In this document: positions 1 through 64,000 of the stretch, in pieces
Layout: each line of letters starts with the position of its first letter
How positions within the stretch are numbered: the stretch's first letter is position 1
NCBI GenBank assembly: GCA_030390025.1
Contig: CM059432.1
Span: 3,162,001-3,226,000, forward strand
Reading direction: 5' to 3'
Origin: Squalus acanthias
Lineage: Eukaryota
DNA length: 64,000 bases
Position numbers and translations under genes: made by a program
The notes under the pieces: generated by a model
The model's input: the letters and a program-made list of their open reading frames with translations, nothing else
The model's database searches: none
Told to the model about the DNA's origin: nothing

Positions 1-510
1 AGTCACGTGAATGTGTGCGGGGAGGGTGCGGGGGAGGGGGTAGTCACGGGAATGTGTGCGGGGAGGGGGTAGTCACGTGAATGTGTGCGGGGAGGGTGCG
101 GGGGAGGGGGGGTAGTCACGGGAATGTGTGCGGGGAGGGTGCGGGGGAGGGGGTAGTCACGGGAATGTGTGCGGGGAGGGGGTAGTCACGTGAATGTGTG
201 CGGGGAGGGTGCGGGGGAGGGGGTAGTCACGGGAATGTGTGCGGGGAGGGTGCGGGGGAGGGGGTAGTCACGGGAATGGGTGCGGGGAGGGGTGCAGGGG
301 AGGGGTAGTCACGGGAATGGGTGCGGGGAGGGGTAGTCACGGGAATGGGTGCGGGGAGGGGTGCAGGGGAGGGGTAGTCACGGGAATGTGTGCGGGGATG
401 GGTGTGGGGGAGGGGCAGTCACGGGAATGTGTGCGGGGATGGGTGTGGGGGAGGGGTAGTCACGGGAATGGGTGCGGGGATGGGTGTGGGGGAGGGGTAG
501 TCACGGGGTT
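1..510. repeat. G-rich minisatellite (core GGGTAGTCACGGGAATGTGTGCGGGGAG, variable ~29-45 bp units)
   Basis: Tandem recurrence of AGTCACG(G/T)GAATG(T/G)GTGCGGGGA; runs off the window start. Confidence 0.9.
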
Positions 511-519
511 GGGTGCGGG

Positions 520-706
520 CGAGGCGGGCGGGTGCGGGGGTGATCGGCGGCGGGCGGGTGCGGGGGTGATCGGTGGCGGGCGGGTGCGGGGGTGATCGGT
601 GGCGGGCGGGTGTGATCGGTGGCGGGTGGGTGCGGGGGTGATCGGTGGCGGGCGGGTGCGGGGGTGATCAGTGGCGGGTGGGTGCGGGGGTTATCGGTGG
701 CGGGCG
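520..706. repeat. G-rich ~26-bp tandem repeat (GATCGGTGGCGGGCGGGTGCGGGGGT)
   Basis: About 6-7 visible tandem units. Confidence 0.85.
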
Positions 707-1834
707 AGGAATCCGGCAAGTGCGGGGGATGGGACCCTGTGGGCGGGGCCTCATTCGGATAAATCAGTGCAGAATCCCGCTCGACTCTCGGCCGGATTGA
801 CTGCCTGGCCGGCGGACGGGGAACAAGAATTTAGCGGCCGGAGGGACGGGGGGGGGGGGCGGGGTGTGCACCTCGGGGACAGTCCTTGGCCGTCAGTGGG
901 TGGATAGGCGGTGGAGTCTGGGGGCGTGATCAGGAAGGCGGGGAGGGTGGGGGTGAAAGGTCATCATGATGACGCGACTTTTTGCATCTTAAGTGGGCCC
1001 CACCCCGCCTGATTTTAGCGGGAGCCTCATCCAGGGCCTGAATTATCAGCGTACCTGTTACAGTGGCTCGGAATGGGGTTGGGCTGCTCGATCCCGATAA
1101 TTTAACCTCTCACCCCCACCCCCGCCTCTGTCTCGCCCATTGTGGGAGGGAGGGTTAAAATCGAGGCCATTAGGTATACTATCGGATCTAACGGTCATTC
1201 AGTTTGAGAAGCAACCTGATGCGGCTGAGCTCTCGACAGTTTGTACTCCAAGTGGTATCTGTTTTATTTAGAACAAAACATTTGTGGATTTTTAGCCAGA
1301 TGGAGTTGTTTCAATCATTGCCTGTAATCCTGGGGAATGGGGCAGCTTCAGATAATGGGGCGTTCTCCATCAAATTGCTGTCAATCATTCTCTTGCCGCA
1401 TGCTCCTGGGAGACTCGGGGTTATTTATTGTCTACTGACAGGATCAGCCCCTGGGGGGGACATTTGACCAGTGGCAAAATAAGACACACAGTAGCACGCC
1501 AGAGTGTGAATGCTAAACTTCTCAATCTCACGCGTAGAAAAAAGTCACTGGGCGTCCTCTTGCTCCGGCCTTTCCGTCTTAATGGCAAGAGTCAGCAAGT
1601 GTTCGAGATTAGAAAACCGAATGCCAACTGTCCAGTTACAGGCTACATGACAAGAGAGCTGACAAATTAGTGGGCCTACTTGGTTATCAAAAACCTATCG
1701 ATCTGTGATTCAATAATTTTAAATCCGAGGTCGATAAGATTTTTGCTAGCCAACTGCGTAAGGTTAGTGAGTGAGTGAGCAAGAAGGTGGCAGGTGGGAT
1801 ATAATGTGGGGAAATGTAAGGTTATTCACTTTGA

Positions 1835-2297
1835 AAAGAAAGAAAGACTTGCGTTTATACAGCGCCTTTCACGACCACCGGATGTCTCAAAGCGCTTCAC
1901 GGCCAATGAAGTACTTTTTGAAGTGGAGTCACTGTTGTAATGTGGGAAACGCGGCAGCCAATTTGCGCACAGCAAGCTCCCACAAACAGCAATGTGATAA
2001 TGACCAGATCGTCTGTTTGAGAGATGTTGGTTGAGGGATAAATATTGGCTCCAGGACACTGGGGAGAACTCCCCTGCTCTTCTTCGAATAGTGGCCGTGG
2101 GATCTTTTACGTCCACCTGAGAGAGCAGACGGGGCCTCGGTTTAACGTCTCATCCGAAAGACGGCACCTCCGACAGTGCAGCACTCCCTCAGCACTGCAC
2201 TGGGAGTGTCAGCCTGGACTTTTAGTGCTCAAGTCTCTGGAGTGGGACTCGAAGCCACGACCTGATTTGGGGTGCTACCCACTGAGCCACGACTGAC
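1835..2297 (-). mobile_element. tRNA-derived Deu-domain SINE (SacSINE1/AmnSINE1-like)
   Basis: Reverse complement of the SINE at 5904-6362: tRNA head, Deu core GGAGGTGCCGTCTTTCGGATGAGACG...GAAGAAGAGCAGGGGAG, L2-like tail. Confidence 0.9.
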
Positions 2298-2830
2298 GCT
2301 GATTTACACAGTCCCAGTTTATTTTTTTTTGCTCCGATTCAATTCCCGCGGTTTAACGACTGGACTGATGCCATTTTCACGAGGGGGTGTCCATCAATTT
2401 CCAAAAGTCTTTGCTGATGGCCTCTAAAAGAGTGACTGTGCTTGACTCACCCACAGACCCTGTGAATGGCTGGAAGGGCACAATGGACCCTTTGTGGGTG
2501 GGAGAATTCATTCCGTTCAGAGTGCCAAGCTCTCCAACGAGCCCGGAAATCAAAAGAAGAGAGGAAGGAGATTGATTTCAATATAAGGACTGCAGCAGCA
2601 GAAGGTGGTTCCAACTGGGGGGGAGTGGGGGTGGGGGTGGAAATTAGACAATATCCCGTTTGTCCGTCGCCTCAGTTTGTAATGCAAAACTTTCGACAGA
2701 AGAAAATATCCCGTCCAAGCTTCTTAATTCATTTTTGTTAAAACACACACGACTGTCTCAGCTTTTTAAATGTACTTCAAATGTGCACGGTTACCACATG
2801 GCAGATCTTTCCTACACTTCATCTTATTTG

Positions 2831-3247
2831 ACTCCTCCTTGGAGCAGAGAAGGTTAAGGGGAGATTTAATAGAGGTGTTCAAAATGATGAGGGGGTTTTG
2901 ACAGAGTAGATAAGAGGAGAAACTGTTTCCAGTGGCAGGAGGGTCGGTAACCAGGGGACACAGATTTAAGACAATTGGTAAAAGAGCCAGAGGGGAGATG
3001 AGGAGAATTTTCTTTAACGCAGCGAGTTGTTGTGATCTGGAACGCGCTGCCTGAAAGGGCGGTGGAAGCAGATTCAATAGTGACTTTCAAAAGGGGAATT
3101 GGAATAAATACTTGAAGGGGGAAAATTTGCAGGGCTACGGGGAAAGAGCCAGGGGGGAGAGTGGGACTAATTGGAGAGCTCGGCCAAAGAGCCGGCACAG
3201 GCACGATGGGCCGAATGGCCTCCTTCTGTGCTGTGTCATTCTATGAC
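2831..3247 (+). mobile_element. CR1 LINE 3' fragment
   Basis: RT C-terminus remnant (LRGDLIEVFK) plus 3' tail GATGGGCCGAATGGCCTCCT. Confidence 0.85.
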
Positions 3248-3851
3248 TTAAAATTGCTGGAACTTTAGGACATGGGTTGAGACAAGTGCAAATAGACACT
3301 TGCGTCACACAGACTGATGCATTTTTTTGAATAATGGTTCCTTTTCCTTAGCTCGAGGCCCTTGGTTGGAAAATCAAAAAAATAAACAGAAGAAATTAAG
3401 CACAGCATTCTTCTGAGGCATGTGCCTGGGAACACTCGTGTTTCCCTGAGCTAAATTAAATGCAAAGCTTTCATTTATACCGGCCTTTATACGTTAGAAA
3501 AATAAGCAAAAAAAAAAAAAGCAGCGTGGGAAGACGCAGAAACAAAGTCCTTTCACATTCAGTCACAAAGTACTGCTGAGATCAGTTACCGTTTGATGCG
3601 AATATTAATGTGTTATAAATCAAGTCCAAGAAACAAAACGATACTGTGGGCTATTGGGTCCTGATAAAATCTCAGCCTGGTTTTTTTTTTGCAATTTGAG
3701 GAAATTGGATATCAAAAATTTTGGCCCACTTTCTGCCAATCTGAACAGTCTGCCCCGTGAAAAGCTGACAGAGAAATATTGCCACACAGTCTATAAAATC
3801 TGCCAGGATAGCTCGGCCGATCCGATCTAATCAGCAGTTAATCTGCTGCGC

Positions 3852-4110
3852 ATCCCCCGATTATAATCGCTCCAACATTGGCGGCCGTGTCTTCAGCTGC
3901 CTGGGCCCTGAGCTCTGAATTCCCTCCCTAAACCTCTCCGCCTCTCTCTCCTCCTTTAGGACGCTCCTTAAAACCTCCCTCTTGGACCAAGCACCTGCCC
4001 CAATATCTCCTCATGTGGCTCGGTGTCAAATTGTGTTTGATTACGCTCCTGTGAAGCGCCCTGGGACGTTTTACTGCGTTAAAGGCGCTATATAAATACA
4101 AGCTGTTGTT
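3852..4110 (+). mobile_element. L2-clade LINE 3' fragment
   Basis: GGCGGCCGTG(T/C)CTTCAGCTGCCTGGGCCC...AAAGGCGCTATATAAATACAAG tail shared with many copies in the window. Confidence 0.8.
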
Positions 4111-4399
4111 AGGAACGACTGGCCACCTTGAGAAAACCTTGTGATGTGTGCAGAATTTAGATCTGGTCAGAGTAGATTTAAAACAACTGCCCAGAATCTC
4201 TACTGTGCGTTTGTGCCTTTTGTGAAATGGGACTTTGATTGAAATGGAGCAACATTTACTGTCATGGAGGAGCAGCATTTAAAGTGAGCGCAAAGCTGCA
4301 AGAGTCAAATGAGGTGGATATCGCGCTGGAAGATATCGAGGCCAGTGATTGTGACCTTTTGGAAAAGCAGTGTCTGAGGAGACTGGGACTGAAAGAAAG

Positions 4400-5628
4400 A
4401 GGAAAGACGTGCATTTCTATAGCGCCTTTCACAACCTCAGGATGTCCCAAAGCGCTTACAGCCAATGACTTCTTTTGAAGTGTAGTCACTGTTGTAATGT
4501 AGGAAACACAGCAGCCAATTTGCACACAGCAAGATCCCACAAACAGCATTGTGATAATGACCAGATAAACTAATTTTATTGATGTTGGTTGAGGGATAAT
4601 TATTCCCCAGGACACTGGGGAGAACTCCACTGCTCTTCTTCGAATAGGTGCCGTGGGATCTTTTACACCCACCCAAGAGAGCAGACGGGGCCTCGGTTTA
4701 ACGCCTCATCCAAAAGCTGGCACCTCCGACAGTGCAGCACACCCTCAGCACTGCCCCTCCAAACTGCCCCTCCGACAGTGCAGCGCTCCCTCAGTACTGC
4801 CCCTCCAAACTGACCCTCCGACAGTGCAGGCACTCCCTCAGTACTGCCCCTCCGACAGTGCGGCGCTCCCTCAGTACTGCTCCTCAGACAGTGCGGCGCT
4901 CCCTCAGTACTGCCCCTCCAACAGTGCAGCACTCCCTCAGTACTGCCCCTCCGACAGTGCGGCGCTCCCTCAGTACTGCTCCTCAGACAGTGCGGCGCTC
5001 CCTCAGTACTGCCCCTCCGACAGTGCAGCACTCCCTCAGTACTGCCCCTCCGACAGTGCAGCGCTCCCTCAGTACTGCCCCTCCGACAGTGCGGCGCTCC
5101 CTCAGTACTGCCCCTCCGACAGTGCGGCGCTCCCTCAGTACTGCCCCTCCGACAGTGCGGCGCTCCCTCAGTACTGCCCCTCCGACAGTGCGGCTCTCCC
5201 TCAGTACTGCCCCTCCGACAGTGCGGCACTCCCTCAGTACCGCCTCTCCGACAGTGCGGCACTCCCTCAGTACTGCCCCTCAGACAGTGCGGCGCTCCCT
5301 CAGTACTGCCCCTCCGACAGTGCGGCACTCCCTCAGTACTGCCCCTCCGACAGTGCGGCACTCCCTCAGTACTGCCCCTCCGACAGTGCGGCACTCCCTC
5401 AGTACCGCCTCTCCGACAGTGCGGCACTCCCTCAGTACTGCCCCTCCGACAGTGCGGCGCTCCCTCAGTACTGCCCCTCCGACAGTGCGGCGCTCCCTCA
5501 GTACTGCCCCTCCGACAGTGCGGCGCTCCCTCAGTACTGACACTGGGAGGGTCAGCCTAATGCGTGCTAAAGTGGGACTTGAACCCACAATCTTCTGACT
5601 CGGAGACGAGAGTGCGAGCCGCTGACAC
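4400..5628 (-). mobile_element. Deu-domain SINE with internal minisatellite expansion
   Basis: SINE tail and body 4400-4740, tRNA head 5540-5628, separated by a tandem array. Confidence 0.85.
4726..5538. repeat. 33-bp minisatellite CCGACAGTGCGGCGCTCCCTCAGTACTGCCCCT (~24 units)
   Basis: Direct tandem units; 11-aa periodicity (SDSAALPQYCP) in the overlapping ORFs. Confidence 0.95.
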
Positions 5629-5903
5629 CGGGTGATCACTGAGGCCTGTGTGAAGTTGGCTCCGCCTGTGGATGGACGACTCTTTTCAATCAGTCCGTTG
5701 TGGCAAAAAGTCCCAGCCTGGCTGGAATTTTGCTACTCGCAGAGAACATAGGAGAAACCCTCAGGGCCCAAATTCCAATTGCATTCAGGATGTGCTGAGA
5801 CTCCGTGGTTGCCGGCTTCGTTTGATTGCACACCTGCCAAGTTTTTGGGGCGCCTTTTGGAGAAGAAATCTGATGGCCTGCATTAGTCACAAGGAGTTCC
5901 ATT

Positions 5904-6362
5904 CCGTGGCTCAGTGGGCCGCACTCTCGTCTCTGAGTCAGAAGGTTGTGGGTTCGAGCCCCACTCCAGAGACTTGAGCGCAAAAATCTAGGCTGACACT
6001 CCCAGTGCCAGTGCTGAGGGAGTGCTGCACTGTCAGAGGTGGCGTCTTTCGGATGAGACGTTAAACCGAGGCCCCGTCTGCTCTCTCAGGTGGACGTAAA
6101 AGATCCCACGGCCACTATTTCGAAGAAGAGCAGGGGAGTTCTCCCCGGTGTCCTGGGCCAATATTTATCCCTCAACCAACATCACTAAAACAGATTATCT
6201 GGTCATTATCACATTGCTGTTTGTGGGAGCTTGCTGTGCGCAAATTGGCTGCCGCGTTTCCTACATTACAACAGTGACTACACTTCAAAAATACTTCATT
6301 GGCTGCAAAGCGCTTTGGGACGTCCTGAGGTCATGAAAGGTGCGATAGAAGTGCCAGTCTTT
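5904..6362 (+). mobile_element. Full-length Deu-domain tRNA SINE
   Basis: Pol III A box TGGCTCAGTGG, B box GGTTCGAGCCC, Deu core, tail AAAGCGCTTTGGGACGTCCTGAGG. Confidence 0.92.
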
Positions 6363-6739
6363 ATTTATTTATTCACCAAGAGTCTTGGGACAGGAGAAAT
6401 GTCGAGAACATCCGGGTCACTTCCTACCTCAGGTTAGCATCATTTACTGGGAACAATGATCGGAGACCATCCATTGCACTTGTGGCAAATCTATCTGTTT
6501 TCTTTAAGACTGACTGTCAGTTTCTGTTACCACCGCAGTTTAATCAGTTCCACTGCGTTACGCCACATTAATCATTGTTCCCGTTTGCCTAAAAGGATCC
6601 TGTCCAGCTGACAGTGCCTGTGTAAACATTGGCTTTTTACAGAATAACACTCCTGGAGGTGGAGCTCAGTTTCCCCGGAGTTGGTTGCAAACTCGAGAAA
6701 TTCTCAAAATGCTCATCATTTTTAGACTTAACTCTTTGC

Positions 6740-6940
6740 GTGTCAGCTTGGCTCAGTCACGTCTGAGTCGGACGGTTGTGGATTGAAGTCCCACTCCAGA
6801 GACCTGAGCACAAAGAAATCTAGGCTCACGCTCCCGGTGCAGTGCTGAACTGTCGGGTGGTGCAGTCTTTTGGATGAGACGTTAAACTGAGTGCAGTGGG
6901 ACCTTTTACGTCCACCTGAGAGCGCAGACGGGGCCTCGAT
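6740..6940 (+). mobile_element. Decayed 5' part of Deu SINE
   Basis: TGGCTCAGT...AAGTCCCACTCCAGAGAC...GGATGAGACGTTAAAC, rearranged. Confidence 0.7.
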
Positions 6941-8347
6941 CTTGATCTATGCTTGAAAAGGAAAAATTTGCAGGGCTCACCACCACCTTCTCGAGGGGCA
7001 ACTAGGGATGGGCAATAAATGCCGGCCTTGCCAGCGACGCCCACATCCCATGAACGAATAAAAAAAAAGATGCCCCTTTGCTCTCGCTGCGGCGTTACCA
7101 GCTCGCACTTCCAGCAAGTTACAGGGCAGAGAGATTTTGAGCTGAAGGGTGTGACAAAAAGTCTAACTAACTGACGGGGGCACGCCACGAGATGCCCCGC
7201 TTCAGCAAGATATGGCCCAAGAGATACACAATATTAAATACTGCAGCATAATACTGGAACAAAACCCTTTTAAAATTCTTCAGTGATAATTTATTGTTGT
7301 TTCGTGTGACGGGAGAAGCTTACAATGAGACGTCTGGTTTGGCTCTCCATTCGCTGACCTCCTGAGATGCCGAGTGGAGAAATGAGGTGCCTCCAACGAC
7401 AGGTCTCAGTGGGCAGGTTGACGTGATGTGTTCCACGGTCTGGGACTCAAGCAGTCGTCCTTCATCTTCCACTTGTGGAGTGGGTGGCCGCATCGTCCCT
7501 GCCCTGTGCGGATTGGGTTGAGCGCCGTCCGCTGTCTCCGAGGGAGGTCGAAGCCAGGGACCTCCGCTGTTGGGTCAGCCATGAGGTGTTGGTGCCTAAG
7601 AGAAGAGGTTGGTTCTTCATGTTGCGTGCGTCATCCTTATGTCAAACGCACAAAGGAGGAGTGGACGAGGTTAATGTTATATATACAGATGCCCACACAC
7701 CCGGGAACATTGCTGCATCGCCAGAGGTTCCAGTGAGGGACCTTAAAGGGGACAGAAGCCAATGGCAGAGCGGCGTAAATCGACCAGTAAGTTCTGGAGA
7801 TTCGCAACTCACGGCGTACCTCTCCATCCCCTGATCTAGCTGGCCGATTTGCGCATTCATAACGGCATGCATCATTTCATCTTTCAGCAAGCGTACCGAA
7901 GATCTGAAATGAGGAGGCCATTTGCGCTCAACAGGCAAGGCAGGAGCGGCCAACAGCAGTCTTGGGAAACCTCGATTGTGGCAGCGAGGCATCTGTAGGC
8001 CTCCTAAGCCTCACTTTCGGATTTTCTCAACCATATGACCCCACTCGATTCCAGGCGAGAATGGTAGAGCAGAATCCTCCCTGTGTGTTGAAGGCCTGGA
8101 GTGGGACGGGAACCTACAACCTTCTGACTCAGAGGCGAGGGTTAGTGCCTCTGAGCCAAGCTGATGCTCAGAAGATAACATTGGATGAGAAAGGCCCTTT
8201 GTTCCACCTTAGTTTATCCACACAGAAAGACTCGCATTGCAGCATCCAATTGTTTATTGATTGACTGCAAGGTTTCCACCTCCACTACACTATCTGGAGG
8301 TCCTTTCGATCTATTGGTTACTCTTTAGGTGAAGAACTTCCATATAG

Positions 8348-8750
8348 AGAGGGTTGGTGAAGGTACTGCGGTAGATGTTGTATATATGGACTATCAAAAG
8401 GCATTTGAGAAAGTGCCACATAACAGACTTATTTGGAAAATAGAAACACATGGGATTGAAGGGACAGCGCTAACTTGGGTATGTAATTGGCTAAGGGATA
8501 GGTGACAGAGAGTAGTGGTGTACGGATGTTTTTCTGACTGAAGAGAAGTATACAGTGGGGTTCCCCAAGGAATCGGGTATGAGGACCATTGCTTTTCTTG
8601 TTATATATAAATGACCTGGGACTTGGGTATAGGGAGCACAATTTCGAAGTTTGTGGATGATACAAAACTTGGCAACGTAGTAAATAGTGAGCAGGATAGT
8701 AGCAGACTTCAGAAGGACATGGATAGACTGGTGAAATGGGCAGACGCATG
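8348..8750 (+). pseudogene. Decayed CR1 reverse transcriptase fragment
   Basis: Remnants of YMDYQKAFEKVPH, SGVPQG and SKFVDDTKLG motifs with frameshifts. Confidence 0.8.
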
Positions 8751-8789
8751 GCTGTCCTCGCCGGACTCCCACTTTGCACCCTTCGTAAA

Positions 8790-9275
8790 CTATGCTCACC
8801 CAAAACTCTGCTGCACTTATCCAACATCCCCTGTGCTCGCTGACCTACATCGGCTCCTGGTCCGGCTATGCCTCAATTTTATATTCTGATCCTTGTTTTC
8901 AAATCCCTCCATGGCCTCTCCCGCTCCCTATCTCTATCTCTATAATCCCCTCCAGCCCCACAACCCCTCTCAGATCTCTGCGCTCCTCCAGTTCTGGCCC
9001 CTTGAGCATCCCCGATTTTAATCGCTCCACCATTGGCGGCCGTGCCTTCAGCTGCCTGGGCCCTAAACTCTGGAATTCCCTCCCTGAACCTCTCCGCCTC
9101 TCTCTCCTCCTTTAAGACGCTCCTTAAAACCTCCCTCTTCGACCAAGCTTTTGGTCATCGGCCCTAATATCTGTTGTGTGCCTCGGTGTCAAATTTTGTC
9201 TGATAATCGCTCCTGTGAAGCACCCTGGGACGTTTTACTACGTTAAAGGCGCTATATAAAGACAAGTTGTTGTTG
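8790..9275 (+). mobile_element. L2 LINE 3' fragment
   Basis: ORFs encode SPVLADLH and RSTIGGRAFSCLGPKLWNSLP; ends in a (TTG)n tail. Confidence 0.88.
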
Positions 9276-9744
9276 TAATGGTTTGAACCTGTCTCTCTTT
9301 TTGTTTTCCTCTCACAACTTAGGTTAAAGTCATGATCTTTTCCCTACCATTTACAATCTTGCATACCTCTATAAGATCATCTCTCAAGGACCTGCGTTTC
9401 AGGGTGATGTGGCACAGTTTAAGGCCGTGGTCTCCACAAGGCATATCTTCCGAAGTAACGAAACAGAGGTCGAAACACATGAATGACTTTGAAGACTATT
9501 TTGTATTGTTAGCCTTGTTTATTGAAATGTCACCTTGCCGCCTGCTGTATGTCTTAACAATGAGTCAGCAGGCAATTTGCTGTGATCTGCAGATATACCT
9601 TACATGACTGGAACAATTACTCAGGCACTGATTGACACAGAGCAGAGAAAACAAACAGGTCTGTATCAAATTCCAGCTATTTACTTTGAAAAGAACTTGG
9701 TTTCAATTTGGACACAGTAATTCATTTTGGTGAAATGTTGAAAA

Positions 9745-11340
9745 TAAACAACAACAACAGCTTGTATTTCTCCAGTGCCTCTAACGTAGTAAAACGTCCC
9801 AAGGCGCTTCAGAGGAGCAGTTATCAGACAAAGATGAGACCGCGCCACAGAAGGAGGTACGAGGATGGGTGACGATAAGTCAAAGAGGTAGATTTTTAAG
9901 GAGCGCTTTAAAGGAGGGGAGAGAGGTCGAGTGCCGGAGTGGTTTAGGGAGGGAATGCCAGAGCTCAGGGCCCAGGCAGCTGAAGGCACGGCCGACAATG
10001 GTGGGGTGAAGGGAGTTGGGGGGGCGTGCACAAGAGGCCAGAATTGGAGGAATGCAAAAGATCTTGGAGGGTTGTGGGGCTGGAGGAGGTTACAGAGCTA
10101 GGGAGGGGGGCGAAGCCATGGAGGGATTTGAAAACAAGGATGAAAATTTTCAAATCGAGGCGATGCCGATCCAGGGGACTTGGTGCGAGTTAGGACGTGG
10201 GCAGTAGAGTTTTGGATGAGCCGAAGTTCATGGAGGATGGAAGATGGGAAGCCAGCCTGGAGAGCATTGGAATAGTCGAGTCTGGAGGCAATAAAAGCAT
10301 GAATGAGGGTTTCAGCAGCAGATAAGATGAGACCGGGGCGGAGATGGGCGATATTATTATAGAGGTGGAAAATGGCAGTCTTTGTGATGGAGAGGGTATA
10401 GGGTTGGACTCAGGGTCAAATAGGGCTGAGGTTGCAAGAAGTCTGGTTCAGCCTGAGGCAGTGACCAGGGAGAGGGATGGAATCAATGGCTAGGGAACGG
10501 ACTTTGTGTCAAGGACTGAAAGCGATGGGATTGGTCTTCCCAATGTTTAACTGGAGAAAATTGCGGCTCATCCTGGACTGGATGTCGGACACAGTCTGAC
10601 AACAAAGAGGCAGTGGAGGGGTCGAGAGAGGTGGGGGTGAGGTAGAGCTGGGTGTGGTCAGCGTACATGTGGAAACTGACGCTGTGTCTTCGGATGATGT
10701 CGCCGAGGGACAGCATGTAGATGGGAAATAGGAGGGGGGTCCAAGGATAGATCCTTGGGGGACACCAGAGGTAACGGTGTGGGAGCAGGAAGGGATAGGT
10801 AAGAGTGGAAACAGGCGCGGGCAGTCCCACCCAATTGGACAGCAGAGGAGAGGCGTCGGAGGAGGATGGAGTGGTCAACCGTGTCAAAGCCTGAAGACAG
10901 GTCGAGAAGGGTGAGGAGGGATAGTTTACCACTGTCCGTCATAGAGAATGTCATTTGTGACTTTGATTAGGGCCATTTTAGTGCTGTGGCAAGGGCGGAA
11001 ACCTGATTGGAGGGATTCAAACATGGAGTTGCGGTAAAGATGGGCCCAGATTTGGGAGGTGCCGGCACGTTCAAGTTTTTTGGATAGGAAAGGGAGGCTG
11101 CGTTCAAGTCTGCGATCCTTGGACGTAAGGGAGCGGAGATGGGAACTGTACCTGGGGGAACGACCAGGGTGGGAGGGAGTAAGGGGTTTACTGGGGACAG
11201 GAGCATCATCGGTGGAAGTGAGGGTCTGATTGAGCAGATCGATAGCTGCAGAAGTACCATTGCAAATGGAGGGCCAAAGGCTGTTGGGAATTTGGAAATT
11301 AAATAAAGGCTTTGCTGTGTGTAAACTATGTTCAAATACC
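9745..11340 (-). mobile_element. L2 LINE with fragmented RT
   Basis: Frameshifted pieces LPFLSKKLE, FESLQSGFRPCHST, LLDLSSGFDTVDHSILL, FHMYADHTQLY, then the L2 tail. Confidence 0.88.
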
Positions 11341-12278
11341 ACTTTTGTTTCGATGCCAGTTATTGCTGAGCTGCTCAGGTCGATAGGTTGGTGAAGTCGG
11401 GGAGCATCTGGTCATTTATTTCATTGCTGTTTGTGGGAGCTTGCTGTGCACAAACTGGCTGCCGCGTTTCCTACATTACAACAGTGACGACACTTCAAAA
11501 GGTACTTCATTGGCTGCAAAGCACTTTGGGACGTCCTGAGGTGGTGAAAAAGGTGCTATATAGAATGATATAGCACAGGAGGAGGCCATTCGGCCCATCG
11601 TGCCTGTGCTGGCTCTTTGAAAGAGCTCTCCGATTGGTCCCACTCCCCCCCACCCCCGCCCTTTACAGCCAAGTTGGAGGATTTTTCATTGTATTGATGG
11701 AGAGAGAGAAAGGGAGAGTGAGAAAGGGAGAGAGTGAGAGAGAAAGAAAGAGAGAAAGAAAGAAGAGAGAGAAAGAAAGAGAAAGTGAGTGAGAAAGAAA
11801 GATTGAAACAAAGATAGACGGATGTGCATTTATATAGCATCTTTCACGACCTCAGGAGATGTCCCAAAGCTGTAATTGGAAACAAATTTGCGCACAGCAA
11901 GGTCCCACAAACAGCAGCGTGATGATGGCCAGATAATCTGTTTTTTGTGGTGTTGGCTGCAGGGGCTTGTTGTGACGTCCCTTCATTCTTGTGCTAATCG
12001 GCTTTCAAGCAGATTCAGAGAACTCAGCAAAACAGTAAAAAAAATTACATTGTAGTTCATTGCAGCCGAACACCCAGTGCCCGCACAATCTCCATTACAG
12101 TTACAGTTCAGGATGTTTCCGAAGGCTGCCCCACCCCCCAACCCCCCACCTCCAAAGCAGGAGGTGTATTTTTAGGTTGTCACTGTCTGCTAGAAGCCTA
12201 AACACTGCTTATTCATCCACTTCACTTATTTAACAAGGCCCGCAGCATAACAAACTGAGCTGGGGCCTGATCTGATTT

Positions 12279-12703
12279 CATAGAAACATAGAAACATAGA
12301 ATCTAGGAGCAGGAGTAGGCCATTCGGCCCGTCGAGCCTGCTCCGCCATTCAATACGATCATGGCTGATCATCCAAATCCAGTACCCTGTCCCTGCTTTA
12401 ATCCCCACAGTACACATATCCCACCCTACCCCCGTAACCCCACGTATTTAATTCCCCCTAACATATCCCATCTCCATAACCCCACATATTTAATCCCCCC
12501 TAACACTAAGGGTCAATTTATCATAGCCAAATCAACCTAACCCACACATTTTTGGACTGTGGGAGGAAACCGGAGCACCCGGAGGAAACCCACGCAGACA
12601 CGGGGAGAATGTGCAAACTCCACACAGACAGTCACCCGAGGTCAGATTCGAACCCGGGTCTCTGGCGCTGTGAGGCACCAGTGCTAACCACTATGCCACC
12701 GTG
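12279..12703 (-). mobile_element. HE1-like V-SINE with CR1-derived tail
   Basis: tRNA head GGTGGCATAGTGGTTAGCAC...GGTTCGAATC, V domain TGTGTGGAGTTTGCACATTCTCCCCGTG, CR1 tail ending (TTTCTATG)n. Confidence 0.88.
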
Positions 12704-12957
12704 TTGTTGTGATCTGGAACGCGCTGCCCGAAAGGGCGGTGGAAGAAGATTCAATAGTAACTTTCAAAAGGGGAATTGGATAAATACTTGGAAAGGAGAA
12801 ATTTGCAGGGCTATGGGGAAAGAGCAGGGGGGGAGTGGGACTAATTGGAGAGCACGTTTCGCTTGGATTTAAGCTCCAGTCACAAGGCTTGTACGTGTGG
12901 GGGGGGAGCGGGGAGAAAAAAAATCAGAAAAATCAGGATATGTCTTTAACGTGCCAG

Positions 12958-13335
12958 AATCAGAGAATGACACAGCACAGGAGGAGGCCATTCGGCCCAT
13001 CGTGCCTGTGCCGGCTCTTTGAACGTGCTCTCCAATTAGCCCCACTCCCCCCCTGCTCTTTCCCCATAGCCCTGCAAATTTCTCCTTTCCAAATATTTAT
13101 CCAATTCCCCTTTTGAAAGTTACTATTGAATCTTCTTCCACCGCCCTTTCGGGCAGCGCGTTCCAGATCACAACAACTCGTAAAAAAAAATTCTCCCCAT
13201 CTCCCCTCTGGTTCTTTTGCCAACGACCTTCGCTCTGTGTCCTCTGGTTACCGACCCTCCTGCCATGTGGAAACAGTCTCTCCCCATCTTACTGTATCAT
13301 ATGTTTGTAAACCCCTTCGTAATTTTCAACACCTC
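12958..13335 (-). mobile_element. CR1 3' fragment, partly duplicated in inverted orientation at 12704-12859
   Basis: CR1 tail; near-identical reverse-complement copy just upstream. Confidence 0.85.
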
Positions 13336-13603
13336 TGTTTAATCACTTTTATGATTGATAGCGAGACTTGGCCGGTCAGACGGGCAGCCCGGAGATTTTG
13401 GATGAGCTGGAGTTTACGGAGCGTTCGCAGCTGAAAGCAGAAGCGGAGAGAAATTGGGGGCTGAAATTGAGCTTCGTCAGGATGTGCAAAGCTGGCGGTG
13501 GCGGGGCGACGGACAGGAAGATCGGACCCCCCGGGGGGGTATGACGCTCGGCTGATCTGCCTCCTCCAATTTTGTGCCCCTCCCAGTTGAATTTCAAATG
13601 GGG

Positions 13604-14025
13604 AAAAAGAAAGACTTGCATTTCTATCGCGCCTTTCATGACCACCGGACGTCCCAAAGCACTTTACAGCAGATGAAGTACTTCTGAAGTGGAGTCACTG
13701 TTGTAATGTAGGAAATGTGGCAGCTAATTTGCGCACAGCAAGGTCCCTCAATGATGATGACCAGATACTGTACTCTGTTTTTGTGATGTTGATTGAGGGA
13801 TAAATATTGGCCCCAGGACACCGGGGGAGAACTCCCCTGCTCTTCTTCGAAATAGTGGCCGTGGGATCTTTTACGTCCACCTGAGCGAGCAGTCGGGGCC
13901 TCGTTTGAACATCTCATCCGAAAGACGGCACCTCCGACAGTGCAGCACTCCCTCAGCACAGCACTGGAGTGTCAGCCTAGATTTTTGGGCTCAAGTCTCT
14001 GGAGTGGGACTCGAACCTGCAACCT
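13604..14025 (-). mobile_element. Deu-domain SINE
   Basis: Matches the other copies; B box at the head end. Confidence 0.88.
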
Positions 14026-15597
14026 TCACCCCCCCCCCACCCCTCCCCCTCCCCACCCCATTGCGAGATCATCGCTGAAAGCAGTAAGGGGGGAGGGACT
14101 CCGGCTGTTTTCCACAGGGAGGGGAAGAGTCCGGCTAGTCAAGTGTGCATTGCCGAAAGCAATCTCAGAGAGCCACTGTAGTTAATTACCGCGCTGAGAA
14201 GGGGGCCGGTTAGTCAGTGATCGCAGCTGAAAGCAGGATTGCAGAGCGACAGTGGGTGGGCTACATTAAGTCAGTTATGAGCTGTCGGAAACCCATGGGA
14301 ATGCCAGGCGCAGAGCCCTGTGTAAATATAGCAGTGGGGACTCGAGAGACACGGAGTCACAGGGAGGTCAGCCTTGCCAAATCAATCACTGAAGATTCCA
14401 CTTACCCTAGGAGCTGAAAGCAGGCACCAGCTCTGACCCGTCATTCTAAAAGGTGCATTCTGCTACGTAATGCTTCCAAGTGATCACTGAGAGGTGAAAG
14501 GGCTGAGATTGTCTTCCTCTGGGGCCAGTTGCCCGGGCCACTCGCTCGCGCCTACCGACTGAGGCACGGCTTTAACGGTCTGGATTGAGCGCACGCACAT
14601 GCGGACTGACAGCTCCCCAAACCCTAGCCGGAGATCTGCCATGTGGTGGAGTTGTCTGCTCCTTGAATACACTGGCTTATCCCCTGCAGCTTGAAAGCTT
14701 TGAATAGATTGAATCCGATAGGAGGAACTCGCACACTTGGAAAAGCACGGCATTGGGCATTAAAGTTTATTTAAACTAATTTCTTACGACCCTGGTCACA
14801 TTCCCCCACAATCCCATAATTTTAAGGTGTTTTTTAAAAAAAAACAAAAACAGCAAGAGAACAGATGTGAGGGATTTTGTTTAATCTGTGAGCGTTAAGC
14901 AGCCCCCTTCGCCATGCCAATACGTCATTCGATTACCATTGGCTGGATATATGACATCTGGATCAGGCCAAGTTATTTTCTGTAGTAACACCATCAATGA
15001 CTAAAGATGCTGTTTTAGAAATAAAGAGAAAGATATGGTGGGTTTTGCACTGAAAGGGGATGAGGGTGGGTGAAAAATGTTAATAATGTAACCCACTATG
15101 TGATATATTAATTCTGAAAAGTAAATGTCCTCTAAAATAGCAAACCCCAGTGAGCTGGAGGGCACTTGCTCAAGAATTGCCTTGGTAGCAGCATGTGTCT
15201 TACAGCATTCACCTACTGTATCTTTACACAGTTTTATTGAATTTCATGACTTTGTGCAAATAGGGCTGACAGTAAAAGCAGCTGACTCTGAAATCTCATT
15301 TCCCCAACAAGCAATATAGGTTCTCCTTTCTCTTCTGCGGTTTAGTAAATAAAGTTTTAATTTTCCACCTTTTGAATAGCTTGTAAACTCCGTAATATCA
15401 CACAATTTTCCAGTTTAAAAAAAAATCTATATTAAAATTTCAGCATTTTCACATTCGCAAAGTTTGCGCACGCTTTTATTCAGCGATACAAAAAAAATAT
15501 GGAATGCAAAGTAAAGAAGGCGGCACATTTTTGCGGCTGCTTATATTCTGGTCAGTATAGCTGGGGAAGGGACTTGGCTTGGCATTCTGGTCCTGTC

Positions 15598-16159
15598 TGG
15601 AACATAGGAACAGGAGGAGGCCATTCAGCCCCTCCAGCCTGTTCTGCCATTCAATGAGATCATGGCTGATCTGTATCTTAACTCCATCTACCCGCCTTGG
15701 TTTCGTAACCCTTAATACCCTCACCCAACAAAAATCTATCAATCTCAGTCTTAACATTTTCAATTGACCCCCCCCCCACCCCCCCCAACCCTCCCTCAAC
15801 AGCTTTTTGGGGGAGAGAGTTTGAGAGTTCCAGATTTCCACTGCCCTTTGTGCTTCCTGACATCACCCTTGAACAGCCTGGCTCTAATTTTAAGGTCACA
15901 CCCCCTTGTTCTGGACTCCCCCACCAGAGGAAATACAAAGTTATGTACAGAAACAGGCCCAACAGGTCCATGCCGGTGTTTCTGCTCCACATGAGCCTCC
16001 TCCCACTGCTCTTCATCTCACCCCATCAACACAATCCTTCTCACTATCTACCCTATCAAACCCTTTAATCATCTTAAACACCTCAATTAGATCACGTATT
16101 AATCTTCTCTACTCCAGGGAGTACAAGCCTAGTCTGTGCAACCTGTCCTCATAATTTAA
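15598..16159 (-). mobile_element. CR1 3' fragment (continues at 20555-20790)
   Basis: Joining CCTGTCCTCATAATTTAA with CCCTTTTGTCCCCGGTATCATTC reproduces the CR1 sequence seen near 39510-39560. Confidence 0.8.
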
Positions 16160-16705
16160 ATGTGAGAAGTCGCACAACACCAGGTTATAGTCCAAGGGGT
16201 AAAAATTCAGTTGGTTGCGCCTCCCGTTAGCGCCTTAAATGGGCGCTAATGGGGCGTTAAGGCGCTAACGCCCGGGCGCAGCGCTGTTTGCGCCGCTCGA
16301 GAACTTAACTTGAGATTGTGCGGCGGCGCTAAAACTTACCGCTGCGACCACCTGCGCGCGCAGATTGTGACGTCAGTCCGTGGTGCAACGCCCTTGGGGC
16401 GCCCCGGAGCGGAAATTGAGTGGCGCCCCCTGCCTTACCGCCTGGCGCTTCCAACGACCAGAAGACTGGAACGTTATCAATCGGTCTGGGGCTGGGGGGG
16501 GCGCTATTTAAAGGGGGCCTCTTCCTGTCTTTTTCTGTGGTCGACATTTATGCACCACTCGTTCTGAGAGAGAGAGAGAGATTCGGAGAGAGAGAGAGAG
16601 ACTTCTACATTGACTCAACGCTTTGTGAGGTGGTTTTGCCTAGTTCATCCTAACTTTGCTGCTACTTTCGTTGCTGTACCTCATTACTTTTCTGGCAAAG
16701 AGAAG

Positions 16706-17848
16706 ATGGGGGCTGCAATGATTGGGGGCGTCGTCCTGCTCCAGCTCAATCGGAGCAGAGTGAGACGCAGACAGAGAGTGGCAATGATGGCCAGACGGAG
16801 GAGGCCCATCAGGCGCATGTACAGGAGAGCTTACCCTCCCAGGGTATATCGTGAACAGCTCTCCTACATCCACATGTCCGAGGAGCTGTGTTTGCGAAGG
16901 CTGCGATTCAGCAAGGAGGTGGTCACTGAGCTCTGCCACCTGCTGCAGCCAGATCTGCAGCCTCAGCTGAGGTCCAGGACGTCTCTGTCGGTGGCAGTGA
17001 AGGTCACAGTGGCCTTGAACTTCTACGCCACTGGCTCATTCCAAGCTGCTGTTGGGGACCTCGCCAATATCTCCCAGTTTGCGGTGCATCGCTGCATCCG
17101 GCAGGTCACCAATGCCCTCTTCACAAGGAGACGAGACTTCATCTCCTTCCCTATGACCCCAGACAAGCAGCATGACCGTGCTATGGGCTTTGCGAGGGTA
17201 GCGGGCTTCCCCATGGTGCAGGGCGCCATTGACTGCACGCATGTGGCTTTGCGTGCTCCGCGAGAGAATGCAGAGGAGTTCCGGAACAGAAAGGGGTTCC
17301 ATTCCTTGAATGTGCAGTTGGTCTGTGACCACAGACAGGTGATTCTCGCTGTCAATGCCCACTATCCGGGCAGCTGCCACGATGCTTTCATCCTGCGCCA
17401 GAGTACTGTGGCAGAAATTTTCGAGGCACCGCATCTGGGGGACAAGGGGTACGCATTGAGCACCTGGCTGATGACACCGCTCCGTGCGCCAAACACCCCT
17501 GCTGAGCTGCGGTACCAGGAAAGCCAACAAGCAACGAGGAACATTATTGAGCGCACAATCGGCGTGCTCAAACAACGATTCCGCTGTCTGGACCATTCCG
17601 GAGGAGCCCTGCAGTACTCGCCTGAGCAAGTTTCCAAATTCGTAGTGGTGTGCTGCATGTTGCACAACATGGCAATCCTCAGGACGCAGCCAATGCCACC
17701 AGGCCTTGCAGCACCACAAGAGGAGGAGGAGGAAGAGGAGGAACAGGCCGAGGACGATGATCAGCAGCAGCACCAAGGCAGGAGGGCGGCCCACAATGGT
17801 CAAACTGCAAGGGCCGTCCGTCAACGACTAATAGCAAGCCGCTTCTAG
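16706..17848 (+). CDS. Harbinger DDE transposase (HARBI1-like family), 380 aa, 6-aa deletion before GDKGY
   Basis: Motifs GAIDCTH, NRKGFHSLNVQLVCD, YPGSCHDAFIL, GDKGY, RNIIERTIGVLKQRFRCL, CCMLHN; first in-frame ATG at 16706. Confidence 0.93.
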   Translation: MGAAMIGGVVLLQLNRSRVRRRQRVAMMARRRRPIRRMYRRAYPPRVYREQLSYIHMSEELCLRRLRFSKEVVTELCHLLQPDLQPQLRSRTSLSVAVKVTVALNFYATGSFQAAVGDLANISQFAVHRCIRQVTNALFTRRRDFISFPMTPDKQHDRAMGFARVAGFPMVQGAIDCTHVALRAPRENAEEFRNRKGFHSLNVQLVCDHRQVILAVNAHYPGSCHDAFILRQSTVAEIFEAPHLGDKGYALSTWLMTPLRAPNTPAELRYQESQQATRNIIERTIGVLKQRFRCLDHSGGALQYSPEQVSKFVVVCCMLHNMAILRTQPMPPGLAAPQEEEEEEEEQAEDDDQQQHQGRRAAHNGQTARAVRQRLIASRF

Positions 17849-18142
17849 GGCCCCTGCCAGTGCTACAAACACGAATCAACCCAGCACGCAACCCCTAAGC
17901 CGGCCAAGGCACCAATAATTCCAACCACCAGCCATGTATATTTTGAATACAGAAACTTATTTATTGTACAAACTCTGTGTGTGTCAATTCCTCATGACAA
18001 ACTCATAGAAATAAACACAAAAAAACAGTCAATAACATAACTGGTTCTCACAACCTGGAGATAATGTCCAAAACACTAAACAAAAGTTGGGCCATGAACC
18101 TCGGCCTTTAATAAAAAAATGACCAGCATTTTGGCACACCTC

Positions 18143-20141
18143 CTACTTTTTGCCCTTCGAGGGTGATCTCCTTCCCTTGCGCACTTCCCCCCTTCTAACC
18201 CTACTGCTCCTCCGTAATGGGACCTCAGTGGCTGCAGCAAGGCTGGTGGAAGGCTGCTGCTTGTCAGACCCTGACACTGCAGATGCCCCTGAAGGCCGGC
18301 CTCGACCACTTCTGGGCCTGGAGGGCCCGGCTGCAGACTGCACCAACTCTGCATGGGCGGCAGCAGTCTGTCCTACAGGCGGTGGCAAGTGCAGTGGAGA
18401 AGTGACAGTGTTGGCAGCAGGAATGCTGTCATCGTGAGAGAGGACAGCAACTCCCTGCTCGCCCGACACACTGGCACTCCCACGGGGCAGCACTTCAGCA
18501 TCCGGAGCAATTTGCCTGAGAACAGATTGCTGGCCTGCTGCGGCGCGGTGACAGCCCCGGGGACATGTGCACGAACCATCGAGGATGGCAGCAGTCAGTG
18601 CTCGCGTGGCCTCAATCTGAGTCTGCATGAGAGCAGGCTCAGATGGGTTCCTGGCAGCCAGTGACTGAATTGCAGCAGTAAGCTTTAGTGTGGCATCCGC
18701 CTGTGCTACAGCGAAGTGCTCCACACTCCTTGCCAGTGCCTCAATGCATTCGGGCACCCTTCCCACTGCACCCATGAGCTCAGTGTGCATGACCACCGCC
18801 TGGCTGTTCATTTCTGCAATCATCCGCTCCTCCTCTGCGTCCATTGCATTAGGAGTGTCTGGCATACTCTCCCTCTGGGGAGAAGGCTCCCGTTCTTCCC
18901 TCCCCCCCCCCATGGCGTTGCTGCAGCCCGCTGGGTCCTGGAACTTCACCATCATCAGCCCCTTCCCCCCTGCTCCCCCGTTCTTCCCTCCACCCCCCCA
19001 TGGCGTTGCTGCAGCACGCTGGGTCCTGGAACTTCACCATCATCAGCCCCTTCCCCCCTGCTCCCCCGTTCTTCCCTCCCCCCCCCATGGCGTTGCTGCA
19101 GCCCGCTGGGTCCTGGAACTTCACCATCATCAGCCCCTTCTCCCCTGCTCCCCTCCGGGGAAGGCGTGTTCCCAGTGTGGCCATGGGCTTCCTCGGGAGA
19201 GGGTGGCACTGATGCTCCGGCTTCCTCTTCCTCCTCAGCTGCAGCATCACTCCCAGTGGCAGCTTCAGGGACCATCTCCTCAGCTGGTGAATCACCATCT
19301 GAAAGCAGGGAGGTACAAGAGTGGCTTTAGCGTGAGGACAGGGTGGCAGTAAGGGAGGAATAAGTGCAGCGAGTTAGCAAGTTGGATTGAAAGTGTCAAA
19401 GGCTGGTATTGTGAGGGACAAGTGGAAGGACAGAGGACAAAAAGGTGATGACCTTACCATTGCTGTCCACAACGGGGTCGGCGTCTCCAGTGGCGACGGG
19501 ACCGATCACCCGGCTTGCCACAATCCTGTGGACGCGCTCCTCCAGATCGCTGAGGGGTTGCAGCTGAAGCCGCCCTCCACCCGTCCGTTGCTGCTGTCTC
19601 CGATTATGAGCCAGCTTAGCCTGCAAGAAAAAGGACAGCATCTGAGTCAATATGCAGCCATGGTCTTGCCTGATGTGCCTCCCATAGGTGAATAGCCCTT
19701 ACAATATGCAGCCATGGTCTTGCCTGATGTGCCTCCCATAGGTGAATAGCCCTTACTGTATGCAAAGTGTGGAATGTGTGTGTGTGTTTGATGAAAGGGC
19801 CATAGGTGTTGGATGAGTGTTGTGCATTGGGGTTTTAAGACCCTCTGGCCATAGAGTGAGGTTGAGATGGAGGGATGGAGAGGTATTGAGAAAAAGCCAC
19901 TCACCCTGACGACCCGAGTGAGGTCGTTGAACTTTTTGCGGCACTGGACATGGGTCCTGGGCACCATGCTCCTGGAGGAGACGCTCTGAGCCACCTCCCT
20001 CCACACTCTTCTGAACTCGCGTGGCAAAGGCCTCCTGCCACTCTCTGGGAACAGCATGCATCGTCTGCGCTCCACTGCGTCAACCAGAGCATCCAAGGCC
20101 CGCTCGGTGAAGCGATGAGCGCGTTCTCTCACCCTCTCCAT
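18143..20141 (-). pseudogene. Harbinger Myb/SANT-like gene, copy 1; exons 20141-19905, 19620-19458, 19298-18143; frameshifted in exon 3 (stop at 18957-18955, ~247 aa)
   Basis: Exon 1 encodes RFTERALDALV...VWREVAQSVSSRSMVPRTHVQCRKKFNDL; canonical GT-AG sites; a triplicated 87/88-nt unit shifts the frame. Confidence 0.85.
18890..19155. repeat. Three tandem 87-88-nt units inside Myb exon 3 of copy 1
   Basis: CATGGCGTTG recurs at 18911, 18999 and 19086; copy 2 has a single unit. Confidence 0.92.
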
Positions 20142-20516
20142 TCTTGGCAGCAAAATGGATTACAGGTCTCTCCAGGCTGAGATTCAAGGCTGCAATGAGC
20201 AGGGTGTGGCTGGGGAGCAAGTGGCCCCCCCCGCTTTAAGAAGTGTCCGGCGCCAGTGTGTCTGTGTTACCGCGCTAACTGGCAGCAGCTGCGCTGCGCT
20301 CGTGCGCTGAGTTAGCGCCTCACTCCTAGGCCTTTGCGCCTTAAGAGAGGTGTGCAGCGCCTAATTTAGCGCTCCACTCACCTCCCGGGGCGGTAAAAGT
20401 GAAGTTTCCTGTCAGTGCCGATAATTAGCGCCAGGCGCTAATATTTGCACGCGGACGATATTTGCGCCCCAAATGGGGCGCGACCTAATTTCTACCCCCA
20501 ACAGTTTTATTTGAAA

Positions 20517-20554
20517 TCACAAGCTTTCGGAACTGCTGCCCCTTCGTCAGGTGA
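20517..20554 (-). ncRNA. Minimal type I hammerhead ribozyme motif in a Penelope-like terminal remnant (remnant spans 16160-16195 plus 20499-20554)
   Basis: Minus strand reads UCAC-CUGACGA-A-GGGG-CAGCAG-UUCC-GAAA-GC-UU-GUGA: intact core, stem I UCAC/GUGA, stem II GGGG/UUCC, palindromic AAGCUU in place of stem III. Confidence 0.7.
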
Positions 20555-20796
20555 CCCTTTTGTCCCCGGTATCATTCTGGTGAATCTGCGCTGCTCCCCC
20601 TCCAAGGCCGATATATCCTTCCCGAGATGGTGGTACCCAGAACTGAACGCAGTTACTCCAGATGGGGTCTAACCAGAGCTCCATACAACTGTAACATAAC
20701 ATCCACCCCTTTGTATTCCTGCACCCTTGAGGTAAAGGCCAGCATTCTATTAGCCTTTTAAATTATTTTTGTACCTGTCCACTAGCTCTCAGAGAA

Positions 20797-21170
20797 GAAA
20801 AAAAAGAAAGACTTGCATTTCTACAGAGCCTTTCACGACCACCGGACGTCCCAAAGCGCTTTACAGCCAATGAGGTACTATTTGAAGTGCAGTCACTGTT
20901 GTAATGTGGGAAACACTGTGGCCAATTTGCGCACAGCAAGATCCCACAAACAGCAATGTGATAATGACCAGATAATCTGTTTTTAGTGATGTTGATTGAG
21001 GGATAAATATTGGCCCAGGTCACCGGGCAGAACTCCCCTGCTCTTTTTCGCAATAGTGCCATGGGATCTTATACGTCCACCTGAGGGAACAGACAGGGCC
21101 TCGATTTAACGTCTCATCCGAAAGACGGCACATCCGACATTGCACTGGAGAGTCAGCCTAGATTTTTTGT
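20797..21170 (-). mobile_element. Deu-domain SINE, head truncated
   Basis: Tail and Deu core match the other copies. Confidence 0.85.
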
Positions 21171-21466
21171 GCAAGAGGCCAGAATTGGAGGAGCACAGAG
21201 ATCTCGGAGGGTTGTAAGGCTGGAGGAGATTACAGAGATAGGGAGGTGGGGGGGGGGGGGCCGAGACCATGGAGGGATTTGAAAACAAGAATGATGATTT
21301 AAAAATAGAGGCGTTGCCGGACCGGGAGCCAGTGTTGGTCAGTGAGTACAGGGGGTGATGGGTGAACGGGACTTGGTACGAGTTAGGACACGGGCAGCAG
21401 AGTTTTGGATGAGCTCAAGTTTACGGAGGGTGGAGGATGCGAGGCCGGCCAGGAGGGCATTGGAAT
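21170..21466 (-). mobile_element. L2 LINE fragment
   Basis: Similar to 10020-10280 and 54107-54446. Confidence 0.78.
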
Positions 21467-21618
21467 GTTTAGTGTGCAGCATTTCTAATCTTCTCACTGA
21501 GGTTTCAAGCGGATTTGGAACTCAGTAAAATGAGTGAACACCAGGTGTGAACAGGGGAACTCTTAGCTTTTGTAATCCCAACGGTTCAGTACCCTGCAGC
21601 TGCTCACCAGGATTATAA

Positions 21619-21911
21619 GTGGCTCAGTGGGTAGCACCCTCGCCTCTGAGTCAGAAGGTTGTGGGTTCGAGTCCCACTCCAGAGACTTGAGCATAAAGTC
21701 CAGGCTGACACTCCCAGTGCAGTGCTGAGGGAGTGCTGCACTGTCGGAGGTGCCATCTTTCGGATGAGACATTAAACCGCGGCCCCGTCTGCTCTCTCTC
21801 AGGTTGGACGTAAAAGATCCCACGGCCACTATTTCGAAGAAGAGCAGGGGAGTTCACCCCGGTGTCCTGGGGCCAATATTTATCCTTCAACCAACATCAC
21901 TAAAACAGATT
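21619..21911 (+). mobile_element. Deu SINE 5' half, split by Harbinger copy 2 (3' half 26074-26232)
   Basis: ACTAAAACAGATT joined to ATCTGGTCATTATCACATTG restores the SINE sequence. Confidence 0.92.
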
Positions 21912-22423
21912 GGGGTAAAAATTCAGTTGGTTGCGCCTCCCGTTAGCGCCTTAAGAGGACGCTAATGGGGCGCAAAGCCGCTAACGCCCGGGCGCAGCGA
22001 TGTTTGCGCCGCTCCGGAACTTAACTAGACATTGTGCGGCGGCGCTAAACTTTACCGCTGCGACCACCTGCGCGCGCAGATTGTGACGTCATTCCATGGT
22101 GCAACGCCCTTGTGGCGCCCCAGAGCGGAAATTGAGTGGCGCCCCCTGCCTTACCGCCTGGCGCATCCAACGACCGGAAGACTGGAACGCTATCAATCGC
22201 TGTGGGGCTGGGGGGGGGCGCTATTTAAAGGGGGCCTCTTCCTGTCTTTTTCTGTGGTTGACATTTTTGCACCACTCGTTCTGAGAGAGAGAGAGAGATT
22301 CGGAGAGAGAGAAAGAGAGACTTCTGCATTGAGTCAACGCTTTGTGAGGTAGTTTTGCCTACTGATCCTAACTTCGCTGGTACTTTGGTTGCTGTCCTTC
22401 ATTACTTTGCTTGCAAAGAGACT

Positions 22424-23584
22424 ATGGGGGCTGCACTGATTGGGGGCGTTGTCCTGCTCCAGCTGAATCGGAGGACACAGAGACGCAGAGAGAGAGTGGC
22501 AATGATGGCCAGACGGAGGAGGGCCAACAGGCGTATGTACAGGAGAGCTTACCCTCCCAGGGTATATCGTGAACAGCTCTCCTACATTCATATGTCTGAG
22601 GAGCTGTGTTTGCGAAGGCTGCGATTCAGCAAGGAGGTGGTCACTGAGCTCTGCCACCTGCTGCAGCCAGATCTGCAGCCTCAACTGAGGTCCAGGACGT
22701 CTCTGTCGGTGGCAGTGAAGGTCACAGTGGCTCTCAACTTCTATGCTACTGGCTCATTTCAAGCTGCTGCTGGGGACCTCGCCAATATCTCCCAGTTCGC
22801 GGTGCATTGCTGCATCCGGCAGGTCACAAATGCCCTCTTTAAAAGGAGACGAGAGTTCATCTCTTTCCCCATGACCCCAGACAAGCAGCGTGACCGCGCT
22901 CTGGGCTTTGCGAGGATAGCGAGCTTCCCCATGGTGCAGGGCGCCATTGACTGCACGCATGTGGCTTTGCGTGCTCCACATGAGAATGCCGAGGAATTCC
23001 GGAACAGAAAGGGGTTCCATTCCTTGAATGTTCAGTTGGTCTGTGACCACAGACAGCTGATACTCGCTGTCAATGCCCACTATCCTGGCAGCTGCCACGA
23101 TGCTTTTATCCTGCGCCAGACTACTGTGGCAGAACTTTTCGAGGCACCGCATCAGCCAGTTGGTTGGCTTCTCGGGGACAAGGGGTATCCATTGAGCACC
23201 TGGCTGATGACACCGCTCCGTATGCCCAACACCACTGCTGAGCTGCGGTACAATGAGAGCCATCAAGCTACCAGGAACATCATTGAGCGCACAATCGGTG
23301 TGCTGAAGCAACGGTTCCGCTGTCTCGACCATTCTGGAGGAGCCCTGCAGTACTCGCCTGAGCGAGTATCCAACTTCGTAGTTGTGTGCTGCATGTTGCA
23401 TAACATGGCAATCGTCAGGACCCAGCCAATGCCACCAGGCCTTGGAGCACCACCAGAGGAGGAGGAGGAAGAGGAGGAAGAGGACGAGGAGGATGATCAT
23501 CAGCAGCACCAAGGCGGGAGGGCGGCTCACAATGGTGAAACTGCAAGGGCCGTCCGTCAACGGCTAATAGCAAGCCGCTTCTAG
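22424..23584 (+). CDS. Harbinger DDE transposase, 386 aa, intact
   Basis: GAIDCTH, HDAFIL, WLLGDKGYPL, IERTIGVLKQRF and CCMLHN motifs; no stops. Confidence 0.95.
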   Translation: MGAALIGGVVLLQLNRRTQRRRERVAMMARRRRANRRMYRRAYPPRVYREQLSYIHMSEELCLRRLRFSKEVVTELCHLLQPDLQPQLRSRTSLSVAVKVTVALNFYATGSFQAAAGDLANISQFAVHCCIRQVTNALFKRRREFISFPMTPDKQRDRALGFARIASFPMVQGAIDCTHVALRAPHENAEEFRNRKGFHSLNVQLVCDHRQLILAVNAHYPGSCHDAFILRQTTVAELFEAPHQPVGWLLGDKGYPLSTWLMTPLRMPNTTAELRYNESHQATRNIIERTIGVLKQRFRCLDHSGGALQYSPERVSNFVVVCCMLHNMAIVRTQPMPPGLGAPPEEEEEEEEEDEEDDHQQHQGGRAAHNGETARAVRQRLIASRF

Positions 23585-23896
23585 GGCCCCTGCTGTGGAA
23601 ATGGCTTCTGCCATTGCTAACAACATCAATGAACCCAGCACGCAACCCCTAAGCCGGCCAAGGCACCAATAATTCCAAACACCAAACATGTATATTTTGA
23701 ATACAAAAACTTATTTATTTTACAAACTCTGTGTGTGTCATTTCCTCATGACAAACTCATAGAAATAAACACAAAAAAACAGTCAATAACATAACTGGTT
23801 CTCACAACCTGGAGATAATGTCCAAAACACTAAACAAAAGTTGGACCACGAACCTCGGCCTTTAATAAAAAAATAACCAGCATTTTGTCACGCCTC

Positions 23897-25713
23897 CTAC
23901 TTTTTGCCCTTCGAGGGTGATCTCCTTCCCTTGCGCACTTCCCCCCTTCTAACCCTACTGCTCCTCCGTAATGGGACCTCAGTGGCTGCAGCAAGGCTGG
24001 TGGAATGCTGCTGATCGTCAGACCCTGACACTGCAGATGCCCCTGAAGGACGGCCTCGACCAGTTCTGGGCCTGGAGGGCCCGGCTGCAGACTGCACCAA
24101 CTCTGCATGGGCGGCAGCAGTCTGTCCTACAGGCGGTGGCAAGTGCAGTGGAGAAGTGACAGTGTTGGCAGCAGGAATGCTGTCATCGTGAGAGAGGACA
24201 GCAACTCCCTGCTCGCCTGACACACTGGCACTCCCACGGGGCAGCACTTCAGCATCCGGAGCAATCTGCTGGAGAACAGATTGCTGGCCTGCTGCGGCGC
24301 GGTGAGAGCCCCGGGGACATGTGAACGAACCATCGAGGTTGGCAGCAGTCTGTGCTCGCGTGGCCTCAATCTGAGTCTGCATGAGAGCAGTCAGAGATGG
24401 GATCACGGCAGCCAGTGACTGAATTGCAGCACTAAGCGTTAGTGCGGCATCCGCCTGTGCTACAGCGAAGTGCTCCACACTCCTTGCCAGTGACTCAATG
24501 CATTCGGGCACCCTTCCCACTGCACCCATGAGCTCAGTGTACATGCCCACCGCCTGGGTGTTCATTTCTGCGATCAGCCGCTCCTCCTCTGCGTCCATTG
24601 CAGTAGGAGTCTCTGGCATACTCTCCCTCTGGGGAGAAGGCCCCCGTTCTTCCCTACCCCCATGGCGTTGCTGCAGCCCGCTGGGTCCTGGAGCTTCACC
24701 CTCATCAGACCCTTCCCCCCTGCTCCCCTCCAGGGAAGGCGTGTTCCCAGTGTGGGCATGGGCTTCCTCGGGAGAGGGTGGCACTGATGCTCCGGCTTCC
24801 TCTTCCTCCTCGGCTGCAGCTTCACTCCCAGTGGCAGCTTCAGGGCCCGTCTCCTCAGCTGGTGAATCACCATCTGAAAGCAGGGAGGTACAAGAGTGGC
24901 TTTAGCGTAAGGACAGGGTGGCAGTAAGGGAGGAATAAGTGCAGCGAGTTAGCAAGTTGGATTGAAAGTGTCAAAGGCTGGTGTTGTGAGGGACAAGTGG
25001 AAGGACAGAGGACAAAAAGGTGATGACCTTACCATTGCTGTCCAGAACGGGGTCGGCGTCTCCAGTGGCGACGGGACCGATCACCCGGCTTGCCACAATC
25101 CTGTGGACGCGCTCAAGATCGCTGAGGGGTTGCAGCTGAGGCCGCCCTCCACCTGTCCGTTGCTGCTGTCTCCGATTATGCGCCAGCTTGGCCTGCAAGA
25201 AAAAGGACAGCATCTGAGTAAATATACAGCCATGGTCTTGCCTGATGTGCCTCCCATAGGTGAATAGCCCTTACTGTATGCAGCCATGGTCTTGCCTGAT
25301 GTGCCTCCCATAGGTGAATAGCCCTTACTGTATGCAAAGTGTGGAATGTGTGTGTGTGTTTCATGAAAGGGCCATAGGTGTTGGATGAGTGTTGTGCATT
25401 GGGGTTTTAAGACCCTCTGGCCATAGAGTGAGGTTGAGATGGAGGGATGGAGAGGTATTGAGAAAAAGCCACTCACCCTGACGACCCGAGTGAGGTCGTT
25501 GAACTTTTTGCGGCATTGAACATGGGTCCTGGGCACCATGCTCCTGGAGGAGACGCTCTGAGCCACCTCCCTCCACACTCTTCTGTACTCGCGTGGCAAA
25601 GGCCTCCTGCCACTCTCAGGGAAGAGCATACATCTTCTGCGCTCCACCGCACCAACCAGAGCATCCAAGGCCCGCTCGGTGAAGCGATGAGCTCGTTCTC
25701 TCACCCTCTCCAT
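23897..25713 (-). CDS. Harbinger Myb/SANT-like DNA-binding protein (NAIF1/MSANTD-like), 457 aa; exons 25713-25477, 25192-25033, 24873-23897
   Basis: Donors AGG|GTGAGT and ATG|GTAAGG, acceptors TTCTTGCAG| and CTTTCAG|; intron phases 0 and 1 join into one uninterrupted frame; basic C-terminus RRSSRVRRGEVRKGRRSPSKGKK. Confidence 0.88.
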
Positions 25714-26466
25714 CCTTGGCAGCAAAATGGATTCACAGGTCTCTCCAGGCCGAGATTCAAGGCTGCAATGAGCAGGGTGTGGCTGGGGAGCAAGTTGGCC
25801 CCCCCCCGCTTTAAGAAGTGGCCGGCGCCAGTGTGTCTGTGTTCCCTCGCTAACTGGCAGCAGCTGCGCTGCGCTCGCGCGCTGAGTTAGCGCCTCACTG
25901 CTCGGCCTTTGCGCCTTAAGACAGGTGTGCAGCGCCTGATTTAGCGCTCCACTCAACTCCCGGGGCGGTAAAAGTGAAGTTTCCAGTCAGTGGCGATAAT
26001 TAGCGCCAGGCGCTAATATTTGCGTCCAGACGATATTTGCGCCCCAAACGGGGCGCGACCTAATTTTCCCCCCATTATCTGGTCATTATCACATTGCTGT
26101 TTGTGGGAGCTTGCTGTGCGTAAATTGGATGCCGCGTTTCCAACATTACACTTCATTGGCTGTAAAGCACTTCGGGACGTCCTGATGTTGTGAAAGGCGC
26201 TGTAGAAATACAAGTTCTTTCTTTCTTTCTTTCTATGTGAAGAAAGGCCAGTTGGTTGAGGTATGAGAAAGCTGCCAATACCCAGTGAACTGTACTCGAG
26301 CAGGAGTTACTGCCTTCAGGGGAAAGGGCAAGAAAACTGGAGGGAGAATCTTGGCATCAAACCATGGTTTATGGCAGTGCCAGATCAACTTTAAATTAGA
26401 TAAGTTAAAAAGCCCGTCACTTAAGTTATCTTCTGATTCCATTTGTACATCCTAATCTCATACATA

Positions 26467-27180
26467 GGGTTGAATCTTAACTCCCAAAAACGGGTGGGTT
26501 GGGGTCGTGACAGAGGTTAAAATGCAAAAAAAAATCCGGAACAGGAACCGACTCCACCCACGGAGGCGGGCCGAGGGGGTGGAGGACCAATCCGCTTGCG
26601 GGAAGCAGGTTGGTCATTTAAATATTATAACGAGGCTGCCTGCCTTCATTTTAACAGTGATTCTAATTTTAACCACAGGCAGCCGGGTTTCCCAGGCCTC
26701 GGGAAACCCGGCTGCTGAAAGCAGGCAAGAAGGGGTGAATCCATGAGGTAAGTTCTTATAACCAGGGGGCATAATTTCAGAATAAGGGGGCACCCTTTCA
26801 AATCGGAAATGAGGAGGAATTTCTTCTCTCAGAGGGTCATGAATCTTTGGAATTCTCTTCCCCAGAGAGCTGTGGAGGCTGGGTCAGTGAATATATTTAA
26901 GGTGGAGATAGACAGATTTTTGAATGGTAAGGGAGTCAAGGGTTATGGGAAGCAGGCAGGGAAGTGGAGTTGAGGCCAAGATCAGATCAGCCATGATCTT
27001 ACTGAATGGCAGAGCAGGCTCGAGGGGCCGAATGACCGACTCCTGCTCCTACGTCTTATGTTCTTATGTTATGTTCTTTTACAGCACTGCTTGTGGGCCA
27101 GGAGGAGCAGGAGTGTTTCCTTCAGGTCCAACAAGCGACCCAGTAAATCACCATCCCCCGCGATCTGTCTGCTCCCCCCA
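26467..27180. mobile_element. Probable MITE remnant interrupted by a CR1 3' fragment (26760-27072)
   Basis: Starts GGGTTGAATCTTAAC (Harbinger-MITE-like end); GTTCTT on both sides of the CR1; other end not found. Confidence 0.45.
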
Positions 27181-27304
27181 CCACTAACAATCTGCTAAAT
27201 GGAGACTACGTTTGAAGTAATATTTAATCTGGATATAACATGCTTTAGATTAACTTCACATGAGGAGAATTTAATCACTAAGCTATCCATAGCTATCTAT
27301 GTGA

Positions 27305-27690
27305 AAAATTCTCATCCTTGTTTTCCAATCCCTCCACGGCCTCGCCCCCTCCCTATCTCTGTAACCTCCTCCAGCCCCACAACCCTCCGAGATCTCTGCG
27401 CTCCTCCAATTCTGCCTCTTGCGCATCCCCGATTTTCATCGCTCCACCATTGGTGGCCGTGCCTTCAGCTGCCTGGGCCCTAAGCTCTGGAATTCCCTCC
27501 CTAAACCTCTCTTCCTCTCTACCTCTCTCTCCTCCTTTAAGACGCTCCTTAAAACCTACCGCTTTTGGTCATCTGTCCTAATGTCTCCTTATGTGGCTTG
27601 GTGTCAAATTTTGTTTGGTAACGCTTCTGTGAAGCGCCCTGGGACGTTTTACTACATTTAAAGGCGCTATATAAATACAGGGTGTTGTTT
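27305..27690 (+). mobile_element. L2 LINE 3' fragment
   Basis: RSTIGGRAFSCLGPKLWNSLP plus tail. Confidence 0.88.
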
Positions 27691-29206
27691 TTGAGTGATG
27701 TAAGGCCAGCTCCGGCATTCCTGATCCATGTACCTGGTGCTGAATTGGGAAAGTGGCTCAGTTTTGTTTTTGATTGATGGTTCTTACGGATGATCTGCGT
27801 TACCTGCTGGTACTGGTTGCTGATAACATCTTCCAGAACATTCCAACGCCTGTTGTGTTTGAAGCCGAGTCACTGACGGTATCAAGTGGATCTTTGACAG
27901 AAAGCAATCTGAGTCCTCAATGAACTTGATACTTTACAGAGCCCGAGCCTGCTTTCCATTGCTGATATTACTCAGTATTGCGAAGTATTTAGACCCCAAC
28001 TGCTCCGTGCCGGTGTTTCTGCTCCACACGAGCCTCCTCCCACCCACTCTTCATCTCACCCTATCACCATATCCCTCTATTCCTTTCTCCCTACAGCTTC
28101 CCCTTAAATGCATCGATACTATTTGCCTCAACCACTCCCTGTGGTGACGAGTTCCACATTCTCACCACTCTCTGGGTAAAGAAGTTTCTCCTGAATTCCC
28201 GATTGGATTTATTAGTGACTATCTTATCTTTATGGCCTCTAGTTTTGGACTCTTTCTCCCACAAGTGGAAACATCGGCCGGAATTTTGCTGGTGCTCAGC
28301 GGACGAGATCGGTGGCGGGTCGGCAGTGGAATTTGATTTGATTGACAGCGGGTCAAATCGCGCACACTTGCCTTTCCCAATGTCGGGTCTGCCAGCGCTG
28401 AGCAGACCCGACCGGCAGCGGCAGGGGACCTAATTTAAACAATTATTGACTTGTTGACAAGCCCTCAAGTGTGAATTTAACCAAACCTTGTGACTTTAAC
28501 AGCTCACCCACGGCTTCCACGCTGCTCCTGGACCCAGTCTGTTAATCTGAGGCGGAAGTTGCGTGGCCATTGAATCAACTAATGAGTGACAGCTTGAAAT
28601 GTAGTATAAAAGCTCCCACTTCACACCTGTTTACTTTCAGCAGCTGTTGCTTTCGCCCTTTGGAAGACAGATTGAGCTTTATGCAGCTTGCAAGTGTTTG
28701 GAGTATCCAGTGTCATCTCATTGCAGCAACCTCTCTCACCATTGACAGATCGCTTCTGTCATCTCAACTTCAACTGCCATCTATTCCATCAGCATGGGTG
28801 CCCTTTATACTGTCTCACCTTGGTCCTCAGAATCCCACCATGATCAGCCCCAACACCAGCAGCACCAACAACAGCACCAACCTTCTCCGCGATCACCTGA
28901 TGCTGCACAAGACACCGGGCATCAGCACCTGAGCACATTGCTGCCCAGGAGGCCAGGGATGGCCTCACCATGGCCAGATTTACTTCACTTGACGCTGTAC
29001 ACCCTGGCTGCCACATGATGCGCCAGGTTGGCACCACCCCACACCAACACCATAAAGCATCCCTACAATGCCCAAGCCATTCCTTTCACACTCACCACCA
29101 TTGCGGGGGGTACCGTTATGTCTCACCATTCACTGCAACTCACTAAGCCACTTACAAAGGTGCATACAAATCTATCCATGAACGCAAAGTGTTGAAAATA
29201 AAGGTT

Positions 29207-32200
29207 AACATAACGTAGGAACAAAAGAAATAGGAGCAGGAGTAGGCCATACGGCCCCTCGAGCCTGCTCCACCATTCAATAAGATCATGGCTGATCTTC
29301 TACCTCAACTCCACTTTCCTGCACTATCCCCATATCCCTTGATTCCCTTAATATCCAAAAATCTATCGATCTCTGTCTTGAATATACTCAACGACTGAGC
29401 CTCCACAGCCCTCTGGGGTAGAGAATTCCAAAGATTCACCACCCTCTGAGTGAAGAAATTTCTCCTCATCTCAGTCCTAAATGGCCGATCCCTTATTCTG
29501 AGACTGTGACCCCTGGTTCTAGACTCCCCAGCCAGGGGAAACATCCTCCCTGCATCTACCCTGTCAAGCCCTGTAAGGATTTTGTATGTTTCAATGAGAT
29601 CACCTCTCATTCTTCTAAACTCTAGAGAATATAGGCAGAGCCTACTCAATCTCTCCTCAGGACAATCCCCCCCATCCCAGGAATCAGTCTGGTGAACCTT
29701 CGTTGCACTCCCTCTATGGCAAGTATATCCTTCCTTAGGTAAGGAGACCAAAACTGTACACAATACTCCAGGTGTGGTCTAACCAGGGCCCTATATAATT
29801 GCAGTAAGACATCTTTACTCTTGTACTGAAATCCTCTTGTAATAAAGGCAAACATACCATTTGCTTTCCTAATTGCTTGCTGTACCTGCATGTTAACTTT
29901 GAGTGATTAGTGTACAAGGACACCCAGGTCCCTCTGAACACCAACATTTCCCAAACTCTCACCATTTAAAAAATACTCTGCTTTTCTATTTTTCCTACCA
30001 AAGTGGATAACTTCACATTTCTCCACATTATATTCCATTTGCCATGTTCTTGCCCACTCACTTAGCCTGTCTATATCACCTTGAAGCCTCTTTGCATCCT
30101 CCTCACAACTTACATTCCCACCCAGCTTTGTATCATCAGCAAACTTGGACATATTATATTTGGCACCCTCAACCAAATCATTGATGTAGATTGTGAATAG
30201 CTGAGGCCCAAGCACTGATCCTTGCGGTACCCCACTAGTTACAGCCTGCCAACTCGAAAATGACTCGTTTATTCCTACTCTCTGTTTTCTGTCCATTAAC
30301 CAATCCTCAATCCATGCTAATATATTACCCCCAATCTCATGAGCCCTAATTTTGTTTAATAACCTCTTGTGTGGCACCTTATCGAATGCCTTCTGAAAAT
30401 CCAAATACACCACATCCATCGATTCCACCTTATCTATTCTGCTACTTACAACCTGAAAAAACTCTAACAGATTCGTCAAACATGATTTCCCTTTCATAAA
30501 TCCATGTTGACTCTGCCCAATCCTATTATTATTTTCTAAGTGCCCTTTTACCACGTCCTTAATAATAGATTCTAGCATTTTCCTTACTACTGATGTCAGG
30601 CTAACTGGTCTGTAGTTCCCCGTTTTCTCTCTCCCTCCTTTCTTAAATAGTGGCGTTACATTTGCTATCTTCCAATCCACAGGAACCGTTCCAGAATCTA
30701 TGGAATTTTGGAAGATGACAACCAATGCATCCACTATCTCTATAGCCACCTCTTTCAAAACCCTAGGATGTAGGCCATCAGGTCCAGGGGATTTATCGGC
30801 TTTCAGTCCCATTAATTTCTCCAGTAATATTTCCTTACTAATACTAATTTCTTTCAGTTCCTCATTCTCACTAGACCCTTGGTTCTCCTATTTCTGGGAA
30901 GTTTTTTGCGTCTTCTTCCGTGAAGACAGACACAAAAGCTGTGATTTTTTCATTAGAGGTGGGCTGGGTGCGGGTCAGGTGGTTTCCGGCTTCCAGTCCC
31001 GCCCCCAACTGCATCCGGCCCACAGACGTGATTTTATGTTGATTGACCTTGTTAAGCCCACCCTGCGGGCTTGCTGGCCAATTAAGAGGAAGCCGGTCAG
31101 ATGACGTCATTTGATGACTGCGTCATCTGCCGCTTTTCTGAAAGGGACCATGCACAATTTTATTTTGGCAGCTGATTTCTCAGTGTTTGACAGCATTGAG
31201 GTGCGGAAAACACTGACAATCACTCTACCAAGGTGAGCTCTTGACACCTAGGCTCTCCAATGACTCCCTCCATAGGCTGGAATAGATGGCAGCTGCAGGT
31301 GAGGTGACAGAAGCGATCTGTCACTGGTGAGAGAGGTTCTCCCAATGAGGTGGCACTGGGCATGGATTTCAAAACTTGTTACCTAAAGAAATGTGTAAAT
31401 ACATTAAAAATGAATTTCCCAACATTTTCTTACCTCTGAGACTCACCAGTGCACCATTGGATCCTTCACACCACTTCTGCAACTGTCATCAATCCAGAAA
31501 CATTACACCAGACTCACAACACGTCACGCTTACCTGGCGTAGAGTCCGGACATCGGGAAACCCGAGGCAGAAGCCGCAAAATGTAAAAAATAGCCTGTCA
31601 ATTACTATCAACTACCTGTTAATAGGCAGGTAATTGGCTTTAATCCACTTCCCGCCGCTAGGTACCGGGTCCATGCGCAAATCAGGGACCCGACACTTGG
31701 GAAAATTGTTTGGAGGCGGGTTGACAGCGGGATCGGAACCCGCCGTCAATCAAAACGATCTTGACTTTTGACCCGCCTCCAAAGTCACCCTCTCAGTGCC
31801 GATAAAATCGCGGCCAAAGTATTTCCTTAATTTCTCATCCATTTTCTTATTCCCCATTATAATTTCCCCTGTCTCAGCCTGTTAGGGACCCACATTTACT
31901 TTCGCTAATTTTTTCCTTTTTGCATACCTATAGAAGCTTTTACAATCTGTTTTTATGTCTCGCTAGTCTACTCTCATATTCTATTTTCCCTTTCTTTATC
32001 AATTTCTTGGTCCTCCTTTGCTGAATTCTAAAATCCTCCCAATCCTCAGGCTTACTACTCTTGTTGCCAACATTATAAGCCTCTTCCTTTGATCTAATAC
32101 TATCTTTAACTTCTCTTGTTAGCCACGGTTGGACCACTTTTCCTGTGGTGTTTTTGTGCCTTAAAGGAATGTATATTTGTTGTAATTTATGTATTAATTC

Positions 32201-32468
32201 TTTAAATGCTAGCCGTTGCTTGTCTACTGTCATACCTTTTAATGTAGTTGCCCAATCTACCTTAGCCAACTCGCCCCTCATACCAACATAGTTTGCTTTG
32301 TTTAGATTTAAGACCCTAGTTTCGGATTTAACTAAATCACTTTCAAACTTAATATAAAATTCTATCATATTATAGTCACTCTTCCCTAAGGGCCCCTTTA
32401 CTACAATATTATTAATTAACCCTTTCTCATTGCACAATACTCGATCGAAAATAGCCTGTTCCCTAGTT
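29207..32468 (-). mobile_element. 5'-truncated CR1 LINE (ORF2/RT pseudogene), interrupted by MITE 30937-31815
   Basis: ORF 29907-30812 has NYRPVSLTS, QHGF, YLDFQKAFDKVPH, GVPQGSVLGP and KFADDTKL; broken by stops and frameshifts. Confidence 0.95.
30937..31815. mobile_element. Harbinger MITE (element D) related to elements A and B
   Basis: Decayed left TIR AGCTGTGATTTT, right TIR AAAATCGCGGCC; TSD AAA; shares GATGACGTCATTTGATGAC with A and B. Confidence 0.82.
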
Positions 32469-32936
32469 TTCAATGTTTGACACCACATTAACAGAAACTT
32501 TACATGAATATTGCATAAAATACCCAAGTGCCTACCCTTATGTGTTGTTAGTTGGTATGATTGCACTAGGATGTGGGTGAGTGTGAGGGGTGGCTAGTGA
32601 GATGGAGATTTGATGATATAGATAGAGAAGGATGGGTGGAGGTCCAAGGTAAGTTGGTGTGAGTAAGGATGTGCAAGAGTAGGGTAGGGAAGGCAGAGTG
32701 ATGGGGATGTAATGAGAGCCACAGCAGAATGAGGTTGAGTGTGGCTTTGTACTGACGTTTCGTGATCTACTGAGATCATTGAAAGGTTTGCGGCACTGCA
32801 CCCAGGTCCTCCTGACCACATCCCTGGTTGTGCCCTCCTGTGCAATGTGCAACCAGGCTGCATTGATCTCTTGGTGAGGTGTCTTCCACCTATAGGAAGG
32901 GAAGAGGACCTCCCTGCATGTTGTGACTCCCTCCTT

Positions 32937-33361
32937 CACGGTGGCATAGTGGTTAGCACTGGTGCCTCACAGCGCCAGAGACCCGGGTTCAAATCTGACC
33001 TCAGGTGACTGTCTGTGTGGAGTTTGCACATTCTCCCCGTGTCTGCGTGGGTTTCCTCCGGGTGCTCCGGTTTCCTCCCACAGTCCAAAAATGTGCGGGT
33101 TAGGTTGATTTGGCTATGATAAATTGACCCTTAGTGTTAGGGGGGGATTAAATATGTGGGGTTATGGGGATAGGATAGGATGGGATATGTTAGGGGGAAT
33201 TAAATACGTGGGGTTACGGGGGTAGGGTGGGATATGTGTACTGTGGGGATTAAAGCAGGGACAGGGTACTGGATTTGGATGATCAGCCATGATAGTATTG
33301 AATGGTGGAGCAGGCTCGATGGGCCGAATGGCCTACTCCTGCTCCTAGATTCTATGTTTCT
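32937..33361 (+). mobile_element. HE1-like V-SINE splitting the decayed Myb exon of element A
   Basis: Near-identical to the reverse complement of 12279-12703. Confidence 0.9.
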
Positions 33362-33984
33362 ATAAGCATATGGAGTGAGTCATGGGAGAGCCTGGGTGCA
33401 GCCCTGTGCCTTTGTGCAGTGCTTGTCAGTGTTTGCAGCACCTCAATGCTGCTCAACACTGACAGCACAAATGTCAAAATAAATTTGTCCGTGGTCCCTT
33501 TAAGGAAACTGGCTGATGACACGTCATCAAATGACGTCACCAGACCCGCTTCCTCTAATTGGCCGGGAAACGCGTTGGGCGGGGCTTAACAAGCCCAGTC
33601 AAGGGAAATTAATTTCAGGCAGCGGGATGGACCCGCCACCGACATCGCCCGCCACAGACCCGCCGAGGTCAGCAAAATCCCGGCCACCTTCTCTACGTCC
33701 ACCCTATCAAACCCTTTCATAATTTTAAAGACCTCTATCAGGTCACTCCTCAGCCTTCTATTTTTCTAAAGAAAAGAGCCCCAGCCTGTTCAGCCTTTCC
33801 TTATAGGTATCACCGCCCAGTTCTGGTACCATCCTTGTAAATCCTTTTTGCACTTTCTCCAGTGCCTCTATATGCTTTTTGTAATATGGAGACCTCAACT
33901 GTGCACAGTAACTCCTAGTGTGGTCTTAGAATACTAAATAGGGAATTTGGGCAGAACTATTTTAAATGAAGGGCAACAAACAAC

Positions 33985-34340
33985 AGGCTGACACTCCCAG
34001 TGCAGTGCTGAGGGAGCGCTGCACTGTCGGAGGTGCCGTCTTTCAGATGAGACGTTAAACCGAGGCCCCGTCTGCTCTCTCAGGTGGACGTAAGAAATTC
34101 CGCGGCACTATTTCGAAGAAGAGCAGGGGCGAGTTCTCCCCCGGTGTCCTGGGGCCAATATTTATCCCTCAATCAACATCACTAAAACAGATTATCTGGT
34201 CATTATCACATTGCTGTTTGTGGGAGCTTGCTGTGCGCAAATTGGCTGCCGCGTTTCCTACATTACAACAGTGACTACACTTCAAAAAGTACTTCATTGG
34301 CTGTAAAGCGCTTTGAGACGTCCTGAGGTTGTGAAAAGTC
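33985..34340 (+). mobile_element. Deu-domain SINE, head missing
   Basis: Deu core and most of the tail. Confidence 0.88.
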
Positions 34341-34745
34341 TTTCTTGAGGGTAGAAACTCGACCTGGGGCGGTGGCACAAACCCGGCGATATCATGTCTG
34401 CCGGCCGGTGTACTCCCGGCCCGATACGCAGTTCCATTGACTTCAACAGTGCTGAATATGGGTGGGGCGCATAACGAGTGGTCGCTGCGATATCTCCACG
34501 TTCAGCGCGACCGTCCACGACAACTTACCACCCAGTTGAACAACTTCCACTGATATACTTACTGCCTTCAACATTACAACATCCCTCCGAGTGCTTCACA
34601 GCTGAGCGCAGGAATGACGACAGAGGAGGCAGCCAATAGCAGCAGGCCAATAGGTCATTCTTTGAGGAGCCTTTTGAAGCATCAAGTTTCCGCCAATCTT
34701 CCGGCTGAGTGACGAGAGTTGGGAGAAACCCCACGGGAATTCCAG

Positions 34746-36507
34746 GGCCGCGATTTTCCTCACCTCAGCGGATCCGGTGCAGCTGGGGTCGGTGGCGGGT
34801 CGCGGCCCCGCTGCGGGCTCCATCCCGCTCTGTGAAATGATTTTCCCTTGATAGGGCTTGTTAAACCCCGCCCAGCGCGCTTCCCGGGCCAATTAGAGGA
34901 AGCGGGTTTGATGACGTCATTTGATGACGCATCATCAGCCGGTTTCCTTATAGGGACCATGGACAACTTTAGTTTGACTTTGTGCTGTTAGTGTTCTACA
35001 GCATTGAGGTGCTGCAAACACTGACAAGCACTGCTCAAAGGCACAGGGCTGCACCCAGGCTCTCCCATGACTCCCACCATATGCTTATGGAGAGAGTCAC
35101 AGCACGCAGGGAGGTCCTCTTCCCTTCCCATGGGCAGAAGATACCTCCCCAGGAGATCAACACAGCCTGGTTGCACATTGCACAGGAGGTCACCAACAGG
35201 GATGTGGTCAGGAGGACCAGCTGCAGTGCCGCAAACATTTCAAAGATCTCAGTAGATCACAAAACATTAGTACAAAGCCTTCATCCTGCTGTGCCTCTCA
35301 TCACATCCCCATCACTCTGCCTTCCCTACCCTACTCCTGCACATCCTTACTCACACCAACTTACCTTGCACCTCCACCCACCCCTCTCTATCTACATTAT
35401 CACTTCCCCATCTCACTAGCCACCCCTCACACTCACCCTCATCCTAGTGCAATCATACCAACTAACAACACACAAGGGTAGGCACTTGGGTGCTTTATCC
35501 AATGTTCATGTAAAGTTTCTGTTAATGTGCTGTCAAACATTGAAACCTTTATTTTCAACACTTTCCATTCTTGGACAGATTTGTGTGCACCTTTGGAAGA
35601 GGCTTAGTGAGTTGCAGTGAATGGTGAGACATAACGGTACCCCCCACAATGGTGGTGAGTGTGAAAGGAATGGCTTGGGCATTGTAGGGATGCTTTATGG
35701 TGTTCCTGTGGGGTGGTGCCAACCTGGCACATCATTTGGCAGCCAGGGTGTGCAGTGTCAAGTGAAGTAAATCTGGCCACGGTGAGGCCATCCCTGGCCT
35801 CCTGGGCAGCAATGTGGTCGGGTGCTGATGCCCTCTGTCCTGTGCAGCATCAGGTGATTGTGGAGAAGGTTGTTGGTGCTGCTGGTGTGCCTGGTGATGC
35901 TGGTGTTGGGGCTGATTGTGGTCAGATTCTGAGGACCAAGGTGAGAGAGTATAAAGGGCACCCATGCTGATGGAATAGATGGCAGGTGAAGTAGAGATGA
36001 CAGGAGCATTCTGTCAATGGTGAGAGTTCTTCCAAAGAGGTGATACTGGATGGAGAGTGGAAAATGGAAAGCCTGCTGAATCTGTGCTGGAAATGGACTG
36101 AGAAACAGCTTGTGGCTGAGGAAAGTGAAGATCTGTCAGGTGGAAGCTTTTACTGTACATTTGAAGCTGTCAAGGAATCAGCTGGAGCAATGGCCACTGA
36201 ACTTCTGCCTCAGGTTGACAGCCGTGGTCCCCGAACAGTGTGGTTCCCGCGGCCATGAAGTTAAAGTGAAAAGGTAAGTTAAAAAAAGCCTGTTAATGAT
36301 CTGTCAATGAGGCAATAATGAGATTAATTGGGTCGCCCGACGCTGCCTGTCGGGTCTGCTCAGCGCTGACAGACCTGCCATCGGGGAAAAGCACGTTGCG
36401 GCAGGTCAACATCGGGGTCCTGACCCGTTGTCCAACAAAAAAACTTTCCCACCCGACCCGCCATCGATCCAGCCCGCTGACCCCCCGGAAAATTCCCCCC
36501 TCCCCCC
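34746..36507. mobile_element. Non-autonomous Harbinger element B, same family as A, opposite orientation
   Basis: Left end GGCCGCGATTTTCC, degenerate right end GGAAAATTCCCCCC; possible TSD CAG; decayed Myb exon PRLSHDS...RREVLFPS...WLHIAQEV on +; colinear with the reverse complement of A. Confidence 0.82.
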
Positions 36508-36554
36508 CAGGTGTATGTCCTTTCTAGAACAGGGAGCCTAAAAATGCACATAAT

Positions 36555-37806
36555 GGCCCGGATTTTGCATTGAGAATAATAGTGAGGGTATCAGCGCTCC
36601 CCGTTATTATGGACTGAATCGGGCAACAACTTTCGGAGCCCACACATGCACAGTAAAATGCGGAAATCCGGAAGTTGCGCTCCGAGTTAACGTGCTCCTC
36701 CATAGGCTGCGCTATAACAGAACTTCGCTGAAAGACTCGGCATTGATATCCATGTAAGGGCGTGAGATTGCAGTACTTACACACTGGATACCCACTAAAC
36801 ACAGCAGATACAGTTAGGGCTGGTGCATTCAGGTGTAAGTGAGTATTTAACGGCGTGATAAGCTATAATTACAGCCAAACAACCTCTCTGGCCTGGAAAA
36901 ATTAATTTTACAAGTGTGGAGCCTCATTCCTTCAGAATTTAATTAGGGTTGGAAATTTAAAAAAAAAATGTAAATAAAATTTGTTTTTAGTTTTTCTTTG
37001 TCTGTTTTATCTCTCTCTCTTAATCCCATCTTTCTTTCCCTCTCTTTAGTTCACTTTCTTTATATGATTTAAATCTAATTTATAATTCCTGGTTTATACT
37101 TTCTGGTTTCAGTTCAGAGACGATTCATGAGATGAAGGTGTTGTCTTATGAAGAAAGGCTGGGCCTATACTCATTGGAGTTTAGAAGAATGAGAGGTGAT
37201 CTTATTGAAACATATAAGATACCGAGGGGGCTCGACAAGGTAGATGCAGAGAGGATGTTTCCACTCATAGGGAAATCTAGAACTCGGGGGCACAGTTTTA
37301 GAATAAAGAGTCGCCCTTTTAGAACTGAGATGAGGAGGAATTTCTTCTCTGAGGGTCGTAAATCTGTGGAATTCTCTGCCCCAGAGAGCTGTGGAGGCTG
37401 GGTCATTAAATATATTTAAGGTGGAGATAGACAGATTTTTGCAAGATAAGGGAGTGAAGGGTTATGGGGAGCGGGCGGGGAAGTGGCTTTGAGCCCAAGA
37501 TCAGCCATGATCTTATTGAATGGCGGAGCAGGCTCGAGGGGCCAAGTGGCCTATTCCTGCTCCTATTTCTTATGTTTACACTCTGCTTGTTTCAGTGAGG
37601 ATTCTTCAATCTGATTGGTTGAAGAGACACGCTGTTGCTTGACCTGCTCACACACGCTACAGATCCCCTGTAGAGGGCGCCGCGCTGGATCAGACGACCG
37701 ATGGCAGCAAGTTGCCGCGCGAAAGCCCGCGAGATGTCCGTGGGCAGCTGTAAGCGGGACGAATGGCGGGCGCCTTTCCTTTACCGCTGACCACAAAATC
37801 CGGGCC
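36555..37806. mobile_element. Harbinger-type MITE (element C) with nested CR1 fragment (37121-37575)
   Basis: Perfect 13-bp TIR GGCCCGGATTTTG / CAAAATCCGGGCC; flanks AAT/ATT. Confidence 0.8.
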
Positions 37807-37885
37807 ATTACTCGAACTGGCGTTTAACCAATGCTTTGTACAAATTTATCATTACCTCTTTACCCCTGTACTCTATGGCACTAAT

Positions 37886-38131
37886 GTCAGCCGTGGCTCA
37901 GTGGGTAGCTCTCTCTCGCCTCTGAGTCAGAAGGTCGTGGGTTCAAGTCCCACTCCAGAGGCTTGAGCACATAATCCAGGCCGACTCTCCAATGCCAGTG
38001 CTGAGGGAGTGCTGCACTGTCGGAGGTGCCGTCTTTCGGATGAGACATTAAACCGAGGCCCCCGTCTGCTCTCTCAGGTGGACGTAAAAGATCCATGGCC
38101 ACTAGTTCGAAGAAGAGCCGGGGAGTTCTCC
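37886..38131 (+). mobile_element. Deu SINE 5' half
   Basis: A and B boxes plus Deu core. Confidence 0.85.
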
Positions 38132-38782
38132 AAGCGTAAGAACTCCCTGAAAATCCTGGAACTCCCTCCCTAACAGCACTGCGGGAGTACCTTCATCATC
38201 AGCGATTCAAGGCGACGGCTCACCACCACCTTCTCGAGGGCGATTAGGGATGGGCAATAAATGCTGGCCTTGCCAGCGACGCGCACATCCCGTGAATGAA
38301 TAAAAAGGTGTTTGTTGGAAACTCTGATAAGGTTTTGAACCTGTTAACGTTTTCCGACTTCTAAAATATATCAACTAATTAGAGAAAGAATGTAGGAAAT
38401 CTCCAGCATGGACTGCAAGCCACTGACGAGGGTTAGCAAAAATGTACAGAACAGATGGTTTCATGGCCCCCTCTCATCGCAACATAAATCGTTCCAATTT
38501 ATCTGCCAGTTTGTGGGGAATCAGTGGGAGTAACTTTGACTTTGGGCGATATCTATTCGGCCGCCCCTTACACATCTCTCCCGATTTCCATTCCCGTTGA
38601 CAGTAGGATATAAGGTGAGGCAGGTATTCTTCAGCTTACCTTTAGGGGAGCGGAGAGGGGGAAAGAGAGAAACTATTCAGCACCGTTCCTCAGGTCATTA
38701 ACCCTTACAGCAACGATTGCTTGCACCAACGATTGAGTAACTTTTCCCAGTGAGTAGTAGTGAGAAATTAAACAGGAACACA

Positions 38783-40120
38783 AGATCTCTGCGCTCCTCC
38801 AATTCTGGCCTCTTGAGCATCCCTGATTTCCATCGCTCCACCACTGGTGGCCGTGCCTTCAGCTGCCTGGGCCCTAAGCTCTGGAATTCCCTCCCTAAAC
38901 CTCTCCACCTCTCTCTCCTCCTTTAAGATGCTCCTTAAAACCTACCTCTTTGACCAAGCTTTTGGTCACCTGTCCTGATATCTCCTTATGTGGCTCGGTG
39001 TCAAATTTTGTTTGATAATCGCTCCTGTGAAGCACCTTGGGACGTTTTACTACGTTAAAGGCGCTGTATAAATACAAGTTGTTGTTGTTGCTGCTGTTGC
39101 TATAGGAAACAGGAGGAGTCCATTCAGCTCCTTGAGCCTGTTCCGCCATTCAATGAGATCATGGCTGATCCATACCTCAACTCCATCTACCCACCTTGGT
39201 TCATAACCCTCAATACCTTTGCCTAACAAAAATTCAGTTTTGAAATTTTCAATGATCCCCAGCCTCAGCAGCATTTTGGGGGGAGAGAGTTCCAGATTTC
39301 CACCACCCTTTGTGTGAAGAAGTGCTTCCTGACATCACCCCTGAACGGCCTGGCTCTAATTCTAAGGTGATGCCCCCTTGTTCTGGACTCCCCCCCCACC
39401 AGAGGAAATAGTTTCTCTCTCTCTACCCTATCAACTCCTTTAATCATCTTAAACACCTCGATTAGATCACCCCTTAATCTGCTATATTCAAAGGAGTACA
39501 AACCTAGTCTGTGCAACCTGTCCTCGTAATTTAATCCTTTTAGCCCCGGGTATCATTCTGGTGAATCAGCGCTGCTCCCCCTCCGAGGCCAATATATCCT
39601 GAGGTGCGGGGCCCAGAACTGAACACAGTGACTCCAGATGAGGGCTAACCAGGGCTTTAGAATGTGGAACGTGCTACCACATGGAGTAACCGAGGCGAAT
39701 AGCAGAGATGCATTTAAGGGGAGGCTAGATAGACACAAGGGAGAAAGGAATAGAGGGAAATGCTGATGGGGTGAGATGAAGAGGGGTGGGAGGAGGCTCG
39801 TGTGGAGCATAAACACCGGCACGGACCAGTTAGGCCGAATGGCCTGTTTCTGTGCTGTAAATTCTATGTAGTTCTATTCCTTCTGTTGCCTGGGCCCTAA
39901 GCTCTGGAATTCCCTGCCTAAACCTCTCCGCCTCGCTACCTCTCTCTCCTCCTTTAAGACGCTCCTTAAAACCTAGCTCTTTGACCAAGCTTTTGGTCAC
40001 CTGCCCTAATTTATCCTTATGTGGCTCGGTGTCAAATTTTTTGTCTTAAACTACTCCTGTGCAGCGCCTTGGAACGTTTTACTACGTTAAAGACGCTATA
40101 TAAATACAAGTTATTGTTGT
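38783..40120. mobile_element. Cluster: L2 3' end (38783-39100 +), CR1 (39100-39655 -), CR1 tail (39660-39870 +), L2 3' end (39886-40120 +)
   Basis: Each segment matches sibling copies in the window. Confidence 0.8.
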
Positions 40121-40394
40121 TCTGTGTAGCATAACTTCCATCCCTACTGCACCAGTGTGGCATCACTGTTGTTAGAAATACCAACTTCGATAGTCGGTTT
40201 AATGTGAGTGGCATCACATTATGAGGCACATTGGCCCTGGGGATTGGGTTGAGACTCAATGAAAGTATCACCTTGGTAGATTGAGCAGACTTCCATCCCA
40301 TCGTCCTGAGCAGCTTTAGAGCTCAGCTCCCACTGGTGAAATGTTGGGTTCGTACCCATTACTCTGCCAGGAAATGACCCCTCATAATCTGGAA

Positions 40395-42480
40395 GCGGAG
40401 ATGAGGGGACATTTTTTTTTAACGCAGCGAGTTGTTGTGATCTGGAACGCGCTGCCTGAAAGGGCGGTGGAAGCAGATTCAATAGTAAATTTCAAAAGAG
40501 AATTGGATAAATACTTGAGAAGGAGAAATTTGCAGGGCTATGGGGAAAGAGCAGGGGGGAGTGGGACTAATTGGAGAGCTCGTTCAAAGAGCCGGCACAG
40601 GCACGATGGGCCGAATGGCCTCCTCCTGTGCTGTATCATTCTACGAACTCCTGGCCTTATGCTCCTAGCACAGTAAAAGAGGAACAAGATACAATTTATG
40701 TTTGACATTTGAGGTGTAAATATATTTAATTTACCTACATCATTGTAACTTAATCACTATGGGCCATATTTTCAAATCATTTGAGCTAATAATGTTATTA
40801 ATTTGTAATACAAATGGAATTTATGCCGTGCGAATTATTTTAAAGTTTTTTGGCAGGTATTCAAAGCTGACATAAACCTTGCTGACAATCATGTAAATCC
40901 ACAGCATTTTTCTATGCCATGAAATACATGATTCAACATGTCACAAAGTCATTTAATTAAATACAGAAACAAAGATATTCAAAGGTATATGGAGAGACGG
41001 GAGAACCTGGGGTTGTTCTCCTTAGAGCAGCGAAGGTTAAGGGGAGATTTGATAGAGATGCTCAAAATCATGAATGGTTTCGATCCATCCTGACTTGAAA
41101 ATATATCGGCCGTTCCTTCATCGTCACTGGGTCAAGATCCTGGAACTCGCTCCCTAACAGCACTGTGGGAGCACCTTCACCACCCAGACTGCAGCGGTTC
41201 AAGGCGGCGGCTCATCACCACCTTCTCAAGGGCAATTAGGGATGGGCAATAAATGCTGGCCTTGCCAGCGATGCCCACATCCTGAGAATGAATTAAAAAA
41301 AGAGATTTACTAGAATGGTACCAGGGATGAGGGAATTCAGTTATGTGGAGAGACTGAGAAGCTGGGATTGTTCTCCTTGGAGCAGGGAATGGTAAGGGGT
41401 GATTTAATAGAGGTGTTCAAAATCATGAGAGGTTCTGATAGTGTAAATAAGGAGAAACTGTTTCCACTGGCAGGAGGGTCGGTAACCATTAATTTTGGGA
41501 CACAGACTTAAGGTGATTGGCAAAAGAACCAGAGGGGAGAGATGAGGGAATTTTTTTATGCAGCGAGTTGTTGTGATCTGGAATGCGCTGCCTGAAAGGG
41601 CGGTGGAAGCAGATTCAATTGTAACTTTCAAAAGGGAATTGGATAAATACTTGAAAATTTGCAGGGCTACGGGGAAAGAGCGGGAGAGTGGGACTAATTG
41701 GAGAGCTCTATCAAAGAGCCGACACAGGCACGATGGGACGAATGGCCTCCTCCTGTGCTGTAAGAATCTATGGTCGTTAACTCAGACAAGTTAGTCACTC
41801 ACCTGGTTCAGGAATTATTGAAAGGCGATCCTAGTATAAAACCAACGTATGGGTAACTGGTACAGTACGTGGGAACAGTAAAGCCATACCTTTGCTAAAC
41901 GTGCACCCTACTTTTGAGGGACTAGATTTAGGGGCTTGCCATAGTTTCGGTCTCCTTATCTGAGGAAGGATATACCTGCCTTAGAGGGGGTGCAAGCGAA
42001 GGTTCACTAGATTGATTCCTAGGATGAGAGGGCTGTCCTATGATGAGCGATTGTGTAGATTGGGCCGATACTCTCTGGAGTTTAGAAGAATGAGAGATGA
42101 CCTCATTGAAACAAATAAGTTTCTGAAGGGGATTGACAGGGTAGATGCTGAGAGGTTGTTTCCCCTGGCTGGGGAGTCCAGAACTAGGGGTCACAGTCTC
42201 AGGATAAGGGGTCGATCATTTAAGACTGAGATGAGGAGAATTTCTTCACTCAGAGGGTTGTGAATCTTTGGAATTCTCTGCCCCAGAGGGCTGTGGATGC
42301 TGAGTCATTGAGTATATTCAAGGCTGAGATCGATAGATTTTTGGACTCTAGGGGAATCGAGGGATATGGAGATCAGGCAGGAAAGTGGAGTTGAGGTCAA
42401 AGATCGGCCATGATCTTATTGAATGGCGGAGCAGGCTCGAGGGGCTGAATTGCCGACTCCTGCTCCTCATTCTTAAGTTC
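40395..42480 (+). mobile_element. Several CR1 3' fragments (40395-40645, 40985-41772, 41940-42480) separated by unique DNA
   Basis: RT C-terminal motifs (YSLEFRRMR, QRVVVIWNALP) and tails. Confidence 0.8.
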
Positions 42481-42926
42481 ATAGAACTTCAAAGAATGTG
42501 CTCTCTGTATCAAGCCTTCTGTGCATTTCCAGAAGTATAGTTATGGATCTGTGTTACAACTGACATAATCAGTACAAAGACTTCTTTGTCCTAGCGATCT
42601 CCAGTCGGAGGAAGAATGACGGCCGCTGGAACACTGGAAGAGTTTATATATAATGATGTTATGATCTGGAGGAAGGCGCTGGAGGGAACGTGCATGGCCA
42701 TCAGACCTTATGCAGTTGGGACAACATTTAAGATGCAGCGTAAAGTTACTGCAACTTCGTGTAAAAATATTAAGGAGAACATTCACACCAAAATAATGAA
42801 AAGCAGCACTTTAGCCATAGAAAGACTTCTTTCGTGTGGAGCAGGTGCAATGTGGCTGGGGATAACATCGAAGAAAAACAAGCTCAGTCACCACCATGTG
42901 GAGCCTTAATGTACAGCAGATAGACA

Positions 42927-44712
42927 AGGAAAGGGAAAGGAAAAGAAAGAAGGAAGGAAAGGAGGAAAGAAGGAAGAAGGGAGGAAAGAAGGAAAGAAGG
43001 GAGGAAAGAAGGAAGGAAAGGAGGAAAGAAGGAAAGAAGGGAGGAAAGAATGAAAGAAGGGAGGAAAGAAGGAAGGAAAGAAGAAAAGAAGGAAGGAAAG
43101 AAGGGAGGAAAGAAGAAAAGAAGGAAGGAAAGAAGGAAAGAAGAGAGGAAAGAAGGAAGGACAGAAGAAAAGAAGGGAGGAAAGAAGGAAGGAAAGAAGA
43201 AAAGAAGGAAGGAAAGAAGGAAGGAAAGAAGAAAAGAAGGAAGGAAAGAAGGAAAGAAGGGAGGAAAGAAGAAAAGAAGGAAGGAAAGAAGGAAAGAAGA
43301 GAGGAAAGAAGGAAGGACAGAAGAAAAGAAGGAAGGAAAGAAGGAAGGAAAGAAGAAAAGAAGGAAGGAAAGAAGGAAAGAAGGGAGGAAAGAAGAAAAG
43401 AAGAGAGGAAAGAAGAAAAGAAGGGAGGAAAGAAGAAAAGAAGGGAGGAAAGAAGAAAAGAAGGAAGGAAAGAAGGAAGGAAAGAAGAAAAGAAGGAAGG
43501 AAAGAAGGAAAGAAGGGAGGAAAGAAGAAAAGAAGGAAGGAAAGAAGGAAAGAAGGGAGGAAAGAAGAAAAGAAGGGAGGAAAGAAGAAAAGAAGGGAGG
43601 AAAGAAGAAAAGAAGGGAGGAAAGAAGAAAAGAAGGGAGGAAAGAAGAAAAGAAGGAAGGAAAGAAGGAAGGAAAGAAGAAAAGAAGGAAGGAAAGAAGG
43701 AAGGAAAGAAGAAAAGAAGGAAGGAAAGAAGGAAAGAAGGGAGGAAAGAAGAAAAGAAGGGAGGAAAGAAGAAAAGAAGGAAGGAAAGAAGGAAGGACAG
43801 AAGAAAAGAAGGGAGGAAAGAAGGAAGGAAAGAAGAAAAGAAGGAAGGAAAGAAGGAAGGAAAGAAGAAAAGAAGGAAGGAAAGAAGGAAAGAAGGGAGG
43901 AAAGAAGAAAAGAAGGAAGGAAAGAAGGAAAGAAAGAAAGAAAGAAAGGAGGAAAGAAGGGAGGAAAGAAGGGAGGATAGAAGAAAAGAAAGGAGGGAGG
44001 AAAGAAGGAAGGAGCGAAAGAGGAAAAGAAGGGAGGAAAGAAGGAAGGAACGAAAGAGGAAAATAAAGGAGGAAAGAAGGAAGGAAAGATGAAAAGAAAG
44101 GAAAGAAGGAAAGAAGAGAGGAAAGAAGGAAAGAAAGGAGGGAAGAAGAAAAGAAAGGAGGAAAGGAAGAAAGAAGGAAAGATGGGAGAAAGAAGGAAGG
44201 AAGGAAAGAAGAAAAGAAAGGAATGAAGGAATAAAGGGGGGAAAGAAGGAAAGAAAGGAAGAAAGAAGGAAGGAAGGATAGAAGAAAAGAAAGGAGGAAA
44301 GAAGAAAAGAAAGGAAAGAAGGAAAGAAGGAGGAAAGAAGGGAAGAAGGAAAGAAGAGAAGAAAGAAGGAAAGAAAGGAGGAAAGGAGGAAAGAAGGAAA
44401 GAAGGAAGGAAAGAAGGAAAGAAGGGAGGAAAGAAGGAAGAGAAGGGAGGAAAGAAGGAAAGAAGGGAGGAAAGAAAAGAAGGGAGGAAAGAAGAAAGAG
44501 AAGGAAGGATAGAAGAAAAGAAAGGAGGAAAGAAGGAAGAAAGGAGGAAAGAAGGAAGGAAGGATAGAAGAAAAGAAAGGAGGAAAGAAGGAAGGAGGAA
44601 AGAAGGAAGGAAAGAAGGGAGGAACGAAAGAGGAAAAGAAAGGAGGAAAGAAGGAAGGAGGAAAGAAGAAAAGAAGGGAGGAAAGAAGGAAAGAAAGGAG
44701 GAAGAAAGGAAA
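42927..44712. repeat. ~1.8-kb polypurine (GA-rich) tract
   Basis: Almost only A and G, with GGAAAGAA-type subunits. Confidence 0.97.
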
Positions 44713-44892
44713 GTGCCCTGACCCCTCCCCTCTCCTGTGCAGTCTGCCCATTCCTGACTTGCTTCTGCTCTGCTTCGGCCTTCCCCTCACTCCCAGCCCA
44801 CCCCAAGTCCCTGCAACAAGTTCACTCCCACTCTCCCCAGTACCAGCCTTTCACCTCACCACTTCCCTTTAACCCCCGCTCTCACCCTCACA

Positions 44893-45259
44893 TCGGGTCG
44901 CCAACGCTCCAGGGTTGCCCTGGAGTCTCCAGGAATTGGAGATTAATCTCCGGGGCACTGTGGCGAGCAACACCCGGGAGAAACATCACAGGGGCCGTAA
45001 GAAAAATAGAACCAGGGTTTTTTTTTTTCATTTTCTTTGTCCACTAATTATAAAAATATTGGAAATGGGGAAATAAATTGCTGTTTGACTGACGATCAAG
45101 ATTCCTCCAATTGGGTAACGAAGAGTTTTTTCACTTTCCAATTGGTGTTGGAGGGTCGAGAGGATGGGCCAATGGCGGGAGAGTGGGGCGGGGCGGTTGG
45201 AGATGGGGGTCATGTGATGAAACCTCCTGGAATATGTCAAATCAGAGTTGGCGAGCATA
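44893..45259. mobile_element. hAT (Blackjack-like) MITE; partial sibling at ~55488-55745
   Basis: Decayed TAGGGTTGCCAAC-type ends (TCGGGTCGCCAAC / GTTGGCGAGCATA); 8-bp flanks CCCTCACA and CCCCCACA. Confidence 0.7.
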
Positions 45260-45419
45260 CCCCCACATCTCAACTACCTGCGCCCTCCCCAATCCTTGTT
45301 CCCCACAGGACTGGGTTGTAGGGCTCCAGTCTCTTCCAGAACCTGAAGGGCGTTTTGAGCAATAGGCTGATGCCCAAGAGGAGAGGAGAGGGGGAGGGGA
45401 GAGGAGATGGGGGAGGGAA

Positions 45420-45919
45420 NNNNNNNNNNNNNNNNNNNNNNNNNNNNNNNNNNNNNNNNNNNNNNNNNNNNNNNNNNNNNNNNNNNNNNNNNNNNNNNNN
45501 NNNNNNNNNNNNNNNNNNNNNNNNNNNNNNNNNNNNNNNNNNNNNNNNNNNNNNNNNNNNNNNNNNNNNNNNNNNNNNNNNNNNNNNNNNNNNNNNNNNN
45601 NNNNNNNNNNNNNNNNNNNNNNNNNNNNNNNNNNNNNNNNNNNNNNNNNNNNNNNNNNNNNNNNNNNNNNNNNNNNNNNNNNNNNNNNNNNNNNNNNNNN
45701 NNNNNNNNNNNNNNNNNNNNNNNNNNNNNNNNNNNNNNNNNNNNNNNNNNNNNNNNNNNNNNNNNNNNNNNNNNNNNNNNNNNNNNNNNNNNNNNNNNNN
45801 NNNNNNNNNNNNNNNNNNNNNNNNNNNNNNNNNNNNNNNNNNNNNNNNNNNNNNNNNNNNNNNNNNNNNNNNNNNNNNNNNNNNNNNNNNNNNNNNNNNN
45901 NNNNNNNNNNNNNNNNNNN
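45420..45919. other. Assembly gap (500 N)
   Basis: Run of N. Confidence 1.
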
Positions 45920-46453
45920 TGAACACTTCCTAAACTTCAGCCCATCCGATTCTCTGCTGCCCGTATCCTCACTCGCACCAAGTCCCCTGTTCTCCCATCA
46001 CCCCCTGTGCTCGCTGACCTACATTGGCTCCCGGTCCAGCAGCGCCTCGAATTTAAAATTCTCAACCTTGCATTCAAATCCCTCCATGGCCTCGCCCCCT
46101 CCCTATCCCTGTAATCTCCTGCAGCCCCACAACACCCCCGCCCCCCTCCCCGAGATATCTGCCCTCCTCCTATTCTGACCTCTCTGAGCATCCCCCGATT
46201 ACAGTCGCTCCACCATTGGCGGCCGTGCCTTCAGCTGCCTGGGGCCCTGAGCTCTGGAATTCCCTCCCTAAACCTCTCCGCCTCTCTCTCCTCATTGAAG
46301 ACGTTCCTTAAAACCTTCCTCTTTGACCAAGCTTTTGGTCGCCTGTCCTAATATCACCTTGTGTGGCTCAGTATCTGATAACCACTCCTGTGAAGCAACT
46401 TGGGACGTTGTTACTACCATTAAAGGTGCTTTATAAATGCAAGTTGTTGTTGT
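45920..46453 (+). mobile_element. L2 LINE 3' fragment
   Basis: ITPCARDLHWLP-type coding remnant and L2 tail with (TTG)n. Confidence 0.85.
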
Positions 46454-47006
46454 TAAGGTTGCACTAGCTTTAAGTCAGTCGGGCAAAGTGTCACAAGTAT
46501 AAAAATGACCAAAATAATCCAATTCCATCTACAATAGACATTTTATTTGTGCCTGTGTTGAGTAACTGTACCCGTGCTTATGACCGAAGCATGTGTGGGT
46601 GATGGATGGAGCAGGTTTGTTTATTCGTTATAAGGGAGTCAGCAACTCGGTTTCTAGTCTGAATTCGGCTGGATAAACCTTAGGGAGCTTATTTTATTTA
46701 GTTTTATTCATTAATGAAAAAAATCTCTCTCATTTATCCTGAAGCTGAGGGCTGTACACGACCAGATCTACAAACCCGCACATTATTCCTGACAGCACAT
46801 TACTTGGTCTTTCGGTTTATTGACTTAGAATAATTTTCAAAGTATTTTTGTCACGCCTTATTTTTTTAATCTAATCTAACCTTAATTCCCTCTGTGTTTT
46901 CAAAATCGCCGACTTTATGTTTTGTAGATCTCGCTTAGCTGCCTCTGATTTTTCTACTTTATTTCTTTCACTGTGGCCGAAGGTTTTTCAATCTAGACCC
47001 GATATC

Positions 47007-47722
47007 AGGCTAGAAATTCGCCTTCCGTTGGCGCCTCCGGGGGGCGCTAACGGCTTACCGCCCGGGCGCGGCGATGGATCCGCCGCCCGCGAAATTCACC
47101 TGCCGGTGTGCGGCGGCGGTAACCCCTAGCGCCACGCTCTCCTGCGCCCGGAGATCGTCACGTCATGCGGCTGCGCGGCGCCCCGGACCCGAAATTCGGT
47201 TCCGCCCCCTGCAGCATCGCCGGGCGACAACACCGAGAGCTGCAGGAGGCCGTTGTCCGGGAGGCCGTTGCTTCGGGAGCGCTAATTAAAGGTAAGGCCG
47301 CTGGTCTTCGGTAGAAACGTGTTTCCTTCCTTTAGGGCGCATTTTGAAAATGTTTAACTGCCGCGATTGACCAGCCCTCCTCTCTGTTAGAGAGCTTGGG
47401 GCTGATTGTCGAGGATCCCGGCTGCCGTCGGCGACGAGGGAGATGGTTCAAATGCAGAGTCTGCAGCGATGGCCCTTCCCTTTAAGGGAGGGAAGGAGCC
47501 CTCGGGACATTGTGCGGCGCTGCTCCTCTACCGCCCCCCGCCCCCCCGCGTGGTTTAGCGCTCCAGATGGGAAGTGGTTGCGCTTGATTTATCGCTCCAC
47601 TTCCTCCCTGGAGCGCGAACACTGAATTTAGAGAAAGCTGAGAATGATCAGCGCCTGGCGCTAATTTTTCCAGCTTTCAAAATTTAGCGCCCCCAAGCGG
47701 GTCGATACCGAATTTCCCCCCC
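47007..47722. mobile_element. Harbinger MITE resembling the ends of the autonomous copies
   Basis: Ends AGGCTAGAAATTCG and CGAATTTCCCCCCC; subterminal GGCGCTAA/TTAGCGCC motifs; no clean TSD. Confidence 0.72.
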
Positions 47723-48012
47723 CACTGATTGTTTTAAACTATTTCTCCATTACACGTTTTTACGAGCTGTGAGCCTTGTGTGTATTTTTAATGCTTATTC
47801 CCATCCACCTTAAAAAAAATCGATCCCTGGTCTAATATTTTTCATCTGCTGTTGTTGGCTCAGACTTTATTTTTCATTTGGTTTCTATTGATTTTTTTTT
47901 AACCGACGTGCAGCAGAAGAAAGGTTACAGGAAATAAGAACAGCAGGAGCACAACTCTCAAGATAGACACACAATCACACACAAAAACACACACACAATC
48001 ACAGACAATCAG

Positions 48013-50248
48013 AAGAACGTAAGAATTAGGAGCAGGAGTCGGCCATTCGGCCCCTCGAGCCTGCTCCTGCCATTCAATAAGATCATGGCTGATCTTCGAC
48101 CTCATCTCCACTTTCCTGCACTATCCCCATATCCCTTGATTCCCTTAATATTCAAAAATCTATCGATCTCTGTCTTGAATATACTCAACGACTGAGCCTC
48201 CACAGCCCTCTGGGGTAGAGAATTCCAATGATTCACCACCCTCTGAGTGAAGAAATTTCTCCCCATCTCAGTCCTAAATGGCCGACCCCTTATTCTGACA
48301 CTGTGACCCCTGGTTCTAGACTCCCCAGCCAGGGGAAACATCCTCCCTGCATCTACCCTGTCAAGCCCCTGTAAGAATTTTGTATGTTTAATGAGCTCAC
48401 CTCTCATTCTTCTAAACTCTAGAGAACATAGGCCTAGTCTACTCAATCTCTCCTCATAGGACAATCCCCCCCCATCCCAGGAACCAGTCTGGTGAACCTT
48501 CGTTGCACTCCCTCTATGGCAAGTATATCCTTCCTTAGGTAAAGAGACCAAAACTGTACACAATACTCCAGATGCGATCTCACCAGGGCCCTATATAATT
48601 GCAGTAAGACGTCTTTACTCTTATACTCAAATCCTCTTGTAATAAAGGCCAACATACTATTTGCTTTCCTAATTGCTTGCTGTACCTGCATGTTAACTTT
48701 CAGTGATTCATGTTCAAGGACACCCAGGTCCCTCTGAACACCAACATTTCCCAATCTCTCACCATTTAAAAAATACTCTGCTTTTCTATTTTTCCTACCG
48801 AAGTGGATAACTTCACATTTCTCCACATTATATTCCATTTGCCATGTTCTTGCCCACTCACTTAGCCAGTCTATATCCCCTTGAAGCCTCCTTGCATTCT
48901 CCTCACAACTTACATTCCCACCCAGCTTTGTATCATCAGCAAACCTGGATATATTACATTTGGTCCCCTTATCCAAATCATTGATATAGATTGTGAATAG
49001 CTGAGGCCCAAGCACTGATCCTTGCGGTACCCCACTAGTTACAGCCTGCCAACCCAAAAATGACCCCTTTATTCCTACTCTCTGTTTTCTGTCCGTTAAC
49101 CAATCCTCAATCCATGCTAGTATATAACCCCCAATCCCATGAGCCCTAATTTTGTTTAATAACCTCTTGTGTGGCACCTTATTGAAAGCCTTCTGAAAAT
49201 CACCACATCCACTGGTTCCCCCTTATCTATTCTGTTAGTTACAACCCCAAAAAACTCGAACAGATTTGTCAAACATGATTTCCCTTTCGTAAATCTGTGT
49301 TGACGCTGCCTAATCCTATTGTTATTTTCTAAGTGCCCTGTTACCACATCCTTAATAATAGATTCTAGCATTTTCCCTACTATTGATGTCAGGCTAACTG
49401 GTCTGTAGTTCCCCGTTTTCTCTCTCCCTCCTTTCTTAAATAGTGGCGTTACATTTGCTACCTTCCAATCCGCGGGAACCGTTCCAGAATCTATGGAATT
49501 TTGGAAGATGACAACCAATGCATCCACTTTCTCTATAGCCACCTCTTTCAAAAGCCTAGGATGTAGGCCATCAGGTCCAGGGGATTTATCGGCTTTCAGT
49601 TCTATTAATTTCTCCAGTACTACTTCCATACTAATATTAATTTCTTTCAGTTCCTCATTCTCACTAGACCCTTGGTTCTCCACTATTTCTGGAATGTTTT
49701 TTGCGTCTTCTTCCGTGTGGACAGAGAAAAAGTATTTGTTTAATTTCACTGCCATTTCCTTATTCCCATTATAATTTCTCCTGTCTCAGCCTGTAAAGGA
49801 CCCATGTTTACTTTCGTTAATCTTTTCCTTTTTACATACCTATAGAAGCTTTTACAGTCTGTTTTTATGTCTCTCGCTAGTTTACTTTCATATTCTATTT
49901 TCCCTTTCTTTATCAGTTTCTTGGTCCTCCTTTGCTGAATTCTAAAATCCTCCCAATCCTCAGGCTTACTACTCTTTTTGGCAACATTATAGGCCTCTTC
50001 CTTTAATCTAATGCTATCTTTAATTTCTCGTTAGCCACGGATGGACCATTTTTTCCGTGGTGTTTTTATTCCTTAAGGGAATGTATGTTCGTTGCGAATT
50101 ATGAATTATTTCTTTGAAAGTTTGCCATTGCTTTTCTACTGTCATATCTGTTCATCTATTTTCCCAACTCACCTCTCATGCCTGCGTAGTTTGCTTTGTT
50201 CAGATTTAGGACCCTAGTTTCGGACTTAACTAAATCACTCTCAAAATC
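48013..50248 (-). mobile_element. 5'-truncated CR1 LINE (RT pseudogene), same family as 29207-32468
   Basis: Frameshifted ORFs 49156-49755, 48443-49177 and 48102-48563 with GVPQGSVLGP and RFADDTKL. Confidence 0.95.
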
Positions 50249-50286
50249 AGACACACACACACACACAAAACACACACAAGGTCACT

Positions 50287-51118
50287 AGTGGGGATTTTCG
50301 CTGATGACTGCACAGTGTTCAGCGCCATTCGCAACTCCTCAGATAATGAAGCAGTCCATGCCCACATGCAACAAGACCTGGACGACATTCAGGCTTGGGC
50401 TGATAAGTGGCAGGTAACATTCGCGCCACACAAGTGGCAGGCAATGACTATCTCCAACAAGCGAGAGTCTAACCACCTCCCCTTGACATTCAATGGCATT
50501 ACCATCACCGAACCCCCCACCATCAACATCCAGGGGGTCACCAGAAACTTAACTGGACCAGCCACATAAATACTGTGGCAACAAGAGCAGGTCAGAGACT
50601 AGGTATTCTGCGGCGAGTGTCTCACCTCCTGACTCCCCAAAGCCTTTCCACCATCTACAAGGCACAAGTCAGGAGTGTGATGGAATACTCTCCGCTTGAT
50701 TGGCACCCCATCCACCACCTTAAACATTCACTCCCTCCACCACCGGCGCACTGTGGCTGCAGTGTGTACCATCTACAAGATGCACTGCAGCAACTCGCCA
50801 AGGCTTCTTTGACAGCACCTCCTAAACCTGCGACCTCTACCACCTAGATGGACAAGGGCAGCAGGCTCATGGGAACACCACCACCTCCAAGTTCCCCTCC
50901 AAGTCACACACCATCCTGACTTGGAAATATATCGGTCGTTCCTTCATCGTCACTGGGTCAAAATCCTGGAACCCCCTCCCTAACAGCACTGTGGGAGCAC
51001 CTTCACCACACAGACTGCAGGGGTTCAAGAAGGCAGCTCACCACCACCTTCTCAAGGGCAATTAGAGATGGGCAATAAATGCTGGCCTTGCCAGCGACAC
51101 CCAGATCTCGAGAATGAG
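50287..51118 (+). mobile_element. Second, distinct CR1-group LINE 3' fragment
   Basis: FADDCTV, IYKAQVRSVMEYSPL; tail AATTAG(A/G)GATGGGCAATAAATGCTGGCC also at ~6975, 38150 and 41090. Confidence 0.82.
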
Positions 51119-51421
51119 AAAAACCACACACTCACTCATCCACACACACACACACACACACACGTGCATGTCTGGGTTGTTCTTAGTATAAGAGGATTGA
51201 AGTGTGATTATCACCAGTGACAGCATCACACTAATATGGAATCATCGTGTGTAGTGCGAGTGAGCAGCAGTGTTGATTCGAATTGCTGGTTTCATCTACT
51301 TCAAACACCAAAGTGGTTGTTTTCTTCATTTGGTTAACATCTTGTGTAGGACGGTGAATAGAAACTGGTGTCGGTTATGCAAACTGGGACTTTACGTTAT
51401 ATTTCAGACGGAGTCCTGTGT

Positions 51422-51715
51422 AAATACAACAACAACTTGTATTTATATGGCACCTTTAACGTAGTAAAACGTCCCAAGGCTCTTCACAGGAGCGATTATC
51501 AAACAAAATTTGACAGAGAGCCACATAAGGAGATATTAGGACAGGTGACCAAAAGCTTGGTCAAAGAGGTAGGTTTTAAGGAGCATCTTAAAGGAGGAGA
51601 GTGAGAGAGAGAGGCGGAGAGGTTTAGGGAGGGAATTCCAGAGCTTAGGGCCCAGGCAGCTGAAGGCACGGCCGCCAATGGTGGAGCGATGGAAATCGGG
51701 GGATGTGCAAGAAGC
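51422..51715 (-). mobile_element. L2 LINE 3' fragment
   Basis: RSTIGGRAFSCLGPKLWNSLP on the - strand. Confidence 0.85.
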
Positions 51716-51939
51716 CACTGGGAAGGATTCGTAAGAAGCACACACATGTTGAAATGGCCACCAGCAGCAGCAACAGATCTCTGGAGATCCTCAGATCACG
51801 GTTCATTCTGAGGCAATAAAAATGTGAAGCTTTTCTGCCAGGAGTGGAGAAACTCCGTTAAAGAACTGGAGTTCAATATTTCCGATTATTATTCTATAAT
51901 TCAGAGAAATCATTGGACAGGCATTATTAAACGAATAAG

Positions 51940-52320
51940 CCAGCCTCCCCTCCCTCCCCAGCCCCGATCTCCAACCTCCCCTCCCTCCCCCGTCCCGATC
52001 TCCAGCCTCCCCTCCCTCCCCTCCCTCCCTCAGCCCCGATCTCCAACCTCCCCTCCCTCCCCCGTCCCGATCTCCTGCCTCCCCTCCCTCCCTCAGCCCC
52101 GATCTCCAACCTCCCCTCCCTCCCCGTCCCGATCTCCAACCTCCCCTCCCTCCCCCTCCCTCCCTCAGCCCCGATCTCCAACCTCCCCTCCCTCCCCCGT
52201 CCCGATCTCCAGCCTCCCCTCCCTCCCCTCCCTCCCTCAGCCCCGATCTCCAACCTCCCCTCCCTCCCCGTCCCGATCTCCAGCCTCCCCTCCCTCCCTC
52301 AGCCCCGATCTCCAACCTCT
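51940..52320. repeat. C-rich minisatellite, variable units (CCCGATCTCCAACCTCCCCTCCCT core)
   Basis: Tandem recurrence of the core. Confidence 0.92.
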
Positions 52321-52328
52321 TCTCCCTT

Positions 52329-52645
52329 CCGTCTTTCGGATGAGACATTAAACTGGACGTAAAAGATCCCACGGCCACTATTTCGAAGAAGAGCAGGGGA
52401 GTTCTCCCCGGTGTCCTGGGGCCAATATTTATCCCTCAATTAACATCACTAAAACAGATTATCTGGTCATTATGACATTGCTGTTTGTGAGAGCTTGCTG
52501 TGTACAAATTGGCTGCCTCGTTTCCCACATTACAACAGTGACTACACTTCAAAAGTACTTCATTGGCTGTGAAGCGCTTTGGGACGTCCGGTGGTTGTGA
52601 AAGGCGCTGTAGAAATGCAAGTCTGTCTTTCTTTTTTCTTTCTTT
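52329..52645 (+). mobile_element. Deu SINE, 5'-truncated, with internal deletion
   Basis: Deu core and tail. Confidence 0.85.
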
Positions 52646-52924
52646 TCCCCCAGCCCCGATCTCCAACCTCCTCCTCCCCCCTCAACCTTCTCTTTACTAG
52701 GAAAAGTACTTTAGTAAGTGTGTTTGCTGTGAATGTATAACCTTTTAGTGACAATGCAAGAGCTGTAAATTTCCAAACCAATGCTACAAGCAAATTGCAC
52801 CAGCAGATCTAATTGTAGACTGTGGCTCCCTCACTGGGTGAAATACTGTCATTACCACTTACAGACATTGAGCAAACTCAGATATTTATTTTCAAATTGC
52901 GTTGTTTTACAAGTCAATTTGACA

Positions 52925-53600
52925 ACTATCAGGAAAGACTGAAAAGGCTGGGATTGTCTAGAAAAGAGAAGACTGAGGGGTGACATGATAGAGGTCTTTA
53001 AAATTATGAAGGGGGTTTGATAAGGTAGACAAGAGGAAGCATGTCTTGCTGCAATTGTACAGGGCTTTGGTGAGACCACACCTGGAGTACTGTGCACAGA
53101 TTTGGTCTCCTTATCTGAGGAAGGATATACTTGCCTTGGAGGCGGTGCAACGAAGGTTCACTAGATTGATCCCTGGGATGAGAGGGTTGTCCTATGATGG
53201 GAGATTGAGTAGAGTGGGCCTACACTCTCTGGAGTTTAGAAGAATGAGAGGTGATCTCATTGAAACATATAGGATTCTGAGCGGGATTGACAGTGTAAAT
53301 GCTGAGAGGTTGTTTCCCCTGGCTGGAGAGTCTAGAACCAGGGAGTATAGTCTCAGGATAAGGGGTCAGCCAGTTAAGACTGAGATGAGGAGGAATTTCT
53401 TCACTCAGAGGGTTGTGAATCTTTGGAATTCTCTACCCCAAAGGGTTGTGAATGCTGAATCGTTGAGTGTATCCAAGGCTAAGATTGATAGATTTTTGGA
53501 CTCTAGGGGAATCAAGGAATCTGGAGATCAGGCGGGAAAGTGGAGTTGAGGTCGAGGATCAGCCATGATCTTATTGAATGGCGGAGCAGGCTCGAGGGGT
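52925..53600 (+). mobile_element. CR1 3' fragments
   Basis: ORF 53046-53549 LYRALVRPHLEYC...QRVVNLWNSLP. Confidence 0.9.
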
Positions 53601-53607
53601 CATATGG

Positions 53608-54103
53608 CCCCGATCTCCAACCTCCCCTCCCTCCCCCAGCCCCGATCTCCAACCTCCCCTCCCTCCCCCAGCCCCGATCTCCAACCTCCCCTCCCTCCCC
53701 CAGCCCCGATCTCCAACCTCCCCTCCCTCCCCCAGCCCCGATCTCCAACCTCCCCTCCCTCCCCCAGCCCCGATCTCCAACCTCCCCTCCCTCCCCCAGC
53801 CCCGATCTCCAACCTCCCCTCCCTCCCCCAGCCCCGATCTCCAACCTCCCCTCCCTCCCCCAGCCCCGATCTCCAACCTCCCCTCCCTCCCCCAGCCCCG
53901 ATCTCCAACCTCCCCTCCCTCCCCCAGCCCCGATCTCCAACCTCCCCTCCCTCCCCCAGCCCCGATCTCCAACCTCCCCTCCCTCCCCCAGCCCCGATCT
54001 CCAACCTCCCCTCCCTCCCCCAGCCCCGATCTCCAACCTCCCCTCCCTCCCCCAGCCCCGATCTCCAACCTCCCCTCCCTTCCCCCAGCCCCGATCTCCA
54101 ACC
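53608..54103. repeat. Homogeneous 32-bp minisatellite CCCAGCCCCGATCTCCAACCTCCCCTCCCTCC (~15.5 units)
   Basis: CGATCT period of 32 bp. Confidence 0.95.
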
Positions 54104-54106
54104 TGT

Positions 54107-54446
54107 TAAAGGAGGAGAGAGAGGTGGAGAGGTTTAGGGAGGGGATTCCAGAGCTTAGGGCCCAGGCAGCTGAAGGCACGGCCGCCAATGGTGAAGCGAT
54201 GGAAATCGGGGATACGCAAGAGGCCGGAATTAGAGGAGCGCAGAGATCGCGAAGTGTTGCAGGGCTGAAGGAGGAGACAGAGATTGGGAGGGAGCGAGGG
54301 CCATGGAGGGATTTGAACACAAGGATGAGAATTTTAAATTTGAGGCGTTGCCGGACTGGGAGCCAATGTAGGTCAGCGAGCACAGGGGGTGATGGGTGAA
54401 CGGGACTTGGTGCGAGTTAGGACACGGGGGCAGCAGAGCTTTGGAT
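54107..54446 (-). mobile_element. L2 LINE fragment
   Basis: LADLHWLPVRQRLKFKILILVFKSLHG. Confidence 0.88.
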
Positions 54447-54942
54447 TAACTTCCGCCAACGTTACAACAGGCAAGCGGAAGGATCCCGACCACCACAGCC
54501 CCCCCCCAACCCCGCCCACCAATCGTGGAAATTCACCCCTTTTAGTGTTCGCGCTGAGATGACGGGGAAACAGCAGGGAATGGGACTAATTGGAGAGCTC
54601 TTTCAAAGAGCCGGCACAGGCACGATGGGCCGAATGGCCTCCTCCTGTGCTGTGTGATTCTATGATGCTGCATTGGCGTCAACTACGTTCAAGCTTCTGC
54701 CCTCAGGCAGCAATCTTGTCCCTTGTGGAGGAATCCTTGACGTCCCATATGTGCCATCTGTTTAAGTGCCAGCTGTTCGATCTGTGGCCTATTACAAGCA
54801 CGCCACTGCTGCAGGTCATGCCCTTAACTAGTCTACCAACCTGTCTGACAGCAGACTTGTAAGCTGCTATCAGGGCTGTGACTTTCCCAGCTCAAGGTTC
54901 TCTGTATCCAATCCCCAAGCAGGAAGCTAACTAAAGTCTAGG

Positions 54943-55417
54943 TGTTAGCTGTGGCTCAGTGGGTCACACTCTCTCTCGCCTCTATGAATCAGAATTGTTG
55001 TGGGTTCAAGTCCCACTCCAGAGACCGGAGCACAAAATCGACGATGGCACTCCCAGTGCCAGTGCTGAGGGAGTGCTGCACTGTTGGAGGTGCTGTCTTT
55101 CGGATGAGACGCTAAACCGAGGCCCCGTCTGCTCTCTCAGGTGGACGTAAAAGATCCCAGGCCACTATTTCGAAGAACAGCAGGGGAGTTATCCCCGGTG
55201 TCCTGGCCAATATTTATCCCTCAATCAACATCACAAACAGATTATCTGGTCATTATTACATTGCTGTTTGTGGGAGCTTGCTGTGCGCAAATTGGCTGCC
55301 ACGTTTCCTACATTACAACAGTGACTCCACTTCAAAAAGTACTTCATTGGCTGTGTAGGGCGTTGGGACGTCCTGAGGTCGTGGAAGGCGCTATAGAAAT
55401 GCAACTTTTTCTTTTCT
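54943..55417 (+). mobile_element. Full-length Deu SINE
   Basis: A and B boxes, Deu core, tail. Confidence 0.9.
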
Positions 55418-55774
55418 AAAATTTGGACTGAAGGCCTCTACCACAAGAGCCTAACTCTTTCTGGGAGATAGTCCCACTGCATTCAGGCAGGGGTTCTCAT
55501 CCCTCCAGGATTGCCCTGGAGTCTCCAGGAATTGGAGATTGACCTTCAGGGCACCGCGGCGAGCAACACCCGGGAGAAAGATCATCGCCACGGTAAAGAA
55601 ATTGTGCGCTTTTTAAAAAGTAAGTTATTTCAACACTTTCGTTGACCAGGTATAGAAAAATACTTTGGTGATGGTAAAAAGGGTCTGTTTGACTGAAGTT
55701 GAGAATCGTCCAGTCTGTTGGCTTCTCGATTAGTGTGGGAAGGCGGCGTGCCTTTGTTACCTTTAGACTTGACT

Positions 55775-56325
55775 ATTCCAACGCTCTCTTGACCGGCCTC
55801 CCACATTCTACCCTCCGTAAACTTTAGCTCATCCACAACTGCCCGTCTCCTAACTCACACCAGGTCCCGTTCACCCATCACCCCCTGTGCTCGCTGACCT
55901 ACATGGGCTCCCGGTCCGGCAACACCTCGATTTCAAAATTCTCATCCTTGTGTTCAAATCCCTCCATGGCCTCGCCCCCTCCCTATCTCTGTAATCTCCT
56001 CCAACCCCACAACCCCCCGAGATCTCTACGCTCCTCCAATTCTGGCCTCTTGCGCATCCCCGATTTCCATCGCTTCACTGTTGGCGGCCGTGCCTTCAGC
56101 TGCCTGGGCCCCGAGCTCTGGAATTCCCTCCCTAAACCTCTCCTCCTCTCTCTCCTCCTTTAAGACGCTCCTTAAAACTTTCCTCTTTGACCAGGCTTTT
56201 GGTCACCTGTCCTAATATCTCCTTATGTGGCTCAGTGTCAAATTTTGTTTGATAATCGCTCCTGTGAAGCGTCTCGGGAGGTTTTACTACGTTAAAGGCG
56301 ATATATTAATACAGGGTGTTGTTGT
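55775..56325 (+). mobile_element. L2 LINE 3' fragment
   Basis: GGRAFSCLGPELWNSLP plus tail. Confidence 0.88.
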
Positions 56326-56769
56326 GCAACATATGAATGAACAGGATACAGATTTCAAAGAATTTCAATCTATTTCATATCGCTCCTCCTAACGTGGAAA
56401 ATAACAAAGTGTGAATCCTCTCTCCCCAACGCCACGAGTTCACTTTACAGCCTAGCAATCCCTGAAGTGAGCTGGCATTAACCTTAAGAAGAGAGTTAAC
56501 TCCCTCACAGAGAGTTCCCCCATCCAAGCTTACTGCAGCCTGACATATCTTCCACCAGAGGGCTCTGCTCTCGGTCTTGCGGATTGGCTCATTGCACTGC
56601 CAATCAAAACTCCTACCTCAAATCAGAAACCTCCACGCCCCATTGCACCCGTTCAGCTCAGACCCCCTGGGCGTGCTCAGTTCTGGTCTCCATATCACAG
56701 AATCTTACAGCACAGAAGGAGGCCGTTCGGCCCATCGTGCCTGTGTCGGAATGTAATAAAAAGAGGCAT

Positions 56770-57265
56770 CGAAGGTGGTGCAAAATAGATTTACAAAGAT
56801 GATACCAGAACTGAGGGGTTATAACTATCAGGGAAGATTGAACAGGCTGGGACTCTTTTCTCTTGAAAAGAGAAGGCTGAGGGGTGACCTGATAGAGGTC
56901 TTTAACATTATGAAGGGGTTCGATAGGGTAGACGTAGAGAAGATGTTTCCACTTGCAGGTGAGACCAGAACTAGGGGCCAAAAATATAAGACAGTCACTA
57001 ATAAATCCAATAGGGAATTCGGGAGAAACTTCTTTACCCAGAGAGTGGTGAGAATGTGGAACTCGCTACCACAGGGAGTGGTTGAGGTGAATCGCACAGA
57101 TGTATTTAAGGCCAAGTTAGATAAGCACATGAGGGAGAAAGGAATAGAAGGATATGTTGATGGGGTGAGATGAAGAGGGGTGGGAGAAGGCTGGTGTGGA
57201 GCATAAACACCGGCACAGACCAGTTGGGCCGAATGGCCTGTTTCTGTGCTGTAAATACTTGGTAA
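56770..57265 (+). mobile_element. CR1 3' fragment
   Basis: VQNRFTKMIPELRG...LEKRRLRGDLIEVF...QRVVRMWNSLP. Confidence 0.9.
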
Positions 57266-57429
57266 TTTATAAAATTTACAACATTAACTCTTTTTTCAGT
57301 TGCTTCTTCTCCAACAGTAGGGTCAGTCTGCTCGTCTGATCTGAGCTGTATGCCTCACCAGGCCGAGATGAATTTCAAGCCATTTTGCCATAGCTCTTGC
57401 AGATTTTGTTTTTCCTCCTCTCAGTTCTT

Positions 57430-57840
57430 CGAATCATAGAATGATGCAGCACAGAAGGAGGCCATTTGTCCCATCGTGCCTGTGCCGGCTCTTTGGCCGA
57501 GCTCTCCAATTAGTCCCACTCCCCCACCCCCCCTACTCTTTCCCCACAGCCCTGCAAATTTATCTTTTTCAATTATTTATCCAATTTCCTTTTGCAAGTT
57601 ACTATTGAATCTGCTTTCAGGCAGCGCATTCCAGATCACAACAACTCACTGCGTAAAAAAAATTCTCCTCATCTCTCCCTCTGGTTCTTTTGCCAATTAC
57701 CTTAAATCTGCGTCCTCTGGTTCAGGAGAAACTTATTTACTCAGGGAGTGGTTAGAATGATTTTAATTCTGTGTCCTCTGGTTACCGACCCTCCTGCCAG
57801 TGGAAACAGTTTCTCCTTATTTATCAAAACCCCTGGTAAT
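57430..57840 (-). mobile_element. CR1 3' fragment
   Basis: Reverse complement of the 2831-3247 type. Confidence 0.82.
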
Positions 57841-58127
57841 TCTGAAGTGCTGCTCTTTAAAACTCTTTGATACAGAATTGATAAAATACGGAAATATCAC
57901 ATTCCTGAGAAGTTTCAAATGTGTAGAATATTCCAGAGTTGTAGTCCGCAGGCACGATCCGGAATCATTATCAGTGAGTGCCCTCTCGTGGAATTCGAGC
58001 ACATTGCATTAGCCCAGCCACCTTGCCTGTGTCTATTATAAATCTATATTACCTAGAATGTACAGCGCAGTAACAGGCCATTCGGCCCAACTACTCCGTG
58101 CCGGTGTTTCTGCTCCACTCGAGCCTC

Positions 58128-58435
58128 AGAATCACAGAATCCCCACAATGCAGATAGAGGCCATTTTGGCCCATCGAGCCTGCACCGACACATATCCCAC
58201 CCTATCCCCGTAACCCCACGTATTTAATCCCCCTAACACTAAGGGTCAATTTATCATAGCCAAATCAACCTAACCCGCACATCTTTGGACTGTGGGAGGA
58301 AACCGAAGCACCCGGAGAAAACCCACGCAGACACGGGGAGAATGTGCAAACTCCACACAGACAGTCAACCGAGGCCGGATTCGAACCCGGGTCCCTGGCG
58401 CTGTGAGGCAACAGTGCTAACCACTATGCCACCGT
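58128..58435 (-). mobile_element. HE1-like V-SINE with a different 3' tail
   Basis: Same head and V domain as 12279; tail GGTGCAGGCTCGATGGGCCAAAATGGCCTCTATCTGCATTG. Confidence 0.85.
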
Positions 58436-59693
58436 GTTGCCTCCTCCCGCCCCTCTTCATCTCACCCCATCAGCATAACCTTCCTCACAGCATACTCAGC
58501 AGAGCAGTTTAAGAGGTGACCGAATCGAGGTTTTCCAAGATGGCGAGGAGCTTTGATAGAGCAGCGAGAGAGAAAAGCTATTCCCCTCTGGCGAGCGGGC
58601 CAATAACCAGAGGTCATAGATTCAAAATCATTGGCAAAAAGATCGAGGGGGGGGGGGGGGAGATGAGGAGAAATCTTTTCGCTCAGAGAGTTGTGGGGAT
58701 CTGGAATGCTCTGTCTGAAAAAGTGATGGAAGCTGATTCCATCAGTCGAGTTGGACGGGTACTGGAGGATGAGGAACTCACAGGGTTATGGACAAAAAAC
58801 GGGGGGGATGTGGGGCTGAGCACGACACAGGCACGATGGGCCGAATGGCCTCCTTCCATGCTGTAAATTTCTATGATTCTAGGACTAACAGAGCAGCAGG
58901 ATGAGTCAAAACCGCGGATATCCTCCCCCCCCCCTTCTGCTGTGAGGAAGACTCTGAGCCCTATCCTGACCGCCTCCTGTCGTAAGTGGCAGCACGGAAA
59001 CCCCAATCTTAAAATGATTCTATTTTTTTTTCCGTGTGATTTAAGTCGAAGCTGTACTGGAGGTTTAAAAAAAAAAAATCAATGCATTATCAGCAGCAGG
59101 TTCTCTCTGTCTTTAACCATTAATGAATGATGATGGGCTGGATGAAACCCGCTGGGATTGAAACCGAAAACCCTTCCGTCCTCAGCCTGACATTGAAGCA
59201 GTCGAGCTGCCTTACTGTAAGGAAAGCAATGTGTCGATAGTTGAAAAGACCTATCTTACCCAGGAGACTCCAGAAGCCGAGAAAACTAATCTTCCACGAA
59301 GCTTCTGCTCACAATATGGCCGAGGCCTGTCACCATAACTTGGATTCCAGATTCATTCTTCTTAAACTCAACGATGAAGGGGGCGAAATTGGACTTGGCC
59401 ACGGGGCCTTTACTCCAACTGAATTTCAGGTGTCTTGTACAACGGGCGGCAAATAAGATTCCTCCTGTTTCGTGAAACATCTCCGATTTCAGCCCAGATG
59501 TCCGTCGTTTACAAACTGCAGCAATTACGTTAAATGCAGCTATTAAATAGAATTATGTAGGATTTACAGCACAGAAACAGTCCATCTGGCCCAGCAGGTC
59601 CACGCCGGCGTTTATGCTCCACACGAGCCTCCTCCCACCCCTACTTTGTCACACCCCATCAGCGCACCCTTCCATCCTGAGTCGGAAGGCAGT

Positions 59694-60990
59694 GTCCGAG
59701 GCCCAACCATCTTCAGCTGCTTCATCAATGACCTACCCTCCAACATAAGGTCAGAAGTGGGGATGTTCACCGATGACTGCACAGTGTTCAGCGCCATTCG
59801 CAACTCTCAGATAATGAAGCAGTCCGTGCCCGCGTGCAGCAAGACCTGGACGACGTTCAGGCTTGGGCTGATGAGTGGCAGGTAACATTCGCGCCACACA
59901 AGTGCCAGGCAATGACTATCTCCAACAAGAGAGAGTCTAACCACCGCCAATGGCATTACCATCGCCGAATCCCCCACCAGATGTTTCCCCTGGCTGGGGA
60001 GTCTAGAATGAGGGGTCACAGTCTCAGGATACGGGGTAGGATATTTAGGACTGAGATGAGGAGAAATTTCTTCACTCAGAGGGTGGTGAACCTGTGGAAT
60101 TCTCTACCACAGAAGGCTGTGGAGGCCAAGTCACTGAATATATTTAGGAAGGAGACAGATAGATTTCTAGACACAAAAAGCATCAAGGGGTATGGGGAGA
60201 GAACGGGAATATGGTATTGAGATAGAGGATCAGCCATGATCATATTGAATGGCGGAGCAGGCTTGAAGGGCCGAATGGCCTACTCCTGCTCCTATTTTTC
60301 TATGTTTCTATCAACATCCTGGTTGTCACCATTGACCAGAAACTTAATTGGACCAACCACATAAATACTGTGGCAACAAGAGCAGGTCAGAGGCTGGGTA
60401 TTCTCCGGTGAGTGTCTCACCTCCTGACTCCCCAAAGCCTTTCCACCATCTACAAGGCACAAGTAAGGAGTGTGATGGAGTACTCTCCACTTGCCTGGAT
60501 GAGTGCAGCTCCAACAACACTCAAGAAGCTCGACACCATCCAGGGACAAAGCAGCCCGCTTGATTGGCACCCCATTCACCACCTTAAACATTCACTCCCT
60601 CCACCACCGGCGTACCGTGGCTGCAGTGTGTGTACCATCTACAAGATGCACTGCAGCAACTCGCCAAGGCTTCTTCGGCAGCACCTCCCAAACCCGTGAC
60701 CTCTTCCACCTAGAAGGACAAGAGCAGCAGGCGCATGGGAACACCACCACCTCCAAGTTCCCCTCCAAGTCACACACCATCCTGACTTAGAAGTATATCG
60801 CCGATCCTTCATCGTCGCTGGGTCAAAATCCTGGAACTCCCTCCCTAACAGCACTGTGGGAGCACCTTCACCACACGGACTGCAGCGGTTCAAGAAGGCG
60901 GCTCACCACCACCTTCTCAAGGGCAATTAGGGATGGGCAATAAATGCTGGCCTTGCCAGCGACGCCCACATCCCATAAAAACGAATAAAA
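59694..60990 (+). mobile_element. Second-family CR1-group LINE with nested CR1 3' fragment (59978-60310)
   Basis: GPTIFSCFINDLP, MFTDDCTV, MEYSPLAWMSA; flanks rejoin to CCCCCACCATCAACATCC as at 50515. Confidence 0.85.
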
Positions 60991-61372
60991 AATAAATTAT
61001 ATTAGCATGATTTATTGCTACTAGATCAGTTCTGTTAAAAGATATTTCCAAAAGCTCACCTGAATTATTCATCATCAGCTTCAGCAACAGTAGTTGGGCC
61101 GAAATCTTTGCCTCTGCAGCTGAATAAGAGGTCCAGTGTCTGTATTATCTGACGTCTAGACTGTCGGAGGTGCCGTCTTTCAGATGAGACATTAAAACCC
61201 AAGGTCCCATCTGCTCTCTCAGGTGGATGTAAGGTGATCCCACGGCCACTATTTCAAAGAAGAGCAGGGGAGTTATCCCCGGTGTCCTGGCCAATATTTA
61301 TCCTCCTTTAAGACGCTCCTTAAAACCTACCTCTTTGACCAAGCTTTTGGTCATCTGTCCTAATGTCTCCTT

Positions 61373-62087
61373 GGGCCTGAATTTCCGATCGGAGGCTTCC
61401 TGCAGGCAGACGCCTCCGATCGGAAAAAATCTCCGCACTTACCTGCTGGCTCCGTAGGTCCCGAGACTTCCGATCCTGGGCCTCTCCACTACGAAATGCG
61501 CAGAGGCCCAGGTATCCCAGGGGACGCAGGCAGTTCGCAAGCGCCCCTGGGATCACGTGGGCCATGGGGAACCAATCAAAGAAGGGAATCCCCCTTCACA
61601 CTTTAGACAGGTCTCTTCGCACAGATCGTCAAAAGTATGAATGGGGATCACTTAAAAAAAAGTTAAACATTAAATAACATTTTTTTTTAAATCACATTTA
61701 AAATTAATTAAAATGACATTAAATTAAATATTTTAAACAAAAAATTAATTTTTTGAAAAAATAATTAAAGTTTTTTTACGGGGCTAAAAATAAACTTCCT
61801 TTTTAAAAAAAAAGTATTTTTAAATTATAAATCAGTGAAAATGTTTTATTTTTTTAAACTCTTATGCTGGTAAAGGCAGGGCTTATGCAGGCTTTTACCG
61901 GGCGTAAGATTTTTAAAGGTTTTCAGCGGGAGGAGGTTGTGCAGAATGCGGAACTCTCTGCCCGCGGAGGCCCTTCTCCCGGGCAGGCGGAGGATCTGTC
62001 GAGAGGATCGCAAGTGCGGGTTTCAGCGCATGCGCTTCGCACCTCGTACGCACCCGTGAGGGGGGGGGGGGTCGGAAAATCCGGCCC
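61373..62087. mobile_element. Harbinger-type MITE (715 bp) inserted in an L2 tail
   Basis: TIRs GGGCCTGAATTTCCGA and TCGGAAAATCCGGCCC; TSD CTT (61370-61372, 62088-62090); flanks rejoin to L2 TCTCCTTATG.GGCTCGG. Confidence 0.85.
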
Positions 62088-62284
62088 CTTATGGGGCTCG
62101 GTGTCAAATTTTGTTTGATAATCGCTGCTGTGAAGCACCTGGGACGTTTCACTACGTTAAAGGTGCTAAAGAGTGCAAGTTGTTGTTGTTGTTGTTGTTG
62201 TTGAAGGACTCTCGCTACAGACAGGACACCACAAGTGAAGTCCACACCATTCCAAACATCATGCTGGCTGAAATAGTGGGAGTG

Positions 62285-62940
62285 CTCCAATTCTGGGCCA
62301 ACACACTTGATGTCAAGACCTTGGAGAGGGTGCGGAGGAGATTTACTAGAATGGTACCAAGGGGGATGAGAGACTTCAGTTACGTGGAGAGACTGGAGGA
62401 GTTGGGATTGGTCGCCGTAAAGCAGAGAGAAGGTTAAGGGGAGATTTGATGGAGGTGTTCAAAAATCATGAGGAGTGTGGATAGAGTAAAGAGGGAGAAA
62501 CTGTTTCCAGTGGCAGAAAAGCACAGATTTAAGGTAATTGGTAAAAGAGCCCGAGGGGGAGATGAGGAGAATTTTTTTTACGCAGCGAGTCGTTGTGATC
62601 TGGAACAGCGCTGCCTGAAAGGGCGGTGGAAGCAGATTCAATAGTAACTTTCAAAGGGGAATTGGATAAATACTTGAAGGAGAAAAAAATGCAGGGATAC
62701 GGGGAAAGAGCGGGGGAGGGGAGTAGGAATAATTGGATAGCTCTTTCAAAGAGCCAGCGCAGACTCGAATGGCCTCCTTCTGTGCTGTACTATTTTAATA
62801 CGAACCTTGAGTGCAGTATGTTGCGAATAGGAAGTATGTCAAGGCCTTGGAGAGGGCTGCAGAGAAGTTTAACTAGAACGGTACCTGGGATGAGGGACTT
62901 CAGCTATGCAGAGAGAAGCTGGGATTGTTCTCCTCAGAGA
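62285..62940 (+). mobile_element. CR1 3' fragments
   Basis: LERVRRRFTRMVP and tail. Confidence 0.82.
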
Positions 62941-62944
62941 TAGT

Positions 62945-64000
62945 GGGGGGGGGGGGGGAAATTTGCGTGCCCCAACAGAACTGCCGGTATCACCGGCAAC
63001 TCGAGTTAATGGCCGCTGAAAATGGCCGCAGCGCTACCGGTGCCAATTTCGCGCTGGGGGTTGGCAATGTGGAGCGCAGCGCTAACTTACCGTGTAACGC
63101 CCTGCTGGTGGACGTTAATGGAGGCCTCCGACCCGTTCACCAGTCAGCGTTGCAACTTCTTACAGCCTGTGGGAGCGAGGCTGTGGAGTTCGCAAGTCAT
63201 TATGGGCAATTAAAGTGGCTATGAATTAAAGGGGCAGTACATTGCGAACGAATAAAAATTACAATGCAGTGAAAAAATGCAGTTTTCAGCCCTTACTGCC
63301 TTTCAATAAAAAATATACCCTTAAAAATAAGCCCCAAATGGGAGTCTTCAGCACTTAAAGCTGAATTCCCTTCCGAGCCTCAACAAATGGGAAAACTGCC
63401 TCAGCACTAACACAAATGGCACCGAGGGTCTCGCACACAGCACTCCAGCTTTGTGCAGAGGGTCAACACTGCAAGAGTGGCCCTCTACCCACAGGGGCCA
63501 GGAGGCCCTCCAGAAAGAACGATGTGGGAGTACATCACTAAGGCTGTCACTGCCAGCAGTGTTGCCTCCACCTCCTGGCTCCAACGCCCAAAGAAGTTTC
63601 ACGACCTCAGGCCACTGGTCAAGGTCAGTGAATGCATCTTCAAAAACCGTCTCCTACCAACTGCACCACTCGCCTCACACACTGCTCAATGCACGACCCC
63701 CAATCATTCACCTACCAACAATCTGCACCAATCACGAGGCACATCTTCCATTCCTAGCCTCATCTCACCTCCTTGGAGGAGACAGTGCAGGTCATTCTTG
63801 GCTGAGCCCTTGGCCAGTGCTGGGGCTGGAAGGATACAAGATGCTGGTAACCTCATGCTGTTATCCTCCTTCTGGCATGCACCTCTTGCTTTCCCGCCCT
63901 CCCCTCACCACAACTCCACCCTTGTGCCTTCCTCATTTCACAAATCCAAGAAATGCAGCCTGCCCAGCCAGTGGTTGAGCAAGAGGAGGGAGAGGAGAGT
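62945..64000 (+). mobile_element. Start of another decayed Harbinger element with a Myb exon remnant (63522-63623)
   Basis: GGGG...GAAATTTG end, GCAGCGCTA motifs, MWEYITKAVTASSVASTSWLQRPKKFHDLRPLVK|GTCAGT. Confidence 0.6.

Follow-up and report, generated by a model that had tools for sequence, protein, structure and literature searches.

A full-length two-gene PIF/Harbinger insertion with a predicted three-exon Myb gene in Squalus acanthias

Is the transposon-like unit at positions 21912-26073 of the analysed DNA a naturally competent two-component element, or one insertion among many of a family whose mobility lies elsewhere? The DNA studied, hereafter the window, is a stretch of 64,000 nucleotides of the Squalus acanthias genome (GCA_030390025.1, contig CM059432.1, positions 3,162,001 to 3,226,000), and an initial annotation, made from its letters alone, had described the unit as an intact autonomous two-gene Harbinger, possibly competent in its natural form. 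We delimited the element and its two genes (Table 1), compared both proteins with their homologues, and set this copy against its relatives in the window and in public sequencing runs.

Table 1. Features of the element, its insertion site and its relatives (positions in the window)
Feature	Position	Strand	Remarks
Whole PIF/Harbinger element	21912-26073		4162 bp; ATT flanks at both ends
Left target-site duplication ATT	21909..21911	.	single ATT in 6/9 SINE paralogues crossing the junction
Left TIR	21912..21923	+	12 bp, GGGG start; same as left end of sister copy
Left subterminal region, CpG-rich	21924..22230	.	GGCGCTAA-like motif repeats; TATA-like box at 22222; CpG o/e 1.12
DDE transposase ORF	22424-23584	+	386 aa, no stop; D176, D226, D252, E288; copy-specific S167, T271, probably M267
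3' region common to both genes, which converge	23585..23896	.	hexamers of poly(A)-like type, of putative use: 23764 (+), 23714 (-)
Myb-like gene, exon 3	24873-23897	-	977 nt; acidic linker; helical region, conserved, in which Y244 is copy-specific; basic tail
Myb-like gene, intron 2	24874..25032	-	GT-AG, phase 1
Myb-like gene, exon 2	25192-25033	-	160 nt; one codon fewer than sister copy, at 25111
Myb-like gene, intron 1	25193..25476	-	GT-AG, phase 0; 2 x 54-bp tandem repeat, also in sister copy
Myb-like gene, exon 1	25713-25477	-	237 nt; Myb/SANT domain
Right subterminal region	25790..26061	.	GGCGCTAA-like motif repeats, as in left region
Right TIR	26062..26073	-	10/12 positions agree with left TIR
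Right target-site duplication ATT	26074..26076	.
Host SINE, 5' part	21619..21911	+	many paralogues in window
Host SINE, 3' part	26074..26234	+
Sister copy, same family	16196-20498	+	TSD CAA; TIRs 11/12; 94.5% identical over 4120 aligned bases
Non-coding MITE-like relative	47007..47722, ends approximate	+	about 70% alike to both element ends; GGCGCTAA-like subterminal motif

Both terminal inverted repeats (TIRs) as well as the exact ATT target-site duplication (TSD) described initially hold up, on the near-agreement of the two TIRs, their matching flanks and the empty SINE paralogues. A TIR by itself is weak evidence here, because the reversed left TIR, when up to two mismatches are allowed, finds seven 12-mers in the window; matching 3-bp flanks, however, occur in only two of the window's candidate pairings of a left with a right end, namely those of the 21912-26073 element and of the sister copy. 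The host repeat is a SINE that we take to have a tRNA-like head and an HE1-like label. The ATT duplication is real, because both the SINE paralogues (of those within the window that span the insertion point, six of nine are uninterrupted and hold one ATT) and public contigs, among which the SINE form lacking the element is also present, display the empty site. At both insertion sites an A stands at -4 and a T at +4 relative to the TSD (n = 2). An Rfam search of 21500-26400 returned nothing matching at E 0.1. The sister copy at 16196-20498 and the location within a SINE are additions to what had been described before.

The element belongs to the PHIS / PIF-Harbinger superfamily: both copies have TIRs and a 3-bp TSD, with empty sites for the 21912-26073 copy, and next to a DDE_Tnp_4 transposase with its catalytic acidic residues there is a second gene predicted to encode a Myb/SANT domain. 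The uninterrupted transposase frame and its acidic motifs, as first reported, were corroborated by the Pfam DDE_Tnp_4 match (E 1.9e-39) and by the presence of D176, D226, D252 and E288; moreover, the copy departs from none of the 61 columns in which 85% or more of the homologues agree. Its predicted fold is confident (pLDDT 89) and, judging from this model, transposase-like, with the piggyBac (Z 9.8, rmsd 5.1, 225 aligned) and Tn5 (Z 9.1, rmsd 5.7, 237 aligned) transposases nearest among the fold-search rows listed, which included no Harbinger structure; a PDB sequence search gave low-complexity matches only.

For the second gene the initial annotation had proposed three minus-strand exons with exact splice sites (237+160+977 nt), which join into a protein of 457 aa, and protein homology bears this model out. 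Exon 1 matches Myb_DNA-bind_5 (E 2e-9). A full HMMER search yielded 72 Myb homologues (a word-index search with exon 1 had given one among 183 candidates); the spliced protein matches 67 of the 72, and 47 of these 67 reach residue 95 or further, against only 5 of 68 when translation reads through into intron 1. The best homologue, from Pristiophorus japonicus, is 37% identical across residues 11-454. The proposed sites rank first of 58 open, frame-keeping GT-AG alternatives at junction 1 and first of 55 open alternatives at junction 2, there by a small margin (1448 vs 1426 summed bits); this ranking is partly circular as a control, because its ten scoring homologues came from the comparison of spliced with read-through forms. 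Retention of either intron introduces a stop codon, and the sister copy preserves all four splice sites. That the model is wrong, and the gene a fragmented relic or otherwise spliced, might be argued from the narrow margin at junction 2, from the lack of splice joints among the 15 of 369 joints listed (all 15 from the roughly 100-base SINE flanks of the query), and from unspliced contigs across intron 2 (run X8) and the first donor (run X14), although these runs are only guessed to be RNA and the contigs may derive from DNA or pre-mRNA. In a raw RNA run of another organism (X22), matches were confined to a GA repeat. Against this reading stand the many homologues that pass junction 1 only when it is spliced, the one that spans nearly the whole protein, the top rank of both junctions and the splice sites retained in the sister, and we regard it as very improbable; both junctions are supported by protein homology. 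The accessible part of PMC9392472 makes no mention of introns in transposon Myb genes.

Relatives of the element are numerous, and the nearest are elasmobranch. The first 75 of the 120 transposase homologues listed are from sharks or rays by name; the best match, 67% identical over 90%, is an elasmobranch 'putative nuclease HARBI1' (e.g. of Pristiophorus japonicus), and such proteins, although nearest by homology, represent different families. A transposase of exactly this sequence was absent from the protein collection searched. In a midpoint-rooted tree built on 43 rows (both copies from the window plus the 41 of 120 homologues that have all four acidic residues), the two copies fall inside the elasmobranch sequences, apart from those of bony fish, and this tree gave no sign of horizontal transfer. 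At least half of the element's sampled words occur in 18 of the 23 sequencing runs listed (five organism codes, one row without a code); none of the listed runs is RNA by its record, and several are only guessed to be so. Contigs were aligned from three runs, two of organism A, of which one may come from the source of the window, and one of organism B, and in all three every one of the 30 element bins was covered, with many variant contigs; of the eight pieces listed for organism B (192-610 bases), six show no more than 1-7 differing letters, and the other two show 14 and 16. Read depth, which is not copy number, is higher at the element ends than in the middle, as non-autonomous derivatives would cause, and the MITE-like relative in the window is one such derivative. 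We read the element as a single full-length insertion belonging to an elasmobranch PIF/Harbinger family that is abundant.

The sister copy, also full-length and 1.4 kb upstream, illuminates the history of this family. Both of its genes are broken: the transposase has lost six codons through an 18-bp in-frame deletion that includes the conserved W248-L249 and has Gln at the conserved N277, and a tandem expansion of 179 bp puts Myb exon 3 out of frame. Between the two window copies, dN/dS is 0.25 for the transposase (p 2e-9; 0.16 for residues 40-335) and 0.09 for Myb residues 1-132 (p 6e-6), whereas the remainder of the Myb protein gives 1.6, not different from 1. Purifying selection between the copies, on the transposase and the Myb domain alike, implies that what moved in this lineage was a two-gene element. 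Such selection acted while the two lineages were mobile and is silent on the present state of either insertion.

How far, then, does the 21912-26073 copy depart from its family? Forty of 266 variant rows were listed, 38 of them inside the element, and contig depth in these rows is not an allele frequency. Sixteen of the 38 sites carry another letter at 90% or more of the depth in DNA run X3, and the sister has the majority letter at 13 of the 16, so that this copy is off the family majority at 13 sites at least. Five of the 13 changes alter residues (transposase 167 and 271; Myb 244, 276 and 422), and the balance of replacement and silent changes (5 vs 3; p 0.41 and 0.31) leaves drift and selection indistinguishable. 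Of 116 homologues, 92 carry Gly and two carry Ser at transposase position 167, where this copy has Ser; among the 41 homologues with all four acidic residues, 31 have Gly and 10 do not. In the structural model this residue would lie at the end of the helix preceding the strand of D176, the first catalytic residue. At Myb position 244 nine of ten aligned homologues have His and this copy has Tyr. Private substitutions at conserved residues, which the initial annotation had itself named as telling against its proposal, are therefore present in both proteins. They may nevertheless be tolerated, because all highly conserved transposase columns are kept and Gly167 is missing from a quarter-sized minority (10/41) of the homologues just mentioned. 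Of the 13 changes, three give rise to a CpG and four abolish one; the three gains hint that a minor sublineage, perhaps an active one, may have passed on some of the letters. The short exon 2 cannot be called private to this copy, because the longer form, with one codon more as in the sister, accounts for 34-48% of the depth in the three contig runs.

The age of the copy bears on how its open frames are to be read. A word share of 0.88 (the runs richest in the sampled words lack 12% of them) corresponds to about 0.4% divergence, and in 600 runs of a neutral-decay simulation at 0.4% both frames, the starts and the splice sites survived in 32-54%, depending on the assumed indel rate. Both frames are open here, as an autonomous active copy needs, and this is no sign of competence, because that share of simulated copies stays open by chance. 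At the epaulette shark mutation rate of 7e-10 per base per generation, itself estimated from five mutations (PMC10587355), the age would be about 5.7 million generations (range 2.8-29), a figure that borrows another species' rate and assumes all changes to postdate insertion. Youth of the sequence need not equal a recent insertion in a shark.

A GGCGCTAA-like motif, picked post hoc, is found 12 times in the two ends taken together, where shuffled sequence gives 0.8, and a single time in the 3.6-kb interior; by analogy with known systems these subterminal repeats are candidate Myb-binding sites. The imperfect right TIR had been taken to mean that the copy may work mainly in trans, a weak argument, as the right end retains its length and TSD and the related MITE at 47007..47722 terminates in a similar G-run variant. 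At 0.4% divergence two changes within a given 12 bp have a chance of about 0.001, so inheritance of the G-run end, or slippage of the run, is likelier than point decay.

The explanation we favour, and consider probable, is an ordinary young full-length insertion of an elasmobranch PIF/Harbinger family that has since drifted or stems from a minor sublineage. Its open frames would reflect the youth of the sequence, not demonstrated selection, and rather than acting as a source element the copy is probably silent or impaired in part. The main alternative, that it is a naturally competent, presently usable autonomous element of a still-active sublineage, draws on the integrity of both frames, both starts and the four splice dinucleotides, on the full set of highly conserved transposase columns, on CpG-rich ends that have not decayed and on the three copy-specific letters that create CpG; we consider it unlikely, given the altered Gly167 and His244, the codon missing relative to the sister from a conserved Myb helix, and a divergence equivalent to millions of generations. 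A more specific version, in which the copy-specific letters mark a minor, still mobile sublineage and the copy is a working two-protein Harbinger with GGG-type ends and a relaxed NWN duplication within a conserved A(-4)/T(+4) frame, seems more doubtful still; if true, the copy could be assayed without rebuilding a consensus and would let the protein responsible for target choice be mapped. Of the initial description, the unbroken two-gene anatomy stands, whereas 'intact' is qualified by S167 and Y244; a standout, 'naturally competent' copy is unsupported in view of these two changes, of frames that stay open by chance and of intact vertebrate Harbingers already published. Domestication of the gene pair in place as host genes, as in HARBI1/NAIF1 or the MSANTD genes, would likewise account for open frames maintained under selection, a reading that we find hardly credible: such domesticated genes are single-copy and devoid of TIRs and TSD, whereas here the element has TIRs and a TSD, is inserted in a young SINE, has a broken sister at a distance of 1.4 kb and comes from a multi-copy family, and the selection signal is one between copies, as a history of transposition predicts.

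Under the favoured explanation, the parent lineage would have been mobile by the two-protein cut-and-paste route of Harbinger3_DR and Ping. Harbinger transposition requires both proteins (PMC2836001), and in these two systems, according to the accessible parts of the reports, a subterminal motif is the binding site of the Myb protein, which also carries the transposase into the nucleus (PMC2836001, PMC9710019). By analogy, the spliced Myb protein may bind the repeated subterminal motifs, its basic tail perhaps serving as a nuclear signal, and may take the DDE transposase into the nucleus and to the element ends, where the transposase would excise the element and reinsert it with a 3-bp duplication. 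The 21912-26073 copy would have inserted into the SINE in this way and then drifted, unless it stems from a minor sublineage.

A 2022 survey, as far as accessible, found no Harbinger in the elephant shark and urged that other cartilaginous fish be checked (PMC9179366); later genome papers, in the parts seen, list Harbingers for the whale shark and the grey reef shark, at the level of the superfamily only. Among the papers that our literature searches listed, none describes the family of the shark element. Intact two-gene vertebrate Harbingers are already published, and what appears to be new is an elasmobranch member with NuwaI-like ends and a non-canonical TSD. The present analysis places on record, for a cartilaginous fish, a two-gene Harbinger of full length whose three-exon Myb gene is defined by prediction. 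For now the copy is well suited as a reference for an abundant family and adds no new mechanism; if it worked in cells in its natural form, vertebrates would have a second two-component system, one that differs in its TSD.

Among the groups defined within PHIS, as given in the accessible text (PMC4482050), the NuwaI group resembles the shark element in its 12-bp TIR starting with GGG, its two ORFs with a Myb/SANT domain and its animal hosts, and its mean length is 4.46 kb compared with about 4.2 kb here. The NuwaI TSD is CWG, which neither of the two window copies matches, the central W alone fitting both (n = 2). The PIF/Harbinger group in the narrow sense of Han et al. (2015) was rejected on its TWA TSD, again matched by neither ATT nor CAA, and so was the Pangu group, with its ANT TSD and a second ORF without known domain, since CAA misfits although ATT fits and the second ORF here has a Myb domain. 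The element was filed in no subgroup, because its ends and genes are NuwaI-like, yet its TSD is neither CWG nor TWA. Han et al. termed 11 NuwaI families potentially active (PMC4482050), and expressed Harbinger expansions are reported from a newt (PMC5741667). In sea kraits the two-gene Harbinger-Snek is, like the shark family, abundant in a vertebrate, with non-autonomous derivatives and with copies that are intact by nature (269 in Laticauda colubrina, one in L. laticaudata); it arrived by horizontal transfer (PMC8437027), whereas the shark transposase groups with elasmobranch sequences, apart from bony-fish ones. Our literature search listed no paper on a CWG target site of the zebrafish Harbinger. 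Zebrafish Harbinger3_DR, compared by features alone, shares with the shark element a DDE transposase, a Myb-like protein, a 3-bp TSD and a repeated subterminal motif as candidate Myb site; the shark element differs in being a natural copy rather than a consensus, in its elasmobranch host and in its TSDs, ATT and CAA.

The two copies of this Harbinger family in the window, the two-gene element and its sister copy, differ unevenly along their length. In the Myb introns only seven of 443 sites are different, whereas the silent sites of Myb exons 1 and 2 differ at 13 of 97 (p 2.5e-6 against the introns), and the lowest divergence in any 600-column window fell below that in 999 of 1000 permutations. 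These results point to a possible mosaic structure, produced by gene conversion or template switching. Between 16196-20498 (sister copy) and 21912-26073 (element), transversions were at least as numerous as transitions in most regions (45 and 39, respectively, in the transposase), and CpG transitions made up only 41 of the 226 differences.

The sister copy lies within another repeat-like sequence (16140-16195 and 20499-20560), and no empty paralogue of its insertion site was found within the window. Just upstream of the element, the SINE that it interrupts occurs as two inverted copies (21001-21175 and 21686-21885), about 500-850 bases apart. The convergent genes of the element carry opposed poly(A)-like hexamers at 23714 (minus strand) and 23764 (plus strand), within 23690-23795; judging from their placement, the transposase and Myb genes could share some 100 bases at their 3' ends, which might give rise to double-stranded RNA.

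Features recorded in the window
Feature	Position	Strand	Basis or description
Low-divergence Myb intron region	element 24874-25476; sister copy 19299-19904		pairwise comparison
326-aa open frame	29907-30887	-	reverse transcriptase-like
Older broken remnants, other Harbinger families	32589-32915; 35051-35251; 63510-63644		two of Myb exons, one of a transposase start
GAAA/GGAA simple repeat array	42945-44713		1.8 kb
Assembly gap	45420-45919		500 bases
MITE-like element	47007-47722		~70% alike to both ends of the element's family

The 326-aa frame resembles a fragment of a CR1/L2-type reverse transcriptase. The subterminal motif, a candidate Myb-binding site repeated in both ends of the element, occurs seven times in the MITE-like element.
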